Positions 1 through 64,000 of a stretch of DNA of 64,000 nt are shown piece by piece. The DNA is from Pseudomonadota bacterium (GTDB taxonomy: Bacteria > Pseudomonadota > Alphaproteobacteria > Sphingomonadales > Sphingomonadaceae), in contig JBCCBZ010000013.1 in assembly GCA_039033755.1 (NCBI GenBank), forward strand, positions 9,044-73,043, written 5' to 3'. The notes beneath the pieces were generated by a model. The model did no database searches, had not been told where the DNA came from, and worked only from the letters and a program-made list of their open reading frames with translations. Both the position numbers and the translations under genes were made by a program. Each line of letters starts with the position of its first letter. Positions within the stretch are counted from its first letter, which is position 1.

Positions 1-50
1 GGCAACAAAATGAGCTTTGTCACCTCGGTGAAGGCGGACGCCTGACGGCC

Positions 51-563
51 TTAGTTCGCTGGCTGGCGGATGTATTCGAACATGTAGGGCACAAAATCGG
101 CCTTGCCGACGTCGAGGCCTTCTTTGCGCAGGATCGAATAGGCCGCCATCACGTGGAAGTAGAATTGCGGCACCGACCAGTCGCGCGCGTAGGTGATCGT
201 GGTCATGTCGAACACCATGCCGTTGGGAATGGCGAGCTCTTGCGCGGCGTCATCGGCGGCGAAGTGGAGCTTTTCCCACTCGGCCAGATCGGCGAGCGTC
301 GCGTCAATGCGCGCCTGCGCGTCGGCAAGGGTGGCGGGGTCTTCTTCGCTCGAGGTGAAGTCAATGCCGGCCACGCGTTGCATAGATTCGCCGACCATAT
401 TGCACAGAAATCGGACCTGCACGGCGAGCGGGTGCATATCGTCGGCGAGCTTGGCCTGAAGCAGCGCATCGCCGCGTTCATCCGCCGCTGCCTTGGCAAG
501 CAGGCCCTTGAGCGTGCCAAGCATATGGCGCTGCGTGGCGACGAGGAAGGCTTTGGTGTTCAT
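51..563 (-). CDS. DUF1993 domain-containing protein
   Basis: 170 aa. Motifs LADDMHPLAVQV and PQFYFHVMAAYSILRKEGLDVGKADF are typical of DUF1993. Confidence 0.85.
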   Translation of the reverse strand: MNTKAFLVATQRHMLGTLKGLLAKAAADERGDALLQAKLADDMHPLAVQVRFLCNMVGESMQRVAGIDFTSSEEDPATLADAQARIDATLADLAEWEKLHFAADDAAQELAIPNGMVFDMTTITYARDWSVPQFYFHVMAAYSILRKEGLDVGKADFVPYMFEYIRQPAN

Positions 564-622
564 TGCATCTCTCCCTAGGGGTGTGTGACCGTGGAGATAG
601 CAATTGAGTTTCCCAATGCAAC

Positions 623-2227
623 CTAATCTGTGATGAGCGCTTGCAAGGCCTCAATCCGGTCCGCCTCGTGCACCGGCTTGTCCCAGCGGATGCGGTGGAT
701 GCGGGGGAAGCGCATGGCTAGGCCCGATTTGTGCCGCTTGGAGGTGTGGACGCTGTCGAATGCGACTTCGAAGACCAGCGTGCGCTCGACCTCGCGGACG
801 GGGCCAAAGCGATTGAGCGTCGTCTGGCGCACCAACTTGTCGAGCTTCTTGAGCTCGGCGTCGGTGAAGCCGGAATAGGCTTTGCCGACGGGCAGTAGTT
901 CGGCGCCCGCATCGGGGTCCCCGTCCCAGCAGCCGAAGGTGTAGTCGGAGTAGAAGCTCGAGCGTTTCCCGCTCCCGCGCTGCGCGTACATCAGAACGCA
1001 ATCGATCAGCAGCGGATCGCGCTTCCACTTGTACCACAGGCCCACTTTGCGGCCCGGCATGTAGGCGCTGTCCCGGCGTTTGAGCATAAGGCCTTCGATG
1101 GCGTCATCCCTCGTGCCTTCGCGGATTTCGGCGAGATGCTCAAAGTCGCGCGCCGCAACTATGGTCGACAGGTCGAAATGGCTCTGCGGCAAGCGTCCCA
1201 TCAACCTTTCGAGTTTGGCGCGCCGCTCTTCCCATGGCTGTTCGCGCAAATCCGCGCCCTCGAGGATCAGGCAATCGTAGAGCCGGACGAAGGCCGGGCT
1301 TTCGGCGAGCATCTTCTTGGAGACGGTCTTGCGGCCAAGGCGCTGTTGGAGCGCGTTGAAACTCGCTGCGCCGCCTTCTTCGCCCCCTTGTGCAGAGCCG
1401 CGCACCAGCAGCTCTCCATCGAGAACCGCGTCCATCGGTAACACGGCGAGCAACTCGGGAAACGTTGCCGAGATATCGTCGCCCGACCGCGAATACAGCC
1501 GCGTCTCACCCGCGACCCGGACTAACTGCACGCGGATGCCGTCCCATTTCCACTCCGCCGCGTAATCCTTGAGGTCGACCACCGTGTCCTCAAGCGGATG
1601 CGCAAGCATAAAGGGGCGGAACAGCGGACGGTTCGAAACATCTGGCGGGTCCGCGCCATCCGCGCCCCAGGCGAACAATTCGGCGTAGGGCGGCTTGAGC
1701 GCGTGCCAATATTCCTCGACATCCTCGACGCTCACATCGAAGGCTTGCGCAAAGGCCGTCTTGGCGAGCCGTGCGGAAACGCCAATGCGCATCCCGCCCG
1801 TCGCCAGCTTGATTAACGCGTAGCGGCCAGAGGAATCGAGCCCGTCGAGCAGTTTGGGCAATTCCTTGGGAGCGGTCGCGCGGGTGAGCGAGGACAATAG
1901 GGCCACCGTTTCGTCCAGCGACGGCGCTTGCATCTCCCGGGCCTCGCCGCCGTGCGGTTCGGGCCACAGCAGGCTGGCCGTTTCCGCCGTATCGCCGACA
2001 AAATCGCGGCTGAGCGACCACAGGAGTGGATCCACCCGCTCCTTCATCAAATTGCGGATGGTGGAGCTCTTCACCGCCGGAAAGTCGAGCCCGCCCGTGA
2101 GCGCCGCCAGAGCCCAGCCCCGGCCGGGATCGGGCGTCTCGCGCAGATAGGCGCTCAGCAGCGCGAGCTTGCGATTGCGGCTGTTGGTGTAGACCAGAGC
2201 GTCGAGAAGAGCGGCAAAGCGGTTCAC
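623..2227 (-). CDS. ATP-dependent DNA ligase (ligase-associated DNA damage response type)
   Basis: 534 aa. Adenylation motif EWKWDGIR, EGLMLKR, WYKWKR and C-terminal MRFPRI. Lies near the ligase-associated exonuclease. Confidence 0.93.
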   Translation of the reverse strand: MNRFAALLDALVYTNSRNRKLALLSAYLRETPDPGRGWALAALTGGLDFPAVKSSTIRNLMKERVDPLLWSLSRDFVGDTAETASLLWPEPHGGEAREMQAPSLDETVALLSSLTRATAPKELPKLLDGLDSSGRYALIKLATGGMRIGVSARLAKTAFAQAFDVSVEDVEEYWHALKPPYAELFAWGADGADPPDVSNRPLFRPFMLAHPLEDTVVDLKDYAAEWKWDGIRVQLVRVAGETRLYSRSGDDISATFPELLAVLPMDAVLDGELLVRGSAQGGEEGGAASFNALQQRLGRKTVSKKMLAESPAFVRLYDCLILEGADLREQPWEERRAKLERLMGRLPQSHFDLSTIVAARDFEHLAEIREGTRDDAIEGLMLKRRDSAYMPGRKVGLWYKWKRDPLLIDCVLMYAQRGSGKRSSFYSDYTFGCWDGDPDAGAELLPVGKAYSGFTDAELKKLDKLVRQTTLNRFGPVREVERTLVFEVAFDSVHTSKRHKSGLAMRFPRIHRIRWDKPVHEADRIEALQALITD

Positions 2228-2338
2228 GCGCGGCCTTTCAAAAGGGCTTGCATCGTGGCTTCATCGAAGAGACATGTGGCACGGTTAAAGCCCGCGACAG
2301 TCGCGACCGATTTCAACAGGACCAAGGAACGCCTATCC

Positions 2339-2647
2339 ATGAAGACCACCGCTCTTGCTCTCGTCAGCGCCCTTTCTGTCGCTGGACTTACGCTCACCGC
2401 CGCTCCGGCGATGGCCGACGGCCATGTTGAGAAGGCGAACAAGCTCAGCGTCGACAACACGATTGAAGAGCTGATGAGCAACAAGGCGAGCGCGGCGGTG
2501 CTGGAAAAGCATCTTCCGGGCATTGGCAGCCACATGATGTACGACTTCTTCAAAGGCATGACCTTGAAGGAACTTGCCCCGCAATCGAGCGGCCTGGTGA
2601 CCGACGAAACCATCGCCAAGATCGCCGCCGATCTGAAAGCGCTCTAG
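2339..2647 (+). CDS. Small secreted hypothetical protein (102 aa)
   Basis: ATG at 2339 with upstream AAGGA, inside track ORF 1928..2647. Signal peptide MKTTALALVSALSVAGLTLTAAPAMA. Fills the gap between ligase and exonuclease on the opposite strand. Confidence 0.75.
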   Translation: MKTTALALVSALSVAGLTLTAAPAMADGHVEKANKLSVDNTIEELMSNKASAAVLEKHLPGIGSHMMYDFFKGMTLKELAPQSSGLVTDETIAKIAADLKAL

Positions 2648-2688
2648 ACCCGGCAAAGCGGCGATGGATTGAGGGTGGCGCGCCGCGC

Positions 2689-3720
2689 TCATTCGTCCTC
2701 ATCCTCGCGCCCGACCAGCGCCAGCGCCCGCGCGCGGCGTTGGTTCAGCTCGCACCAGCGCAGCAGCGCTTCCTCGCGCCCATGAGTGATCCAGGTTTCA
2801 GCTGGGTTCACCTCGGCGATGGTTTGCGTCAGCTCGTTCCAATCGGCGTGGTCGGAGATCACCAAAGGCAGCTCCACCCCGCGTTGCCGCGCGCGCTGCC
2901 GCACCCGCATCCAGCCCGACGCCATGGCGCTGATCGGATCGGGCAAGCGCCGTGACCAGCGGTCGTTCAGCGCGGACGGCGGGGCGATGATGATCGAGCC
3001 GCGCATATCCTCTTTCGTGTGATCCGCGACCAGGCGCAGCTCGCCCAGATCGACGCCGTGTTCTTCATACAGGCGGCACATCTTCTCCATCGCGCCGTGC
3101 AGATAGATCGGGGCATGATGCCCCGCCGCGCGCAGTTCCGCGATGACCCGCTGCGCTTTACCGAGAGCGTAAGCGCCAACCAGCACACATTGATCGGGAT
3201 GGTCGTTGAGCGCCGCGAGCAGCTTCGCCATCTCCTCCTCAATCGGGGGGTGAGCGAAGACCGGCAGGCCAAAGGTCGCCTCGGTGATGAAGATGTCGCA
3301 CGGCGTCACTTCGAACGGCGCGCAGGTCGGATCGGGGCGGCGCTTGTAGTCGCCGGTGATGATCACCCGCTCGCCCGCGTGCTCGAGCAGAATCTGCGCC
3401 GAACCCAGCACATGCCCCGCCGGAATGTAGGTCGCGTCCACACCGCCAGGGAGCCGAATGGTCTCGCCATATTCGCACGGGATGGCTTTGTGAGGGATTT
3501 GGCCTTCGGGATCTTCGGCTCCGGTGCGGTAACGCAGTTCCATGATCGCCAACGTTTCGGGCGTGGCCACTGTCTCACCATGCCCGCCGCGCGCGTGGTC
3601 GGCGTGGCCGTGGGTGACTAAAGCCTTGTCCACCGCGCGGCCCGGATCGACCCAGCAATCCGCCGGGACAATATGCACGCCCCACGGTTCGGGGCGGATC
3701 CAGGAAAAAGGCGGGCTCAT
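2689..3720 (-). CDS. Ligase-associated DNA damage response exonuclease (metallo-beta-lactamase/beta-CASP fold)
   Basis: THGHADHA metal motif, AGHVLGSA, TGDYKR, EATFGLP, SDHADW. Confidence 0.92.
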   Translation of the reverse strand: MSPPFSWIRPEPWGVHIVPADCWVDPGRAVDKALVTHGHADHARGGHGETVATPETLAIMELRYRTGAEDPEGQIPHKAIPCEYGETIRLPGGVDATYIPAGHVLGSAQILLEHAGERVIITGDYKRRPDPTCAPFEVTPCDIFITEATFGLPVFAHPPIEEEMAKLLAALNDHPDQCVLVGAYALGKAQRVIAELRAAGHHAPIYLHGAMEKMCRLYEEHGVDLGELRLVADHTKEDMRGSIIIAPPSALNDRWSRRLPDPISAMASGWMRVRQRARQRGVELPLVISDHADWNELTQTIAEVNPAETWITHGREEALLRWCELNQRRARALALVGREDEDE

Positions 3721-3758
3721 AAGGGTTTGAACCCGTGCAAGCGCGCCCGTGTTCCCAA

Positions 3759-5879
3759 TTACTCAGCCGACTCCATCGTCGGCGGAGCGGACGGCTCAAT
3801 ACTTTCCGACTTGGGCGCTTTGTCGCGGTACTTATCAAACCACGCGATCACCGCGGCGGTCTTCCGCGCCAACTGGCTGGGCGACATGGTCGTGTCTCCG
3901 TGGCTGCCGCCCGGCGTCACCAGCAGCGCGGTGTCGACCCCCTGCAATTTGAGCGCGCCGTAGAACTGCTCGGCCTCGCTGCGCGGGGTGCGGTAATCTT
4001 CGGCTGCGACCAGAACCATGGTCGGCGTCGTTATCTTATCCGCGTTGGCAAGCGGCGAGCGCGCCCAATAGCCCAGCGGGTCTTCCCACGGCTTTTTCTT
4101 CATCCAATAGCGTTGGAAGAACGGATAGGCGTCCGCCATCAGCGCCATCGTCGTCCAGTTGATCACCGGCTTGTTCGACGCGGCCGCGGCAAAGCGATTG
4201 GTCACGCCGACCAGCCACGCGGTCAGGATGCCGCCACCCGATCCGCCGGTGACGAACAGATTGTCGGGATCGGCGTAGCCCGCCGCCACGGCCGCATCGA
4301 CCGCCGCCAGAAGCTCCGCATCATTGGGCACGGGATAGGTGTTATCAATACCGTATGCGAAGGCCTCGCCATATCCGGTCGATCCGGTGGGGTTGGTGAA
4401 GAGCGTTGCGTAACCCGCGCTCGCATAGAGTTGGTAATCGGTCGAGAAATGCGGGCCATAGGAAGCGAACGGGCCGCCATGGATTTCCAGGATCATCGGG
4501 ACCGGTGTCCCCTCCACATAGCCGGGCGGCAGCGTGATCCAGCTCGGGATGCGTTTGCCGTCGGGCATGGTGACCTCGATGGCGCGCGTTTGGCCCAGGG
4601 CTTTGCCCGCCAGCTTCACATCGTTGAGGAAGGTCAGCTGACGCGCACGCGCGCGGCGCAGGACCGAGATATCGGCGGGGCGAACCGCGCTGCCGCTGGT
4701 GAAGGCGAGCGTGCCGTCCTCCGCGACCGACCATTGCCCGCCGACATAGGGCCGCGAATAGCCGGGCGAAGCGACCCGCGCGTCCAGTTCAGCGACGGTG
4801 CCGGCGGGAGAGACTTTGGCGACGCTGTAAACGCCTTCGTTTTCGTATCCGGCGAACAGGCCCGCCTCGGTCCATTCAAGGCTGTTGAACGAGCGGTCGA
4901 ACCCGATGGCGATCTGGCGCGAATCGGTGCCGTCAGCGTTCATGATATAGAGCCGCGTTTCGTGGTAATCGCGGCCCAGATCGTCTGAACCGAGATAGGC
5001 GATGCGCGTGCCATCGGGGCTCACTTGCGGGGCGGCGTCCGGGCCATCGCGGGTGGTGAGTTCGGTGATCGCGCCGCTGGCGACGTCAATCGCGTAAATC
5101 TCGCTGTCGTTTCCGGCCATCTCCCAGTTCTCATCGCGATTGCCGCTGATCAGGATGCGCTGGCCGTCGGGCGTCCATTCGATGGAGCCGCCGTGGTTGC
5201 GATCGCCAAATGTCAGCTGGCGCGGCGCGCCGCCGGTCGCGCTGACGGTGAAGATCTGGCTGTAGCCCGGCTTGACGTAGCCCGCGCCATCGCGGCGATA
5301 GGTCACCGCATCGGTGATCATCGGGGGCGCCTTCCACTCGGCGCCTTCCGGCTTGGCGGGCGCGCTGCCCAGGCTCAGCCCCTTTTCCGGGACGCGCGCG
5401 GAATAGGCGATCGTCTTGCCATCGGGCGACCATGCGATGCCGCGCGGGCTTTCAGCGAGCGCGGTGATGTTGGCGCTTTGCCCGGTGGCCATCCAGCGCA
5501 CATGCAATTCGGGTCCGCCGCCGCTCTGCGTCGAGATGTAAGCGAGCCGCATGCCATCGGGCGACCAGCGCGGCGATCCGTGGCCGCCTTCACCCGTCAC
5601 CAGCGGGGTTTCCGCTCCGCTCGCCACGTCGATCATCCAGATCGAAGAGACCGCGCGGTCAGTCATGATATCGTTGGTCAGGCGCACATAGGCGATTTTT
5701 GAGCCATCGGGGCTGATCTGGGGATCAGCGGCCACCGAAAGGCCGAACAGATCCGCGCCGGTGAATTTGGCGTTCTCGGCGGCGGGATCTTTGTCCTCGG
5801 TGTGGCCGTCTGCGGCTACGGGAGCGCTGAAAGCTAACGCACTGGCGGTGGCGGCGAGGATAAGCGAGCGTGCAAACAT
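3759..5879 (-). CDS. S9 family (prolyl oligopeptidase/acylaminoacyl peptidase) secreted peptidase
   Basis: Signal peptide, repeated WSPDG/SPDG beta-propeller motifs, HGGP, nucleophile motif GGSGGG, DYRT, SHG. Confidence 0.92.
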   Translation of the reverse strand: MFARSLILAATASALAFSAPVAADGHTEDKDPAAENAKFTGADLFGLSVAADPQISPDGSKIAYVRLTNDIMTDRAVSSIWMIDVASGAETPLVTGEGGHGSPRWSPDGMRLAYISTQSGGGPELHVRWMATGQSANITALAESPRGIAWSPDGKTIAYSARVPEKGLSLGSAPAKPEGAEWKAPPMITDAVTYRRDGAGYVKPGYSQIFTVSATGGAPRQLTFGDRNHGGSIEWTPDGQRILISGNRDENWEMAGNDSEIYAIDVASGAITELTTRDGPDAAPQVSPDGTRIAYLGSDDLGRDYHETRLYIMNADGTDSRQIAIGFDRSFNSLEWTEAGLFAGYENEGVYSVAKVSPAGTVAELDARVASPGYSRPYVGGQWSVAEDGTLAFTSGSAVRPADISVLRRARARQLTFLNDVKLAGKALGQTRAIEVTMPDGKRIPSWITLPPGYVEGTPVPMILEIHGGPFASYGPHFSTDYQLYASAGYATLFTNPTGSTGYGEAFAYGIDNTYPVPNDAELLAAVDAAVAAGYADPDNLFVTGGSGGGILTAWLVGVTNRFAAAASNKPVINWTTMALMADAYPFFQRYWMKKKPWEDPLGYWARSPLANADKITTPTMVLVAAEDYRTPRSEAEQFYGALKLQGVDTALLVTPGGSHGDTTMSPSQLARKTAAVIAWFDKYRDKAPKSESIEPSAPPTMESAE

Positions 5880-5883
5880 GAAA

Positions 5884-5910
5884 CGGCCCCTGATTTGTGG
5901 TCAGGGGCCG
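5884..5910 (-). terminator. Perfect 10-bp hairpin between clpA and the S9 peptidase (terminator-like; covers the S9 RBS)
   Basis: CGGCCCCTGA (5884-5893) and TCAGGGGCCG (5901-5910) with a 7-nt loop. On the minus strand it is followed by TTTC and then the S9 ATG. Confidence 0.5.
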
Positions 5911-5959
5911 CTTAATCATATGTTGGATGGGAAGGCTAGGGTCACGCCCTCAGGACGCT

Positions 5960-8353
<2,394 letters not shown>

Positions 8354-8466
8354 TTAAGGGGCCTTATCACTGGCGGGTGAACGCTCCGCGAATGGGAGCA
8401 TAGGGAGAGGTCGAAGAGTATATGGGACGAAACCACCAAATTGCGACTCTCGCATCACAGGGCGGC

Positions 8467-8673
8467 TCATGATTTGGAGCCCCCGAACAAGGCGTCGGCG
8501 GCGGCGCGGTGGGCGCTGGCTTTCTCGCTGTGGGTTTTGACCCGCGCAATTTCGGTTTCGAGCAGCGCAACGCGCGCGGCCAATTCGTCTTGCGAGTAGG
8601 GGCCAAGATCCTCGGCAGCGAGGCGTGAAGCGGCGTCCCCACGGGGACTCGGGCGCTCGTCGTCTTCCATCAC
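8467..8673 (-). CDS. DUF1192 domain-containing protein
   Basis: 68 aa. EDLGPYSQDELAARVALLETEIARV...AADALF pattern; upstream of clpA. Confidence 0.85.
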   Translation of the reverse strand: MMEDDERPSPRGDAASRLAAEDLGPYSQDELAARVALLETEIARVKTHSEKASAHRAAADALFGGSKS

Positions 8674-8784
8674 GTTCCAACATCCGGTTGAGGCGGCTTG
8701 CTGTCAATGCGCGAGAGGGTTATTCGCCGGTGCAAATTCGACAGTGTTTGAAACGGGCAACGCGCAACGGGGGCAAGCCGATCG

Positions 8785-9822
8785 ATGGGCGACACAATCC
8801 AAAAGTCTGACCTTCCAGATATTGTGCCAGAGGCGATGCAAGCCATTGGCTTCGAGGCGCCGGGTGGTCCCGATGTCCTTGCAATAGAGACGGTGAGCAC
8901 GCCCAAGCCCGGCCTTGAGGACGTTCTGATTCGCGTCGTCTACGCCGGAGTCAATCGCCCCGACTGCATTCAACGCGCGGGCAATTACCCTGCGCCACCC
9001 GGCGCTTCACCGATTATCGGTCTCGAAGTGGCGGGCGAAGTGGTCGCCGTTGGGGCCAATGTTCCGGCGGAAATGCTGGGCGCGCGGGTCGCGGCGCTAA
9101 CTCCGGGTGGCGGATACGCCGAATATTGCACCGCGCCTTGGCAGCATTGCTTGGATGTGCCCGACGATATGCCGCTCAAAATCGCGGCTGCCTTGCCCGA
9201 AACGCTCTTCACCGTGTGGCACAACGTGTTTGAGCGCGGGATGGCGCGCGATGGGGAGACCTTGCTGGTCCATGGCGGCACTTCGGGCATCGGAACCATG
9301 GCGATCATGCTCGCCAAAATGTTCGAGATGAAGGTCATCACCACCTGCGGCGACGAAGCCAAATGCGAAGCCGCGCGCCAGGTCGGAGCGGATTTGGCGA
9401 TAAATTACCGCGAGGCTGATTTCGTCGAGGCGGCAAAGGAGTTCACCGGCGGCAAGGGCGTCGATGTGGTGCTCGATATGGTGTCGGGCGATTATGTGCC
9501 GCGCAATCTCCAATGCATGGCGGAGGACGGGCGGCACGTGACGATCGCGATGTTGGGCGGGCCCAAGGCGGAGCTGTTCATGCCCATGGTGATGATGAAG
9601 CGCCTGACGCTGACCGGATCGACGCTGCGCCCGCGTTCGGACGCGTTCAAGGCCGCTCTGGCCGATGAGATCGCGCAGCACGCCTGGCCGCTTTTTAGCA
9701 GCGGAGACCTCGCGCCGGTGATGGATCAGACCTTCCCGCTAGCCGAGGCTAGCGCCGCCCATACGCGGATGGAAGCGGGCGAGCATATCGGCAAGATCGT
9801 GCTGGAGGTGGCGGGTGGCTGA
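8785..9822 (+). CDS. NAD(P)H-quinone oxidoreductase (PIG3/zeta-crystallin family)
   Basis: GVNRPD, GLEVAG, VHGGTSGIG, GSTLRPR, GKIVL. Confidence 0.92.
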   Translation: MGDTIQKSDLPDIVPEAMQAIGFEAPGGPDVLAIETVSTPKPGLEDVLIRVVYAGVNRPDCIQRAGNYPAPPGASPIIGLEVAGEVVAVGANVPAEMLGARVAALTPGGGYAEYCTAPWQHCLDVPDDMPLKIAAALPETLFTVWHNVFERGMARDGETLLVHGGTSGIGTMAIMLAKMFEMKVITTCGDEAKCEAARQVGADLAINYREADFVEAAKEFTGGKGVDVVLDMVSGDYVPRNLQCMAEDGRHVTIAMLGGPKAELFMPMVMMKRLTLTGSTLRPRSDAFKAALADEIAQHAWPLFSSGDLAPVMDQTFPLAEASAAHTRMEAGEHIGKIVLEVAGG

Positions 9823-10444
9823 AACGCTTGTTCTCCATGAGGATCCGTGCAGCGGCAATTGCTACAAGATCAAACTGACCGCCGCTTTGTTGGGTCTGCC
9901 GCTGGAGACGCGGCAGTACGACATCATGAAGGGCGAGACCCGCACATCTGAGTTTCTTTCGACCATCAACGCCAATGGCCGCATTCCGGTGCTGCAAATC
10001 GGCGAAGGGGAGACCGCGCGCTTTCTTCCCGAAAGCAACGCGGCGTGTTGGTATCTCGCCAGCGGTTCGCACCTCGTGCCGGACACGCCTTTCGAACAGG
10101 CCGACACTTTGCGCTGGATGTTCTTCGAACAATACAATCACGAACCCAACGTCGCGACCATGCGGTTCTGGATGAAGTTCGTGGGCGAAGCGAACTTGAA
10201 CGCCGATCAGCGCGCGCAGCTCCCGATCAAACGCGCCAACGGCGAAGAAGCGCTGTCTCTACTCGATGGGCAATTGGCGGATCTCCCATTTCTTTGCGGC
10301 GACGCGGTGAAGCTCGCCGATCTGGTGCTGTTTCCCTACACGCACAAAGCCGAAGAGGGCGGATTCTCGCTCGAATCGTTCAACCATGTGCGTGGCTGGA
10401 TTGAGCGTGTTGAGAGCCTGGACCGCTTTATCACCATGGATTGA
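9815..10444 (+). CDS. Glutathione S-transferase family protein
   Basis: SGNCYK, NANGRIPVL, ESNA, WMFFEQYNHEP. 8-nt overlap with the upstream gene. Confidence 0.9.
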   Translation: MAETLVLHEDPCSGNCYKIKLTAALLGLPLETRQYDIMKGETRTSEFLSTINANGRIPVLQIGEGETARFLPESNAACWYLASGSHLVPDTPFEQADTLRWMFFEQYNHEPNVATMRFWMKFVGEANLNADQRAQLPIKRANGEEALSLLDGQLADLPFLCGDAVKLADLVLFPYTHKAEEGGFSLESFNHVRGWIERVESLDRFITMD

Positions 10445-10499
10445 GCGCTGGGGCGGCGCTGCCACATCACAGTCATATATCGTGCGCGGTTTCGCCAAA

Positions 10500-10528
10500 T
10501 CGTAACCGCGCTGTGAATCGCTTGTAAC
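10500..10528 (+). promoter_or_regulatory. Pho box-like array (three 7-mers at 11-bp periodicity)
   Basis: TCGTAAC-cgcg-CTGTGAA-tcgc-TTGTAAC, ending 55 nt upstream of the plcP-like ATG. Resembles the PhoB consensus CTGTCAT-N4-CTGTCAT. Confidence 0.6.
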
Positions 10529-10583
10529 AATAGTCTGTCAAAGGCGAGGGTATCCAAGAAGCGGTGTCCGAGGCTCTTTTGCG

Positions 10584-11516
10584 ATGACAGACTTCATGCT
10601 TTCCGATGCGCTCCGCGGCGCTCATGGCGACCATCTCGCCGGGAACATCGCCAGCTTCCCGATCGGCGAACCGGAAACCCCCGAACCCGAAGACAATCAC
10701 CGCGCGCGCTACCGCACCATCTGGATCAGCGATGTCCATCTGGGCACCAAGGGGTGCAACGCCGAAATGCTGATCGACTTTCTCGACCACACCGACAGCG
10801 AAACAATGTATCTGGTCGGCGACATCATCGACGGCTGGCGGCTGAAGAAGAAATTCTACTGGCCCACCTCGCACAACGATATTGTCTGGCGGATCATGAA
10901 GCGCGCCAAACGCGGCACCCGCGTGGTCTACATCCCCGGCAACCATGACGAGATGTTTCGCCAGTTCACCGGGCTCAACTTTGGCGGCGTCGAAATCCGC
11001 CGCGCGGCCTTTCACGAAACCGTAGATGGCCGCCGCCTGATGGTGCTCCACGGCGATGAGTTCGACGCGGTCATGCTCTCGCAGCGCTGGCTCGCCTTTG
11101 TCGGCGATTGGGCGTATGTTATGGCGATGAAGCTCAACGTGGTGGTCAACGCGGTGCGCAAGGCGATGGGAAAACCCTATTGGTCGCTGTCCAAAGCGGC
11201 GAAACACAAAGTGAAGAACGCGGTCGAATTTATCGGCCAGTATGAAGAGGTCGTAGCCAAGGCCGCGGGCGAACGCGGCGTCGATGGCGTGGTGTGCGGC
11301 CATATCCACACAGCCGAAGCGCGCACCTTCGAATTCAACGGCAAGCCGGTGGAATATTGGAACGATGGCGACTGGGTCGAAGGCTGCAACGCGCTGGTCG
11401 AGCATCACGATGGGCGAATGGAGATCCTCAACTGGCCCGACGTAATCAAGCGCCGCGAAGTCAGCGCGGCTGAGGGCCAGGACGCGCAGGACGTGCGCGC
11501 GAGGGAAGCCGCGTGA
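10584..11516 (+). CDS. plcP: PlcP-type phospholipase C (metallophosphoesterase often labelled UDP-2,3-diacylglucosamine hydrolase)
   Basis: Calcineurin-like motifs SDVHLG, GDIID, GNHD, HGD, GHIH, NDGDWVE. Coupled to a GT4 gene and preceded by a Pho box-like array. Confidence 0.75.
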   Translation: MTDFMLSDALRGAHGDHLAGNIASFPIGEPETPEPEDNHRARYRTIWISDVHLGTKGCNAEMLIDFLDHTDSETMYLVGDIIDGWRLKKKFYWPTSHNDIVWRIMKRAKRGTRVVYIPGNHDEMFRQFTGLNFGGVEIRRAAFHETVDGRRLMVLHGDEFDAVMLSQRWLAFVGDWAYVMAMKLNVVVNAVRKAMGKPYWSLSKAAKHKVKNAVEFIGQYEEVVAKAAGERGVDGVVCGHIHTAEARTFEFNGKPVEYWNDGDWVEGCNALVEHHDGRMEILNWPDVIKRREVSAAEGQDAQDVRAREAA

Positions 11517-12577
11517 GCCGCGCCGACCTCCCCCATTCCATCGCCATCGTCACCGACGCGTGGCATCCGCAGACCAATGGGGTGGTGCGTACGCTGGCCA
11601 CGACTTGCGATATCTTGCGCCGCTGGGGGCATGAGGTCTCGGTTATCTCGCCCGAGCGATTTGCCTCCATTCCCGCGCCGACCTACCCCGAAATCAGGCT
11701 GGCGTTGACGGTGCCAGGGGCGACGGGCCGCATGTTAGGGCGGATCAAGCCCGACGCGGTGCATATCGCGACCGAAGGACCGCTGGGTTTTGCCGCGCGC
11801 CGATATTGCGTCCATCGCGGCGTGCCCTTCACCACGGCCTATCACACGCAATTTCCCGATTACTTCGCGCGCCGCACCGGTCTGCCGGCGGGCGCGTTCT
11901 GGCCCTACATCCGATGGTTCCATCGAAAATCGCAGCGCATCATGGTCGCAACCGAGACGATCCGCACGCAATTGCGCGAACAAGGGCTGACGCATCTGTC
12001 GCATTGGAGCCGGGGGGTTGATCTCACTTGCTTCACCCCCGACGCGCCGCCGCCGCCCGAATATCAGGAACTCAACGGCCCGCTTCTGCTCTATGTTGGG
12101 CGCGTCGCGGTGGAGAAGAACATCGAGGCCTTCCTCGCCTGCGATACGCCCGGCACAAAGGTTGTGGTCGGAGATGGACCGGCCCGCGCCGCCTTGCAGG
12201 CGAAGTTCCCGCAAGCGCTGTTTCTGGGCAAGCGCACCGGGCGCGATCTCGCCGGATGCTACGCCGGCGCGGACGCCTTTGTCTTCCCAAGCAAGACGGA
12301 CACCTTTGGCCTCGTCATGATCGAAGCGCTGGCGTGTGGAACGCCGGTCGCCGCTTATCGGGTGCCCGGTCCAGTCGATATCTTGAACGACCGTGTCGGG
12401 GCTATGTCAGACGACCTGTCCACCGCGATCCGATCCGCGCTAACGCTCGACCGGCGGGCCTGCGCCGCTCATGGCGCCAGTTTCAGTTGGGAGGCGGCCA
12501 CGCGGCAATTCCTCCATGGTCTCGTCGCGCTCGAAGAGGAAGAAGCGATCTCCCTGCGAGCGGCCCCAGCCTATTAA
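11513..12577 (+). CDS. agt: GT4 glycosyltransferase, probable glucuronosyl/glucosyl-diacylglycerol synthase (Agt-like)
   Basis: DAWHPQTNGVVRT, HIATEGPLG, FPSKTDTFGLVMIEALACGTPV. GTGA overlap with the plcP-like gene. Confidence 0.7.
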   Translation: MSRADLPHSIAIVTDAWHPQTNGVVRTLATTCDILRRWGHEVSVISPERFASIPAPTYPEIRLALTVPGATGRMLGRIKPDAVHIATEGPLGFAARRYCVHRGVPFTTAYHTQFPDYFARRTGLPAGAFWPYIRWFHRKSQRIMVATETIRTQLREQGLTHLSHWSRGVDLTCFTPDAPPPPEYQELNGPLLLYVGRVAVEKNIEAFLACDTPGTKVVVGDGPARAALQAKFPQALFLGKRTGRDLAGCYAGADAFVFPSKTDTFGLVMIEALACGTPVAAYRVPGPVDILNDRVGAMSDDLSTAIRSALTLDRRACAAHGASFSWEAATRQFLHGLVALEEEEAISLRAAPAY

Positions 12578-12621
12578 TTCGGCCCCTTGGGCCCAAAAAA
12601 ACCGCTGCCACGCGGCTATTT

Positions 12622-12650
12622 CTTGCGACTCCGCTCCACTTCGCCTATCT
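12622..12650 (+). promoter_or_regulatory. Candidate sigma70/RpoH-family promoter of trcR
   Basis: CTTGCG-N16-CCTATCT matches alphaproteobacterial CTTG-N-CCTAT(A/C)T promoter consensus; 77 nt upstream of the ATG. Confidence 0.55.
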
Positions 12651-12663
12651 GACCCTCAGCAGC

Positions 12664-12698
12664 GGCCGCTCCGGTAAGGGGCGGCCCTTATTATTTCT
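12664..12698 (+). promoter_or_regulatory. GC-rich hairpin with U-rich tail in the trcR 5' leader
   Basis: GGCCGCTCC-ggtaa-GGGGCGGCC followed by CTTATTATTTCT. Confidence 0.45.
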
Positions 12699-12727
12699 GA
12701 CGAATTTTCGTTTCTGGAGACGTTCCC

Positions 12728-13534
12728 ATGGCCCAAAAGGATCAGCCCAAGCCGCTGATGCCGCACGCGACCGCCACTTGGCTGGTCGATCACACCGGCC
12801 TCGCTTTTGACCAAATCGCCGATTTCTGCGGCCTGCACATCCTTGAAGTTCAAGCGATGGCCGATGATCTGGCGGGCAGCAAATACACCGGGCGCGATCC
12901 CGTTCACGCGGGCGAACTCACGCTTGAAGAGATCAAGCTGGGCGAAGACGATCCCGCATACGCGCTCAAAATGCATAAGGCGCCGGTCGAAGTGACCCGC
13001 ACCAAAGGCCCGCGCTACACCCCGGTGTCGAAGCGTCAGGACAAGCCCGATGGCATCGCCTGGATTCTGCGCAACCACCCGGAAGTGTCCGACGCGCAGA
13101 TTTCCAAGCTGATCGGAACCACGCGCAACACAATCGGCGCGATCCGCGAACGCTCGCACTGGAACATCCAGAATATTCAGCCGAAAGATCCGGTGACCCT
13201 GGGTCTGTGCGCGCAGCGTGAGCTTGACGCCGTTGTTGCGAAGGCCGCCAAGCGTGCGGGCATCGTCGAAGAGGTTCCCGAAGTCAGCGAAGACGCTCGT
13301 AGCGACAAGGACAAGCTGATCGAAGAGCTGCGCGCCGAGCGCGAGGCCAACGCCAAAGCCGCCGCCGAAGCCGCGCAAGAGGCCGAAGCCGAAGCGTGGC
13401 TCGCCGCCAAGCGTGAAGCGGAAGAGGCGGACGCCGCCGCGCCCGCGATTGAACCCGACGCTGCCTTTTCAGCCCCTGCGCCAGAGCCTGCGCCGGAAGC
13501 CGCTCCTGAAGAGGAAGAGCCGCAGGGCGAGTAA
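12728..13534 (+). CDS. trcR: DUF1013 family cell-cycle transcriptional regulator TrcR
   Basis: PLMPHATATWLVDHTGL..QIADFCGLHILEVQ, GPRYTPVSKRQDKPDGIAWILRNHPE, HWNIQNIQPKDPVTLGLC. Acidic Ala/Pro tail. Confidence 0.88.
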   Translation: MAQKDQPKPLMPHATATWLVDHTGLAFDQIADFCGLHILEVQAMADDLAGSKYTGRDPVHAGELTLEEIKLGEDDPAYALKMHKAPVEVTRTKGPRYTPVSKRQDKPDGIAWILRNHPEVSDAQISKLIGTTRNTIGAIRERSHWNIQNIQPKDPVTLGLCAQRELDAVVAKAAKRAGIVEEVPEVSEDARSDKDKLIEELRAEREANAKAAAEAAQEAEAEAWLAAKREAEEADAAAPAIEPDAAFSAPAPEPAPEAAPEEEEPQGE

Positions 13535-13562
13535 GCCGGTGTCGAGCACCAAAGAATACAAG

Positions 13563-13591
13563 AAAGGGGCGGCTTAGGCGGCCCCTTTTTT
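13563..13591 (+). terminator. Rho-independent terminator of trcR
   Basis: AAAGGGGC-gGC-ttag-GCg-GCCCCTTT followed by a T run. Confidence 0.8.
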
Positions 13592-13677
13592 GTTTCGCTG
13601 GCGTCGCGCACGAAATTCTGTGACGATCACCCTCTAAATGGGCCTCAGGCCCCTTGTGTATGGAGGAGGGATCATTC

Positions 13678-15387
13678 ATGACTACTGACATGAGTGTTAA
13701 TAGCGGGTCGCATCCCTACCATCACCCGACGCCTTGGACGGCTCAGTTTGAACCCATGGCGCTGCCCGACATGCTCGCGCGCACCGTTGCCCATGACCCG
13801 GATGCGCCGTTCCTGCACTTCCTGGGCCGCACCTATTCCTATCGCGACATCTTTGCCGAAGCGAACGCCTTTGCTTTAGGGCTGGTCGAAATGGGCGTTC
13901 AGAAAGGCGACCGGGTTGGCCTGTTCCTGCCCAACGTCCCGATCTACGCCTCGGCCTATTACGGCGCGATGATGGCTGGGGCGACGGTGGTGAATTTCTC
14001 GCCGCTCTACTCGGTCGAGGAACTCGCCTGGCAAGTCGCCGATAGCGGGACCAGGATACTGGTCACCGTCGACGCGCCCGAACTCTACAAAACCGCGCAC
14101 AGCGTACTCGAAGCCTCCGAGCTTGAATCGCTCATCGTCGGACGGATTTCCGCGATGCTTCCGTTTGTGAAGGGGCTCGCGATGAAGCTGTTCAAGCGCG
14201 GTGATATCGCCAATGTCGCGTGGGGGTCAGATATCCGTGAATGGGCGGAAGTGCTCCAGGAATGGGCCTGGACCGACTATCTTGGGGGTAAGCGATATGA
14301 CCTTCCTCAAATCGACCCGCACGAAGATCTGGCCCTGCTGCAATACACCGGTGGCACGACTGGCCGACCCAAGGGCGCGATGCTCGGCCATAGCCAGCTG
14401 TCGATGAACGCGCAGCAGACGGCAGCGCTCAACCCCTTTGGCAACCCGCGTGACGAGGTCTTGATGGGCGCGCTGCCGTTCTTTCATGTTTTTGCCAACA
14501 CCGCGCTTTTGAACCACGCGATGACGGCGGGCGCTTCGATCGTAATGGTGCCGCGGTTTGAAACGGGCCAGGTTCTCAAGACGATTGAGAAACACAAGGC
14601 GACCGGCTTTCCCGGCGTGCCGACGATGTTTCAGGCCATGCTCGACCACCCCGATCTGGCGAAGACGGACCTCTCCAGCCTCAAGGTCTGCATTTCAGGC
14701 GGCGCGCCCATGCCCGCTCAGGTTCACGAGCGCTTTGAAGAGGTTACCGGTGTGCGCGTGGTTGAAGGCTATGGCCTCACTGAAAGCTCCGGCGTGGTCT
14801 CCGCGAACCCATACGCTGGCACGCGCAAGAAGGGCACAATCGGGCAACTGGTCGCGGGCACCGAGATTGTGCTGCTTGACAAGGAGAACCCCGACACACT
14901 CGCGCCCGAAGGAGCGCCGGGTGAACTCGCCATCCATGGGCCGCAGATTATGCGCGGTTACTGGAACCGGCCTGAAGCGGCGGCGGACACCTTTGTGACG
15001 CGCGGAAACAAGCAATATCTGCGCACCGGCGATGTCGCCGTGATGGACGAAGATGGCTTTCTGCAGATCGTTGACCGGATCAAGGACATGATCGCCGTGG
15101 GCGGCTTCAAAGTGTTCCCGAGCGTGGTCGAGGATGCGATCCTGAAGCACGAAGCGGTGAAAGAAGCGCTCGTGATCGGGGTGCCCGAAGACTATCGCGG
15201 CGAAGTCCCGCGCGCCTATGTGACGCTGGAAGACGCGCAAGGCGCAACGGGCGACGAGCTAAAAGACTGGCTCAACGCGCGCATCGGTAAGCATGAGCGG
15301 GTCGACGAGGTTGTGATCCGCGAAGAGCTTCCCAAGACGATGATCGGCAAGCTCGACCGCAAGGCGCTGCGCGCCGAGGTGCTCTAG
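13678..15387 (+). CDS. Long-chain fatty acid--CoA ligase (FadD-like)
   Basis: AMP-binding YTGGTTGRPKG, GYGLTE, TGD, VIREELPKTMIGK. Start placed at ATG 13678 behind GGAGGAGG. Confidence 0.9.
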   Translation: MTTDMSVNSGSHPYHHPTPWTAQFEPMALPDMLARTVAHDPDAPFLHFLGRTYSYRDIFAEANAFALGLVEMGVQKGDRVGLFLPNVPIYASAYYGAMMAGATVVNFSPLYSVEELAWQVADSGTRILVTVDAPELYKTAHSVLEASELESLIVGRISAMLPFVKGLAMKLFKRGDIANVAWGSDIREWAEVLQEWAWTDYLGGKRYDLPQIDPHEDLALLQYTGGTTGRPKGAMLGHSQLSMNAQQTAALNPFGNPRDEVLMGALPFFHVFANTALLNHAMTAGASIVMVPRFETGQVLKTIEKHKATGFPGVPTMFQAMLDHPDLAKTDLSSLKVCISGGAPMPAQVHERFEEVTGVRVVEGYGLTESSGVVSANPYAGTRKKGTIGQLVAGTEIVLLDKENPDTLAPEGAPGELAIHGPQIMRGYWNRPEAAADTFVTRGNKQYLRTGDVAVMDEDGFLQIVDRIKDMIAVGGFKVFPSVVEDAILKHEAVKEALVIGVPEDYRGEVPRAYVTLEDAQGATGDELKDWLNARIGKHERVDEVVIREELPKTMIGKLDRKALRAEVL

Positions 15388-15395
15388 CAAAGAAA

Positions 15396-15425
15396 ACGCC
15401 GCAGCTCATAAACAGGAGCGCGGCG
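15396..15425. terminator. Probable bidirectional terminator between convergent fadD-like and bactofilin genes
   Basis: CGCCGC-a-GCTC-ataaacag-GAGC-GCGGCG imperfect hairpin in a 75-bp convergent gap. Confidence 0.45.
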
Positions 15426-15462
15426 CAATCGATTCAAAGAGTTCCGGCCCCGCCGGTCCAGC

Positions 15463-15951
15463 TCAGCTGGCGATTTCGAGTTTGGTCTGTTCGGGCGTTC
15501 CCGCCTTGGTTTCGATCTGTTTCGGAGCGGCGGACTGGCGCTGAGCATTGGGGGCAAAGCGACCGTCAACTTGCGCGCCCTGTTCGATGGTGAGCGCGTC
15601 GTAATGCACGTCGCCTTCGATGATGGCGCTTTTCAGGATTACCAGTTCACGCGCGGTGATCGAACCGACCACCTTGCCCGAAAGGCGCGCGGTTTCGGCG
15701 ACGACCGACCCGCTGATCACGCTGCTCTCGCCCTGGACGAGGCTGGCGCACTTGATGTCGCCTTCGATCGTGCCGTCGACATGCAGATCGGCCGACGCGC
15801 TGATGTCGCCCTTGATGACCACGTCGGTGCCAATCACGGAGAAGGTCGAATTGGAGCTCGGCATGGTTTTTCCTTGGGAACGTCCTAGGGGGGAAGGGTT
15901 AGCGGTTGGAGCTGCGGACCGGGCTGGTTCCGAGGGCTTCTTTGAGAACAT
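15463..15951 (-). CDS. Bactofilin (polymer-forming cytoskeletal protein)
   Basis: Beta-helix repeats VIGTDVVIKGDI/LHVDGTIEGDI/ITARELVI/IEGDVHY. N-terminal MFSKK resembles the bactofilin membrane-targeting sequence. Confidence 0.92.
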   Translation of the reverse strand: MFSKKPSEPARSAAPTANPSPLGRSQGKTMPSSNSTFSVIGTDVVIKGDISASADLHVDGTIEGDIKCASLVQGESSVISGSVVAETARLSGKVVGSITARELVILKSAIIEGDVHYDALTIEQGAQVDGRFAPNAQRQSAAPKQIETKAGTPEQTKLEIAS

Positions 15952-17074
15952 CGGGGGCGGTCTCCAGGAAGGGGCGCGGGTTCACCGCGCGGTCATTGAT
16001 GCGCACTTCGAAGTGCAGGTGCGGTCCGGTCGAACGGCCGCTGCTTCCCAGCCCTCCGATGGTTTCGCCCGCCTCCACGCTGTCACCGACTTTGGCGTCG
16101 ATCCGGCGAAGGTGAGCGTAGCGGGTCTTGAGGCCGTTGTCGTGGAGGATTTCCACCAGGCGGCCATAGCCACCGCGCCAGCCGGCGTAGACCACCTTGC
16201 CCGGCGCCGCAGCGTAGATTGGGGAACCAACAGGTCCTCGAAAATCGATGCCAGGGTGACGCGCCGCGCGGCCATTAAAGGGATCGCGGCGATAACCGAA
16301 ATTGGACGTGATCGATGGATTGCCGTGGGGCGTGACTTGCGGAATGCTCTCAAGAGCGCGTTCCAATGTAGCCATGCGCGATAGGCTCAGCGCCATACGT
16401 TCGAAGCGCGGGTCAAGCTCTGCCAATTCTTCGTCCAGCGGCACGAAGGGACCACCAACAGCCGTCTTTTCGACATTGCTGGTCAGCATGCGGGGATCCA
16501 GCTGCAGTTTGCGAATCGCGGCTTCCGCCTTTTTTGAACGCCAATCCGCGTAGCGGGTCACGCTTTCGACGAAAGCGATCTGGCGCGCTTCCAATTCCGC
16601 AAGCCCGCGCGCTTCGGGGAAGACTTCACTGATCTTCTCGACCGTTTCGGCGGTTTCTTTGGAACTGTCGGTAACGTTGACGCCCGCATCGCGGATGTCT
16701 TCGGGCAGCATGTCCTTGACCGCGTCGACCGCGTTCTGGCGCGCCGTGAGTTCGGCGACCACGCGGCCCATGTCTTCGCCGTAGGCTTTGAGGCGTTCAT
16801 CCTTCGTCGCGATCTGCGCTTTTTCCTGCTCAAATGAGGCGAGCGTGGCTTCGGCGCGGTACTGGTTCCACGCCATCACGCCCAGCGACAGGGCCCAGCC
16901 AACCGCAACGGCCAGCGCAACGCCCGCAGCGGTCATCTGCAATCGCGAAGAAATGGTGATGAAACGAACCTGACCCTCTGATCGCATGAAAAATTCGCGA
17001 TCAGGGAACCATCCACGCACCCGCTCGATAACGCGCCTAGCGTTCCAGCGTGGTGTTGAAGAATTATCTGACAA
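15899..17074 (-). CDS. M23 family endopeptidase with N-terminal TM and coiled coil (LmdC-like)
   Basis: N-terminal FPDREFFMRSEGQVRFITIS, TM segment, coiled coil, zinc motifs HPGID and HLH. Overlaps bactofilin by 53 nt. Confidence 0.9.
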   Translation of the reverse strand: MSDNSSTPRWNARRVIERVRGWFPDREFFMRSEGQVRFITISSRLQMTAAGVALAVAVGWALSLGVMAWNQYRAEATLASFEQEKAQIATKDERLKAYGEDMGRVVAELTARQNAVDAVKDMLPEDIRDAGVNVTDSSKETAETVEKISEVFPEARGLAELEARQIAFVESVTRYADWRSKKAEAAIRKLQLDPRMLTSNVEKTAVGGPFVPLDEELAELDPRFERMALSLSRMATLERALESIPQVTPHGNPSITSNFGYRRDPFNGRAARHPGIDFRGPVGSPIYAAAPGKVVYAGWRGGYGRLVEILHDNGLKTRYAHLRRIDAKVGDSVEAGETIGGLGSSGRSTGPHLHFEVRINDRAVNPRPFLETAPDVLKEALGTSPVRSSNR

Positions 17075-17361
17075 TGCGGCCCCGGATTTTTTGTCTATTT
17101 ATGTCGCGCGGGCCTATCAAGCCGATTCCTAACGGTCGATTGCGTACAACATGAAGACCCGTTGAACGGAAGCGAAATCGCGATGAACGGTTCATCTAGG
17201 AGCAAGTTTGCAGTGGGAGGCGCAGTTTTGGCGGAAGTGCGTGCCTTTGCTCGCTTGACGATCGGTCAGAATCGATTCGCCAAACAGCGCGATTCGGGCC
17301 GATTCCGAGACCCCTGACAGCCCGCTTCTTGGCTGCTACGGTCGCGCTGAAACCACGCTCT

Positions 17362-18042
17362 ATGACGAAAATTCCCCGCCGCATCGGCCTTCTCGGAGGC
17401 AGCTTCAACCCCGCTCATGGCGGCCATCGGCGGATCTCGCTTTTCACGATGCAAGCGCTGGGTCTGGACGAGATCTGGTGGCTGGTTTCGCCCGGAAATC
17501 CGCTCAAGCCCAAAAGGGGTATGGCGCCGCTGGTGGCGCGTTTCCGCTCGGCACAGGTGCAAGCGCGGCTAGCGCGGATCGTGCCGACAGCGATCGAACA
17601 GCAGCTCGGCACACGCTACACTGTGGATACTCTGCGCGCCCTCAAGAAGCGCTATCGAACCCGCGAATTCGTGTGGCTCATGGGGTCCGACAACCTTGCA
17701 CAATTCCACCGCTGGAAGGGCTGGCGAACCATCGCGCGCACAGTACCGATTGCAGTCATCGCCCGGCCCGGCTATAACGCGGATGCCTTGGCGAGCCCCG
17801 CCATGGCCTGGCTCAGGCGCTATCAGGTGCCCGTTGCCGGTTTTCGGAAACGGGGGCGAAGGAGCGCACCGGCCCTGGTGTTTTTGCGTTTCGATCCAGA
17901 CCATCGCTCGGCCACGGCCATTCGCCGTGATAACGCCGATTGGGCGGAGGTTTTTCTGAACAACACGCAAGGAACGGGCCGAAAAGCTCCGCCGTGGGAT
18001 CGGCTTACATTTCACCGCATCGACGATTGGGAAGACGCGTGA
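17362..18042 (+). CDS. nadD: Nicotinate-nucleotide adenylyltransferase
   Basis: GGSFNPAHGGH, WLVSPGNPLK, WLMGSDNL, SATAIR. Confidence 0.93.
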   Translation: MTKIPRRIGLLGGSFNPAHGGHRRISLFTMQALGLDEIWWLVSPGNPLKPKRGMAPLVARFRSAQVQARLARIVPTAIEQQLGTRYTVDTLRALKKRYRTREFVWLMGSDNLAQFHRWKGWRTIARTVPIAVIARPGYNADALASPAMAWLRRYQVPVAGFRKRGRRSAPALVFLRFDPDHRSATAIRRDNADWAEVFLNNTQGTGRKAPPWDRLTFHRIDDWEDA

Positions 18043-18123
18043 GGGCTCTGGCCTTTTCTCTTCACCCCTTGCCGATGATCGGCGGCCTCCCACATATTCG
18101 CTCTGCAATCTGGAGAACACTCT

Positions 18124-18540
18124 TTGCCACAAGCACAGGCAAACCCGGCCACGCCCATAGGCGCGGCCACCAAGGCGCCGCCGGTCATGACGACTGACGC
18201 GCCGCACGAACTGCACGAACTGATCCTCGCCCAGTTGGACGACGATCAGGCGCAGGAAGTCGTCTCGATCCCGCTCGAAGGGAAAAGCTCGGTCGCCGAT
18301 TTCATGGTGATCGCGAGCGGCCGTTCGACCCGGCAAGTCGCGGCTATGGCGCAGAAACTGGCCGAAAAGGTCAAGCAAGCCGGCCACGGCCCCGCGCGCG
18401 TCGAAGGCCTCCCCGCCGCCGACTGGGTGCTGATCGATGCGGGCGACGTGGTCGTCCACCTGTTCCGCCCCGAAGTGCGCAGCTTCTACAACCTTGAACG
18501 CATGTGGTCGTTCGAGAGCGGAGAGGCCGCGGCGTCGTAA
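18124..18540 (+). CDS. rsfS: Ribosome silencing factor
   Basis: DFMVIASGRS, WVLIDAGDVVVHLF, YNLERMW. Start (TTG 18124 vs ATG 18188) uncertain. Confidence 0.93.
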   Translation: MPQAQANPATPIGAATKAPPVMTTDAPHELHELILAQLDDDQAQEVVSIPLEGKSSVADFMVIASGRSTRQVAAMAQKLAEKVKQAGHGPARVEGLPAADWVLIDAGDVVVHLFRPEVRSFYNLERMWSFESGEAAAS

Positions 18541-18832
18541 GTTTGCGCTCGCCCATCCGGGCGAGCGTCCTCGATGCTATTCCCTCCGGCCAATCTTGGC
18601 CTGCGGGGCATCTGCGGGCGGGCAGTCGCCCTTGCGAAATCGTAGATTTCGTCGTCGCGCTCCACCTCTCCGCATGGCTCCAAGACGCTTGGCGCTTGGT
18701 TGCCATCGGGGCGCGAGAGACGGGTTGCAACAGCAAACCGCAAGGCCAAGGGCCGCCCGCAGCGGGTCCGCAGGCGAAGATTCGCCGGAGGACGTCTAGC
18801 GAGGACGCACCCGCGGATGCGGGTGCGCAAAG
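18541..18832. repeat. Symmetric multi-hairpin palindromic element (two inverted ~110-nt units around a central hairpin)
   Basis: Left arm cgtcctcg..cctccggc[c]aatctt[g]gcctgcgg..ctgcgggcgg is the reverse complement of the right arm (18751-18807). Terminal hairpins have ATCC and GGAT loops. Ends are TTTGCGC and GCGCAAA. Confidence 0.85.
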
Positions 18833-18852
18833 CAAAACTCCGAGGAAAACGA

Positions 18853-19272
18853 ATGCTCCTCCACGTCATCGCTCGCGGAAAGATCGCTCGCTCACCGGAA
18901 GCGGACCTTGTCGCGCGCTATGAAAAGCGTTTGACTTGGCCGGTGAAACTCACCGAATTGCCCGAAACAGGCGGGCGCGTGCCTGATCCGGTAACCCCCT
19001 ATAAGACCGTGCTTTTGGATGAGCGCGGCAAGGCGATGGGTTCCGAAGACTTCGCGCATTTGCTGAGCCGGTGGCGCGACGATGGTGTGCGCGAGGCGCG
19101 CTTTGTCCTGGGCGCGGCGGATGGGCATTCGAAGGAAGAGCGTGCCGAAGCTGACCTTCTGCTCGCCTTTGGCCCGGCGACCTGGCCGCACCTGTTGGCG
19201 CGAGCAATGCTGATGGAACAGCTCTACCGCGCCACCGCCATCCTTGCCGGGCATCCCTATCATCGGGCATGA
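18853..19272 (+). CDS. rlmH: 23S rRNA (pseudouridine1915-N3)-methyltransferase
   Basis: LLDERG, FVLGAADG, TWPHLLARAMLMEQLYRA, GHPYHR. ATG 18853 behind GAGGA. Confidence 0.95.
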   Translation: MLLHVIARGKIARSPEADLVARYEKRLTWPVKLTELPETGGRVPDPVTPYKTVLLDERGKAMGSEDFAHLLSRWRDDGVREARFVLGAADGHSKEERAEADLLLAFGPATWPHLLARAMLMEQLYRATAILAGHPYHRA

Positions 19273-19278
19273 GGGGGC

Positions 19279-20529
19279 ATGATGCCCCGGCTTGTGCCCC
19301 TTTTTGTAGCTGTTTGCGTGTGTGGCTTGGCCACCCTGGCGCTCTTTGTGCCGGTCAGCGAGGCGCAGCGTTCGGTTGAGATCATCGCGCCTGACGAGGC
19401 CCGCGCGCAGCTCGAACGCGCCACCGCCGCCAACGAGGAAGCCGAAGCAAGAGCCGCGCAATTCCTCGCCGACGCCGAAGCCGCAAGCGAGGCGGCCGAC
19501 AAGGCTGCAAACGAAGCCGCCGCACTTGCCGCGCAGATTCAGAGCACCGAGGCGCAAATTGCGAGCGCCCAAGCGCGTTACTCGCTCGCTCAAGTGGATC
19601 GCGCGCGGTTGACCAAGAGCTTGGGCGAACGTCGCGAACCACTGGTGCGCCTGACCGCTGCGTTGCAGACCAGCGCGCGGCGGCCTCTGGCGCTTTCCGC
19701 GCTTCAACCGGGGTCGCTGAAGGATCTCGTCTATGTCCGCGCGGTGCTGGACAGCGCGGTGCCTCGGGTTCGCGCGCGCACCGCCGCGCTTCGCAATGAG
19801 TTAGAGGAAGGCCGCCGCCTCGAACGGCTGGCGCGGCGTTCGTTGACCGAATTGCGCGACGCCGAAACGCAGCTCCAATCGCGGCGTGTCGAACTTGCCG
19901 CTCTTGAAGCGAGCGAACGCACCGCTTCAATGACAGCAAGAGGCAACGCCGCACGCGAAGAGGAACGAGCGCTGGCGCTGGCCGAAGAAGCGCGCGATTT
20001 GGATGGGCTGGTGGATCGCCTTAATGACAACGCCGAGCGTCGGCGCGTGCTGGCGGCGCTTCCCGGACCGGTGTTGCGGCCCGAAACGCTTGGAGAGCCC
20101 GGCTCCGCTGCGCCGGTGAGCGATACGCCTGCCGCCGTGGCCATCGCGCCGGAACAATCCCGCTCACCGGGCGCGTTTCAACTCCCCGTTCAGGGGCGCA
20201 CTATCACCGGCTTTGGCGAACCACGCCCCAGCGGCCTGCGCTCCAGAGGCATCGCGCTTAGCCCGCGGGCCGGGGCGCAAATCGTCGCGCCAGCGGATGG
20301 CCGGGTGGCTTTCTCAGGCCCTTACGAAGGCTTTGGCCGAATCGTCATTATTGAGCACGCTTCGGGCTGGACGAGCCTTATCACCGGCCTTGCCCGCACC
20401 AATGTTGAGGTTGGGCAAGAGGTGATCGGCGGCGGTCCTTTGGGCGTGGCCGATAGCGAAGGCGGATTGATCACAATTGAGCTTAGAGAGGGCGGCGAGC
20501 CGGTTAACCCTCTCGATTACCTGCAATAA
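19279..20529 (+). CDS. envC: Murein hydrolase activator EnvC-like (coiled coil + degenerate LytM)
   Basis: Signal peptide, long Ala/Glu/Arg coiled coil, C-terminal LytM-like region (VAFSGPYEGFGRIVIIEH) lacking the HxH zinc motif; upstream of an S41 peptidase. Confidence 0.85.
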   Translation: MMPRLVPLFVAVCVCGLATLALFVPVSEAQRSVEIIAPDEARAQLERATAANEEAEARAAQFLADAEAASEAADKAANEAAALAAQIQSTEAQIASAQARYSLAQVDRARLTKSLGERREPLVRLTAALQTSARRPLALSALQPGSLKDLVYVRAVLDSAVPRVRARTAALRNELEEGRRLERLARRSLTELRDAETQLQSRRVELAALEASERTASMTARGNAAREEERALALAEEARDLDGLVDRLNDNAERRRVLAALPGPVLRPETLGEPGSAAPVSDTPAAVAIAPEQSRSPGAFQLPVQGRTITGFGEPRPSGLRSRGIALSPRAGAQIVAPADGRVAFSGPYEGFGRIVIIEHASGWTSLITGLARTNVEVGQEVIGGGPLGVADSEGGLITIELREGGEPVNPLDYLQ

Positions 20530-20686
20530 TCGGGTGAAACCTTGCGGGGCTTTCGCGCGTATATTGTAACAGAACACCCCCTGAGCTGGCCCGCTGCAGG
20601 ACGCGTTACGACACGATACGCGGTCTCATCTGGCGTTAAGCCGCGCAAAGCTATAACCAAGTGTTCGAAAGGAGCTTTTCCGCCTC

Positions 20687-22072
20687 ATGAAATTTGCCGC
20701 ATTCGCTCGCACCGCCGCTCTGGTGACCGCCGTAGCCCTCATTCCCGCCACCACCGCCACCATGGCGCAGGTCGATGGCCGGGCCGGGCCGGAGTTTTCG
20801 AAACTCTTCGCCACCTATCAACGCGTTAAAGCGAGTTATGTGGAAGAGGTCACGGACGAGCAATTGGTGCGCGGCGCGATTGACGGCATGCTCTCCTCGC
20901 TCGATCCGCATTCGGGCTATCTTGATGGCAGCGATTTGCAGCGCCTCGAAACGATGATCGACGGCAACTACTCGGGCCTCGGCCTCTCGGTCGTCGGCGA
21001 AGAAGGCGCAGTGAAGATCATCTCGCCGTTCCGTGGCTCCCCGGCGGACGAAGTCGGCCTGAAGGCCGGCGACTACATCACCCACCTTGATGGTGTTCTG
21101 ATTTATGGTGGCGAGTTGGACGACGCGGTGGCCAAAATGCGCGGTCAAGCGGGCACGTCCATTCAACTGACGATTTTCCGTCCGGGCCGCGAAGAGCCGT
21201 TCGAAGTCGACGTGACGCGCGGCGTCATTGAGCTCGAACCGGTCACGCATGAGCTGATGCCGGGCAATATCGGCCATATCATGGTCAATGAATTTTCCGC
21301 CGATGTCGGCCAGGACGTGCACAACGCCTGGCGGGCGATGCAGGAAGAGGCGACCGGCCGGATGAGCGGCCTGGTGCTGGACCTGCGCTCGAACCCGGGC
21401 GGCAGCCTCGATGAAGCGGTGGCGCTGTCCGATCTCTTCCTCGAAAAAGGCGACATCGTTGCGCAGCGCGGGCGCGGTTGGGGCGAAAGCTTCAAAGTGC
21501 AGGCCGATGACCTGAACTACTATCTCGACCGGCGTTATCCGGCTGAAACCGCGCGCCTGTTCATGGGCGATATGGCCAAGGGCGTGCCGATCATTGTGTT
21601 GATCGACGCGGGGTCCGCCTCGGCGTCCGAGATTGTCGCGGGCGCGTTGCAGGATCACCGCCGGGCGTTGGTTATGGGCGCGCGCAGCTTTGGTAAGGGA
21701 TCGGTGCAGTCGCTCTTGCCGCTGGGCCGCGACGCCGCGCTTAAACTAACGACCGCGCGGTATTACACACCCTCGGGAAAATCGGTGCAGGAAGGCGGTA
21801 TCGCCCCCGACATCAAGGTGCCGCAGCTCTCCGATCCGGACTTTGCGCTGCGTGAAAAGTACCAGACCCGCGAAAGCGATCTGCGCGGCCACCTCGTCAA
21901 CGAGCTGGGTCTCAAGGATGAAGAGCTCGAATCCGACAAGATCGATGATCCACGCTTCCAGCTGACCTCGGAGCAATTGGAGGAGCAGGGCATCAAGGAC
22001 TTCCAGCTGCATTACGCGCTCGAAACCCTGCGTCGGACCACCAAGAGTTCGGTGGCGCTGCTCGAGCAATAA
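20687..22072 (+). CDS. ctpA: S41 family carboxy-terminal processing protease
   Basis: LDPHS, PDZ region, DLRSNPGG, ASASEIVAGALQD, FGKGSVQ. Confidence 0.93.
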   Translation: MKFAAFARTAALVTAVALIPATTATMAQVDGRAGPEFSKLFATYQRVKASYVEEVTDEQLVRGAIDGMLSSLDPHSGYLDGSDLQRLETMIDGNYSGLGLSVVGEEGAVKIISPFRGSPADEVGLKAGDYITHLDGVLIYGGELDDAVAKMRGQAGTSIQLTIFRPGREEPFEVDVTRGVIELEPVTHELMPGNIGHIMVNEFSADVGQDVHNAWRAMQEEATGRMSGLVLDLRSNPGGSLDEAVALSDLFLEKGDIVAQRGRGWGESFKVQADDLNYYLDRRYPAETARLFMGDMAKGVPIIVLIDAGSASASEIVAGALQDHRRALVMGARSFGKGSVQSLLPLGRDAALKLTTARYYTPSGKSVQEGGIAPDIKVPQLSDPDFALREKYQTRESDLRGHLVNELGLKDEELESDKIDDPRFQLTSEQLEEQGIKDFQLHYALETLRRTTKSSVALLEQ

Positions 22073-22089
22073 GCCTAAGCGCTTAACCC

Positions 22090-22554
22090 ATGCTGGGATT
22101 GAAAACTGCGCGCTTACTGGCGCTCGCCCTTACGGGCGGGCTGCTGGGCGGCGCGTATATTTCCGAATATGTGTTCGGCCTGTTTCCGTGCGAAATGTGC
22201 TGGTGGCAACGCTGGCCGCATTTCGCCGCCTTGGGCCTTGCGCTGCTGAGCTTTGTCGCGCCCGCGCCGCGCGTATGGGTCGCTTTGGCGGCGGTGGCGA
22301 TCTTCATGTCGGGCCTGATTGGTGGCTTTCACGCCGGGGTCGAATACGATTGGTGGGAAGGCATAACGGGCTGCGCGGTGGTGGATCCTTCGCGCAATGT
22401 CTTTGATCCGGTGGCCGTCCCGCTGATCCGGTGTGACGAAGCGCCGTGGAGCCTGTTTGGTATTTCTCTCGCGGGCTTCAATTTCCTCTTTTCATGTTTG
22501 GGTGCGATAGCCATCTTGGCTCTCACAGTGGGACGACAAAGGCGAGCAAGCTGA
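22090..22554 (+). CDS. dsbB: Disulfide bond formation protein B
   Basis: Membrane protein with PCEMCWWQR, HAGVEY and a second Cys pair (GC...RCDE). Confidence 0.85.
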   Translation: MLGLKTARLLALALTGGLLGGAYISEYVFGLFPCEMCWWQRWPHFAALGLALLSFVAPAPRVWVALAAVAIFMSGLIGGFHAGVEYDWWEGITGCAVVDPSRNVFDPVAVPLIRCDEAPWSLFGISLAGFNFLFSCLGAIAILALTVGRQRRAS

Positions 22555-23075
22555 TGGACAAGCAAGAAATCCACCGCATGATACGGGTCGATCAGGCCGG
22601 CGAGTTTGGCGCCACGCGCATCTATGAAGGTCAGTTGGACGTCATGGGCGATCGCGGGCCGCATTCCGCGGAAATCCGCCACATGGCCGAGGATGAGCGG
22701 GTCCACCGCGAAGAATTCGACGCGCTGATGGCCCGGCGCGGCGTTCGCCCCACGGCGCTGCACCCGTTTTGGTCCGCCGCTGGCTACGCGCTCGGCGCGG
22801 GCACCGCTTTACTGGGACCGGAAGCCGCGATGGCTTGCACCGCCGCGATCGAAGAAGAGATCGACCGCCACTACACCGATCAGCTCGAAAAGCTGAAGGA
22901 AAGCGACGCCGACCCTGAACTCGCCGATATGATCGAACGTTTCCGCGACGAAGAGCGCGAACACCGCGACGCGGCGCTCGCCAACGATGCCGAGAAGGCG
23001 CCGGGTTATCCGCTGCTCGCCGGGGCGATTCGTCTGGGCTGTAAGGTCGCGATCAAGGTCAGCGAACGCCTTTGA
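22554..23075 (+). CDS. coq7: Demethoxyubiquinone hydroxylase family (Coq7-like di-iron protein)
   Basis: RVDQAGEFGATRIYEGQ, EDERVH, EEEIDRHY, DEEREH. TGATG overlap with dsbB. Confidence 0.88.
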   Translation: MDKQEIHRMIRVDQAGEFGATRIYEGQLDVMGDRGPHSAEIRHMAEDERVHREEFDALMARRGVRPTALHPFWSAAGYALGAGTALLGPEAAMACTAAIEEEIDRHYTDQLEKLKESDADPELADMIERFRDEEREHRDAALANDAEKAPGYPLLAGAIRLGCKVAIKVSERL

Positions 23076-23207
23076 TCGCGCGGCCATGGCGGTCGGTTGA
23101 CCGCAAACGGGCTTCACAGCCGGTTCAGTGAGGTTCATGTAGATCCACAGGACCGTTTAATGGGTCGCGCAACCCCCAAAGCGTGCGCAGAGGATGAAAA
23201 GCACATC

Positions 23208-23888
23208 ATGAAGTATGGCACCAAAACGCTCGCTTTCGCCGCCGCTATCGTCGGCGGCGCTGTGTTCGCCGCTGCTCCCGCTGCTGCGCAGGGCCAGGGC
23301 GAAAAGGTCAACATGGTGATCGCCTATAGCGAGGACGAATGCCCAACGCAGACCAGCGAAAATGAAATTGTGGTGTGCCAGATCCTCGTCGAATCCGAGC
23401 GTTTCCGCATCCCGTCCAATCTTCGCACGAGCGATAATCCGGCGAACACCTCGCGTGTGAAACAGGTCGAAAAGCTCAAATATGTTGGCGACTTCGGTGC
23501 CTTTTCGTGCAGTCCGACGGGCGCGGGCGGCTTCACCGGGTGCAACCAGAAATTCATCGAGGCGGCTTACGATGAAAAGGACGAAGCGGAAGGTATCCGG
23601 TTTGCACAGCTGATCGAGCAGGAACGCCAAGCGCGCCTTTCCACTATCGACGCCGATGCCGAGGCCGAGCAAGGGCGCGTTGAAGCAATCGAGCGCGAAT
23701 ATCTCGAACGGCTTGAGCGCGAACGCGACGCGCCGCTTCCCGGCGAAGCGTCTGAGACCCTTCCCCCGGTCGTCCGCGCGACGGAAGAGCCGAGTGCGAA
23801 GCCCTCCGAACCCGAAGCCAAGCCGTCCTCCGATCCGGTTGTTGGGCCGACCCTGCTTCCCGAGGATGACGACGGTTCAAACAGCTGA
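23208..23888 (+). CDS. Secreted hypothetical protein with four Cys and a Pro/Glu-rich tail
   Basis: Signal peptide MKYGTKTLAFAAAIVGGAVFAAAPAAA; DECP..EIVVC..ERFRIP..LR and SCSPTGAGGFTGC. Confidence 0.75.
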   Translation: MKYGTKTLAFAAAIVGGAVFAAAPAAAQGQGEKVNMVIAYSEDECPTQTSENEIVVCQILVESERFRIPSNLRTSDNPANTSRVKQVEKLKYVGDFGAFSCSPTGAGGFTGCNQKFIEAAYDEKDEAEGIRFAQLIEQERQARLSTIDADAEAEQGRVEAIEREYLERLERERDAPLPGEASETLPPVVRATEEPSAKPSEPEAKPSSDPVVGPTLLPEDDDGSNS

Positions 23889-23915
23889 GGCTCAAGAGTC
23901 TAAGCCGCTGCCAGC

Positions 23916-24929
23916 CTACACGTTGTAATAGTCGCGGTACCACGCGACGAAGTGGCGAATGCCTTCGCGCACATCGGTTTGCGGGGCGTATCCGGTTAAC
24001 TCCTTGAGCAAGGTCGCATCGGCCCAGGTCGCGGGCACGTCGCCCTTTTGCATCGGCATGAAGTTCTTGATCGCCTCGCGCCCGCATTCCGCTTCGATCG
24101 CGGTCACGAAATCCATCAGCCGGACCTTGTCCGAATTGCCGATATTAACCACGCGCCACGGCGCGGCGGGCGAGAGGCTGTCATAATCCGCAATGTCATC
24201 AGCGCTTTCCGGGCGCACGGGGGGCGTATCGATCAGCAAGCGCAACCCGCGCACCAGATCTTTCACATAGGTGAAATCGCGATACATCTCGCCCTGATTG
24301 TAGATGTCGATCGGCGTGCCTTCGAGGATGCCGCGCGTAAACTTGAACAGCGCCATATCGGGCCGCCCCCATGGACCATAGACCGTGAAAAAGCGGAACA
24401 TACTCGTCGGCAGGTTCCACAGATGCGCATAGGAATGTGTCATCGCCTCGTTCGCCTTCTTGGTCGCGGCGTAGAGCGTGAGCTGATGATCGCATTTCTC
24501 GCGCTCATCAAATGGCATGTCTTCGTTCGCGCCATAGACCGAACTGGTCGACGCCATCAGCAGGTGATCCACATCCAATTCGCGCGCGCATTCCATGACG
24601 TTGAACGCACCCACGAGGTTCGCGTCGACATACGCGCGCGGATTTTCAAGACTGTACCGAACGCCCGCTTGCGCGGCCAAGTGGACTATCACATCGGGCC
24701 GCTCCTCCATCGCAAAAGCGTGGAGCGTGTCTATATCCTCCAGCAACCCCTCGCGCGCGCGGAACCGCTCGTTTTGGCGCAGCATCTGGTGCCGCCGCTC
24801 TTTCAGGCGCACGTCGTAATAGTCGGTCATCCCGTCATAGCCGACCACCTCGAACCCTTCGTCAAGCAGGAGCTGCGAGAGGTGATAACCGATGAAGCCA
24901 GCGCTTCCGGTGACGAGAACTTTGCGCAT
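23916..24929 (-). CDS. UDP-glucuronate 4-epimerase-like NAD-dependent epimerase
   Basis: VTGSAGFIG, HLAAQAGVRYSLENP, YAATK, RFFTVYGPWGRPDMA, MQKGDV. Start set at ATG 24929. Confidence 0.9.
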   Translation of the reverse strand: MRKVLVTGSAGFIGYHLSQLLLDEGFEVVGYDGMTDYYDVRLKERRHQMLRQNERFRAREGLLEDIDTLHAFAMEERPDVIVHLAAQAGVRYSLENPRAYVDANLVGAFNVMECARELDVDHLLMASTSSVYGANEDMPFDEREKCDHQLTLYAATKKANEAMTHSYAHLWNLPTSMFRFFTVYGPWGRPDMALFKFTRGILEGTPIDIYNQGEMYRDFTYVKDLVRGLRLLIDTPPVRPESADDIADYDSLSPAAPWRVVNIGNSDKVRLMDFVTAIEAECGREAIKNFMPMQKGDVPATWADATLLKELTGYAPQTDVREGIRHFVAWYRDYYNV

Positions 24930-25078
24930 GAAGAGAGGTCTTTCCTGTACCGCCCGGCGGGCGCGTTGTGTGCGATTACACGCATAGTGGAGGCATTGGC
25001 CAAGATGAACGTAAAAGTGGAGCGATTTCTGCACGCGGGCGTCTGGACAAGGCGCGAGGCGGGGCGCACTTCGGTCAC

Positions 25079-25528
25079 ATGGCCTTACTCTCAACCCTTC
25101 GATTCTGCACTACGTTGGGCGCCGCGCTGGTAAGCGCGTGCTCCGCGGCACCAAGCGGCGAGACGGCTAGCGGCGATGCGTTGACTGTTGAGGCCGAAAG
25201 CGATCCGCCGGGCGCGGCCTTGCCGCTCTCTATCGGCGGTCGCCTGGACAGCGAAGAGGACAACCCAGCCTCCACAGCGGCCAATTGCGCGGCGGCTTTA
25301 AAGGTCACGTCGAACCGGGTGGCACGGGTCAGCGGCGATCGCACCGCTTCCGAAGTCGCACTTATGAACCGGGCCGAAGACTATTTTGCCTCCCAAGCGG
25401 ACGCGCCATCCGCCATAACCTCGTTAGTCGATAGCAACGACGTCGCCGGGCAAGCCCAGCTCGCCATCGCGTGCCTGCGCCGCTTTGCCAATCGTGGCGC
25501 TTCGACGATACCGCCCAAGGCCTTCTGA
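25079..25528 (+). CDS. Hypothetical lipoprotein
   Basis: ATG 25079; hydrophobic leader ending in lipobox-like LVSAC. Sits on the opposite strand within the polysaccharide locus tail. Confidence 0.55.
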   Translation: MALLSTLRFCTTLGAALVSACSAAPSGETASGDALTVEAESDPPGAALPLSIGGRLDSEEDNPASTAANCAAALKVTSNRVARVSGDRTASEVALMNRAEDYFASQADAPSAITSLVDSNDVAGQAQLAIACLRRFANRGASTIPPKAF

Positions 25529-25530
25529 AC

Positions 25531-26814
25531 TTACGGCGCGTCTGACGCGGGGATAGCTTGCACATCGGCGGACGCGAGCACAAGCCGTGCGTAGCGTGTC
25601 GTCACTCGCGTTTCTGCCGAGAGCGTCACCAATTGCACCGGGCAGTTGACCGGAACGGTGAAGGGGGCTTCGAGCGCCATGTCTTCAGCCAAGGCTAAAT
25701 CCTGCGCCAGCAAAGCCGGGCTTTGCGCTTCGCCCGCGCATTCCACCGTCCAAGTCGCTTGATCAGATGGGCTGTAGTCTTCGGCCCGCAAAGATGAGGA
25801 CAATTGATAGGCCCCCGGCTTCAGAGCCAGAAACGTGCGCGCCACGGGCCCGCTGTATCCCGCCTCAATCTCGGCCTCGATCTCAACCCGACCGCCCCCT
25901 TGCTCGCTGGACAGGACATAAGTCTCGATCCGGTCGATCTGGAACGGTTGCCACGCGATAGGCGCTAGGGATTGATCGGTGGAGGTGTCGGTCAAACGCA
26001 GGCTGGTCAGCAAGGTCGCATCAGCGCCCTTTATCCGCCGGTAATGCGCCACCGCATTGCCAACGTCACCGGTGCTCACAAGACGAGCGAGCAGTTCGGT
26101 GTCGAGCGAGGAATAGCCCTCGCCACTCGGCCAACCGCCGCTGACCCGGGCCAATTCGGCGAGCGACACGGGATTGCTCGTCTTCGAAACCGCGAAGCGC
26201 AGAAAGCCCGCCAGCCACGGCGGATTGGACGCCATTATCGCTCGGAAGCGCTCCCGGATAAGCGGGCTGTCCATCGCTGAAGTGAGTGGCGGGTAGAGCA
26301 GCGTGCGGCTGGCTTCGCTGATCCGCAAGGCGGTGTCATAATGGCGCAGCGCGGTGTTTACATCGTTCGCCTCCACCGCGCTTTCGATCAGCCACAATTG
26401 CGTGCCAATATCGCGGCGCTCCATCCGATCCGACACGCGCATCTGTGCGCGCATCGCGCCCATGTCGGCGCCGGACGCGCGGCTAAGGCTGGTGAGGCGA
26501 AAGGCGGGTCCGTTGATCGGCATTTGTCGGACGGAACGTTGCGCCAAGCTCAGCACTGTGGCGGGCTCGCGCGTTTCCTTGCCGCCAGCGGCCAGGTTCA
26601 ATTCGGCGCTGCGGATCAGAGCGACTGGGTCATCCCCATAAATGACCAGCGCCCAATCGGGCGCGCGAGCGTGCAGCGCGTTCACGCTCGCGTTGGCGAA
26701 GGCTGCGATGGCCCCCACCGCTGCGAGTGAGCCGAGAACAATCGTTTTGGCGGAGAAGCGATTAGGCCTCATCAGATCGGCTCCGTCACGCAGGAACAGG
26801 TTGGTGAGCGCCAC
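25531..26814 (-). CDS. Hypothetical periplasmic protein downstream of wzc (TPR-like N-terminus, beta-rich C-terminus)
   Basis: 427 aa, N-terminal hydrophobic segment, helical QLWLIESAVEANDVNTALRHYDTALR region; directly follows wzc. Confidence 0.7.
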   Translation of the reverse strand: MALTNLFLRDGADLMRPNRFSAKTIVLGSLAAVGAIAAFANASVNALHARAPDWALVIYGDDPVALIRSAELNLAAGGKETREPATVLSLAQRSVRQMPINGPAFRLTSLSRASGADMGAMRAQMRVSDRMERRDIGTQLWLIESAVEANDVNTALRHYDTALRISEASRTLLYPPLTSAMDSPLIRERFRAIMASNPPWLAGFLRFAVSKTSNPVSLAELARVSGGWPSGEGYSSLDTELLARLVSTGDVGNAVAHYRRIKGADATLLTSLRLTDTSTDQSLAPIAWQPFQIDRIETYVLSSEQGGGRVEIEAEIEAGYSGPVARTFLALKPGAYQLSSSLRAEDYSPSDQATWTVECAGEAQSPALLAQDLALAEDMALEAPFTVPVNCPVQLVTLSAETRVTTRYARLVLASADVQAIPASDAP

Positions 26815-26816
26815 GA

Positions 26817-29054
26817 TCAGTGCTGCGTCGCCGGCGTGCCGTAGCCATAACCGTAGCCATAGCCATATCCGTAGCCTTCGATGCCCTGGCCTTCGAACTT
26901 GGTGAAAATCGCGCCAACCATCGGAGCGCGGCTGGTGCGCAACCGGCCAAGCGAAGCGTTGATTGCGCGCGAGGCGACCCCGCGCGCTTCAATCACGAAG
27001 ACAACCCCGCCCACAGCGTTAGCGATCAGCGGCGCGTCTGCGAGACCCAAAAGCGGCGGCGCGTCGACCACAATATGATCGAAATGCGCTGAGAGCGCCT
27101 CCAACGCCTTTCGCGGGCTGTCGCCACTCAAGAGCTCGGCCGCGCTGGGCGGTTTCTGCCCTGCTGACATAAGCGAGAGATTGGCAAACGGCGTTGGATG
27201 TACGAGCGCCATCGGATCCTTATGCCCGGCCAGCGCGCTCGAGAATCCCTCGGCGTTCTCCATATCAAGGAAGGTGTGCGCCGAGGGGCTGCGCATATCG
27301 GCATCGATCATCAGCACGCGGCGACCGGTGCGCGCGAGCACCGAAGCGATGGCGAGGCCGGAGGTCGATTTTCCTTCAGCGGGACGCGTGCTGGTGACCA
27401 TCAAGGTGCGCGGAATGCCGCTGTTCGTCGCCAAGGCCAGATTGGACTGAACCGTAAGATACGCTTCAGCTATGTCCGATTTAGGATCGCGCATTTCATC
27501 GAGCGCATCGTCGTCGCTGTCGGTTGCCGGGATGACGCCCAATAATGGCAATCCGGTCAATTGCGCGACGTGTGCGGGGTCGCGAATGCCCTCTTCGAAC
27601 TGCTCCAGCGCGAAGACAATCGCCCCGGCGACCGCCAACCCACCAAACAGCGCGATCATCAGATTGAGCGGGAGAATGGGCGACGAAGGGCCGGATGGCA
27701 CCAGCGCGGGATCGACCAAAGAGATGTTGTTGGCCGCCACGCCCGCAACACCGATCTCCTTATAGCGTTGCAGTAAGCCATCGTAGAGCTGGCGGTTGGT
27801 GTCGACCTCGTTCTGATAGATCGTGTACTGAATCCGGTCACGCTCCTGCCGGTTGAGCCGGTCGGTCAACGCCGAAACTTTCGCGCGCAAATCACGCTCG
27901 CTTGCCAGAGCTGCGCGATAATCGGTCTGAGCGCTCCCCCGGACGCGCGCCTCCTCGCGGGTGATCGCTGCGCCCAGTTCCTGTATCTGCACGTCCATGG
28001 CGCGCGCGACGGGGTAGCCGGGTTCGAACTGCACCATCAGTTTGGCGTATTCGGCCTGCAAGGCGGAGCGTTCCTGACGAAGCGCGTTGATCGCCGGATT
28101 GCTGGCCAGATCGCCGCTTGTGCGCTCCGCCGCGTTGGCGCGGGCTTGAAGCGCGATGCGCTCCTGCGTCGCTTGCAACAGCGCGGCGTTCATCGCTTGC
28201 AGATCAAGCTGCACCAAGGTCTGCGCGCCGGTTGTGCGGCCTTCGTCTTCGCGTTGATCGAGAACTACGATCCCCTTCTCGTTCGCATAGGTGACCAACT
28301 GCGTCTGCGATTCCTCTACCCGTTGACGCAATTCCGCCAGCCGCCGTTCAAGCAGTCGGCGCGCGTCGGCGGTGGAATCAAACCGGCGATCGGTGCTGTC
28401 GGCCATGAATTGCTGCGCCCACTCGGTCGCGATGTCCGCCGAGAGGTCCGGATCCGCGCTGGTGTAGGTAACATCGACCAAAGCCGAGCGCGGTATCGGT
28501 GAAATACCAATACTGCCGAGTAGCAGATCCGTCGCCGACTTGCGCCGCGCGGCCAGCGTTTCGCGATCCGTAGAAGCGCCCGGTTCGCCCAGCCACTCGG
28601 TTGTCTCAGGATCGATCCCGTGCGCTTCGAAAAAGGCGAAGTCATTCGCCAGGCGCCGTTCGCGCACCACGCGCCGCGCCACGCTGCGCGCCTGCAAAAG
28701 CTCATACTGCGTGTCGTAAAACTCTTGGTCAAAGGTGCGGTCGGCTTTCTCCAGCCCCTCGACATTGGTGATCCGCTGTTCCTGTCGGCTGATCTCAATC
28801 CGGGCCGAGGCTGTGTATTGCGGCGTCATCATCAGCGTCGCCGCCAACCCCGCGAGCAGTGCCAGCACGAGGATACCGATGATCACCCATTTGCGCCTAT
28901 CGAGAATGCCGAGGTATTCGCGCATCAGCGGCGTTTCACCGCTCGCTTGCGAAGGCGAGATGTCGGGGGTGGTCGCTCTGGCTATGACTGGCTCGGTCGC
29001 AAAGATCACATCATTCGAAGCGCCATTCGCTCCGGCGGGGTGCAGCGTGTTCAT
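26817..29054 (-). CDS. wzc: Polysaccharide chain-length regulator/tyrosine autokinase (Wzc/GumC)
   Basis: Two TM segments flanking a coiled coil, Walker A STRPAEGKST, IDADMRSP, VVDAPP, C-terminal GYGYGYGYGYG tyrosine cluster. Confidence 0.95.
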   Translation of the reverse strand: MNTLHPAGANGASNDVIFATEPVIARATTPDISPSQASGETPLMREYLGILDRRKWVIIGILVLALLAGLAATLMMTPQYTASARIEISRQEQRITNVEGLEKADRTFDQEFYDTQYELLQARSVARRVVRERRLANDFAFFEAHGIDPETTEWLGEPGASTDRETLAARRKSATDLLLGSIGISPIPRSALVDVTYTSADPDLSADIATEWAQQFMADSTDRRFDSTADARRLLERRLAELRQRVEESQTQLVTYANEKGIVVLDQREDEGRTTGAQTLVQLDLQAMNAALLQATQERIALQARANAAERTSGDLASNPAINALRQERSALQAEYAKLMVQFEPGYPVARAMDVQIQELGAAITREEARVRGSAQTDYRAALASERDLRAKVSALTDRLNRQERDRIQYTIYQNEVDTNRQLYDGLLQRYKEIGVAGVAANNISLVDPALVPSGPSSPILPLNLMIALFGGLAVAGAIVFALEQFEEGIRDPAHVAQLTGLPLLGVIPATDSDDDALDEMRDPKSDIAEAYLTVQSNLALATNSGIPRTLMVTSTRPAEGKSTSGLAIASVLARTGRRVLMIDADMRSPSAHTFLDMENAEGFSSALAGHKDPMALVHPTPFANLSLMSAGQKPPSAAELLSGDSPRKALEALSAHFDHIVVDAPPLLGLADAPLIANAVGGVVFVIEARGVASRAINASLGRLRTSRAPMVGAIFTKFEGQGIEGYGYGYGYGYGYGTPATQH
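26839..26876 (-). repeat. (GY)5 tyrosine-cluster coding repeat of Wzc
   Basis: Imperfect 6-nt tandem repeats (tagcca/tagccg-like) encoding GYGYGYGYGYG. Confidence 0.85.
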
Positions 29055-29073
29055 AGGAGGGTCCGCTTTGGCC

Positions 29074-29814
29074 TTATCGGGTGAGCACGAGGGTGAGGGG
29101 CGTCACCAGCACGGTGGCGACGCCGACGACATCGTCAAACAGTCGGCGCGCTTTGGAATCGCCGACCACGATCGTGTCGTTCGGGTAGATGCGCGGATCG
29201 AGATAAGCCCCGCGCGTGATCGCATCCATGTTGTAAAGGGTCGCCAGACGCTCCCCGCCCACGGTACGGAAAACCACGACTTCTCGAGAATCGCCGTACT
29301 CGGCGAGACCCCGTGCCGTCGCGACCGCTTTCAGCAGACTGCCTTCGCCCACGATCGGGAACACGCCGGGCTGCTTGACCTGTCCATAGACAGTGAAGGT
29401 CGAATTTTCGGACGACTCAAGGTTTGTAGTGACCTGCGGATCGCGCACGAACTGGCCTTTCAATCGGCTTTCGATCTGTCCGGAGATTTGCGAGGTTGTC
29501 AGCCCGGCGACCTCAACCGTGCCGACGAGCGGAAAGGCGATTTGCCCGTTAGCGTCGACCCGCACGCGCCTTTGGCTCAGCTCCTGAACGCCGAAGACAT
29601 CAATCGTCAGCGTGTCAAAGGGGCGGATCCCCGCGATATCGCTCTTCGCGTACAAATCCGCTGGGGTCGGCGGGGGCAAGTCGCCCTGCCGCACGTCAAG
29701 GCCTGGTGCGCCGCCAAGAGGACGCGGGGTGGCGCAACCCGACAGCGTCAACGCGGCAAAACCGATGGCTGTGAGAAGTGCGGTTTTGCTGTGGGTTCTT
29801 CCGGTTTTCGTCAT
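29074..29814 (-). CDS. wza: Polysaccharide export outer-membrane lipoprotein (Wza/GumB)
   Basis: Lipobox LSGC, poly_export motif DANGQIAFPLVG..VAGLT, SLBB region VYGQVKQPGVFP. Start set at ATG 29814. Confidence 0.92.
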   Translation of the reverse strand: MTKTGRTHSKTALLTAIGFAALTLSGCATPRPLGGAPGLDVRQGDLPPPTPADLYAKSDIAGIRPFDTLTIDVFGVQELSQRRVRVDANGQIAFPLVGTVEVAGLTTSQISGQIESRLKGQFVRDPQVTTNLESSENSTFTVYGQVKQPGVFPIVGEGSLLKAVATARGLAEYGDSREVVVFRTVGGERLATLYNMDAITRGAYLDPRIYPNDTIVVGDSKARRLFDDVVGVATVLVTPLTLVLTR

Positions 29815-31256
29815 GTGTCTGACCTTTCCTTGAAGCGATGGCCACTGCGGCTGCGCGCACGAGCGGGGGCGCTGTGTATCGGGGCCGCCATCCACACCGC
29901 GCACACCGCCGCAAGGCTTGCCAAGGCCGGGGTGCGCAGCGGGTAGTCAACGAGGCTCCACAAGCCGAGGATGAGGAGGATGATAGCGCCCGACAGCGCG
30001 CGCTGGAGATCGATGCCTCCATCATGGCTGTTTCTGAGCAAGGTGAACGCACGCGCAGCCCATCCCAGCGCGGCGATGGCCATCAGGATAAGGGCCGGGA
30101 CGCCCCCTTCCATCGCCCATTCGAGCCAATCGTTATGCGCGTGGTTCCAATAGGATTGGCCGAGCATCGCAGATGGCTCGTGTACCTTGAACACCTCCAC
30201 AAAGGATCCAATTCCAGACCCAAATGGCATGTAGGAGGGCGCAAAATCGACAATCGTTTGCCAGACCAACAGACGGTGTTCCTCAACCTCTCTACTGCCC
30301 GCGTTCAGCACGCGTTCGAAACTGGTCGTACGGGTGAGGATGACGGCGAAGATCGCGAGCAAGATCACCCCAAACACGCTCACAACAAAGGGCAGCCAGC
30401 GCTGTTTTGCGCGAGGTCTGTGCCGTGTTTGCCGGCCTTTTGCACGCGCGCGCCAGATCAGCCCGCTCGCCGCCAGAGTTACAATGGCCATCGCCATCCC
30501 TGCGCGTGATCCTGTGGTCAGCGTCACCATGACTGCAAAGGCACCAAAAGCGGCGCAGGCCGTCGGTATGACGGCGTTGCGTGCTCCCTTGCCGCTCGAC
30601 GCAATGAGGGTCAGCAATGGCAGGCTGGCCACTAACATCGCCGCCAGATGGTTGCGATTGGCGAACAGCCCGCCGGGCGCTTCGACCCGTGGCACTCCGA
30701 AAAAGAAGGTAGAGGGCGCGTACCCGCTCACCGATTGAACAACGGCCCAGACCGCGTTGGCTAGAGCCGCGAACAGAACCATCCAGACCAAAGCGCGGTG
30801 CTGTTCGCGCCGCAGCTGCACCGCGCACACCATCACAGCCGCCGGAACCAGGGCCGCGAAGAAGGTGTTCCACCCGCGATAGGGCACCAGACTGATCGGC
30901 CGCCAAGGTTGTTCAATCCCCGCCGCTTCGCCCGCCGCAATCGCGAGCTCGCGTCCCGGCAACGCCATCCAGAGCGAAGGCGGTAGGGGGATCAGATGCA
31001 GCGCGATTAGTCCCAAGAACGCCGCCATCAGGCTCAACGGAAGGCGGAAACGCCGCCAATCCGCGTGCGTGAGGCTGTGCAGTCCAACCGCCAGAGCCAC
31101 CACCGCCATCGGACGCAGGATGAGAAGGCTAAAGACGTAGTCTTTCGAACTTCCGCCCAGCAGAAACGCGCCCGCGAGCAAAGCCGCGCCGGCATAGAAC
31201 GGCGCTTGGGACCACTCCTCGTTCCTTTGCGCCATAAGATCGCCCTCGGGCTTCAC
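29811..31256 (-). CDS. O-antigen ligase-like membrane protein (Wzy_C domain)
   Basis: Multiple TM helices, GLFANRNHLA, TGSRAG, PFGSGIGSF, HAHNDWLE. Start GTG 31256 or ATG 31235. Confidence 0.85.
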   Translation of the reverse strand: MKPEGDLMAQRNEEWSQAPFYAGAALLAGAFLLGGSSKDYVFSLLILRPMAVVALAVGLHSLTHADWRRFRLPLSLMAAFLGLIALHLIPLPPSLWMALPGRELAIAAGEAAGIEQPWRPISLVPYRGWNTFFAALVPAAVMVCAVQLRREQHRALVWMVLFAALANAVWAVVQSVSGYAPSTFFFGVPRVEAPGGLFANRNHLAAMLVASLPLLTLIASSGKGARNAVIPTACAAFGAFAVMVTLTTGSRAGMAMAIVTLAASGLIWRARAKGRQTRHRPRAKQRWLPFVVSVFGVILLAIFAVILTRTTSFERVLNAGSREVEEHRLLVWQTIVDFAPSYMPFGSGIGSFVEVFKVHEPSAMLGQSYWNHAHNDWLEWAMEGGVPALILMAIAALGWAARAFTLLRNSHDGGIDLQRALSGAIILLILGLWSLVDYPLRTPALASLAAVCAVWMAAPIHSAPARARSRSGHRFKERSDT

Positions 31257-32383
31257 TTAAGGAGCCCTTTCTCGCGCATCTCGGAAAGGCTTTCTTCGTA
31301 GGCGCATGCCTGCGGTCCGGTGCCCTTGGCCCACAGCACCAACTCGGCGATGCCGCGTTCAAAGCTCCACGCGGGTTCGAAGCCCAGCGCAGCCTTGATC
31401 TTCTCCATGCTCGCAAAATTGTGGCGAATGTCGCCGAGCCGAAATTGGCCGGTCACCTGGATCGGCACATCTGCATCGAAAAGCCGTGCCAGCGTGCGCG
31501 CGACTTCCATAACGCTGACCGGTGTGCCGGTGCCGACATTGAAAACGTGGTTCGCCGCATCTGGATGGATTAGCGCGCGCGCGGTCGCCTCCACCACATC
31601 GTCCACATAGACGAAATCGCGGCTTTCCTCGCCATCCTCGAAGACATTGATCCCCTTGCCCTGCATGATGAGGTTGGAGAAGATCGACAGGATGCCGGTA
31701 TACGGGTTCGAAAGCGATTGGCCCGGGCCGTAGACGTTCTGATAGCGCAGCGCTACGCCCTCAATCCCAATCGAAGGGCAGACCGTCATCACCAGCTGTT
31801 CCTGAACCTGTTTGGTTATTCCATAAACACTGGATGGGTGAATTTTGGATTCTTCGTCGGTGGAGGTGAGTTCGAGTTCACCCTCGGCGTCTGGATGCTT
31901 CACCGTGAAATCGCCGCTGCGCATATCGGCTTCGCTGCGGTGGGCGGGGTAGACGTCGCGTCCGTCCTTGGTGCGATATCGCCCTTCGCCATAGATCGAG
32001 CGTGAGGAGGCGACGACCACGCGCCGCACGTCGTGTTCACGATTGGCGAGGATATCGAGCAGCAGCGCCGTCCCACCGATATTGACCGCGTTGTAGCGCT
32101 CAATCGCGTACATCGATTGCCCAGTGCCGGTTTCCGCCGCGAGGTGAACGACCGCCTCGCACGCCTTCAGAGCGTGTTCCAGAGTGGCGCGGTCGGTTAC
32201 ATCGCCGCGAACGATCCGTGCGTTTTCGGCCAGCGCGGCGTAGCCTTTGGTTTTCTCCGGGGTGGGGCCGTGAACCTGCTGAAGGAAGCTGTCGAGCACC
32301 GTCACCGCGTGGCCGTCTTCCGCGAGCCGCTGCGCTAGCCGCGAACCGATAAAGCCCGCGCCGCCGGTGATCAGCACCTTCAT
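31253..32383 (-). CDS. NAD-dependent sugar epimerase/dehydratase (WbiB-like)
   Basis: ITGGAGFIG, HLAAETGTGQSMY, YGITK, RYQNVYGPGQSLSNPYTG, GDIRHN. Confidence 0.88.
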   Translation of the reverse strand: MKVLITGGAGFIGSRLAQRLAEDGHAVTVLDSFLQQVHGPTPEKTKGYAALAENARIVRGDVTDRATLEHALKACEAVVHLAAETGTGQSMYAIERYNAVNIGGTALLLDILANREHDVRRVVVASSRSIYGEGRYRTKDGRDVYPAHRSEADMRSGDFTVKHPDAEGELELTSTDEESKIHPSSVYGITKQVQEQLVMTVCPSIGIEGVALRYQNVYGPGQSLSNPYTGILSIFSNLIMQGKGINVFEDGEESRDFVYVDDVVEATARALIHPDAANHVFNVGTGTPVSVMEVARTLARLFDADVPIQVTGQFRLGDIRHNFASMEKIKAALGFEPAWSFERGIAELVLWAKGTGPQACAYEESLSEMREKGLLK

Positions 32384-33285
32384 TCCGCCGCCTCGCGCGC
32401 GGGCTCGATCAAGGAAACGGTCTGCTCAATATTGCCGGGAGAAGAGGCGCCGAAGACGACCGACTGTATATTGAGCCGGTTGATGTAATCATACGCATCA
32501 GCAGCCGGGACCGCGCCGCTCGCCAGCGTACTCATCGCCATGATCGGGTATTGCGCGCCATCATTGGCGGCTAGGTCGGCTTCGTATTCGGCGACGTCGG
32601 GGCTCATCAGATAACCGATGCGGTTAATTGAGGCGCATATAACGACGCCTTCAATACCCCATTCGCGCAGCTTGGCGCGCAGAAAGGGCAGATTTTGGGT
32701 GATCAAGCCCGGCCAAGCGCCATAACGCTCACGGATATAGGCGCAGTAAGCGACGAATGGATCGGGCACGTCGTAGCCGAGCATCAGATCGGTGATGATG
32801 TTCTGGAGAAACACGCAGCGCACATTGAGGCCGTCGTAAATGGCCATCTCTTCATCGATCAGCATCTTCATCAGCTTCACCGCGTCGAGCGTGGCGACTG
32901 CGCTCGCGCCCCTAACCATCTTTCCAAGCGCCGATTTCGCGCCTTTGTTGAACAAAATGTCCTGCACCGCGCCCACCAGGCCAAGGTCGTTGACCATCGC
33001 AGCGTATTTGTGCGGGTAGGGTATCGAGGGATACCACCGGAGGTGGCCGTAACGTGCGGGATCGGCGCGGAAGGCGTCGCAAATGGCGCGGGCGCGGTCG
33101 TTGCTGTTGAGCATGATCGCCCCGACCCCGGCGTCCATCGCGTGGTCGTAGATCGCCATCACATTTTCCAGTTTGGCGAAGCGTTCGGCGCGTTCTTGCG
33201 CCTTGTCCTGGCTCATATGGTTGATGCCGAAGAACTGGTTGTCGCCAAAGACGATGCGGTCGATCGGAGGCAGTGCGGCGCTCAT
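32380..33285 (-). CDS. Conserved hypothetical protein (possible aldo/keto-reductase-like TIM barrel)
   Basis: IVFGDNQFFGINH N-terminus and C-terminal IMAMSTLASG..VVFGASS..NI pattern. ATGA overlaps on both sides. Confidence 0.65.
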   Translation of the reverse strand: MSAALPPIDRIVFGDNQFFGINHMSQDKAQERAERFAKLENVMAIYDHAMDAGVGAIMLNSNDRARAICDAFRADPARYGHLRWYPSIPYPHKYAAMVNDLGLVGAVQDILFNKGAKSALGKMVRGASAVATLDAVKLMKMLIDEEMAIYDGLNVRCVFLQNIITDLMLGYDVPDPFVAYCAYIRERYGAWPGLITQNLPFLRAKLREWGIEGVVICASINRIGYLMSPDVAEYEADLAANDGAQYPIMAMSTLASGAVPAADAYDYINRLNIQSVVFGASSPGNIEQTVSLIEPAREAAE

Positions 33286-34367
33286 TCGGCGGCCTCCTGC
33301 CAACGGCTAAGCGAGCGCTGACCTGCGTCATCGGCGAAGATCTGCTCGATCACGCGCAAATTCGCCGCTGCGTCGGCGAAGGTGCAGCGCAGACGGGCTT
33401 TGCGTCTCTCCTTCTGCGCGCGCACCGCCTTGATGAAATCGCTGAGCTGCGCGGTGTATTCGATACCCCTGACGTAGAACGGCACCGGTCTCGCCACATC
33501 GGTGATGTAGAGTTGGTTCCAGCCCTCTTTCATCCCGTGCCGCGCATTCGCCCGTTTGAGGTGCAGCTTCATCCCGTGTTGGTCGACAAGCAGGCGGCCC
33601 TTGCGGCCAAACACTTCGAATTTGTTGGTGGGTTTGCGGAAACTGGCGTCCGACCAGTTCACATACATTGTGCCCGAAAGCCCTGGGTGTTCGCCGCCAT
33701 CGTAGAACAGGCTGGTCGAAACGATATCCTCGACCTGTTTGGAATAGACTTTGGACAGGCTCGTCCCGCTCACGCGCGATGGCGGGCCGAAGAGATAGGC
33801 GATGAGGTCAATCGCATGGCTCGCCATTTCAAACACCGCGCCGCCGCCATTGGCGTGAAAGGCGCGCCAGCCCGCCTCGCCTACGTCGCGGGTGATGGTG
33901 GGAGAGAACATCTCGCTGCGAAAGCGTAAGGGTGTGCCCAGCAAGCCTTCGTCCACCAGCGACTTGGCCTTGGTGAACATATCGTTCCAGCGGTTCACAT
34001 AGCCTACCTGATTGACCACGCCGGCCGCGTCGAAATCGCGCGCCATCCGTGCCCCGGTGCTTGCGTCCAGCACGAAAGGCTTTTCGCAAAAGGTCGCAAT
34101 TCGGCGGTCGAGCAGCGCTCGGAGCACTTCGGGATTGTAGGCTGGCGGCGTGCAAACAAGAACGCCATCGAGCGTCTCGTTCTTGAGCAAGCTCTGATAG
34201 TCCTTGTAGGTCGCCATCTTGGCGTATTTGCCCAGCATTGCCGTGACCAGACGTGAGGGTTCCGCCACTGACGTAACGCGCGCGTCTTCGTGCGCGTTGG
34301 CGATCGAGGTGTGGGTGATCCCCATCCGGCCCATGCCAATCACACCCAGCTTCAGCGGCTCAACCAT
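33282..34367 (-). CDS. Gfo/Idh/MocA family oxidoreductase
   Basis: GVIGMGRMG, CEKP, GGGAVFEMASHAID. Confidence 0.88.
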   Translation of the reverse strand: MVEPLKLGVIGMGRMGITHTSIANAHEDARVTSVAEPSRLVTAMLGKYAKMATYKDYQSLLKNETLDGVLVCTPPAYNPEVLRALLDRRIATFCEKPFVLDASTGARMARDFDAAGVVNQVGYVNRWNDMFTKAKSLVDEGLLGTPLRFRSEMFSPTITRDVGEAGWRAFHANGGGAVFEMASHAIDLIAYLFGPPSRVSGTSLSKVYSKQVEDIVSTSLFYDGGEHPGLSGTMYVNWSDASFRKPTNKFEVFGRKGRLLVDQHGMKLHLKRANARHGMKEGWNQLYITDVARPVPFYVRGIEYTAQLSDFIKAVRAQKERRKARLRCTFADAAANLRVIEQIFADDAGQRSLSRWQEAAE

Positions 34368-35154
34368 GGGCGGGATACCTTTTCAAACCCAGCCGCGCGA
34401 GCGCCAGGTGCCAAAAGAACAGCGCGATCTGCGGATAGCGTTTGAGCAACTCGGGCCGGTCGATCGTGCGGACCAGCCAGGCGAGGCGAGTCTTCCACCA
34501 AAGAGCTGCGATTTCCGGCCTGTTGCCTGCGTACCAGTCGAACACGCCTCCAACGGCCACGACCAAAGCGGCGTCGAGCCGGTCGCGGTGGAGGTAGCCC
34601 CACTTTTCCTGTTTTGGCGCGGTCATTCCGAGGAACACGACGTCCGGTTGGAACGCGTTCACCTCCGCGATCATCGCCTCGTTATCGGCGCTGGAGAATT
34701 CGGGTTTGAAGGGCGGCGAATAGACGCCAACCGCGACATCGGGGTAATCGCGCGCCGTGCGATCAGCCATTTTCTCCAGCGTTTCGGGCGAAGCGCCGAG
34801 AAAGAACACGCGGCCCTTTGACGCCTGGAGCCGCTCCATAAAGTGATAGAAGATATCCGGCCCCTGATTGGGCTTCATCGTCCGCCCCGACAAGATCACC
34901 GAAGACAGGCCGAAATACACCCCATCAAGGCACAGGTAATCGGCCTCTCTCATCGCCGCCGCGTAGACCGGATCGCGTGTCGCGTTGCCATAGCTGATCG
35001 GGCTGATCGTCTGGATCGTCGAACACGGGCGCTCCATGGGGATGCCCGCCAGATCGGCGTTGTACACCGCATAACCCATCGCTGCGACGCATTGGATAGG
35101 CGCGGCGCGGTCGGGGGGCGCGGTCAGGCGGGGGAGGGGATCCGCCTCAGCCAT
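34360..35154 (-). CDS. WecB/TagA/CpsF (WecG, GT26) glycosyltransferase
   Basis: DGV..GPD, VFFLGAS, YSPPF, VFLGMTAPKQE, VGGVFD. Start set at ATG 35154. Confidence 0.9.
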   Translation of the reverse strand: MAEADPLPRLTAPPDRAAPIQCVAAMGYAVYNADLAGIPMERPCSTIQTISPISYGNATRDPVYAAAMREADYLCLDGVYFGLSSVILSGRTMKPNQGPDIFYHFMERLQASKGRVFFLGASPETLEKMADRTARDYPDVAVGVYSPPFKPEFSSADNEAMIAEVNAFQPDVVFLGMTAPKQEKWGYLHRDRLDAALVVAVGGVFDWYAGNRPEIAALWWKTRLAWLVRTIDRPELLKRYPQIALFFWHLALARLGLKRYPAHG

Positions 35155-35878
35155 CGCGAAAGGCGTCGCTGTCAAAGATCGGATCTTCGGCGCGCGCGAA
35201 CATCAGGTCGACCTGCCACAGCGCCCCGTCGCTGGGACGGTTGAGCACATCGACGATGTGGCTGACGCGAAAGCCGCGCTCACCTAGAAACGCGATCATC
35301 TGGTGAAAAAGCATCGTCTCGGGCGTGTGACGGAAGTTGTAGGCCTCCATCACGATAAAGCGCGTTTCGGAGAGAACCTGCGCCGCGCCATCGAGGATCG
35401 GCTTTTCAAAGCCATGCGTGTCGAATTTAAGGAAGTACGGCCCGCGCATACCCTTCATCTGAGCGATCGCGTCAAGCGAATGCATCGGGACAGCCCGCGC
35501 CTCTCCCTCCGCGCCGTTGACGCTCGATCCATCAAGGTCAGCGGTGACCGACAATCGCGCCGTGCCGCCGTCTTCGGCCCCAGCCACGGCGCAAATATAA
35601 TCAAAGCGCGGGTTTTCCTGACGCAGCCGCTCAAGGTCCGGCACCCGCTCTTCCAAAGGGTCAACCCCGACCACACGGGTTTTGGGGAACAGAGCGAGCG
35701 CCTTGCGGCTCCAATCGCCCTTGGCCGCGCCCAGATCGAGCACGCTCGCAATCTGATGGTCGCGCCGCGCCAGCCAATCGAGCGCGTAGTCCATATCCGC
35801 GCCGGCGCGATAAAGCTGCGCGCCGGTCGGGGCGATGACCCGGTTGACCTGCCTCAGCAGCTGTTTTCTTGCGCTCAT
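35147..35878 (-). CDS. FkbM family SAM-dependent methyltransferase
   Basis: VLDLGAAKG, LKFDTHGFEKPILDGA, IVMEAY, QVDLMF. Confidence 0.85.
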   Translation of the reverse strand: MSARKQLLRQVNRVIAPTGAQLYRAGADMDYALDWLARRDHQIASVLDLGAAKGDWSRKALALFPKTRVVGVDPLEERVPDLERLRQENPRFDYICAVAGAEDGGTARLSVTADLDGSSVNGAEGEARAVPMHSLDAIAQMKGMRGPYFLKFDTHGFEKPILDGAAQVLSETRFIVMEAYNFRHTPETMLFHQMIAFLGERGFRVSHIVDVLNRPSDGALWQVDLMFARAEDPIFDSDAFRDG

Positions 35879-36044
35879 GCCTTCGTCCTCCGGTTGCCCG
35901 TGGCTTTGCATCACGACCGGAACGCCGGACGCAGGTCTTCCTTCGCGCCATCGTGGTGGATGACCCGTTGGTGGCAGCCAGAGCTGCCCAAACTCACTTT
36001 TTACTGGGACCAGCGTCGTTTCGCGCTGACCCTATGGCGTCCGA

Positions 36045-37028
36045 CTATCCGGGGCCCGAATTGTGCGCGCGCTTCACCTCACCGGCGATCCACGCATAGG
36101 TTTTCTCCATCCCAGAGCGCAGAGTTTCCGACGGCGCCCAGCCCAACTTCTCGCGGATCAAGCGGTTGTCCGAATTGCGCCCGCGCACGCCGAGCGGGCC
36201 GGGGATATTGTCGATACTCATATCTTTGCCCGAGATATCAATCGCCATCTGCGCCAGACCGTTGATCGCGATCATTTCGTCCGAGCCGATATTGACCGGT
36301 CCTTCGAAGTCGGAACGCAGAAGGCGCACGGTCCCTTCAAGGCATTCGTCGATGAAAAGGAAACTGCGGGTTTGTTTGCCATCGCCCCACACTTCGATCG
36401 CGCTGCCTTCCACCGCTTCGGCCACTTTGCGGCACATCGCGGCAGGGGCTTTCTCCTTCCCACCATCCCACGTGCCCTGAGGCCCGAAGATATTGTGGTA
36501 CCGCGCAACCCGGCACTCCATTCCATGATTGCGATTGTAGGCGAGGTAGAGCCGTTCGGAGAACAGCTTCTCCCAGCCATATTCGCTGTCGGGATTGGCG
36601 GGATAGGCGCTGTCTTCGGCGCAATTGGGATTGTTGGGATCGAGCTGGTTATGCTCGGGATACATGCAGGCTGAGGAGGAATAGAACACCCGCTTGATGC
36701 TGCGTTTATGGCACGCATCAAGGACGTTGAGATTAATTGTCGCCGAATTGTGCATGATGTCGGCGTCGTTTTCGCCGGTGAAGATATAGCCCGCGCCGCC
36801 CATATCCGCGGCCAGCTGATACACTTCGTCAAAGGGGCGATCGATGATCTCGCGCACAAAGCTTTGGTCGCGCAGGTCTCCGATGGCGAAATCATCCGCT
36901 TGCGCTTCGGCGTGTTCGTTGAATTTGAGATCAACCCCGCGCACCCAAAAGCCTTCGGCTTTGAGCCGCTTGACCAGGTGGCCGCCTATGAAGCCACCTG
37001 CGCCGCATACCAAAGCCGTCTTTTGCAT
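36045..37028 (-). CDS. GDP-mannose 3,5-epimerase-like NAD-dependent epimerase
   Basis: CGAGGFIG, QLAADMGGAGYIF, YSSSACMYP, YGWEKLFSER, ARYHNIFGP, GGKEKAPAAMCRK, GPLGVRGRNSDN. Confidence 0.85.
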   Translation of the reverse strand: MQKTALVCGAGGFIGGHLVKRLKAEGFWVRGVDLKFNEHAEAQADDFAIGDLRDQSFVREIIDRPFDEVYQLAADMGGAGYIFTGENDADIMHNSATINLNVLDACHKRSIKRVFYSSSACMYPEHNQLDPNNPNCAEDSAYPANPDSEYGWEKLFSERLYLAYNRNHGMECRVARYHNIFGPQGTWDGGKEKAPAAMCRKVAEAVEGSAIEVWGDGKQTRSFLFIDECLEGTVRLLRSDFEGPVNIGSDEMIAINGLAQMAIDISGKDMSIDNIPGPLGVRGRNSDNRLIREKLGWAPSETLRSGMEKTYAWIAGEVKRAHNSGPG

Positions 37029-37099
37029 TCGCTATTGTCCTTTGCGCGTTCGGTTTGGAAAGCTTGTCAACTGGCTTCGCGCCCAATCCGTAATCTTGC

Positions 37100-37114
37100 T
37101 TAAGTCCGCGTTAC
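37100..37114. promoter_or_regulatory. CtrA-like site (one mismatch) upstream of the GME-wza-wzc unit
   Basis: TTAA-gtccgcg-TTAC versus consensus TTAA-N7-TTAA, within a 209-bp intergenic gap. Confidence 0.35.
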
Positions 37115-37237
37115 AGGCCTAGCCGGAGCGAGGGGACGCGACAATTCCTAGTTAGTGCGCATATGGACGTAACCCCGCGACGGGCAAATAGAGTGAGAGC
37201 CAGCCTTTTCGAAAGATCTCTTTGCCTTCGGCACGGC

Positions 37238-38188
37238 TTAGCCTTCGATCAGCCGCTCGGCCCATGCGTTGATGTGGAAGGCGTTTATATCCAGTTTGGA
37301 GGAAACAGGGGTCTCTAGAAATTCAGGCACCGCCGAGAAATCGTGACCGTCGACCAGTAAGAACCGATCTTCCCGATAAAACGGCTCATCAAGGATTCGT
37401 GCGTTCTCGGTGATGATCTTTCGACCAGCGCACATATTCTCGATCAAGCGCATCGTGTAGCCGGACTGGCTGTGGTTGGCGAAGTCGAAGGTGGCGCGGC
37501 TGGCTTCGAGCATGGCGACGATCTCCTCAAAGCCCAGCCCTTGGCCACTGAGACCAGGGATCGATTTTCCCGCGCGGCGCAGCTTGACCCGCATGATCGG
37601 GTTGCACATCAAATGAAACCGGGTCGAAAGCCCCGCGCCCCCGCAAAAGTCGTGCAACCTTGCCAGCGCCTCAAACCGGTGCATCGTCACAAGTGAGCCG
37701 ACGAAGTAGATATCCTGCGCGGCTGGTTCTTGCGGATCGATTTCGAAGAAGCGCGGAATGGCGAACAAGGGCAGATAGGCGATGCCCAATGCGCGCGCGT
37801 CGTCCGGGTCAAAGGTCGCAATGCAATCGAAATGCCGCGCCCAGGGGCGATAGTCGTGGGTGCCGAGAGAATCCCAATTGTAGAGCACAAATTTCGCCTG
37901 GGGGTGGAGCGTACGCAGCCTCTCAATCGCGCTGTGCTGCATCTGGTGGACCTGAATGAACAGCACCATGTCGTAGTCGGCCTCGGCGCTCTCTTCGACC
38001 AACCGGGCGTGATAGGCCGCACGGTGTTTCTCAAAAGCGGAAAAAGCCAGCGTCTTGACTACCTTTGAGGCGAAACCGCGATCTTCGATAGGGCGAAAAT
38101 CGATGGTGTGCCCCAGCCGCCTAAACGCGGCGCAGATGCGCGCGGGATAGTCGAAATAGTCGATGCCGATGAAAAGGATGCGCGCCAT
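37238..38188 (-). CDS. Putative glycosyltransferase (non-canonical GT-B, polysaccharide biosynthesis protein)
   Basis: LYNWDS, ATFDPDD, YLPLF, QSGYTMRLIE..GRKIITEN pattern seen in EPS/LPS-cluster proteins. Confidence 0.6.
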   Translation of the reverse strand: MARILFIGIDYFDYPARICAAFRRLGHTIDFRPIEDRGFASKVVKTLAFSAFEKHRAAYHARLVEESAEADYDMVLFIQVHQMQHSAIERLRTLHPQAKFVLYNWDSLGTHDYRPWARHFDCIATFDPDDARALGIAYLPLFAIPRFFEIDPQEPAAQDIYFVGSLVTMHRFEALARLHDFCGGAGLSTRFHLMCNPIMRVKLRRAGKSIPGLSGQGLGFEEIVAMLEASRATFDFANHSQSGYTMRLIENMCAGRKIITENARILDEPFYREDRFLLVDGHDFSAVPEFLETPVSSKLDINAFHINAWAERLIEG

Positions 38189-38196
38189 CGGAAGGA

Positions 38197-39498
38197 TCAG
38201 CGACGGGGCGCTGCGTAGGCCGATCCGTGCCGCCGATAGAGAGGCCCCCGCTTCGACCGGATCAGTAGGCCGCTGAATATCATCATCAGAAAAAACGGAG
38301 TAAGCGAGAGCGATTCCGATATCAGCGACAACCCCGCAATCGCCGCCATCACCACGCTTGGCCGGAACAAGCGCTGCCGCAGCAGTCCGAACAGAAAGAC
38401 CAGCGCGAGCGGGAAACCCAGGCTGTATAAAAGGACCACGATCCCGTTGGTGTTGCCGCGTTCGGTGATGTTCTCCTTGCTCAGCTGAGCGTCGCGATAT
38501 CCGACCCGGCTCGCAATGTCGTAGTACTTTTCATAGTCGAAACCGATGCCGGTCAAGGGCTGCTCCAACGCCACCGAAACTCCGGTCCGAAGATCGTATT
38601 CGCGCGCTTCGGCGGACCCGCGAAACACGCCGTAAAATTTCTCCGTCACATTGTACGAAGCGTAGGCCGCCAGCGGCAGCATGATGATTGGTACGAACAC
38701 CAGAACGCCCAGTTTCTGGCCCCGATCCGCGTTGCGCAGCCAGACCAAATAGGCGGCGGTGCACTGAATGATCAAGATAACCACGCCAGTGGTCGATTGC
38801 GTCGCCAACACCGCGACGGCGCCCAACGCGATATCAAACACGCGCTGACGCCGCACAAAAAGGGCTATGAAAACAAAGACGTTAAGATAGATCTGAAACA
38901 CACCAGGTTCAAAAAAGAACCCGTCTGGGCGTTTGAAGAGCGCGCCGAGATTTTGAAATTCGTGGAAGGTGAAGAGGAAGTAAAACGTGACGTATTCGGT
39001 GTCGAACACGCGGAAGACGAAGAAATATTGCGAGAAAAGGATATAGGCGATCGGTGTCAGCACTGCTTGAAACGACATCAGTTTGAGGATTGGATGGAGA
39101 TCATCCGCCAGCGTTGATCGCCGCTCGTCGATATAGATCAGAAGCAAGGCGAGCCCCGCCAGAATGTTGGCGTAGCGGATGATCATGGGCGTCAGCTGAA
39201 AACTCTCGCCACCGATAAGCACGACACCGGCCACCGCCAGCAGGACGACCCAGATCAACGCGAATTCGGGCCGAAAGAGGCGCAGTGGGTTCCGGAGCAG
39301 AAAGCAGGTCGCGACCACAATAACCAGCACCGGTTCGCGCGGGATGATCAGCAGACCTCCCGACATCAAGATACCAGCCAGCAACGCCAGTTGGCGCAGC
39401 CTTTGTCGGATCAGCGGGCTCGTTATTTCTCCGGCCCGGCGTGCTGTGGTCGTAAGCGGGGCGCTTTGCGGTGTCAGGGGTGGATTGGCTGAGTTCAT
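38197..39498 (-). CDS. wzy: Probable polysaccharide polymerase Wzy
   Basis: About 10 TM helices, RPDGFFFEPG, TQSTTG, PLTGIG. Lies among repeat-unit genes near the flippase. Confidence 0.7.
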   Translation of the reverse strand: MNSANPPLTPQSAPLTTTARRAGEITSPLIRQRLRQLALLAGILMSGGLLIIPREPVLVIVVATCFLLRNPLRLFRPEFALIWVVLLAVAGVVLIGGESFQLTPMIIRYANILAGLALLLIYIDERRSTLADDLHPILKLMSFQAVLTPIAYILFSQYFFVFRVFDTEYVTFYFLFTFHEFQNLGALFKRPDGFFFEPGVFQIYLNVFVFIALFVRRQRVFDIALGAVAVLATQSTTGVVILIIQCTAAYLVWLRNADRGQKLGVLVFVPIIMLPLAAYASYNVTEKFYGVFRGSAEAREYDLRTGVSVALEQPLTGIGFDYEKYYDIASRVGYRDAQLSKENITERGNTNGIVVLLYSLGFPLALVFLFGLLRQRLFRPSVVMAAIAGLSLISESLSLTPFFLMMIFSGLLIRSKRGPLYRRHGSAYAAPRR

Positions 39499-40091
39499 TC
39501 GACGAAGCTCCCCTCACTATTTGTGCGAAACCAACCTGCGCGTTGATCACAATACCGCTTGATCACCCGCGCGGGCGCACCGGCGGCGACGCAGTGATCG
39601 GGGATGTCTCGATTGACCACGCTGTTCGCCGCGATCACGCAGTTCGCCCCGACGTTGGCGCCGCAGATGCACACATTCTCGCCGATCCAGCTTCCATCGC
39701 CGATCAGGACCGGCGCCAGCGGTGTGAGCCCCTGATCCCGGATGGGGGTGGAGGGATCTTCAAATGTGTGGCGATTGTCTGCCACAAACAGCCTGTCCGC
39801 GGTCAGGACACTGCGTCCAAATTCGACCCTTCTGGTGGCCACGATATGCGCGTGATTGCCAATCATCGTGTGCGCGCCGACCTTCAGTAGCGGCATCTCG
39901 TCATGCTCTTTCAGCACCGCGATATAGGCGCCAAATTGCAGCACGGCTTCGTCTTCGAAATGGCAATAGCGCGCGCCAAAGATCCGCAAGGGGCGCACGA
40001 TCCGAACGCGCTTGCCCATCGTCCCGAACGCGCTGCCAATCAGGCGGTAAAACAGGATCGAGAGATAATCGCGAATACGAAAATGGAGCAT
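39495..40091 (-). CDS. Hexapeptide-repeat (left-handed beta-helix) acyltransferase
   Basis: DNRH, PVLIGDGSWIGENV, VIAANSVVNRDIP, VAAGAPARVIK. Confidence 0.88.
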   Translation of the reverse strand: MLHFRIRDYLSILFYRLIGSAFGTMGKRVRIVRPLRIFGARYCHFEDEAVLQFGAYIAVLKEHDEMPLLKVGAHTMIGNHAHIVATRRVEFGRSVLTADRLFVADNRHTFEDPSTPIRDQGLTPLAPVLIGDGSWIGENVCICGANVGANCVIAANSVVNRDIPDHCVAAGAPARVIKRYCDQRAGWFRTNSEGSFVE

Positions 40092-40175
40092 TGGGGAGGC
40101 TCGCCTAGTAAGCGGGCTTCAAGCGCTAGGAGCCCCAGCCTGCGTTCGGCCACGCTTTTTGGCTCCATATTGGTT

Positions 40176-41444
40176 CTAGGACAGCGATTGACGGGCTTGA
40201 AACAGGCGAAAATGCGGCGCGGTCTTGTGAATGCGCGTCGTCCCAATAACCAGGATCAGGCCCATCAGTGCGAAGACAAAACTGCGGATCAAAGTCACCT
40301 GATCAAGGGTGAGCGGCGTGTCCGAAACAAAGGCGACCCCAAAAGAGACGGTCGCAGTCATGAGCCCTGCGCCATACGCGCCGAGATGCCAGCGATAATC
40401 GATCAGGATATTGAAACACAAGGCAAACGGCCCAGCCAACGCGAAGGCGATAAGACCCGGCGCGATAAGGTAAACCCAACGCAGATCCGGCGCGTATTCG
40501 GGAAGGATCGCGGTGAGAATAGGCTCCGCCAAGAAAGTCAGCGCCGTTGCAGCCACCGCGCAATAGGCGGTAATCAGTCCCATCAAACGGCGCATGTCAC
40601 GCCGAAGTGTCGGCAGATCCTTGCGCCGCCACAGCTCCACCATCGGGGCCAGGAACACCTGTTGAACTAGGTTGGGCACAATCTGAAACAGCGCAATGAA
40701 CAGGATCGAGAGATACAATTGACCCAGCGCCTCCAACCCCAGCGTGCGGCTGACATAGACGCGTTCGATCAATGGGATGATCTGCAGGGCCAGCCCGGTC
40801 AGAAACAGCGCAAACCCCGCCGCAAAGATCGGGCGCGCCATCAGTTTGGAGAACCGCAAGGCGCGCGGTCGCTTCGCCGCGCCGCTCATCAAGGCGATGG
40901 CGACAAAGAGGATCGGCTGCGCGGCAATCGCGCTGACCGCGATCCATTCGGGCGCAACGATGGGTCGGTCTGTGATCAACAACGCGAGTATGGCCAGCGA
41001 GGCCAGGGTGGATGCGGCATTGATCGCGTTCACGGCGCTCAACCGTTGGCCCGCCACCAGCTCGTTATGCACCCAGGATCGTATCAAGGTCGCCAAACCT
41101 CCAACGACTGAGAACACTGCGATGGAGTGATAGGTCGGGTGGTTCATGGCGAAGCTCACCATCCCCGCGCCAAGGATCAGCGCGGCGCCAATCGCTGCAA
41201 AAGCCGTGTAGGCGAGATCGACGATGCGCTGCTGGGTGCGGGGCCTCGCGTGGCAGAGCAGGCGATATCCTCCGTTGAGCACACCAAAGTGCAGCAGGCC
41301 CACGCAGGCCATCGCCACCTGCACCAGCCCGACATAGCCAAGCGCTTCGTAATCCAGCGCAACCATCAGGACCAATCCGCGCGCCAGCACAAGGCCGTTC
41401 ACCGCCAGTCCTGTGGCGACAAAGGCGCTGCGGGACTTCAGCAT
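40176..41444 (-). CDS. wzx: Probable oligosaccharide flippase Wzx
   Basis: Highly hydrophobic, about 12 TM; LGYVGL, LIERVYVSRTLGLEALGQLY. Confidence 0.75.
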   Translation of the reverse strand: MLKSRSAFVATGLAVNGLVLARGLVLMVALDYEALGYVGLVQVAMACVGLLHFGVLNGGYRLLCHARPRTQQRIVDLAYTAFAAIGAALILGAGMVSFAMNHPTYHSIAVFSVVGGLATLIRSWVHNELVAGQRLSAVNAINAASTLASLAILALLITDRPIVAPEWIAVSAIAAQPILFVAIALMSGAAKRPRALRFSKLMARPIFAAGFALFLTGLALQIIPLIERVYVSRTLGLEALGQLYLSILFIALFQIVPNLVQQVFLAPMVELWRRKDLPTLRRDMRRLMGLITAYCAVAATALTFLAEPILTAILPEYAPDLRWVYLIAPGLIAFALAGPFALCFNILIDYRWHLGAYGAGLMTATVSFGVAFVSDTPLTLDQVTLIRSFVFALMGLILVIGTTRIHKTAPHFRLFQARQSLS

Positions 41445-41490
41445 CGTGGCGCATGTCGGCCATGCTTCGCTTGGCTCAGATACCCACCTT

Positions 41491-42894
41491 TCACGCTTCG
41501 ACGCTTTCCGTTGCGCACTGGCTCGCGAGGCCAGCGCCCTGGACGATGGCTTCGCGCACGAGAGCGATGTTATCGGGATCGTAGAGCGAGGTGTTGGGCA
41601 GGGGCAGTCCGCGATGGCTAAACTCGAGCAGACCTGCGATGAAGCGCCGCGCGTCTTCGGGAGTCACCCGGCCAAGCTTTTCACGCGGCGTGCGCAGGAG
41701 GCGGCGCAATTCGGGCCAGCTCGCGATGCGGATCACGCCGGGCACGCTGTCCCAGTAAATCTCGCCCATCACGCAGACCGATTTGCCCAGCACCGCGGCC
41801 TCCCATCCCACGCTACTGGTCAGTGTCACCACCCGTTCGCACCGGGCGAGAGTTTCGCGCGCGGGCACTTCGGCGGGCAGAAAGGCAAGGTTCGAATGCC
41901 GTGCGCGCAGATCGCGAAATTTAGGCCTCAACAGCGCGCCTTTATCGACCGGGTGCTCCTTCACCACCAAGCGTTGAAATGGCGCCAGGCATTTGAGAAT
42001 ATTCTCAATCGTCGCGACCTGATTGGCGCAAAATTCGCTCATATAACTAAGCGTCGCCTCGGGTTCCTGATGCAGCGGATAGAGGATGATCTCCTGTGCT
42101 TCCGGGATCGCACTCAGATCATCGTAGTCGTGCAGAATGCTCGCGGCGAAGACCTGTGGGCGTTTGCCATATTCTTCGGTGTAACTTTCATAGCGGAAGG
42201 CTCCGGTCTCCACCGGATCGCGCGATTGGCGATCGCGCCAGCGCCACAGGGCGGATTTGGCAAGTCCGGTTGCCAGCGGCTTGATCGCGCGGCGGCCCGC
42301 CAGATTGCGCACATAATAGGGCTTGTAATCGCTGCGCTGCACTTCGTTCAGGTAAGCGTCGGCCAAGGCGAGAGATGTGGGCGTAGGCTCTGGAAGGTCG
42401 AGCGATTGGCCAGAAAGGGTCAGCGGATTGGGCAACCAGTAAAAGTGCCCTTCTATCGGGCAATACATGGGCGCTAGATAGCGGACTCTCCGAGCCCGCG
42501 CTTCGATCAGGAGAACCTCCGAAATCTCAATAGCGATCAGTTCATTGCAGACCGCGACCGGATTGAAACGGTCGAAAAGGCCGCGCCAGAAGGCGATCTC
42601 CTTACCCAGGATGATCATGCGTTCCTCGTGCGAAAAGCGGCCCAGAAACCGGTCCGATGTGAACGAGGTCAGGAGATAGCCATCAGGCACCGTTGCCGGA
42701 ATGATGGCGTCAAATTCCTCCTCAAAACACGCGGAGACATCGTGTCCTTTGGCGCGAACTTGATCGGCCTCTTCGAGGGTCAGCGTGACGTAGACGGGCT
42801 CAAAACGTGCGTTTTCGGTTCTGGGCGCGAGTTCGGAGTAAAAGCTCGCCTGATAACCGCGCGCAAAGAAGAGGATTTTAGGCAAAGCGTTCAC
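41491..42894 (-). CDS. KpsS-like capsule biosynthesis protein, candidate nonulosonate (Pse) transferase
   Basis: YPLHQEPEA and VKEHP motifs, TLTSSVGWEAAVLGKSV; 467 aa. Confidence 0.65.
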   Translation of the reverse strand: MNALPKILFFARGYQASFYSELAPRTENARFEPVYVTLTLEEADQVRAKGHDVSACFEEEFDAIIPATVPDGYLLTSFTSDRFLGRFSHEERMIILGKEIAFWRGLFDRFNPVAVCNELIAIEISEVLLIEARARRVRYLAPMYCPIEGHFYWLPNPLTLSGQSLDLPEPTPTSLALADAYLNEVQRSDYKPYYVRNLAGRRAIKPLATGLAKSALWRWRDRQSRDPVETGAFRYESYTEEYGKRPQVFAASILHDYDDLSAIPEAQEIILYPLHQEPEATLSYMSEFCANQVATIENILKCLAPFQRLVVKEHPVDKGALLRPKFRDLRARHSNLAFLPAEVPARETLARCERVVTLTSSVGWEAAVLGKSVCVMGEIYWDSVPGVIRIASWPELRRLLRTPREKLGRVTPEDARRFIAGLLEFSHRGLPLPNTSLYDPDNIALVREAIVQGAGLASQCATESVEA

Positions 42895-44003
42895 GCGGGC
42901 ACTCCGTTGGTTTGGCCCTCGATCACCATAGCCGGATCAATCTCATCGAGCGTGACCGAACGCCCTCCTTCGAGGTGCGATTGGACCATGGCAAAGAGGA
43001 TTTTCTGTCCGGTTATGATGTCGCGCTTGATTGCGGCGTTGGCGGCAATGGCTTCGCGATGGCCTTGCAAACAGGCGACAAGCTGACGGATCGGGGCCAG
43101 CGCGCCTTCCGGGCCGATGGGTGGTTCGAAATCGATGCGTTCGGGCTGGTGATATGGGCTCGTTCCTTCAGGTCCGGGCGGGGGTGCGTCCGGTGCTGGT
43201 TTGGCTCGACCCGAGCGCCAGATCGCGGACCCGTTCGCCACCACCGCGATTTGCGCGGTTTCACACGCCAAGCGCCAATCGGTCCCCGGCATGCGCGTGA
43301 TGTGTCCTGAAAAGCCACCCTCAAACCAGATCGCCGCATCAAGCACGATTGGATCGTTTGCAATTCTTGGACCTGTCCGCTCGACAGCGCCCAGTCGTGC
43401 CTGCACCGCTTCGACCCGCACGCCCGCAGCGGCGAAAAGGATGAGGTCCACACTGTGCGGATGGGACCAGTACAGGGTGCGCGCTCCGAACTCCGCGTGA
43501 GCCGCGAACAGACCTCCATATTCGTCCGACAGCGCCATCGCCATTGCGCGTCGGTACACCGCAAGATGCCGCCTTATGGCGCCGAGCGTAATGAAGAGAT
43601 CGCTGCACTCGAACAGCTGTTCGAGACGTTTGCATTCGGCCACGGTCTGGCACAGCGGTTTCTCGACATGCAGCGCGCGTGCGCCTGCGTAAAAGCACCG
43701 CTCAATAAGGTCCGCCCGTCCCGGAGTGCGGGTCGCAAGGGTGATCAGGTCGGGCGCTTCATCGCTTAAAAGCGCGGCTGGGTCAGCGTAGAGCCGATCC
43801 ACCTCGTACCGCGCCCCTGCGCGTTCAAGGTTCTGAAGATCCGTGTCGCACAGCGCGGCCAGCGTGACACCATCCGCCATCGCGACCGCTTCTGTGTGCG
43901 CGCCGGGCAGGAGGCACGCCGGGCCAAAGGCGCGCATACTGGCTGATGTGAACGCTCCCATGCGCCCGCATCCGATAACGGCGGCGGTGAGGAGCGCGCT
44001 CAT
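42891..44003 (-). CDS. Gfo/Idh/MocA family oxidoreductase
   Basis: VIGCGRMG, VEKP, HSVD. ATGA overlap with the upstream gene. Confidence 0.85.
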   Translation of the reverse strand: MSALLTAAVIGCGRMGAFTSASMRAFGPACLLPGAHTEAVAMADGVTLAALCDTDLQNLERAGARYEVDRLYADPAALLSDEAPDLITLATRTPGRADLIERCFYAGARALHVEKPLCQTVAECKRLEQLFECSDLFITLGAIRRHLAVYRRAMAMALSDEYGGLFAAHAEFGARTLYWSHPHSVDLILFAAAGVRVEAVQARLGAVERTGPRIANDPIVLDAAIWFEGGFSGHITRMPGTDWRLACETAQIAVVANGSAIWRSGRAKPAPDAPPPGPEGTSPYHQPERIDFEPPIGPEGALAPIRQLVACLQGHREAIAANAAIKRDIITGQKILFAMVQSHLEGGRSVTLDEIDPAMVIEGQTNGVPA

Positions 44004-45031
44004 CCCGACCAATCCAGCAGATAGGTCACGGCGTTGCGTTTACGCGCCGCCAGATCCTCATAGGCGCGGTTTAACCCACTAGCGGGGCAAATGCCCGAAA
44101 TGATTGGATCGGCCAAGGGCGCGATGGCGCGCGTGATAAAGCCGAGATTGTCGCGCAGGTTAAATCGGTTAAAGCCGAGCGGATCGTTTTCGAGGGGGGA
44201 CATGCCCACCGCCTCAATCCGCAATTGTTTGGTGTAGAACGGTTCAGCCGCGAGTGGATTGTAATCGCCTGGAGCCTCTTCACGGCCGGGAAACCCGAGG
44301 CACGCGATCACCGCGTTCTGACCGGCCAGTTCCATTGCGAGCCGGCAGTCTTCCCAGCGGTTCGTCGTAAGGATCACCGCGTCGGCGCCGCTTTGACGGA
44401 GATGCGGCGCCTCTTTACGCGAGCCAACCTTCAAAGCGCTATAGGCAGTGCGAGCGATTTCCTGCACGGACGAATGATCCGACACCGCGATAACCTCGGC
44501 CCCGGCGCGCGAGGCCATGGCGACCGAGGTCAGTCCCAAAACGCCTAGCCCGATCACCACGACCCGGTGTCCCGCGCGCACCCCGCTGCGCAGAACCGCG
44601 TTGTAACCCAGATGGAAGAGATAGCTGGTCGCGACCCGCCTCGCGTCCATCTCAGGCGCAAGCGTCACATAAATCTCATCCGCCGGGCAGACGAAGCGGC
44701 TGCGATGCGATTGCAGTGTGAGCACTCGGTCACCGGGCTTTAGCTCGTCAACGCCTTTGCCAATCTCCAACACCCGCGCGACGTTGCAATAGCCTTGCAC
44801 GCGGGGATAGGGGTTGCCGGGTTTCAGCGGGGGCGAGCCACGCCACGCGGCAAGCTCGGTTCCGGGCGAAATCGCGCTGAACAGTGTTTCGCACAGGACC
44901 TGTCCGATGTCGGGTGGTGGCAAGCTCTCTTTGCGCCAGACGAGTTCGCCTGGGCCCTTGAGCCACGCCACGCGCGCTATCGCGCAGTGCGGATTGCGCG
45001 CGTTTCTATCAGGGTGTGCGAGAGACGCCAT
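44000..45031 (-). CDS. Medium-chain (zinc-type) alcohol dehydrogenase-like oxidoreductase
   Basis: SAISPGTE, GYCNVARV, HRS, VVIGLGVLG. Confidence 0.8.
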   Translation of the reverse strand: MASLAHPDRNARNPHCAIARVAWLKGPGELVWRKESLPPPDIGQVLCETLFSAISPGTELAAWRGSPPLKPGNPYPRVQGYCNVARVLEIGKGVDELKPGDRVLTLQSHRSRFVCPADEIYVTLAPEMDARRVATSYLFHLGYNAVLRSGVRAGHRVVVIGLGVLGLTSVAMASRAGAEVIAVSDHSSVQEIARTAYSALKVGSRKEAPHLRQSGADAVILTTNRWEDCRLAMELAGQNAVIACLGFPGREEAPGDYNPLAAEPFYTKQLRIEAVGMSPLENDPLGFNRFNLRDNLGFITRAIAPLADPIISGICPASGLNRAYEDLAARKRNAVTYLLDWSG

Positions 45032-45162
45032 GCAGTAGGCCTGTCACCTCGCCCCAGGGTGCGCAACCGGCCCAGCAGAGCTAAAGCCACCACTTTGGTG
45101 AGGACCGCTCTTGGGGGCCGAAATCCGCTCCATTTCGGTGCCAACCCCTTCGCGGCAGTCCG

Positions 45163-46044
45163 TCACAAAGAGGAAGCGCGCAGGGAAATGATTCCCCGAT
45201 GCGGCAAAGCGCAAGGCGGGACGTCAGGCGGGAGCGCGCACAACACTGTCCGCCCCGCTTGCAGAGCAATCACAAGGCCCATGGAGTTCAGGCCCACAAC
45301 CCATCGCGCCGGTCCCAAGGCGGCCGCCATGTCGGGCAAGGTGTCGAGTCGGGCTGTGGCGTGCTGGGCTATCCAATGGTCGTATTTGCCCGGTGGATCA
45401 GAGGGGTGGGGGCGCAATCGAAGGGGCGCACTTTCGGGGATGCCCGTCGCCTGTCTTGAAGCCACAAAGTGGTCGAGCGCTTGAAACTCGCCCGGCCTGC
45501 CCGCGCCCCACTCGCTATGCGTCGGCTCCAAGACAAAGAGGACATCCCCATCTCTGGGCGAAGGACCAGCTGCGCGCGCTTGTTCGGCCAGATACAGGTT
45601 GGCGTGTCGTTCCGCTGGCACGCTGGGAAAGGCCGCGCGGGCGATGGTTAGCGCCTCATCATCGCCAACCCAGATCGCATCGGGCCATTGCGCAACCCCG
45701 TCGCGTTCAAAGCGCGGGGCGTAGTTCACCCAGTGATCGAGCACGGCGATAGAACGCATGCCAACTTCCGCCGCGATCACCCGCGCGCGGTGCTCCAGAT
45801 CGCTGGCCCATCCGGTGCCGCTGATCACGACGCTGGCCCTGCGAACACACGCCGGATCGCATTCTATCCGCGCCGACGCGCCAAAGCGTCTCTCCCAGAT
45901 CGCGCACGCCGGACCCGTGGCGATGACCACCTCAGGAGGCCGAACCGCCGCCGCGACCCAGGCGGCGACCATATTCGCGCCGCCAGCATCGTGCACGGCG
46001 ACCGCGTAAGGCGCTTTCAACGTATCAATCGGCGAATTTGGCAT
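45163..46044 (-). CDS. Hypothetical protein, possible GT-B fold
   Basis: HDAGGAN, GTGW, LDHWVNY..RF, RPHPSD, VVGLNSMGL. Confidence 0.6.
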   Translation of the reverse strand: MPNSPIDTLKAPYAVAVHDAGGANMVAAWVAAAVRPPEVVIATGPACAIWERRFGASARIECDPACVRRASVVISGTGWASDLEHRARVIAAEVGMRSIAVLDHWVNYAPRFERDGVAQWPDAIWVGDDEALTIARAAFPSVPAERHANLYLAEQARAAGPSPRDGDVLFVLEPTHSEWGAGRPGEFQALDHFVASRQATGIPESAPLRLRPHPSDPPGKYDHWIAQHATARLDTLPDMAAALGPARWVVGLNSMGLVIALQAGRTVLCALPPDVPPCALPHRGIISLRASSL

Positions 46045-46558
46045 AGTGCACGATGTTGCAAGGAACGCCGTCGAGGATTTCGTGCGCCTTGCGAACCCCG
46101 TCGGGACGCATTCCGGATCGCTCCATCAATCGAACCATCGCGCGGTTGGCGGCGAGGCATCCAGCCGTGAGTTTGCGGACTTTGCCCTGCGAAAGCAGCC
46201 ACGAGGTGAGGAGGTCCCACGCCTCTTGCCCGTACCCGCCGCCCCAAAATTGGCGATCGCCAATCATGATCCCAACATCGCAGGTTCCGTGATGCGGGTT
46301 GGCGTAGGCGGTCATGGTGCCGATAGCTGCGCCTTGTTGCCGCTCTCGAACGTTCAAGAAGAGATTGGGAGATCCTTCGAAACTGGCCCAATAGGCTTCG
46401 CACATCTTAGGCGTGTGCCGACGAAAGCGCTGATTCGAGTAGCGCATCACCTGCGGATCGCAGAGCCAGTCGAGATAGTCTTGCGTTATATCTTCCTCTG
46501 CAAACCGGCGTAGCTCAACCTTGCGGCCCGATAGCGCAGTGAAAGAGGAGAGAATCAC
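46025..46558 (-). CDS. GNAT (RimL-like) N-acyltransferase
   Basis: YLDWLCDP, DVGIMIGDRQFWGGGYG, KLTAGCLAAN.AM. Start set at GTG 46558 (GTGA overlap). Confidence 0.85.
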   Translation of the reverse strand: MILSSFTALSGRKVELRRFAEEDITQDYLDWLCDPQVMRYSNQRFRRHTPKMCEAYWASFEGSPNLFLNVRERQQGAAIGTMTAYANPHHGTCDVGIMIGDRQFWGGGYGQEAWDLLTSWLLSQGKVRKLTAGCLAANRAMVRLMERSGMRPDGVRKAHEILDGVPCNIVHYAKFAD

Positions 46559-47844
46559 GTCCGCAACGCGTCCAAATGACGCCACACCTTGTGAAAGGCG
46601 GCGATAATATCGACCACATCCTCGCTCGGCAGCTGGTTGAGGCATATGGAGAGGCCGAGGAAGCTCGCCTCGTGCAATTCCTCCGCCACAGGGCACGTTC
46701 CCGCGCCATAGGTGAAACCGCGATCAGGGCGCAGCGACCAAGGGAAACCGCCGGTTCCATAGGCGCACTGTTCGGTGAAGATCGGCAGGCTGTGGATGTT
46801 TTGATAGCCGGGCACCAAGGCGGGCACGCCCTCGGCTTTCAACGCCTCCACCAGGGCCGCGCGCCCGACGCCCAACGCGTCTAGATCAAGCCGCATCCCA
46901 TAAACGTAATAGACGTGGGTCGCCTTGGCGGCGACGTAAGGTGGGGTGAGGCCTTCGAGCCCGGCCAACCCTGCGGTGAGTTCATCAGCCACGCGCTGTC
47001 GGTCCGCTACGCGCTCTTGCAGCCTATCCAGTTGCACGTTGGCGATGGCTGCCTCAATCTCTCCCATGCGAAAATTGTAGCCGATCATGTTCGCCAGATC
47101 GCCCCGGCGCATAGCGCCTTCGCGCGGTTGAACAACGCTCTCCGCGTGGTTGCGGATCAGTGCCACACGCGCGGCGTAGCCATCGTCGTTGGTGACGAGG
47201 ATGCCGCCTTCGCCGCAATGAATATGCTTGTGATAATTCAGGCTGAACCCGCCAATATCGTAGCCGGTCCCGGTGTGGCTGTGGCCCATCATCGCACCGG
47301 GCGCCTGTGCGGTATCCCCCAGCAGGGCGAGCCCGTGGGCATCGGCGATGGCGCGCAATCCGGCGACATCCGCGCTTTGCCCGAAGATATCGACCGCCAG
47401 AATGGCGCGGGTTCGATCCGTGACCAGCGCCGCGACGTGGGCCGGATCGATGTTGAACGTCATCGGATCGATATCGGCGAAGACGGGAATCGCGTTCCAG
47501 TGCAGGATCGCCATTGCGGTCGCGCTCATCGTCCAGGGTGTGGTGATGATCTCATCTCCCGGCTCCAGCCCAAGAGCACCAATCTCGGCGATCAATCCGC
47601 TTGTCCAGCTGTTGACGGCCAGCGCGTGTTTGACGCCGAAGATGTCCGCGGCCTTCTCTTCAAAAGCGCGTACCTCAGGTCCTCCCATAAACAGATTGCC
47701 CGGCCCGCCGATATAGGCCGACAGAACGCCCGATCGCACGACGCGCGCGGCGGCTTCCTCCTCCTCGTGCCCCATCGAGCGGAAGGGGGCGAGTGCGTGG
47801 TCGATGACCGGCGTTCCGCCATGCAAAGCGAGCGTTTCGGTCAT
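46555..47844 (-). CDS. DegT/DnrJ/EryC1/StrS family aminotransferase (second aminotransferase)
   Basis: NSWTSGL, DTAQAPG, FSLNYHKHIHCGEGG (PLP Lys), GYNFRMGE. ATGA overlap at the start. Confidence 0.9.
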   Translation of the reverse strand: MTETLALHGGTPVIDHALAPFRSMGHEEEEAAARVVRSGVLSAYIGGPGNLFMGGPEVRAFEEKAADIFGVKHALAVNSWTSGLIAEIGALGLEPGDEIITTPWTMSATAMAILHWNAIPVFADIDPMTFNIDPAHVAALVTDRTRAILAVDIFGQSADVAGLRAIADAHGLALLGDTAQAPGAMMGHSHTGTGYDIGGFSLNYHKHIHCGEGGILVTNDDGYAARVALIRNHAESVVQPREGAMRRGDLANMIGYNFRMGEIEAAIANVQLDRLQERVADRQRVADELTAGLAGLEGLTPPYVAAKATHVYYVYGMRLDLDALGVGRAALVEALKAEGVPALVPGYQNIHSLPIFTEQCAYGTGGFPWSLRPDRGFTYGAGTCPVAEELHEASFLGLSICLNQLPSEDVVDIIAAFHKVWRHLDALRT

Positions 47845-48845
47845 CGCGCGCTGTCCCTGGCGAGGGTTTTCAGAGCTTTCATACGGATCTCTTCGCACAG
47901 CTCTTGCGCGGTTATGCCATGGATATTCGACCACTTTGGAGACGCTTTTCCTGCGATCACTTCCGCCAGATTGTCATAGGCGGCCGCCATTGCTTCGGGA
48001 TAGCGGCCGGGAGCGCTTTCGGGCGGGCTGAGCTGTCGGTAACCGGCAAAGACGCCGCTTGCCCCGACCCGCCGCGTTTCGATCCGCAGACCCCCGTCGC
48101 GGATCGCGATTTCGCCGCGCTCAAAGCTTAGGACGAGTTCGAACTGCGTGACCGCGCGGCAGTCGCCGCCCACCAAGTGGATCGCGGCGCCCGTGTTGTT
48201 CGCTGTCAGGATTGCATCGACGGTCGGATCATCGTCCCAATAATCACACAGAGCTGGGCCCACTGCGCACACTTCAAGCGGTCCGGCGAACATCATCGCC
48301 AAATCGACCATATGGCTGCCATTGTGGACGACGCCTTTGGAATAGGTGCCTACCGCGCTGAGCAGCCGTCCCCATTCTGAAGTCTCGCGGACCGAGGATA
48401 CCAGCGCGCACAGACCGGGTTGCCAGCGCCGCGTGTAGTTGATCGTTAACGGAACGCGCCGCGCAGCGGCCTTTTCGAACAGGCGGCGCGCCTCGCCAAG
48501 ACTATGCGCCAATGGCTTTTCGCAAAAGATCGCTTTGGGCCGCATCGCGAGCGCCCGCTCCAGATGTTCGGCGTGAAGCGGTGTGGGGGAGGCGATGACG
48601 ACCAGGTCATATTGGCCTGGCAGAGCCTCCATCGCCTCAAGCGAACCCGCCCCTTCAGGCACCCGCCAACGCTCCAAAAACGCCCCGCGCGCCGCCTGAT
48701 CGGGATCGACACAAGCGCTCAAAGTAAACCGAGCATCGCGCGCGATCGCGCCCGCGTGCGACAGCGGCCAATCGTCTGGCGAACTATCCGCGTCATACCC
48801 TCCGGCAATCGCGCCGCAGCCGATGATGAGGACCGAGTGCACCAT
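47841..48845 (-). CDS. Gfo/Idh/MocA family oxidoreductase
   Basis: IIGCGAIAG, SHAGA, CEKP, HNGSHMVD. Confidence 0.87.
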   Translation of the reverse strand: MVHSVLIIGCGAIAGGYDADSSPDDWPLSHAGAIARDARFTLSACVDPDQAARGAFLERWRVPEGAGSLEAMEALPGQYDLVVIASPTPLHAEHLERALAMRPKAIFCEKPLAHSLGEARRLFEKAAARRVPLTINYTRRWQPGLCALVSSVRETSEWGRLLSAVGTYSKGVVHNGSHMVDLAMMFAGPLEVCAVGPALCDYWDDDPTVDAILTANNTGAAIHLVGGDCRAVTQFELVLSFERGEIAIRDGGLRIETRRVGASGVFAGYRQLSPPESAPGRYPEAMAAAYDNLAEVIAGKASPKWSNIHGITAQELCEEIRMKALKTLARDSAR

Positions 48846-48852
48846 CGCGGTG

Positions 48853-49896
48853 TCAGCCGATCATATCCCAGCTCACCGGTGTCCCCATGGTCAGCGCGCG
48901 GTTGACGCGTTTGCCGACAAACGTGTCGTAATGCTGGGGCGCAAGGCCGAAACCGGGCCGGATGGAGCGCAGGTTTTGCGGCGTGAACGCTTCGCCGGCC
49001 TCCATGTCTCGCGCGACATAGAGTGAGCGGCGCAAGGCGCGCGATTCGTCCTCCGCGCGAGTCCCGCCATAGGTGACGCGGCCCAGCGCTTGCCAAGCGC
49101 GCTCCGTCTCTTCGCGCAACGCGCGCAATTCGTCGGGCTCCATGCTAAAGGCGCTGTCCACCCCGCCATCGGCGCGCGCGAGGGTGAAGTGCTTCTCCAC
49201 TATCACCGCGCCGAGCGCGACCGCCCCCACCGCCACGCCGGTGCCCATTGTGTGGTCGCTCAGGCCGACTTCGCAGCCAAACGTCGCGCGCATATTGGGG
49301 ATGGTGGCGATGTTCGTGTTTTCGGGAGTTGCGGGATAGGTGCTCGTGCATTTGAGCAGGCAGACCCGATTGTTCCCGGCCTCGCGCGCGACGCGCAGCG
49401 CCTCACCGATCTCCACCACGCTGGCCATGCCGGTTGAGATGATCATCGGCTTGCCGGTCTCGGCCACTTTGCGGATAAGCGTCAGATCCACGATTTCGAA
49501 ACTCGCGATCTTGTAGGCGGGCACGTCCAGCTCTTCGAGGAAATCGACCGCGCTCGCGTCAAAGGGTGACGAGAAGCAATCGAGCCCTAGCGATCGCGCA
49601 TGCTCCAGGATCGGCGCGTGCCACTCCCACGGCGTGTGCGCCTCGTCATAGAGATCGTAAAGACGTCGCCCGGTCCACAGCGATTTCTCATCCTCGATCA
49701 CGAAGCCCGGCGCGTCGCAATCGAGCGTAATGGTGTCAGCGGTGTAGGTCTGCAGCTTGATTGCGTCCGCCCCGTTTTCCGCCGCCGCGGTGACAATAGC
49801 CAGCGCGCGGTCGAGCGAATGGTTGTGGTTTCCGCTCATCTCCGCGATCAGATAGGGGCGCGCGTCGGGGCCAATACCGCGTCCGTTTATCTGCAT
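48853..49896 (-). CDS. pseI: Pseudaminic acid synthase
   Basis: IAEMSGNHN, KLQTYTADT, HTPWEWH, KIASFE, SDHTMG, EKHFTL, C-terminal SAF domain. Confidence 0.93.
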   Translation of the reverse strand: MQINGRGIGPDARPYLIAEMSGNHNHSLDRALAIVTAAAENGADAIKLQTYTADTITLDCDAPGFVIEDEKSLWTGRRLYDLYDEAHTPWEWHAPILEHARSLGLDCFSSPFDASAVDFLEELDVPAYKIASFEIVDLTLIRKVAETGKPMIISTGMASVVEIGEALRVAREAGNNRVCLLKCTSTYPATPENTNIATIPNMRATFGCEVGLSDHTMGTGVAVGAVALGAVIVEKHFTLARADGGVDSAFSMEPDELRALREETERAWQALGRVTYGGTRAEDESRALRRSLYVARDMEAGEAFTPQNLRSIRPGFGLAPQHYDTFVGKRVNRALTMGTPVSWDMIG

Positions 49897-49935
49897 GGCG
49901 AAGCCTTTTTGCTGCGAGCGAATGGTGCGATGAAT

Positions 49936-51510
49936 CTACCGGCCCGGTGTAGCGGCGAGGCAGCGCGATGGGGCTGGGGATGCGTCCGATCTGGCGGTTT
50001 CTCGGTGCTTCTCCCACCGGGTAGGCTCGGTCTGACGGTAGCCGGCTTTAGCAAAGAGCCGTTGCGAGGCGGCGTTTCCCTCCATGATGCACGCTTCGAC
50101 AACGGCGGGATCGGCGGCTTCCTCTCCTGCGTGAAGAAGGGCTGGACCAATACTAAGACCGCGCAAGTCGGGATCGCAATAAAGCGAGACCTCTGCGCGG
50201 TTCAGCGGTGGTCGCGAGGCTTCAAAGTCAAAGCGGATCACGCCGACCGAGCGCTGGCCTATCTCCCCGACGAACAACGCGCGGTTGGGATCGCGCAGCG
50301 CCTGCTTAAGCCACGCTAGGTGCTCTTCCCAGCTGAGCGGCTCGTTTTGGATCGAGACAGCACGCGTCGCGGGGTCGTTGCGCCAGTCAAACATAAACCG
50401 CGCGTCTCCTCGGCGGGCAGGGCGCACGCGAAGGGTTCGGGCCGCTAGGGCCAACGCCACTCGCTCCGCGCCCCGTCCATCCACCAGCGCCCGTGCATTG
50501 GCCGCGAGCGAGCGGCGCTTCCCGGTGTCCTCGAGCAAGCGAGACAACGCCTCGGCCATCGCCGTCGTCGTGGGCTCTTCCGCCAGCGTGGCCACACCTT
50601 TTGCCGACAGCGCTTCGGCGAAGGGCTTTTGATTATCGGCCACCACAACCAGCAGCGTGGGCACACCGATACAGCACCGCTCCCAACTGGCTCCGCCGCC
50701 CGCACCAATCTGCACGTCGTGCCGAGCGAAGAAATCGGCAAGGTCGGGCCGATCAAGGCTGAGCTTTGAGTTGGGCCGCGCCAAGACAGCTTGGCGCAGC
50801 GTTGCCAGTTTTGGATTCGCGCTGGTCGAGACGACTTCGACCGGGCCTTTGAAGCCGGCCGCCTCGATAGCTTGCAACGCCGTGAGCGAATGCCCACCCG
50901 CGTCGACGCCTCCCATAAACACCCCGATCGAGCGCACCGCGTCGCTCAACGCATATCGCTCTGCGCGCGCGTAAGCCGGGCTGAGCAAGCCGAAGCGTGG
51001 TCCGCCCAGGACCCTGGTGCCCGCAGTGTCTATCACATCCCGGTACTTCTGACGGTGGTCGGAGGCTTCGGTGTGATCGATCACACGATTGCAATCCAGC
51101 GTGCGGTCCGCAAGATCGTCAATCGCCGCAATCGCGCAGCCAAGGCCCCGCGCCACGTCGCGATGCCAGCGCGCATCAAAGGCGTAGCTGTCCATCACCA
51201 CCCAATCGGGCGACCAGCGCCGCGCGACCATCACCGTCTCGGCGGCGTCTTGATCCTGCGGCACCTCACCCCACTCGCTGTTCGGGATTGTGGGGTCCGG
51301 GGTGAAGGCGCCGCTGACGGGTGCGGGCAGGGTGGCAATCACGCGAAAGCCCTCGCTTTCCACAACGCCTTTGCTGTCCAGCCCCAGAGCGCGAGTGACA
51401 AACGCCACGTCCTGCCCCTGTGCGCGCAAGGCGTGGGCCAGCGCCAGAGAACGGCAGATATGGCCGGTTCCCATCTTTTGCGACGCGTCGACGCGGAAAA
51501 GCACCTTCAT
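49936..51510 (-). CDS. pseG: PseG hydrolase fused to a C-terminal PseH-like GNAT acetyltransferase
   Basis: RVDASQKMGTGHICR, IDDLADR, GAGGGASWERC..GVP, followed by WRNDPATR..WEEHLAW..GVIRFD. Confidence 0.9.
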   Translation of the reverse strand: MKVLFRVDASQKMGTGHICRSLALAHALRAQGQDVAFVTRALGLDSKGVVESEGFRVIATLPAPVSGAFTPDPTIPNSEWGEVPQDQDAAETVMVARRWSPDWVVMDSYAFDARWHRDVARGLGCAIAAIDDLADRTLDCNRVIDHTEASDHRQKYRDVIDTAGTRVLGGPRFGLLSPAYARAERYALSDAVRSIGVFMGGVDAGGHSLTALQAIEAAGFKGPVEVVSTSANPKLATLRQAVLARPNSKLSLDRPDLADFFARHDVQIGAGGGASWERCCIGVPTLLVVVADNQKPFAEALSAKGVATLAEEPTTTAMAEALSRLLEDTGKRRSLAANARALVDGRGAERVALALAARTLRVRPARRGDARFMFDWRNDPATRAVSIQNEPLSWEEHLAWLKQALRDPNRALFVGEIGQRSVGVIRFDFEASRPPLNRAEVSLYCDPDLRGLSIGPALLHAGEEAADPAVVEACIMEGNAASQRLFAKAGYRQTEPTRWEKHRETARSDASPAPSRCLAATPGR

Positions 51511-51516
51511 CGCCCT

Positions 51517-52236
51517 TTACCCGCTGCGCTGCATGAGGGCGGCGTGCATCCTTTCGGCGCGCTCCCAGTCGTCGAGCGTGTCGATATCCACGACCCGCCA
51601 GCTTGGCAGTTTGATCGCATGGCCATTCTGGTGAATGTTTGCGCCCGATAGCCACGTGTCAGCGCTCGCCCAGTAAAACTGTCCCGCATCGTAGAAGGCT
51701 GGCTCCAGGTCCTGCGTCCGGGTGGCGGCGTGTTTGGGAGCGAAGGGCGCGACGGCGCCGTTATGGCCACGCTTGAGCGCGCGTTGGATAGCGCTAGGAA
51801 ACTCGGCAATGGGGAAAGCGTAGCCGCGATCTGCATGCGCCATGAGCCATTCCAGCGCCCGCGAAAGGTCTTCAACCTCGATAAAGGGGACGCCCGGATA
51901 GAGGCACACCGCGCGCTCCACTCGCCAGCCCGCTTTGCGCGCGGCGGTGATCGCGTGCTGGACCACTGGCACGGTGGGGGTGTAGTCGTCCGCCAGTTCC
52001 GGCGGGCGCGCAAAAGGCACTTCCGCCCCCAGATCGCGCGCAATATCGGCGATGGCCGGATCATCGGTGGTGACCAAGACCCGCTCGATCACCGGAGAGC
52101 GAAGGGCTGCCTCGATGGCGTAGCCGATCATCGGCCGACCCGCGAAGCTGCGAATGTTCTTGCGCGGTATCCGCTTGGACCCACCGCGCGCGGGAATGAC
52201 CGCTATGTTGCCTTCGCTGGAGAGATCGGTCTTCAT
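51517..52236 (-). CDS. pseF: Pseudaminic acid cytidylyltransferase
   Basis: IPARGGSKRIPRKNI, RPPELADDYTPT, RTQDLE..DAGQFYW, DIDT..DW. Confidence 0.93.
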   Translation of the reverse strand: MKTDLSSEGNIAVIPARGGSKRIPRKNIRSFAGRPMIGYAIEAALRSPVIERVLVTTDDPAIADIARDLGAEVPFARPPELADDYTPTVPVVQHAITAARKAGWRVERAVCLYPGVPFIEVEDLSRALEWLMAHADRGYAFPIAEFPSAIQRALKRGHNGAVAPFAPKHAATRTQDLEPAFYDAGQFYWASADTWLSGANIHQNGHAIKLPSWRVVDIDTLDDWERAERMHAALMQRSG

Positions 52237-52237
52237 C

Positions 52238-53401
52238 TCACGCCGCCAGCCGGGTCAGCGTTTCGACCACACGATCCTGTTGCGCTTCGGTCATCGCCGG
52301 GAAAAGCGGGAGTGAAAGCGCGCGTTCGTAATAGGCAATCGCATTGGGAAAATCGCCGCGCCGGAACCCGCGCTGTTCGTAGAAAGGCTGCGTGTGGATC
52401 GGAATGTAATGCACATTCACACCAATCCCGGCCTCGCGCATCCCGGCAAAGACTTCCGCGCGGCTGGCGGCGGCGTCCGGCGTCAGCTCCACCGCATAGA
52501 GGTGCCAGGCGCTCTGACGATCATTCGCGCGCGCGGGTCGGTGGAACGGTCCATAGGCCAGCAACGTGTCGTACCGGCCCGCGTGTCGCTCGCGCGCTTC
52601 GCGCCAAAGATCGAGCCGCTCCAACTGCGAAAGTCCCAGCGCGGATTGCAGATCGGTGAGCCGGTAGTTCCAGCCCAGATCGACCATTTCGTAGCCCCAC
52701 GCGCCTTCGGAAGCGCGCTGCATCATCGTGGGATCGCGCGTCACGCCGTGCGATCGCAATAGGCGCAGCTTTTCGGCCAGAGCCTCGTCCTGTGTCACCA
52801 CCATGCCACCTTCGGCTGTGGTGACGATCTTGACCGCGTGGAAACTGAAGACGGTGATATCGGCGAAGGCGGAACCTATGGGCCGCCCCTGATATAACGC
52901 GCCCGTCGCGTGGCTCGCGTCTTCGAGGATCGCAAAACCGTATTGGTCGGCGAGCGCGCGCATTTGCGCCAAATCGCAAGGGAGCCCGGCAAAATCGACC
53001 GGGATCACCACGTCTGGCAGCGCGCCCATTTTGTCCGCCGCCTCAAGCTTGGAGGCAAGCGTCTCAGCGCTCATATTGCGGGTGATGGGATCAATATCGA
53101 CGAAGTCGACCGTCCCGCCGCAGAACAGCGCGCAATTGGCGCTGGAGACAAAGCTGTTGGGGCTGGTCCAAACAAGGCTGCCCGGTCCCACGCCCAAGGC
53201 CAGACACCCCAAGTGAAGGCCAGCGGTGGCGTTGGTGACGCCCACCGCGTGCGCGACCTGATGGCGCGCGGCGAAGGCCTTTTCGAATTCGGCGCCCTTG
53301 GGCCCCTGCGTCAGGAAATCGGAGCGCAGCAGATCAGTGACGGCTGCGATATCGGCCTCGCTGATCTCTTGGCGCGAATAGGGGATGACGGGCTCGACCA
53401 C
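52238..53401 (-). CDS. pseC: UDP-4-amino-4,6-dideoxy-N-acetyl-beta-L-altrosamine transaminase
   Basis: IPYSRQEI, FLTQGP, NATAGLH, SFHAVKIVTTAEGG, LGWNYRLTD. Confidence 0.93.
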   Translation of the reverse strand: MVEPVIPYSRQEISEADIAAVTDLLRSDFLTQGPKGAEFEKAFAARHQVAHAVGVTNATAGLHLGCLALGVGPGSLVWTSPNSFVSSANCALFCGGTVDFVDIDPITRNMSAETLASKLEAADKMGALPDVVIPVDFAGLPCDLAQMRALADQYGFAILEDASHATGALYQGRPIGSAFADITVFSFHAVKIVTTAEGGMVVTQDEALAEKLRLLRSHGVTRDPTMMQRASEGAWGYEMVDLGWNYRLTDLQSALGLSQLERLDLWREARERHAGRYDTLLAYGPFHRPARANDRQSAWHLYAVELTPDAAASRAEVFAGMREAGIGVNVHYIPIHTQPFYEQRGFRRGDFPNAIAYYERALSLPLFPAMTEAQQDRVVETLTRLAA

Positions 53402-53412
53402 GCGCGTTCGCC

Positions 53413-54423
53413 CTATTCCGCCGCCTCGCGGGTTTCGTGCCCGTAGATGAGGTCTTGCAACTGCTCGACGGTCAGGAAATCGGGGTTCGTCCCCGAATTG
53501 TAGGCAAAGCCCGGCTCAACCCGGTGTCCGCCATGCGCGCGGCAATACTCCTCGACCGAATAATCCCCGCTCACCGGCAAGATCGCGAAATAGTCCCCCA
53601 TATCGACCGTGTTGAAGCTGTCGGAGGCGGTGATCATCTCTTCGTGGATTTTCTCACCGGGGCGAATGCCGATGACCTTCTGCTTGGCCTCGGGCGCGAT
53701 GGCTGTGGCGACATCGCCGATTCGGTAGGAGGGGATTTTGGGCACCAGAACCTCGCCCCCGCTCGCTTGCTCGATGGACCACAGCACCATCTCCACGCCT
53801 TCTTGAAGCGAGATGTTGAACCGTGTCATGCGCGGATCGGTGATCGGCAGGACGCCCTCGCCGCGTTTGCCCATAAAGAACGGGATGACCGACCCGCGCG
53901 AGCCCATCACATTGCCATACCGCACCACCGAAAATCGCATATCGCGCGCGCCTTTGACGTTGTTGGCTGCGACGAAGAGTTTGTCCGAACACAGCTTGGT
54001 CGCGCCGTATAGATTGATCGGAGCGGCGGCCTTGTCGGTCGAAAGCGCCACCACGCGCGACACCTCGCTGTCGAGGCACGCCTCAATCAGGTTTTGCGCG
54101 CCCAAGACATTGGTTTTGATGCATTCGAACGGGTTGTATTCCGCCGCCGGCACTTGTTTGAGCGCGGCGGCGTGGACGACGACGTCGATCCGCTCAAGCG
54201 CGCGGCGCAGGCGGGCTTCGTCGCGCACATCGCCCAGGAAGTACCGCAAAGCCGGATAGTCGCGGCGGGAGAATTGCTGCTGCATTTCAAACTGTTTGAG
54301 CTCATCGCGCGAGTAGATCACCAATCGGCGGATATCGGGATAGCGATCCAGAATCGTGCGCACGAAGGCTTTGCCAAAAGAGCCCGTTCCGCCGGTGATA
54401 AGCACAGATTTGCCGTTCAGCAT
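53413..54423 (-). CDS. pseB: UDP-N-acetylglucosamine 4,6-dehydratase (inverting)
   Basis: TGGTGSFG, SRDELKQ, KQVPAAEYNP, LSTDKAAAPINLYGATK, RYGNVMGSRGSV. Start set at ATG 54423. Confidence 0.95.
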   Translation of the reverse strand: MLNGKSVLITGGTGSFGKAFVRTILDRYPDIRRLVIYSRDELKQFEMQQQFSRRDYPALRYFLGDVRDEARLRRALERIDVVVHAAALKQVPAAEYNPFECIKTNVLGAQNLIEACLDSEVSRVVALSTDKAAAPINLYGATKLCSDKLFVAANNVKGARDMRFSVVRYGNVMGSRGSVIPFFMGKRGEGVLPITDPRMTRFNISLQEGVEMVLWSIEQASGGEVLVPKIPSYRIGDVATAIAPEAKQKVIGIRPGEKIHEEMITASDSFNTVDMGDYFAILPVSGDYSVEEYCRAHGGHRVEPGFAYNSGTNPDFLTVEQLQDLIYGHETREAAE

Positions 54424-54577
54424 CGTTGCATTCTCGCTTGTTCGAAGCCGAACGCAAAAAGCCGTTCGACGCATAGAACGTACAGCGTGAAAGTGGTGGC
54501 ACAACCGGGCGGGCACAGTGTTGCCTCCATAGTGGATCGAGTTGTCGACCTCCATTCTGGATGCAGTCTTTGATGGC

Positions 54578-54607
54578 GCATAGCCTGCTTTTTATTTTTA
54601 ATTTCAA
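54578..54607 (-). promoter_or_regulatory. Candidate sigma70 promoter of the pse/capsule operon
   Basis: Minus strand TTGAAA-N17 (almost all A/T)-GCTATGC, in a conspicuously AT-rich patch about 155 nt upstream of pseB. Confidence 0.45.
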
Positions 54608-54652
54608 CGAGTTGTTTGCCGTCTCTTCGGATTTTGATTCTTTGCCTCCAAT

Positions 54653-56062
54653 ATGGACGTCGGGCGCCTTGTCGCTCTGGCAGTCCTCGGGCACCCAAGG
54701 CCCCAGGCGGAGATTTTGGGCGCGTTAACTGCGCCGGAGGTCGTGCCAAAAAGAGGTGCCGTTCGAGTGTTTGTCGAGCCTGTAGAAAGAGACGTGACTG
54801 CGCGCCGCTCCCGCGATCCGATCATCTCACTGGTGCGATACAGCGCGTCTTGGGCGGTGGTGGTGCTAGCGCCGATGATCGCGTTCTGGATGGGCGGGCG
54901 CGAAGATCCGTTGGCCGATCCGACTTTGGTCGCGACGATGGTAGCGGCAAGCTCAGCTCTGTTCGCAGGGCTGTTTCTGGCGGGCCGGGTCCTTGATCTG
55001 CCCGGTACACGCGGCACCGTCCACGGCGTGCCGATCATGCTGATGTGCTTTGGCCTCGCGGCGCTGGTCCTGTTTGTTTTCCGCATCGAATACAGTCGGC
55101 TGCTGCTGTCCTACTCCGCGACCACCGCCACGCTGATCGCGACGCAATTGCGCTGGAGTAAGCGCAGCGCGGCGCGCCCGCCCTTCTACGTTGTGCCGTT
55201 TGGCCAAGTGCATGAGATGGAGGAAGCCCTGGGCTTTCCTCTGCGTCGTCTCAAGCGGCCCGACATTCCCGCCGACCGCGCGACCAATATTATCGCTGAT
55301 TTCCGCGCGGACCTGCCGCCCGAATGGGAGCGCCTGCTGGCCCGGGCGAGCCTCGCCGGGGTGCCGGTCTATCACTACAAGCAATTGACCGAGAGTATGA
55401 CGGGGCAGGTCAAGATTGAGAGCCTGTCGGAAAACTCGCTCGGATCGCTGATGCCCAATCGGTCTTACACGCCGGTCAAGCGCTTGATCGATGTCTTTGG
55501 GAGCTTGGCACTGATTCTTGCCTTGCTGCCCGCGATGGCGGTTGTGGCGCTTTTCATCTGGGCCGAGGATCGCGATTCGCCCTTCTTCATCCAGACCCGC
55601 ACTGGGCTGGGTGGGCGGCCGTTTCGAATGTACAAGTTTCGCTCGATGACGAACCGCGTGCTGACCTCTTATGAAGAGGCGCGCGCGGACGCGGTGACGC
55701 AGGCGGATGACGCGCGCATCACGCGGTTTGGCGCGTTCATTCGCAAATATCGGATCGATGAATTGCCGCAGCTTTTCAACGTGCTGAAAGGCGAGATGAG
55801 CCTGATTGGCCCCCGCCCTGAGGCCAACGCGCTCGCCGATTGGTACGACGACAATCTCGCCTTCTATTCCTACCGCAACATCCTGCGCCCCGGTCTCACC
55901 GGCTGGGCGCAAGTGAGCCAGGGGCACGTGGCGACGATCGAAGACATCGATGTGAAGCTCCAATACGACTTCTACTACATCAAGTACTTCTCGTTCTGGC
56001 TCGACGTTCTGATCGTGATGCGCACGATCCACACCATCGCGACGGGCTTTGGATCGAAGTAA
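54653..56062 (+). CDS. Priming polyprenyl-phosphate glycosylphosphotransferase (sugar transferase)
   Basis: N-terminal TMs, KRLIDV, MYKFRSM, RIDELPQL, GPRPE, RPGLTGWAQ, YDFYYI. Start uncertain. Confidence 0.92.
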   Translation: MDVGRLVALAVLGHPRPQAEILGALTAPEVVPKRGAVRVFVEPVERDVTARRSRDPIISLVRYSASWAVVVLAPMIAFWMGGREDPLADPTLVATMVAASSALFAGLFLAGRVLDLPGTRGTVHGVPIMLMCFGLAALVLFVFRIEYSRLLLSYSATTATLIATQLRWSKRSAARPPFYVVPFGQVHEMEEALGFPLRRLKRPDIPADRATNIIADFRADLPPEWERLLARASLAGVPVYHYKQLTESMTGQVKIESLSENSLGSLMPNRSYTPVKRLIDVFGSLALILALLPAMAVVALFIWAEDRDSPFFIQTRTGLGGRPFRMYKFRSMTNRVLTSYEEARADAVTQADDARITRFGAFIRKYRIDELPQLFNVLKGEMSLIGPRPEANALADWYDDNLAFYSYRNILRPGLTGWAQVSQGHVATIEDIDVKLQYDFYYIKYFSFWLDVLIVMRTIHTIATGFGSK

Positions 56063-56140
56063 ATTGTACGGCCTTGTGAGAAGCGCTGGAAACGGCCCTA
56101 AAGGGGTTGCAAGCGCGGAAGCGAAGTCGAAGACGCAGCT

Positions 56141-56212
56141 GGCCAAAGGCCGCCTGCAAGCGCGTCGGCCGGTCAGGCCGCCCCCTCGGAGGCATTGGCG
56201 AAGCTAATTGCC
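56141..56212. repeat. Diverged relative of the 18.5-kb palindromic element
   Basis: GGCCAAAGGCCGCCTGCA versus GGCCAAGGGCCGCCCGCA (18744-18761), 16/18 identical, then gcgSgtcSgc..cggagg and further hairpins. Confidence 0.45.
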
Positions 56213-56231
56213 GTGAGAGAAAACAAACCCT

Positions 56232-57041
56232 CTACTTCACGAGGCCAATATCCGGCGCGTCGACCTGCTTCATGCCAACCGTGTGATAGCCTGCATCCAC
56301 ATGGTGGACTTCACCCGTGACGCCAGATGAGAGGTCGGAAAGGAAGTATAGACCCGATCCACCCACATCATCGATTGTGATGTTCCGGCGTAGCGGCGAA
56401 TTCAACTCGTTCCATTTGAGGATGTAGCGGAAATCGCCAATCCCGCTCGCTGCCAGTGTCTTGACCGGGCCGGCGCTGATCGCGTTGACGCGGATGCCTT
56501 GCGGGCCAAGGTCGTTGGCGAGATAGCGCACGCTGGTTTCAAGGGCCGCCTTGGCGACCCCCATCACGTTGTAATGCGGCATGACCTTTTCGGCGCCGTA
56601 ATAGGTCAGTGTGAGGATCGACCCGCCGCTTTCGGGCATCATCGCCGCCGCGCGCCGGCTCACCGCGACGAGTGAATAGGCCGAGATATTCATGGTCATT
56701 AGGAAGTTGTCGAGGCTGGTGTCGACATATTTGCCGCGCAGCTCGTTCTTGTCCGAAAAGCCGATTGCGTGGACGACAAAGTCGAGCGTGTCCCAGCGTT
56801 CCTTGAGTGTATCAAAGGCGGCGTCGAGCGCGTCCATATCGGCCACGTCGCATTCAAAGGTAAAATCGCTTCCCAGCTGCTCGGCCAACGGCTTTACCCG
56901 CTTGGCCAGCGCGTCGCCCTGATAGGAAAAGGCGAGCTCAGCGCCTTGTTCGGCGAGCTGTTTCGCAATCCCCCAAGCGAGCGACTTATCGTTGGCGAGG
57001 CCCATGATCAGCCCGCGTTTGCCCTTCATCAGACCGCTCAT
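56232..57041 (-). CDS. fabI: Enoyl-ACP reductase
   Basis: GLANDKSLAWG, VHAIGFS, YNVMGVAKAALE, AGPVKTLAASGI. Confidence 0.96.
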   Translation of the reverse strand: MSGLMKGKRGLIMGLANDKSLAWGIAKQLAEQGAELAFSYQGDALAKRVKPLAEQLGSDFTFECDVADMDALDAAFDTLKERWDTLDFVVHAIGFSDKNELRGKYVDTSLDNFLMTMNISAYSLVAVSRRAAAMMPESGGSILTLTYYGAEKVMPHYNVMGVAKAALETSVRYLANDLGPQGIRVNAISAGPVKTLAASGIGDFRYILKWNELNSPLRRNITIDDVGGSGLYFLSDLSSGVTGEVHHVDAGYHTVGMKQVDAPDIGLVK

Positions 57042-58051
57042 GCAGCCTCCTCCTCACTCAATGCCTCATCCGCTGGCTCACCATGTTCCGGCTCCGCCAA
57101 CGCGGCGTTCAACTCCGCTCCGATAACCAAGCCTAGCCCGACGAGCCAGAAAAAGAACAGCGCGATCATGATCCCGGCTAAACTGCCATAGACCAGATCG
57201 TAGCTGAAAAATGTGCTCAGCACGGGTGGCATAACGGTCGTGACAGCCAGCCACCACCCCGCTGTGAATAGCGCGCCGGGCCATTTGGGATAAGCGCGGC
57301 CGCTGTATTCGGTCGGGGTCAGCGCCCAAAACAGCATGTAGAGCGAGCCAAACAGACCCAGCGCTGGAATCACGCGCGACGCGCCCATAGTGGTCACCAC
57401 CTCACCGAGCTGCGGCAAAAGCGCGAGTATGAATTGCTGCGCAGCGCCGATCGCGACCTGCGCAAACAGCGATAAGAGCAAGAGCAGCACCGCTGCAATG
57501 ATAAGCCCCGCCGAGGCCAGGCGATAGCGCCAGAACGCCAGCACCGCTTTGGTTCCATAGGCGCGCCGCAACACATCGCGAATCGTTTCAATAAGGCTGG
57601 AGACCGACCACAGGCCCGCCGCTGCGCCGATCCACAAAAGCCACCCGCTGCGCGCATCGATCACGCTTTCGGCCGTCGGCGCGATCACGCTTTGCACCGT
57701 GGGAGGCATGGCCTGCACCACCGTTTCGATGATCATACGTCGCTCTTCAATCTCGCCCACCAACTGGAACAGCGCGGCCGCGAGGATGAAAAACGGGAAG
57801 ATCGACAGCATCGAAAGGTAGGCGAGATTACCAGCGTGAATGAAGCCATCGTTGAAAGTGCCCACGGCAGTGCGCTTCAGCACCTCGAACAGTCGCGATC
57901 CGAGGCCAAGCGCCTTGAGTCCGCGTTCGCGCCAACTGGGTGATTGGGGTTTCGATGATGAGAGCCGGGCGGCGATTAACGCATCGCGTTCGCGCCTGCG
58001 CGCTTCCGGGGACAATGATCGTACGACGTCGGAATGAGGCGGATGACCCAT
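57038..58051 (-). CDS. YihY/virulence factor BrkB family membrane protein
   Basis: HAGNLAYLSMLSIFPF, WPGA, YDLVYGSLAGIMI..FWL. Confidence 0.9.
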   Translation of the reverse strand: MGHPPHSDVVRSLSPEARRRERDALIAARLSSSKPQSPSWRERGLKALGLGSRLFEVLKRTAVGTFNDGFIHAGNLAYLSMLSIFPFFILAAALFQLVGEIEERRMIIETVVQAMPPTVQSVIAPTAESVIDARSGWLLWIGAAAGLWSVSSLIETIRDVLRRAYGTKAVLAFWRYRLASAGLIIAAVLLLLLSLFAQVAIGAAQQFILALLPQLGEVVTTMGASRVIPALGLFGSLYMLFWALTPTEYSGRAYPKWPGALFTAGWWLAVTTVMPPVLSTFFSYDLVYGSLAGIMIALFFFWLVGLGLVIGAELNAALAEPEHGEPADEALSEEEAA

Positions 58052-58086
58052 TGGCGAACCTTACGCGGTCTTTGGGACCGGTTTGA

Positions 58087-59085
58087 TCACAGCCCGAATT
58101 TCTCGCGTGGCTGCGCTGGGTCGCTCCAGTCGCCGAGGATGTCTTCCAGTTGCGACAGATCTTCAGGGAGCTGGATCTCAAGCGTCACCAGCTGATCGCC
58201 GCGAGCGGGCTTGTCCGCGGTAGACCCCGCCTTGGTCCAACCCTTGCCGCCCAACCGCATCACGGTGCCGCCATGGGTGCCTGGTTTAATCGTGAGCATC
58301 ACGGGTCCATCGACCGTGGGGCATTTTACGCGCGCGCCGCGCAGCGCCTCGTCGAGCGTGATCGGCAGATCCATGCGCACATGATCGCCATCGCGGCGGA
58401 AGAAGGGGTGCGGGCCCACTTCGACCAGCACAATGCCATCGCCGCTGCCGCCGGGGCCGGCGTGTCCTTTGCCTTTGAGGCGCATCTGTGTGCCGTCATC
58501 AACGCCGCCGGGCAGTTTCAGACTGATGGTCTTGCCATCAGCCAGCGTGATCCGCTGTTCCCGGCCCGCCGCCGCGTCGACAAATGGGACCGCGAGCCGA
58601 TATTGGATATCGGCGCCTTTCTTGGGCGGAGGCGCGCTGCTGCGTCCGCCTCCGAAGCCGCTGCGAGAACGGGGCTGCGAGCCACCGCGCGGTTTGCCGC
58701 CACCGAACAGCCCTTCGAACAGATCGCCCAGATCCATATCATCGGTTTCAAAGCCGCCAAACTCGGGATCGCGAAAGCCACCGCTGGGGCGTCGTCCGCC
58801 GCCCATTCCGCCGCCGCGTCCAAAGCCACGACCGCCGCCCATACCAGCGAAGGGGTTGAGCGGGTTGCCTTCGTGATCGATCTCTCCGCGATCAAACTGC
58901 GCGCGCGTGTCCGAGTCGGACAGCAAGTCATACGCCTTGGTCACATCCGAAAACCGTTCAGCGGCGTTGGGATTGTCCTTGTTGCGATCGGGGTGAAGCT
59001 CTTTGGCCAGCTTGCGATAGGCGCTCTTGATGTCCTTTTCAGACGCGGTGCGCGCAACGCCAAGGGTACGATAGGGATCAGCCAT
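58087..59085 (-). CDS. Class-B DnaJ/CbpA-like co-chaperone
   Basis: J-domain with HPD, Gly/Phe-rich linker, C-terminal substrate domain, no CxxCxGxG zinc fingers. Confidence 0.9.
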   Translation of the reverse strand: MADPYRTLGVARTASEKDIKSAYRKLAKELHPDRNKDNPNAAERFSDVTKAYDLLSDSDTRAQFDRGEIDHEGNPLNPFAGMGGGRGFGRGGGMGGGRRPSGGFRDPEFGGFETDDMDLGDLFEGLFGGGKPRGGSQPRSRSGFGGGRSSAPPPKKGADIQYRLAVPFVDAAAGREQRITLADGKTISLKLPGGVDDGTQMRLKGKGHAGPGGSGDGIVLVEVGPHPFFRRDGDHVRMDLPITLDEALRGARVKCPTVDGPVMLTIKPGTHGGTVMRLGGKGWTKAGSTADKPARGDQLVTLEIQLPEDLSQLEDILGDWSDPAQPREKFGL

Positions 59086-59244
59086 AGCGTGTTAGCTAGG
59101 TGAGACAGCGTGAGCGCGCAAGCGTGCGGGTGCGTTTCGTGCAAGGTTTGCGCAACCTTTGGCACGCGTCACGCGTTGATCAACGCTGGCGTTGCTCGGC
59201 GCCTGCTCCCATATGCCGGACCTACCCAAAACGAGTCTGAGACA

Positions 59245-59916
59245 ATGACAAAACCCGAAAGCCTCAATGCGAGCCAGCTGGCCGACAGCCAGATACCTAC
59301 CGACGCGGAGCCGTTTGCGCTGTTTGACGCCTGGTTCGCCGAAGCGCAGGCCAGCGAGATCAACGATCCCAACGCCATGGCGCTGGCCACAGCGAACGCG
59401 AACGGCGTGCCTTCGGTAAGAATGGTGCTTTTGAAAGGGCACGGGATTAGTGAAGGCGCGGAGTACGGCGTTGAAGGCGGCGGATTCACCTTCTTCACCA
59501 ATATGGGCAGTCGTAAGGGCACCGATCTGGCAGAAAACCAGCAGGCCTCGATCCTGTTTCACTGGAAGAGCCTGCGCCGTCAGATCCGGGTGGAAGGCGA
59601 GTTGATCCAGGTCTCACCCGAACGCGCAGACGCCTATTTCCATTCACGCCCTTACAAGAGCCAGGTGGGATCGGCTGCAAGCCTGCAATCGCGTCCTTTG
59701 CCCGACCGACAGGTTTATCTCGACGCGGTGGAGACATTGCGGGCGGAACACGAAGAGGCGGGCGAAGTGCCGCGCCCCGACCACTGGACCGGCTTTACAC
59801 TGGCCGCGCGGTGTATCGAGTTCTGGATGGACCGCGACAACCGCTTGCACGACCGCCGCGTCTTTACCCGCGCGAGCGGCGTGGAGCCGTGGTCCGATAC
59901 GTTGCTTTATCCGTGA
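59245..59916 (+). CDS. pdxH: Pyridoxamine 5'-phosphate oxidase
   Basis: DPNAMALAT, RMVLLK, FFTN..SRKG, RQIRVEG, EFW..RLHDR. Confidence 0.95.
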   Translation: MTKPESLNASQLADSQIPTDAEPFALFDAWFAEAQASEINDPNAMALATANANGVPSVRMVLLKGHGISEGAEYGVEGGGFTFFTNMGSRKGTDLAENQQASILFHWKSLRRQIRVEGELIQVSPERADAYFHSRPYKSQVGSAASLQSRPLPDRQVYLDAVETLRAEHEEAGEVPRPDHWTGFTLAARCIEFWMDRDNRLHDRRVFTRASGVEPWSDTLLYP

Positions 59917-59931
59917 TAGAAGACATGGGCT

Positions 59932-60009
59932 CGAACCCAAACGGTTCGCAATGGCGACTGCCCGCCCGCAGCTGCACCGCAGCGCAGTGGAGGGAAAAGC
60001 AGCGAGGAC
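59932..60009 (-). repeat. Solo half copy of the 18.5-kb palindromic element
   Basis: Reverse complement gtcctcg.tgct.ttccctcc[..]ctgcgg.gca.ctgcgggcgggcagtcgcc.ttgcgaa..ttcg aligns with 18567-18651; 19-nt exact match. Confidence 0.85.
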
Positions 60010-60012
60010 ATT

Positions 60013-60819
60013 ATGAAGACCAAGCTCCCTTATTGGCACGTCGACGCGTTTAGCGCGGTGCCCTTTGGCGGCAATCAGGCCGCCGTCATGCTGCTGGACG
60101 AATGGTTACCGGACGATGTGCTGATAAAGATCGGGGCGGAGAACAACTTCGCCGAGACCGCCTTCTTGGTGCGCGATGAAAGCGGCGCCTCGGATTATGA
60201 GTTGCGCTGGTTCACGCCGACGAATGAGATCCGACTGTGCGGCCACGCCACTTTGGCAAGCGGGCACACGCTTCTTACGCACTTTGTCGATTACGCCGAA
60301 GCGCAGCGCGTGACGTTCCAGACGCGTGAATCGGGAATTCTCGAGGTGCGTCGATTGGGCGACGAATATGAAGTTGGCCTCCCCGCCATTGAGACGCATC
60401 GGGAAGATTGGGCGAAAGCGGCGGCGTGTCTTGGTGGATCGCCCAAGGAGATTTGGCGCAATCCGCTGGGCTATAACCTAGCGCTATACGAGGATGAGGC
60501 GGCGATCCGCGCGCTTGATCCCGACTTCAAGGCCTTGGCCGCTTTGGGCAATCACTTGTTCGTGTGCACCGCGCCGGGAATTGAGACGGACATTGTCAGT
60601 CGCGTCTTTGTCCCTTCGCACGGCATTGATGAGGATCCCGTCACCGGCGGCGCGCACGCCGTGCTGACTCCGTTCTGGAACAAGCGTTTTGGGCGCGACC
60701 AATTCACCGCTTATCAGGCGAGCGCGCGCGGTGGCTATCTAAGTTGCCGTCTGGATGGTCATCGTGTGTGGCTTGGCGGGCCCTGCGTGACCGTGGTCGA
60801 GGGGGCGTTCTTGCTCTGA
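60013..60819 (+). CDS. PhzF family epimerase/isomerase-like protein
   Basis: VDAF..GNQA, ETAF, LRWFTP..E..LCGHATL, EDPVTG. Confidence 0.92.
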   Translation: MKTKLPYWHVDAFSAVPFGGNQAAVMLLDEWLPDDVLIKIGAENNFAETAFLVRDESGASDYELRWFTPTNEIRLCGHATLASGHTLLTHFVDYAEAQRVTFQTRESGILEVRRLGDEYEVGLPAIETHREDWAKAAACLGGSPKEIWRNPLGYNLALYEDEAAIRALDPDFKALAALGNHLFVCTAPGIETDIVSRVFVPSHGIDEDPVTGGAHAVLTPFWNKRFGRDQFTAYQASARGGYLSCRLDGHRVWLGGPCVTVVEGAFLL

Positions 60820-60825
60820 AGCGCC

Positions 60826-61980
60826 CTAAGTCCCAGGATACAGCGCTATAACGTCCGCAGCCTCTTGCAGCATTGGTGGACGCTCCGCGCTGGTTGAATG
60901 GCCTAGACGCACCATGGTGACGCCCTGTTCCGGCGACACCAGCACATATTGCCCCATATGCCCGATCAGCGCGAAAAGGCTTTGCGGCGCACGCTTGGGA
61001 AACAAGGGATGGCCGCTCTCAAGGTCCGGATTTGGACGGTTTATCCAGGTTTGAAAGCCGTAATGCGCGCTCGCTGGGCTGGGCTTGGTCATTTGCTTGA
61101 TCCATTTTCCAGGCACCAACTGAACCCCCTTTGGATCGCGGCCTCCGGCGCGCATGAACTCGCCGAATGCGGCAAAATCGCGCGCGTTCGCGTGGATCAG
61201 GCTGCCACCGATCAAGGTGCCACTCGCGTCGAATTCGGGCACCACCGATGTCATACCCAATGGCCCGAACAGCCGGCGCTGCATGAATTCGCTCACCGCT
61301 TTGCGGCGCGTCTCCGCGTCTTCGCTGTTGGTGAGCGCGCGCGCGACGATATCGGCGAGGATCACGGTGGTGTTAGAGGAATACTCAAACTTCTCACCCG
61401 GTACGGCCTCCAGCGGCTGCTCCTTGGCCCACTGCGCCATATCATCGCGCCCATCCAGGAAGAGCATACGCACTTCAGAGCTTTCGAAAGGCGGATCGCC
61501 CGCTTCGGTGTGGTCGAGGCCTGAGCGCATCTGGAGCAGATGGCGCAGGGTGATCTCGGCGCGCGGATCGCCGGGGCGCTGCCACATGGCGACGGGCGCG
61601 GGTTCATCGAGGCTGAGACGTCCGTCCGCGACCAGCATTCCGACCAGAACGGCGGTCACCGTCTTGGCCATGGACCAGCTGATAAAACGGGTTTGCGCAT
61701 TATAGCCATCGCCATATCGTTCGGCCGCGATCTTCCCGTCCTTCATCACCAGAACAGCGCGGGTTTCGCCAAGGCCCTCTTTGGTGAATAGATCGTCCAC
61801 TTCGCGCGCCAGCTCGGTTGTTGGCGCGCCTGGATTATCGGTCACCGCGCTCAGCGCGAACTGCGTAAGCTCTCTGGGTTGAGCGTCCGGCGTCGCCCCA
61901 CAAGCCGAGAGAGCCAAGAGGGCTGGCAAGGAGACCAAAGCGGAGATAGAGCCAGAGCGAACAGAAGAGCGGATCATCAT
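60826..61980 (-). CDS. Serine hydrolase (beta-lactamase class C-like) lipoprotein
   Basis: Lipobox LSAC, SWSMAK (SxxK), FEYSS, GHMGQ. Confidence 0.88.
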   Translation of the reverse strand: MMIRSSVRSGSISALVSLPALLALSACGATPDAQPRELTQFALSAVTDNPGAPTTELAREVDDLFTKEGLGETRAVLVMKDGKIAAERYGDGYNAQTRFISWSMAKTVTAVLVGMLVADGRLSLDEPAPVAMWQRPGDPRAEITLRHLLQMRSGLDHTEAGDPPFESSEVRMLFLDGRDDMAQWAKEQPLEAVPGEKFEYSSNTTVILADIVARALTNSEDAETRRKAVSEFMQRRLFGPLGMTSVVPEFDASGTLIGGSLIHANARDFAAFGEFMRAGGRDPKGVQLVPGKWIKQMTKPSPASAHYGFQTWINRPNPDLESGHPLFPKRAPQSLFALIGHMGQYVLVSPEQGVTMVRLGHSTSAERPPMLQEAADVIALYPGT

Positions 61981-62015
61981 TGGCTCTTCATTTCCTCAAC
62001 TGGTCACGGGATTCA

Positions 62016-62357
62016 ATGGCTAAAGCAAAGTCTTCAGGGTTCGCGCGGGTCTTTGCCTGGATATTGTTGCTGCTGGTAGGCGCGGCACTGTTGGGAGCGT
62101 TTGTCTATCGCGAGATGATCGCCGGCTACGCGAATGTCGGCAGCGCTTACGCCGCGCGCGTCGCGTGCTCGTGCCGCTTTGTCGCCGGGCGCAGTTTGGA
62201 CGATTGCGAGAAGGACAAGCTGGCGGGCATGGAGCTGGTCACGTTGGCCGACGATCCGGGTGCGAAAAGCGTAACTGCTCGCTTTCCTTTGGTGACATCG
62301 CACACCGCAACCTATCGCGAAGGATACGGCTGCGTGCTGGAGCCCTGGGAAGACTAG
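62016..62357 (+). CDS. Small membrane-anchored hypothetical protein
   Basis: ATG 62016; TM segment then GSAYAARVACSCRFVAGRSLDDC...GYGCVLE. Confidence 0.75.
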   Translation: MAKAKSSGFARVFAWILLLLVGAALLGAFVYREMIAGYANVGSAYAARVACSCRFVAGRSLDDCEKDKLAGMELVTLADDPGAKSVTARFPLVTSHTATYREGYGCVLEPWED

Positions 62358-62366
62358 GGCCTCAAC

Positions 62367-63551
62367 CTATGACGCGACTGAGGCTGTCGCGTCGATCCAT
62401 CCGCCGCCGATGACACGTTCACCCGCATAAATGACCGCGGCCTGCCCGGGCGCGACACCGAATTCGGGCGTTTCAAAGTGGATGCGGGTTGAAGCATCAT
62501 CGCCCAAGGGACCTTCAAGCGTGATCGGCACAGGCTTGGCCAGACTGCGGACTTTCGCGGTGAGCGGTTCGTCAGGAATCGCGCCAATGCAGTTGGTTTC
62601 GATCAATTCCGCGCTTTCAACCGCCAGCATCCGCTTGGGACCGACCCGCACGGCGCGCGCCTCGGCGTCGAGGCCGATCACATAGAGCGGTTCGGGCTGC
62701 CCGCCGATTTCGAGCCCCTTGCGCTGACCAACAGTGAAATGGATGATGCCCTTGTGCTGGCCCAGCACCTCTCCGGTCGCGGCGTGGACAATCGGGCCGG
62801 GCACCGCGCCTTCGGGCCGGATCTTGGTCACGATCTTGGCGTAATTGCCGTCGGGAACAAAGCAGATGTCCTGGCTGTCCGGTTTGGCCGCGTTGCGAAG
62901 TCCGGCCGCTTCGGCCAGCTCGCGCACCTGCGTTTTGGGCAGGCCGCCCAGCGGAAAGCGGATGTACTCCAGCTGTTGCTGCGTGGTCGCGTAGAGGAAA
63001 TAGGACTGATCGCGCGCCGGGTCGTTGGCGCGGTAGAGGTGCGGCCCGCTTTCTTCGACTTCGACCCGCTGCACGTAATGCCCGGTCGCCAGGCAATCCG
63101 CGCCCAGCTCGCGAGCCATTTGAAACAGGTCGGTGAATTTTGGCCCCATATTGCAGCGGATGCAGGGCACCGGCGTGCGGCCAGCGAGATATTCGTCGGC
63201 GAATTGATCGACCACGTCTTCGCGAAAGGCGCTTTCATGGTCAAAAACGTAATGCGCGATACCAAGCCGGTCGCATACGGCGCGCGCGTCTGCGATATCA
63301 TCGCCCGCGCAGCACGCGCCTTTGCGCCCTGTGGCCGCGCCGTAATCGTAAAGCTGGAGCGTAATGCCAATCACCTCGGCGCCCGTATCCGCCGCGAGTG
63401 CAGCCACAACTGACGAATCGACGCCGCCGCTCATTGCCACCACGATGCGGCACTTGGACGCCGGGCGTGGAAGGTCAAACAGGCTTTGCGTATCAAACCC
63501 AAAGGTCGCGCTCGGCTGCACACCGGCTTCAAGGGAGGTCGTCGTGTTCAT
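62367..63551 (-). CDS. mnmA: tRNA-specific 2-thiouridylase
   Basis: [40 protein letters not shown]. Confidence 0.96.
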
Positions 63552-63630
63552 GATGAGCGCGCGATATAGAAGCAAAGCGCGCCCTTCGCCACCCCATCGC
63601 AGCTCTCGGTCGGGCTGGCGTTCCTTGGTA

Positions 63631-63676
63631 AGGATTTCGGCACTAATCCTAAGGGCTGGTAAATCCGAGTTTTACC
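63631..63676. promoter_or_regulatory. Two adjacent operator-like palindromes in the mnmA/ORF divergent region
   Basis: AGGATT-N8-AATCCT (63631-63650) and GGTAAA-N7-TTTACC (63658-63676). Confidence 0.35.
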
Positions 63677-63709
63677 ACATCTTGACGTCCTGTCCTTAGA
63701 GCCAAGGAC

Positions 63710-64000
63710 ATGTTCGAGACGAGCAAGTCCATTCTTGGCCCTTTCTGTGGCGATTCTCGCGAGGATGATTCGTGGGTCATCGAAGACGAATCGGATGCAA
63801 ACGAAGGGGCCAACGTTCCGGCGCGCAGCGGCGATGCGTTGCGCGCGCTTGCGTGGAGTGAGCTCACCGCCCGTCTTAACGCGGCGCGCGAGTTGCGGCG
63901 TGAATTGCGGCAGGAAGCCATCTTGTGCGCCGGGGCTTCCGGCGCGACGTTTGGCGACGCGGCCGCCAGTTTTTTCAAGACATTCGGGGAAGGCCAACGG
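63710..64000 (+). CDS. Hypothetical protein (partial, runs off window; absent from ORF track)
   Basis: AAGGA RBS then ATG 63710; open to the window end: MFETSKSILGPFCGDSREDDSWVIEDES...LAWSELTARLNAARELRRELRQ... Confidence 0.6.
   Translation, partial: MFETSKSILGPFCGDSREDDSWVIEDESDANEGANVPARSGDALRALAWSELTARLNAARELRRELRQEAILCAGASGATFGDAAASFFKTFGEGQR

Follow-up and report, generated by a model that had tools for sequence, protein, structure and literature searches.

A large, apparently undescribed family of REP/BIME/REPIN-like intergenic palindromic repeats in Erythrobacteraceae, represented by a doublet between rsfS and rlmH

To our knowledge, REP/REPIN biology has an almost wholly gammaproteobacterial basis. 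The RIMEs (Rhizobium-specific intergenic mosaic elements) and Bru-RS are alphaproteobacterial intergenic mosaics with large palindromes and conserved inter-palindrome sequences, and the MIRUs of Mycobacterium are repeats within operons that lie exactly between a stop codon and the next start, being direct tandem repeats with small ORFs and a single orientation. About half of the annotated REPs of E. coli are located ≤15 nt from a stop codon and stall ribosomes, according to the passage of PMC12306157 that cites Liang et al. (2015). Here, a window of DNA (the whole stretch analysed, 64,000 nt) was found to harbor, between rsfS and rlmH, a doublet belonging to a large REP/BIME/REPIN-like family of intergenic palindromic repeats in Erythrobacteraceae, a real family of a familiar kind that is apparently undescribed.

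By gene calls, the rsfS-rlmH spacer occupies exactly 18541-18852 (312 bases), and the TAA stop of rsfS directly abuts the element, confirming the initial annotation of a multi-hairpin element right behind this stop. The two inverted ~110-nt units around a central hairpin that had been described there were recovered as two inverted ~110-nt arms flanking a unique ~70-nt centre, with the unit length corrected to 105-110 nt, T-rich lead included, and every one of the hairpins and linkers listed in the annotation is present. Each unit contains four hairpins, in the order T-rich lead, H1, TCCTCG, H2, CTGCGGGCG, H3, CTTGCG and H4. The features detected are given below, with the parts of the right arm in plus-strand order.

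18124-18540, plus strand: rsfS (ribosomal silencing factor), from ORF and codon-usage gene call
18541-18545, plus strand: left lead GTTTG, a short version of the family's T-rich lead TTTGTTTTK
18546-18567, plus strand: H1, terminal hairpin CGCTCGCCC-atcc-GGGCGAGCG with a perfect 9-bp stem
18568-18573, plus strand: linker 1, TCCTCG, invariant in alignment A2
18574-18611, plus strand: H2 module, outer ATGC/GCAT and inner CC-C-GGCCAA-tc-TTGGCC-G-GG, from the ssDNA fold
18612-18620, plus strand: linker 2, CTGCGGGCG (core), within the 19-mer present in >118 loci
18620-18631, plus strand: H3, GGGC-agtc-GCCC, read from intergenic sequences
18631-18636, plus strand: linker 3, CTTGCG, at least 90% conserved in alignments A1 and A2
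18635-18651, plus strand: H4, CGAAATC-gta-GATTTCG, the most variable module
18652-18720, no strand: unique centre with its own hairpin (TCGCGCTCC/GGGGCGCGA, ATGGC/GCCAT, CCAAG/CTTGG), fold z -3.2
18721-18838, minus strand: right arm, a complete unit (covariance-model match 18725-18834, 61.8 bits, E 5e-15)
18721-18740, right arm: H4', CGGGTTGC-aaca-GCAAACCG, then CGCAAG
18744-18754, right arm: H3', GGCC-aag-GGCC
18754-18762, right arm: CGCCCGCAG
18763-18799, right arm: H2', holding GGCGAA-ga-TTCGCC
18800-18805, right arm: CGAGGA
18806-18827, right arm: H1', CGCACCCGC-ggat-GCGGGTGCG
18828-18838, right arm: A-rich tail CAAAGCAAAAC
18839-18852, plus strand: ribosome-binding region of rlmH, GAGGA at 18842-18846
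18853-19272, plus strand: rlmH, the downstream gene, from gene call, ATG at 18853
59925-60012, minus strand: single truncated unit without H1 (BLAST; covariance-model match 61.5 bits, E 6e-15)

The inverted arms are 79% complementary at 18583-18630/18744-18791 and 81% complementary at 18542-18573/18800-18831. On both strands, the fold of the spacer has an energy of -182 kcal/mol (z -7.4 and -9.1), whereas dinucleotide shuffles lie at -135 ± 6 kcal/mol and none of 100 was equally stable. The single arms as ssDNA each form four successive hairpins (z -4.5 and -3.7). The ribosome-binding site of rlmH lies outside the big hairpin, the final 22 nt of the spacer being unpaired in the MFE structure. 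The depth of metagenome contigs ranges from 0 to 15 over the centre and reaches 2800 over the arms, with spikes on the arms only, indicating that the centre is single-copy. In agreement with the annotation, no transposase ORF was found near the rsfS-rlmH element and no target-site duplication was found at its ends, where the flanks end in CGTCGTAA on one side and begin with TCCGAGG on the other. A reading as terminator or promoter was dropped, as no promoter-like or terminator-like site was found inside the element and the T-run lies before H1 rather than after it. The operon context is nadD-rsfS-rlmH. The second unit in the window (59925-60012) has pdxH (stop at 59916) on one side and on the other a phzF-like gene (ATG at 60013), and its CGAGGA linker, 4 nt upstream of this ATG, reads as a Shine-Dalgarno sequence.

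The exact 19-mer core was found in >118 loci, nearly all from Erythrobacteraceae, and the covariance model gave 158 matches in 750 kb. A total of ~195 merged units were obtained from 1.28 Mb of sequence of roughly 150 Erythrobacteraceae genomes, which covered ~8 kb around each of 118 units, with a density of roughly one site per 30-45 kb when the seeded copy is excluded. Together with strong covariation, these counts bear out the structure-selected repeat family proposed in the annotation, and judged by the sequence matches the family is confined to chromosomes of Erythrobacteraceae, where it is abundant. It is present in Erythrobacter, Qipengyuania, Porphyrobacter and Aurantiacibacter and absent from Novosphingobium, Croceicoccus and Tsuneonella. 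A scan with the degenerate core CCTCGCTNNNGCTGCGGGCG returned almost only chance matches in high-GC genomes, with 4 of 120 extending. Neither the window element nor the best-scoring unit had a match in plasmid or phage sequences, and a blastn search of 5,426 E. coli genomes with the element was likewise negative. Against Rfam 15, the best E-value of the window element was 1.4, all scores being far below the gathering score, and no unit in 18 loci had an Rfam match at the gathering threshold. Literature searches on the core sequence and on Erythrobacteraceae/Sphingomonadales repeats found no specific description, and the suggestion that the family is possibly undescribed thus still holds.

Almost all units are intergenic (185 of 190). 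Singles account for 126 units, 58 units form 29 pairs with H1 outward and only 2 lie in H1-inward pairs, and there are also nested units and tandem arrays that repeat every 104 nt. Divergent spacers hold only 6 of 105 singles, co-directional spacers contain 49 sense versus 25 antisense units, and it is the H1 side that looks towards a gene 3′ end in 74 cases versus 31. Unit positions were counted relative to stop codons, as the annotation had suggested, and the distance from the H1 end to the stop has a median of 5.5 nt, with 50 of 74 cases within 0-9 nt, against a median of 36.5 nt on the H4 side (Mann-Whitney p 1e-8). In a position matrix of the lead from 116 units, the nine positions preceding H1 (-9 to -1) carry 66-83% T, and stop triplets most often end at -9. 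The stop codon as a part of the element was rejected, as no stop-like triplet stands in front of the lead where H1 faces no gene end. Orientation relative to GC skew, a test of replication-strand bias, was not significant (27 vs 17, p 0.17). Units were also observed at a second operon site, hisB-hisH, in several species, and in metatranscriptome contigs, which carry no strand or end information.

The stems covary strongly and the linkers are fixed. Pairing was maintained in 94% of cells, compared with 72% when shuffled and 39-58% in slid controls, double-sided changes were observed in 13 of 15 pairs, and 0 of 500 shuffles reached the observed covariation. H1 covaries in 8 of its 9 pairs (45 units) and shows 83 distinct stems among 149 units, with loops of CTCC, ATCC or GTCC. 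The outer stem of H2, which occurs in length classes of about 17, 30 and 35 nt, covaries between units (GTGC/GCAC, GCGC/GCGC, GGGC/GCCC and CTGC/GCAG), H3 has the variants GGCC/GGCC, GCCC/GGGC and GCGC/GCGC at rsfS sites and right arms, and H4 shows 80 distinct stems among 157 units. In an unbiased count of about 1580 stem positions, 1436 were Watson-Crick, 25 G·T, 41 A·C and 79 other mismatches, with G·T thus no commoner than other mismatches among the 145. This Watson-Crick-only compensation without G·U excess, together with units in both orientations, points to DNA-level palindromes rather than strand-specific RNA.

With rsfS as the query, 80 orthologues were retrieved, and rlmH lies next to rsfS in 68 of the 80 relatives (tblastn with the rlmH protein). 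The comparison of empty and filled sites suggested in the annotation revealed that 34 of the 80 orthologous loci are occupied, with spacers that measure 7-50 nt when empty, 100-160 nt with one unit and 230-295 nt with two, and with plus-only, minus-only or double occupancy in different genomes. The annotation of an element inserted between rsfS and rlmH is supported by these empty, single and double sites, but the left arm represents no recent insertion; the comparison of orthologous sequences argues that it is old and vertically inherited, since it is present at the orthologous site in many genera. The H1 stem of the left arm of the element is kept at orthologous Porphyrobacter and Erythrobacter loci. 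Carriers with an occupied rsfS site include the cultured Erythrobacter sp. SD-21, Aurantiacibacter luteus and Porphyrobacter sp. SLTP. At this site, the identity of linker 1 is 0.85-0.98, that of linker 2 is 0.85, that of linker 3 is 0.89 and that of lead plus H1 is 0.74, compared with 0.62 at fourfold-degenerate sites of rsfS. H4 has an identity of only 0.43, and the evolutionary rates of H2 and H4 are at or below neutrality.

Remodelling was also observed. In the closest relative (L120), the H4 hairpin of the left arm is found on the other arm and only the centre is inverted, L119 has the interior in the opposite orientation, and in L123 and L152 just one fused hairpin is left, with its loop reversed. 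Newer units are nested behind the H1-TCCTCGGYG of older units. One Aurantiacibacter genome harbors two loci that are 93% identical over 267 nt, with ends exactly between lead and TGA and between lead and TAG, and no repeat was found at these junctions of the compared same-genome copies. Within genomes, whole doublets match at 86% (247 nt) and 83% (206 nt). That unrelated loci hold near-identical copies indicates copying and not independent recruitment.

The annotation had left the choice between a REPIN/MITE-like element and a structured RNA, and of these the REPIN-like part has fared best. The Watson-Crick-only compensation, the occurrence in both orientations, the majority of half-elements and the lack of a target-site duplication make a REP/BIME/REPIN-like element at the DNA level more likely than either a structured RNA or an IS-derived MITE. 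The spacer is an inverted REPIN-like doublet of a ~105-110-nt modular palindromic repeat of Erythrobacteraceae chromosomes, and we consider it probable that this repeat is a DNA-level element of the REP/BIME/REPIN kind that is copied by an enzyme. The hairpins would form in single-stranded DNA, and the fixed linkers would serve as recognition sites for a trans-acting enzyme whose gene lies elsewhere, with an HUH/Y1-type transposase as the obvious candidate. This enzyme would copy units and doublets into the space just behind genes. The resident element would be transcribed within the nadD-rsfS-rlmH operon as a very stable structure, where H1, 5 nt past the rsfS stop, would, by analogy with the REPs of E. 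coli, hinder terminating ribosomes and protect the 3′ side of the upstream mRNA, and the element would uncouple rlmH, which retains its own free RBS. Such effects on ribosomes and mRNA could explain why the linkers and H1 are conserved better than synonymous sites.

Several results count against this explanation. No RayT-like ORF was found in the 1.28 Mb by motif regex and by tblastn with E. coli RayT (E up to 10). This was an underpowered search of ~8 kb around each of 118 units; a rough estimate is that about 2-3 loci next to a RAYT would have turned up had each genome carried one flanked by units. RAYTs have been reported as rare in Alphaproteobacteria (PMC5581495). Likewise, no plus/minus unit pair enclosing a transposase-sized ORF was found in the 1.28 Mb, the GTAG of classical REPs is missing, and the units have no significant orientation relative to GC skew.

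The conservation of linkers and H1, the 2:1 sense excess and the stop-flush placement count against the preferred explanation in that they would also fit selection on the transcript. A cis-acting structured RNA, which we regard as rather unlikely, would be a post-stop intercistronic module kept by such selection that sets mRNA 3′ stability or processing or the behaviour of terminating ribosomes, with the CCUCC-like anti-Shine-Dalgarno motifs of the H1 loop, linker 1 and H2 being functional and the repetition reflecting recruitment at many operons. The unit starts within 0-9 nt of the stop in most cases, the linkers at the rsfS site exceed the fourfold sites across genera, the hisB-hisH operon site is also occupied in several species, and sense units outnumber antisense ones; strong covariation and the presence in metatranscriptome contigs (without strand or end information) agree with this reading as well, and a U-rich lead right behind a stop would resemble an RNase E entry site. 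However, G·U is not enriched in the about 1580 stem positions, antisense units make up a third of the co-directional singles, and at the rsfS site all three arrangements (plus, minus and both) occur. A functional RNA also sits poorly with the rate at which H2 and H4 evolve, with modules that are swapped, flipped and nested, with the absence of a match in Rfam 15 and with near-identical copies at unrelated loci, which mean copying.

A classical MITE, that is, an internally deleted IS with terminal inverted repeats moved by the DDE transposase of a full-length IS elsewhere in the genome, appears very improbable, even though the doublet is a dispersed, non-coding element of about 300 bp that ends in long terminal inverted repeats, and whole doublets are copied within genomes. 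One-ended half-elements are in the majority (126 singles vs 29 doublets), neither the window copy nor the compared junctions carry a target-site duplication, the plus/minus pairs in 1.28 Mb enclose no transposase-sized ORF, plasmid and phage copies were not found, and plain decay of terminal repeats does not predict covarying stems with fixed linkers. The idea of a palindrome that arose once at this locus, or of mere chance in a GC-rich spacer, for which nothing but the high GC (62% in the window) speaks, is already refuted by the fold z-scores, by hundreds of homologous units in other genomes and by the second copy within the window. Returning to the enzyme-copied REPIN-like doublet, a bolder and unlikely version of it would be a REPIN-like intragenomic replicator with four hairpins and without a RAYT, whose linkers are read by another, possibly host-domesticated enzyme and which sits with nucleotide precision behind the 3′ ends of genes, at stop codons as well as at tRNA ends. 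It would have persisted since before the split of Erythrobacter, Porphyrobacter and Qipengyuania because it now serves as operon punctuation, tuning termination-proximal ribosome stalling and intercistronic uncoupling; if this were true, a core shared with Maricaulales (Hyphobacterium and Oceanicaulis) would suggest an older alphaproteobacterial system.

In practical terms, the units account for breaks in the assembly of Erythrobacteraceae MAGs and for spikes in their depth, inflate the spacers of conserved operons such as rsfS-rlmH and hisB-hisH, and can donate Shine-Dalgarno sequences to adjoining genes, and a covariance model of the units would improve annotation.

Like the REP/BIME elements of E. 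coli and other enterobacteria, the Erythrobacteraceae units are intergenic, high-copy imperfect palindromes in which inverted palindromes and conserved non-palindromic linkers build mosaics of singles, pairs or arrays, which are placed after genes and inside operons and whose stems are preserved by compensating changes. The unit differs from REP/BIME in showing no sequence similarity to them, with no match in E. coli, and at roughly three times their length it comprises four hairpins and three fixed linkers. Its T-rich lead meets the stop codon with near-nucleotide precision, and it belongs to a family for which no RAYT was found in the 1.28 Mb searched. The GTAG of REP/REPIN is absent, with TTTGTTTTK before H1 and TCCTCG after it instead. 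As in the REPINs of Pseudomonas and enterobacteria, which have RAYT transposases, two inverted units and a spacer make a single long hairpin, a doublet is duplicated as a whole within its genome, and singles look like remnants or halves; REPINs are likewise reported to be chromosomal, not on plasmids, vertically inherited and long-lived at orthologous sites. However, the Erythrobacteraceae doublet measures about 250-300 nt versus about 100 nt, and each half is a string of four hairpins. RIMEs and Bru-RS are possible counterparts among intergenic mosaics, with a host order that differs from that of the Erythrobacteraceae family. The placement between genes is MIRU-like, whereas the units, in contrast to MIRUs, are palindromic, non-coding and found in both orientations. 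A well-defined, abundant and long-lived repeat family in a marine group of Alphaproteobacteria, with RAYTs reportedly rare in the latter, offers an independent system for the mode of copying, for stop-flush placement and for the question of parasite versus domesticated mRNA punctuation.

The spacer between the rsfS stop codon (TAA, ending at 18540) and the rlmH start codon (ATG at 18853) spans 312 nt and coincides exactly with the multi-hairpin element described in the initial annotation (18541-18852), all of whose listed hairpins and linkers were found there. The element is real, as folding also confirmed: its folding energy is -182 kcal/mol on both strands, with z-scores of -7.4 and -9.1, and none of the shuffles equalled it. 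Folded alone, each arm forms four successive hairpins as single-stranded DNA. No promoter-like or terminator-like site was found inside the element, and no target duplication was seen at it, as had been noted. A BLAST search of the element against the window revealed a second, partial copy on the minus strand at about 59925-60012.

Features of the two copies in the window
18541-18545, plus strand, left arm: lead GTTTG
18546-18567, plus strand, left arm: H1, CGCTCGCCC-atcc-GGGCGAGCG
18568-18573, plus strand, left arm: linker TCCTCG
18574-18611, plus strand, left arm: H2 module
18612-18620, plus strand, left arm: linker CTGCGGGCG
18620-18631, plus strand, left arm: H3, GGGC-agtc-GCCC
18631-18636, plus strand, left arm: linker CTTGCG
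18635-18651, plus strand, left arm: H4, CGAAATC-gta-GATTTCG
18652-18720: unique centre with its own hairpin
18721-18838, minus strand: right arm, the left-arm series as reverse complement, with H1' at 18806-18827, then an A-rich tail at the end
After the right arm: 14 nt with the rlmH Shine-Dalgarno sequence GAGGA (18842-18846)
59925-60012, minus strand: single unit lacking H1, between pdxH (stop 59916) and a phzF-like gene (ATG 60013)

In the second copy, H4 (GAACC-gttt-GGGTTC) lies about 10 nt past the pdxH stop, and the CGAGGA linker, 4 nt upstream of the phzF-like ATG, reads as the Shine-Dalgarno sequence of that gene, which shows directly the co-option of a unit.

One anatomy was observed across the aligned copies: the T-rich lead is followed by H1 (loop NTCC), TCCTCG, H2, CTGCGGGCG, H3, CTTGCG and H4, and H2 modules are mostly about 17, 30 or 35 nt long, forming distinct length classes. 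The compensating stems proposed initially are borne out by strong covariation. Double-sided compensations were found in 8 of the 9 H1 pairs among 45 units, and in 13 of 15 pairs (108 cells) among 46 units from the rsfS site, where 94% of cells are paired compared with 72% after shuffling (0/500 shuffles match) and pairing falls to 39-58% when partners are slid. A hairpin scan distinguished 83 different H1 stems among 149 units, as well as 57 H2 stems and 80 H4 stems. The H1 loops keep to CTCC, ATCC or GTCC, and H3 stems occur as GGGC/GCCC, GGCC/GGCC, GCCC/GGGC and GCGC/GCGC. In hairpins found by Watson-Crick pairs only, stem positions comprised 1436 Watson-Crick pairs, 25 G·T, 41 A·C and 79 other mismatches, so wobble pairs are neither commoner than other mismatches nor strand-biased. 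Structured RNAs are G·U-rich on the transcribed strand, and by these counts the stems behave like DNA palindromes.

The 19-mer CTGCGGGCGGGCAGTCGCC, common to both window copies, occurs in more than 118 stretches among the matches listed from a species-representative genome collection; nearly all of these are from Erythrobacteraceae (Erythrobacter, Qipengyuania, Porphyrobacter, Altererythrobacter, Aurantiacibacter and Parerythrobacter), and a few Streptomyces matches are due to chance. A covariance model built from the 45 units gave 158 matches in 750 kb of these loci, and nhmmer searches, once merged, yielded 195 units in 1.28 Mb; the repeat family suggested for the element is thus a large one. 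With the seeded copy left out, independent further sites occur about every 30-45 kb (the window has 2 sites in 64 kb), which by rough extrapolation means that a 3-Mb genome would hold between some tens and about 100 sites. Metagenome contig depth on the window, up to 2800 over the two arms and 0-15 over the centre, indicates independently that the arms are multi-copy and the centre unique. Searches of 72,556 plasmids, 50,697 phage records and E. coli genomes yielded no copies.

Shorter repeats with the core TCCTCGCTnnnGCTGCGGGCGGGCAGTCGCCCTTGCG and an H4-like hairpin were obtained from Hyphobacterium vulgare (locus L044:4940-5100) and an Oceanicaulis MAG (L089:5960-6090), indicating a related family in Maricaulales; they form tandem series repeating about every 84 nt, and the Oceanicaulis series immediately follows a tRNA gene. 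Other, unrelated palindromic families are present in unit-carrying genomes, including an element with arms CTTCGACAGGCTCAGCACGAG / CTCATCCTGAGCCTGTCGAAG that occupies the rsfS-rlmH spacer in L140 (1784-1978), and the motif CGTCATTGCGAGCGTAGCGAAGCAATCCATGG in L008 (about 2400-2470) and L116 (about 130-250). An Erythrobacteraceae-like MAG carries an Rfam suhB/mmgR sRNA match (L019:1293-1370, 56.8 bits) with no relation to the repeat.

Genes were called with a codon log-likelihood caller trained on the loci, and 185 of 190 units proved intergenic. Of these units, 126 are single, 58 make up 29 convergent doublets whose H1 ends point outward, four are in tandem and two in H1-inward pairs. Head-to-tail arrays of complete units (L046:6821-7123, with a 104-nt period and copies 97% identical, and L030:6694-6909) are rare compared with inverted doublets. 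Among singles, 49 are sense and 25 antisense in co-directional spacers, 25 lie in convergent spacers and only six in divergent ones. On the H1 side, the neighbouring gene end is a 3′ end in 74 cases as opposed to 31, with a median of 5.5 nt to the stop (≤9 nt in 50/74), whereas the H4 side has no preference (50 vs 55) and a median of 36.5 nt (Mann-Whitney p 1e-8; p 1e-6 with independent seed loci alone). The 9 nt upstream of H1 read TTTGTTTTK, and stop triplets, whether TAA, TAG or TGA, peak immediately before them. Such triplets are absent where H1 faces no gene end; the stop codon is therefore part of the gene, and its inclusion in the element was ruled out. Where H1 faces a gene start, its outward sequence AAAACAAAGGA is a Shine-Dalgarno sequence on that gene's strand. 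One unit lies about 12 nt past a tRNA 3′ CCA (L095:5489-5685), so placement follows gene 3′ ends generally, stop codons included. In the hisB-hisH spacer (L005, L008, L081 and L090), a unit follows one shared gene end (..GGGCAGCTTGGTGG plus stop) and precedes hisH; this seems to be a second operon-internal site, orthologously occupied in several species.

Among 80 orthologous loci retrieved with RsfS, 34 carry at least one unit between rsfS and rlmH, and empty, single and double spacers, the comparison proposed initially, were all found. Spacers without units (7-50 nt) occur in Novosphingobium, Croceicoccus, Croceibacterium, Tsuneonella and Pelagerythrobacter, and those with one unit or a doublet measure about 100-160 nt and 230-295 nt, respectively. 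Occupied sites mostly hold a plus unit beginning at the stop, with doublets in about 10 loci and a minus unit alone in L151 and L160. The window H1 stem CGCTCGCCC/GGGCGAGCG recurs at the rsfS site in several loci of Erythrobacter and in Porphyrobacter, and the stems at other sites are different, which indicates that the left unit is old and inherited rather than recently inserted. In 24 orthologous units, identity to the window is 0.85-0.89 for linkers, 0.74 for lead plus H1, 0.70 for H3, 0.60 for H2 and 0.43 for H4, compared with 0.62 at fourfold-degenerate positions in rsfS next to it. The linkers and, in part, H1 are thus constrained or homogenised, and H2 and H4 are neither.

Copying within genomes was evident in Aurantiacibacter sp. 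D1-12, where two unrelated loci (L059:2810-3065 and L083:1122-1387) are 93% identical over 267 nt. The common block begins with the left TCCTCG, includes the unique centre and extends over the right tail, where its boundary coincides precisely with lead|TGA in one of the loci and with lead|TAG in its counterpart. The two loci have different left H1 stems, pointing to either polar copying from the right end, independent H1 replacement or partial ectopic conversion. Whole doublets within other genomes share 86% identity over 247 nt and 83% over 206 nt, and newer units with their own leads are nested directly behind an older H1-TCCTCGGYG (L138, L154, L103, L112 and L076). Of the window doublet's closest relatives, L119 (1918-2193) has the whole interior inverted (window offsets 25-268) and L120 (1918-2195) only the centre and two H4 hairpins, the outer H1 being unchanged in both; these isomers look like products of flip-flop recombination between nested inverted repeats. 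Two spacers (L123:1927-1975 and L152:1936-1985) hold one palindrome only (T-rich lead, stem, loop, stem, A-rich tail), followed by a Shine-Dalgarno sequence; the loop of this palindrome is GGAT, the reversed form, or TATT. Deletion between the direct repeats formed by a doublet's two palindromic H1s would leave such a footprint; alternatively, the single palindrome may be a precursor state.

The units thus form a modular family of DNA palindromes that is copied within genomes, flush with gene 3′ ends, chromosomal and long-lived, excluded from promoter-bearing spacers and constrained in its single-stranded linkers. The hairpins would form in single-stranded DNA, and the linkers would be read by a trans-acting enzyme copying units and doublets as in REP/REPIN systems, for which HUH/Y1 transposases are the precedent. 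The chief competing explanation is site-by-site selection for a function of the transcript, in keeping with the constraint on linkers and H1, the stop-flush position and the 2:1 sense excess; it is weakened in that the G·U signal is missing, one third of the singles in co-directional spacers are antisense, orientations are mixed at one site and modules are shuffled. REP-like replication and transcript-level function are not exclusive, as resident copies may gain mRNA-level effects. Transcribed within the operon, the doublet would form a very stable structure. In empty-site relatives rlmH starts 7-15 nt after rsfS; in the window it would be uncoupled from rsfS, using its own RBS, which is unpaired in the fold. 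H1 starts 5 nt past the rsfS stop. E. coli REPs <16 nt from a stop codon are reported to stall terminating ribosomes and lower translation, a placement shared by about half of the annotated REPs (Liang et al. 2015, cited in PMC12306157); by analogy, the window H1 plausibly stalls terminating ribosomes and lowers RsfS translation.

Rfam returned no family match to the element (E up to 10) or to about 35 units in 18 loci (gathering score), and our literature search found no published core sequence or described Erythrobacteraceae repeat, in line with the suggestion that the family might be undescribed. A classical MITE is very unlikely, since half-elements dominate, target duplications are lacking at the junctions compared and, in the 1.28 Mb searched, transposase-sized ORFs do not occur between paired units. 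The element had been read as REPIN/MITE-like or a structured RNA; the evidence favours the REP/REPIN-like part over both the MITE and, given the missing G·U signal, the structured RNA. The noted lack of a transposase extends to RayT-like ORFs, none being detected in 1.28 Mb with a motif search or with E. coli RayT as tblastn query, although at about 8 kb of sequence per unit this search has low power. RAYTs are reported to be rare in Alphaproteobacteria (PMC5581495). GTAG, present in classical REPINs, does not occur around H1, and with no RAYT in the ~8 kb searched per unit, membership of that class is not established. For specialists, the interest lies in the four-hairpin, fixed-linker unit, its nucleotide-precise abutment on stop codons, and the fact that no RAYT has so far turned up within that distance, in a class where these enzymes are reported to be rare. 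The usual picture for REP-like families is a replicator whose resident copies acquired mRNA-level effects, and the initial interpretation was essentially right; the window element represents an apparently undescribed REP/BIME/REPIN-like family.
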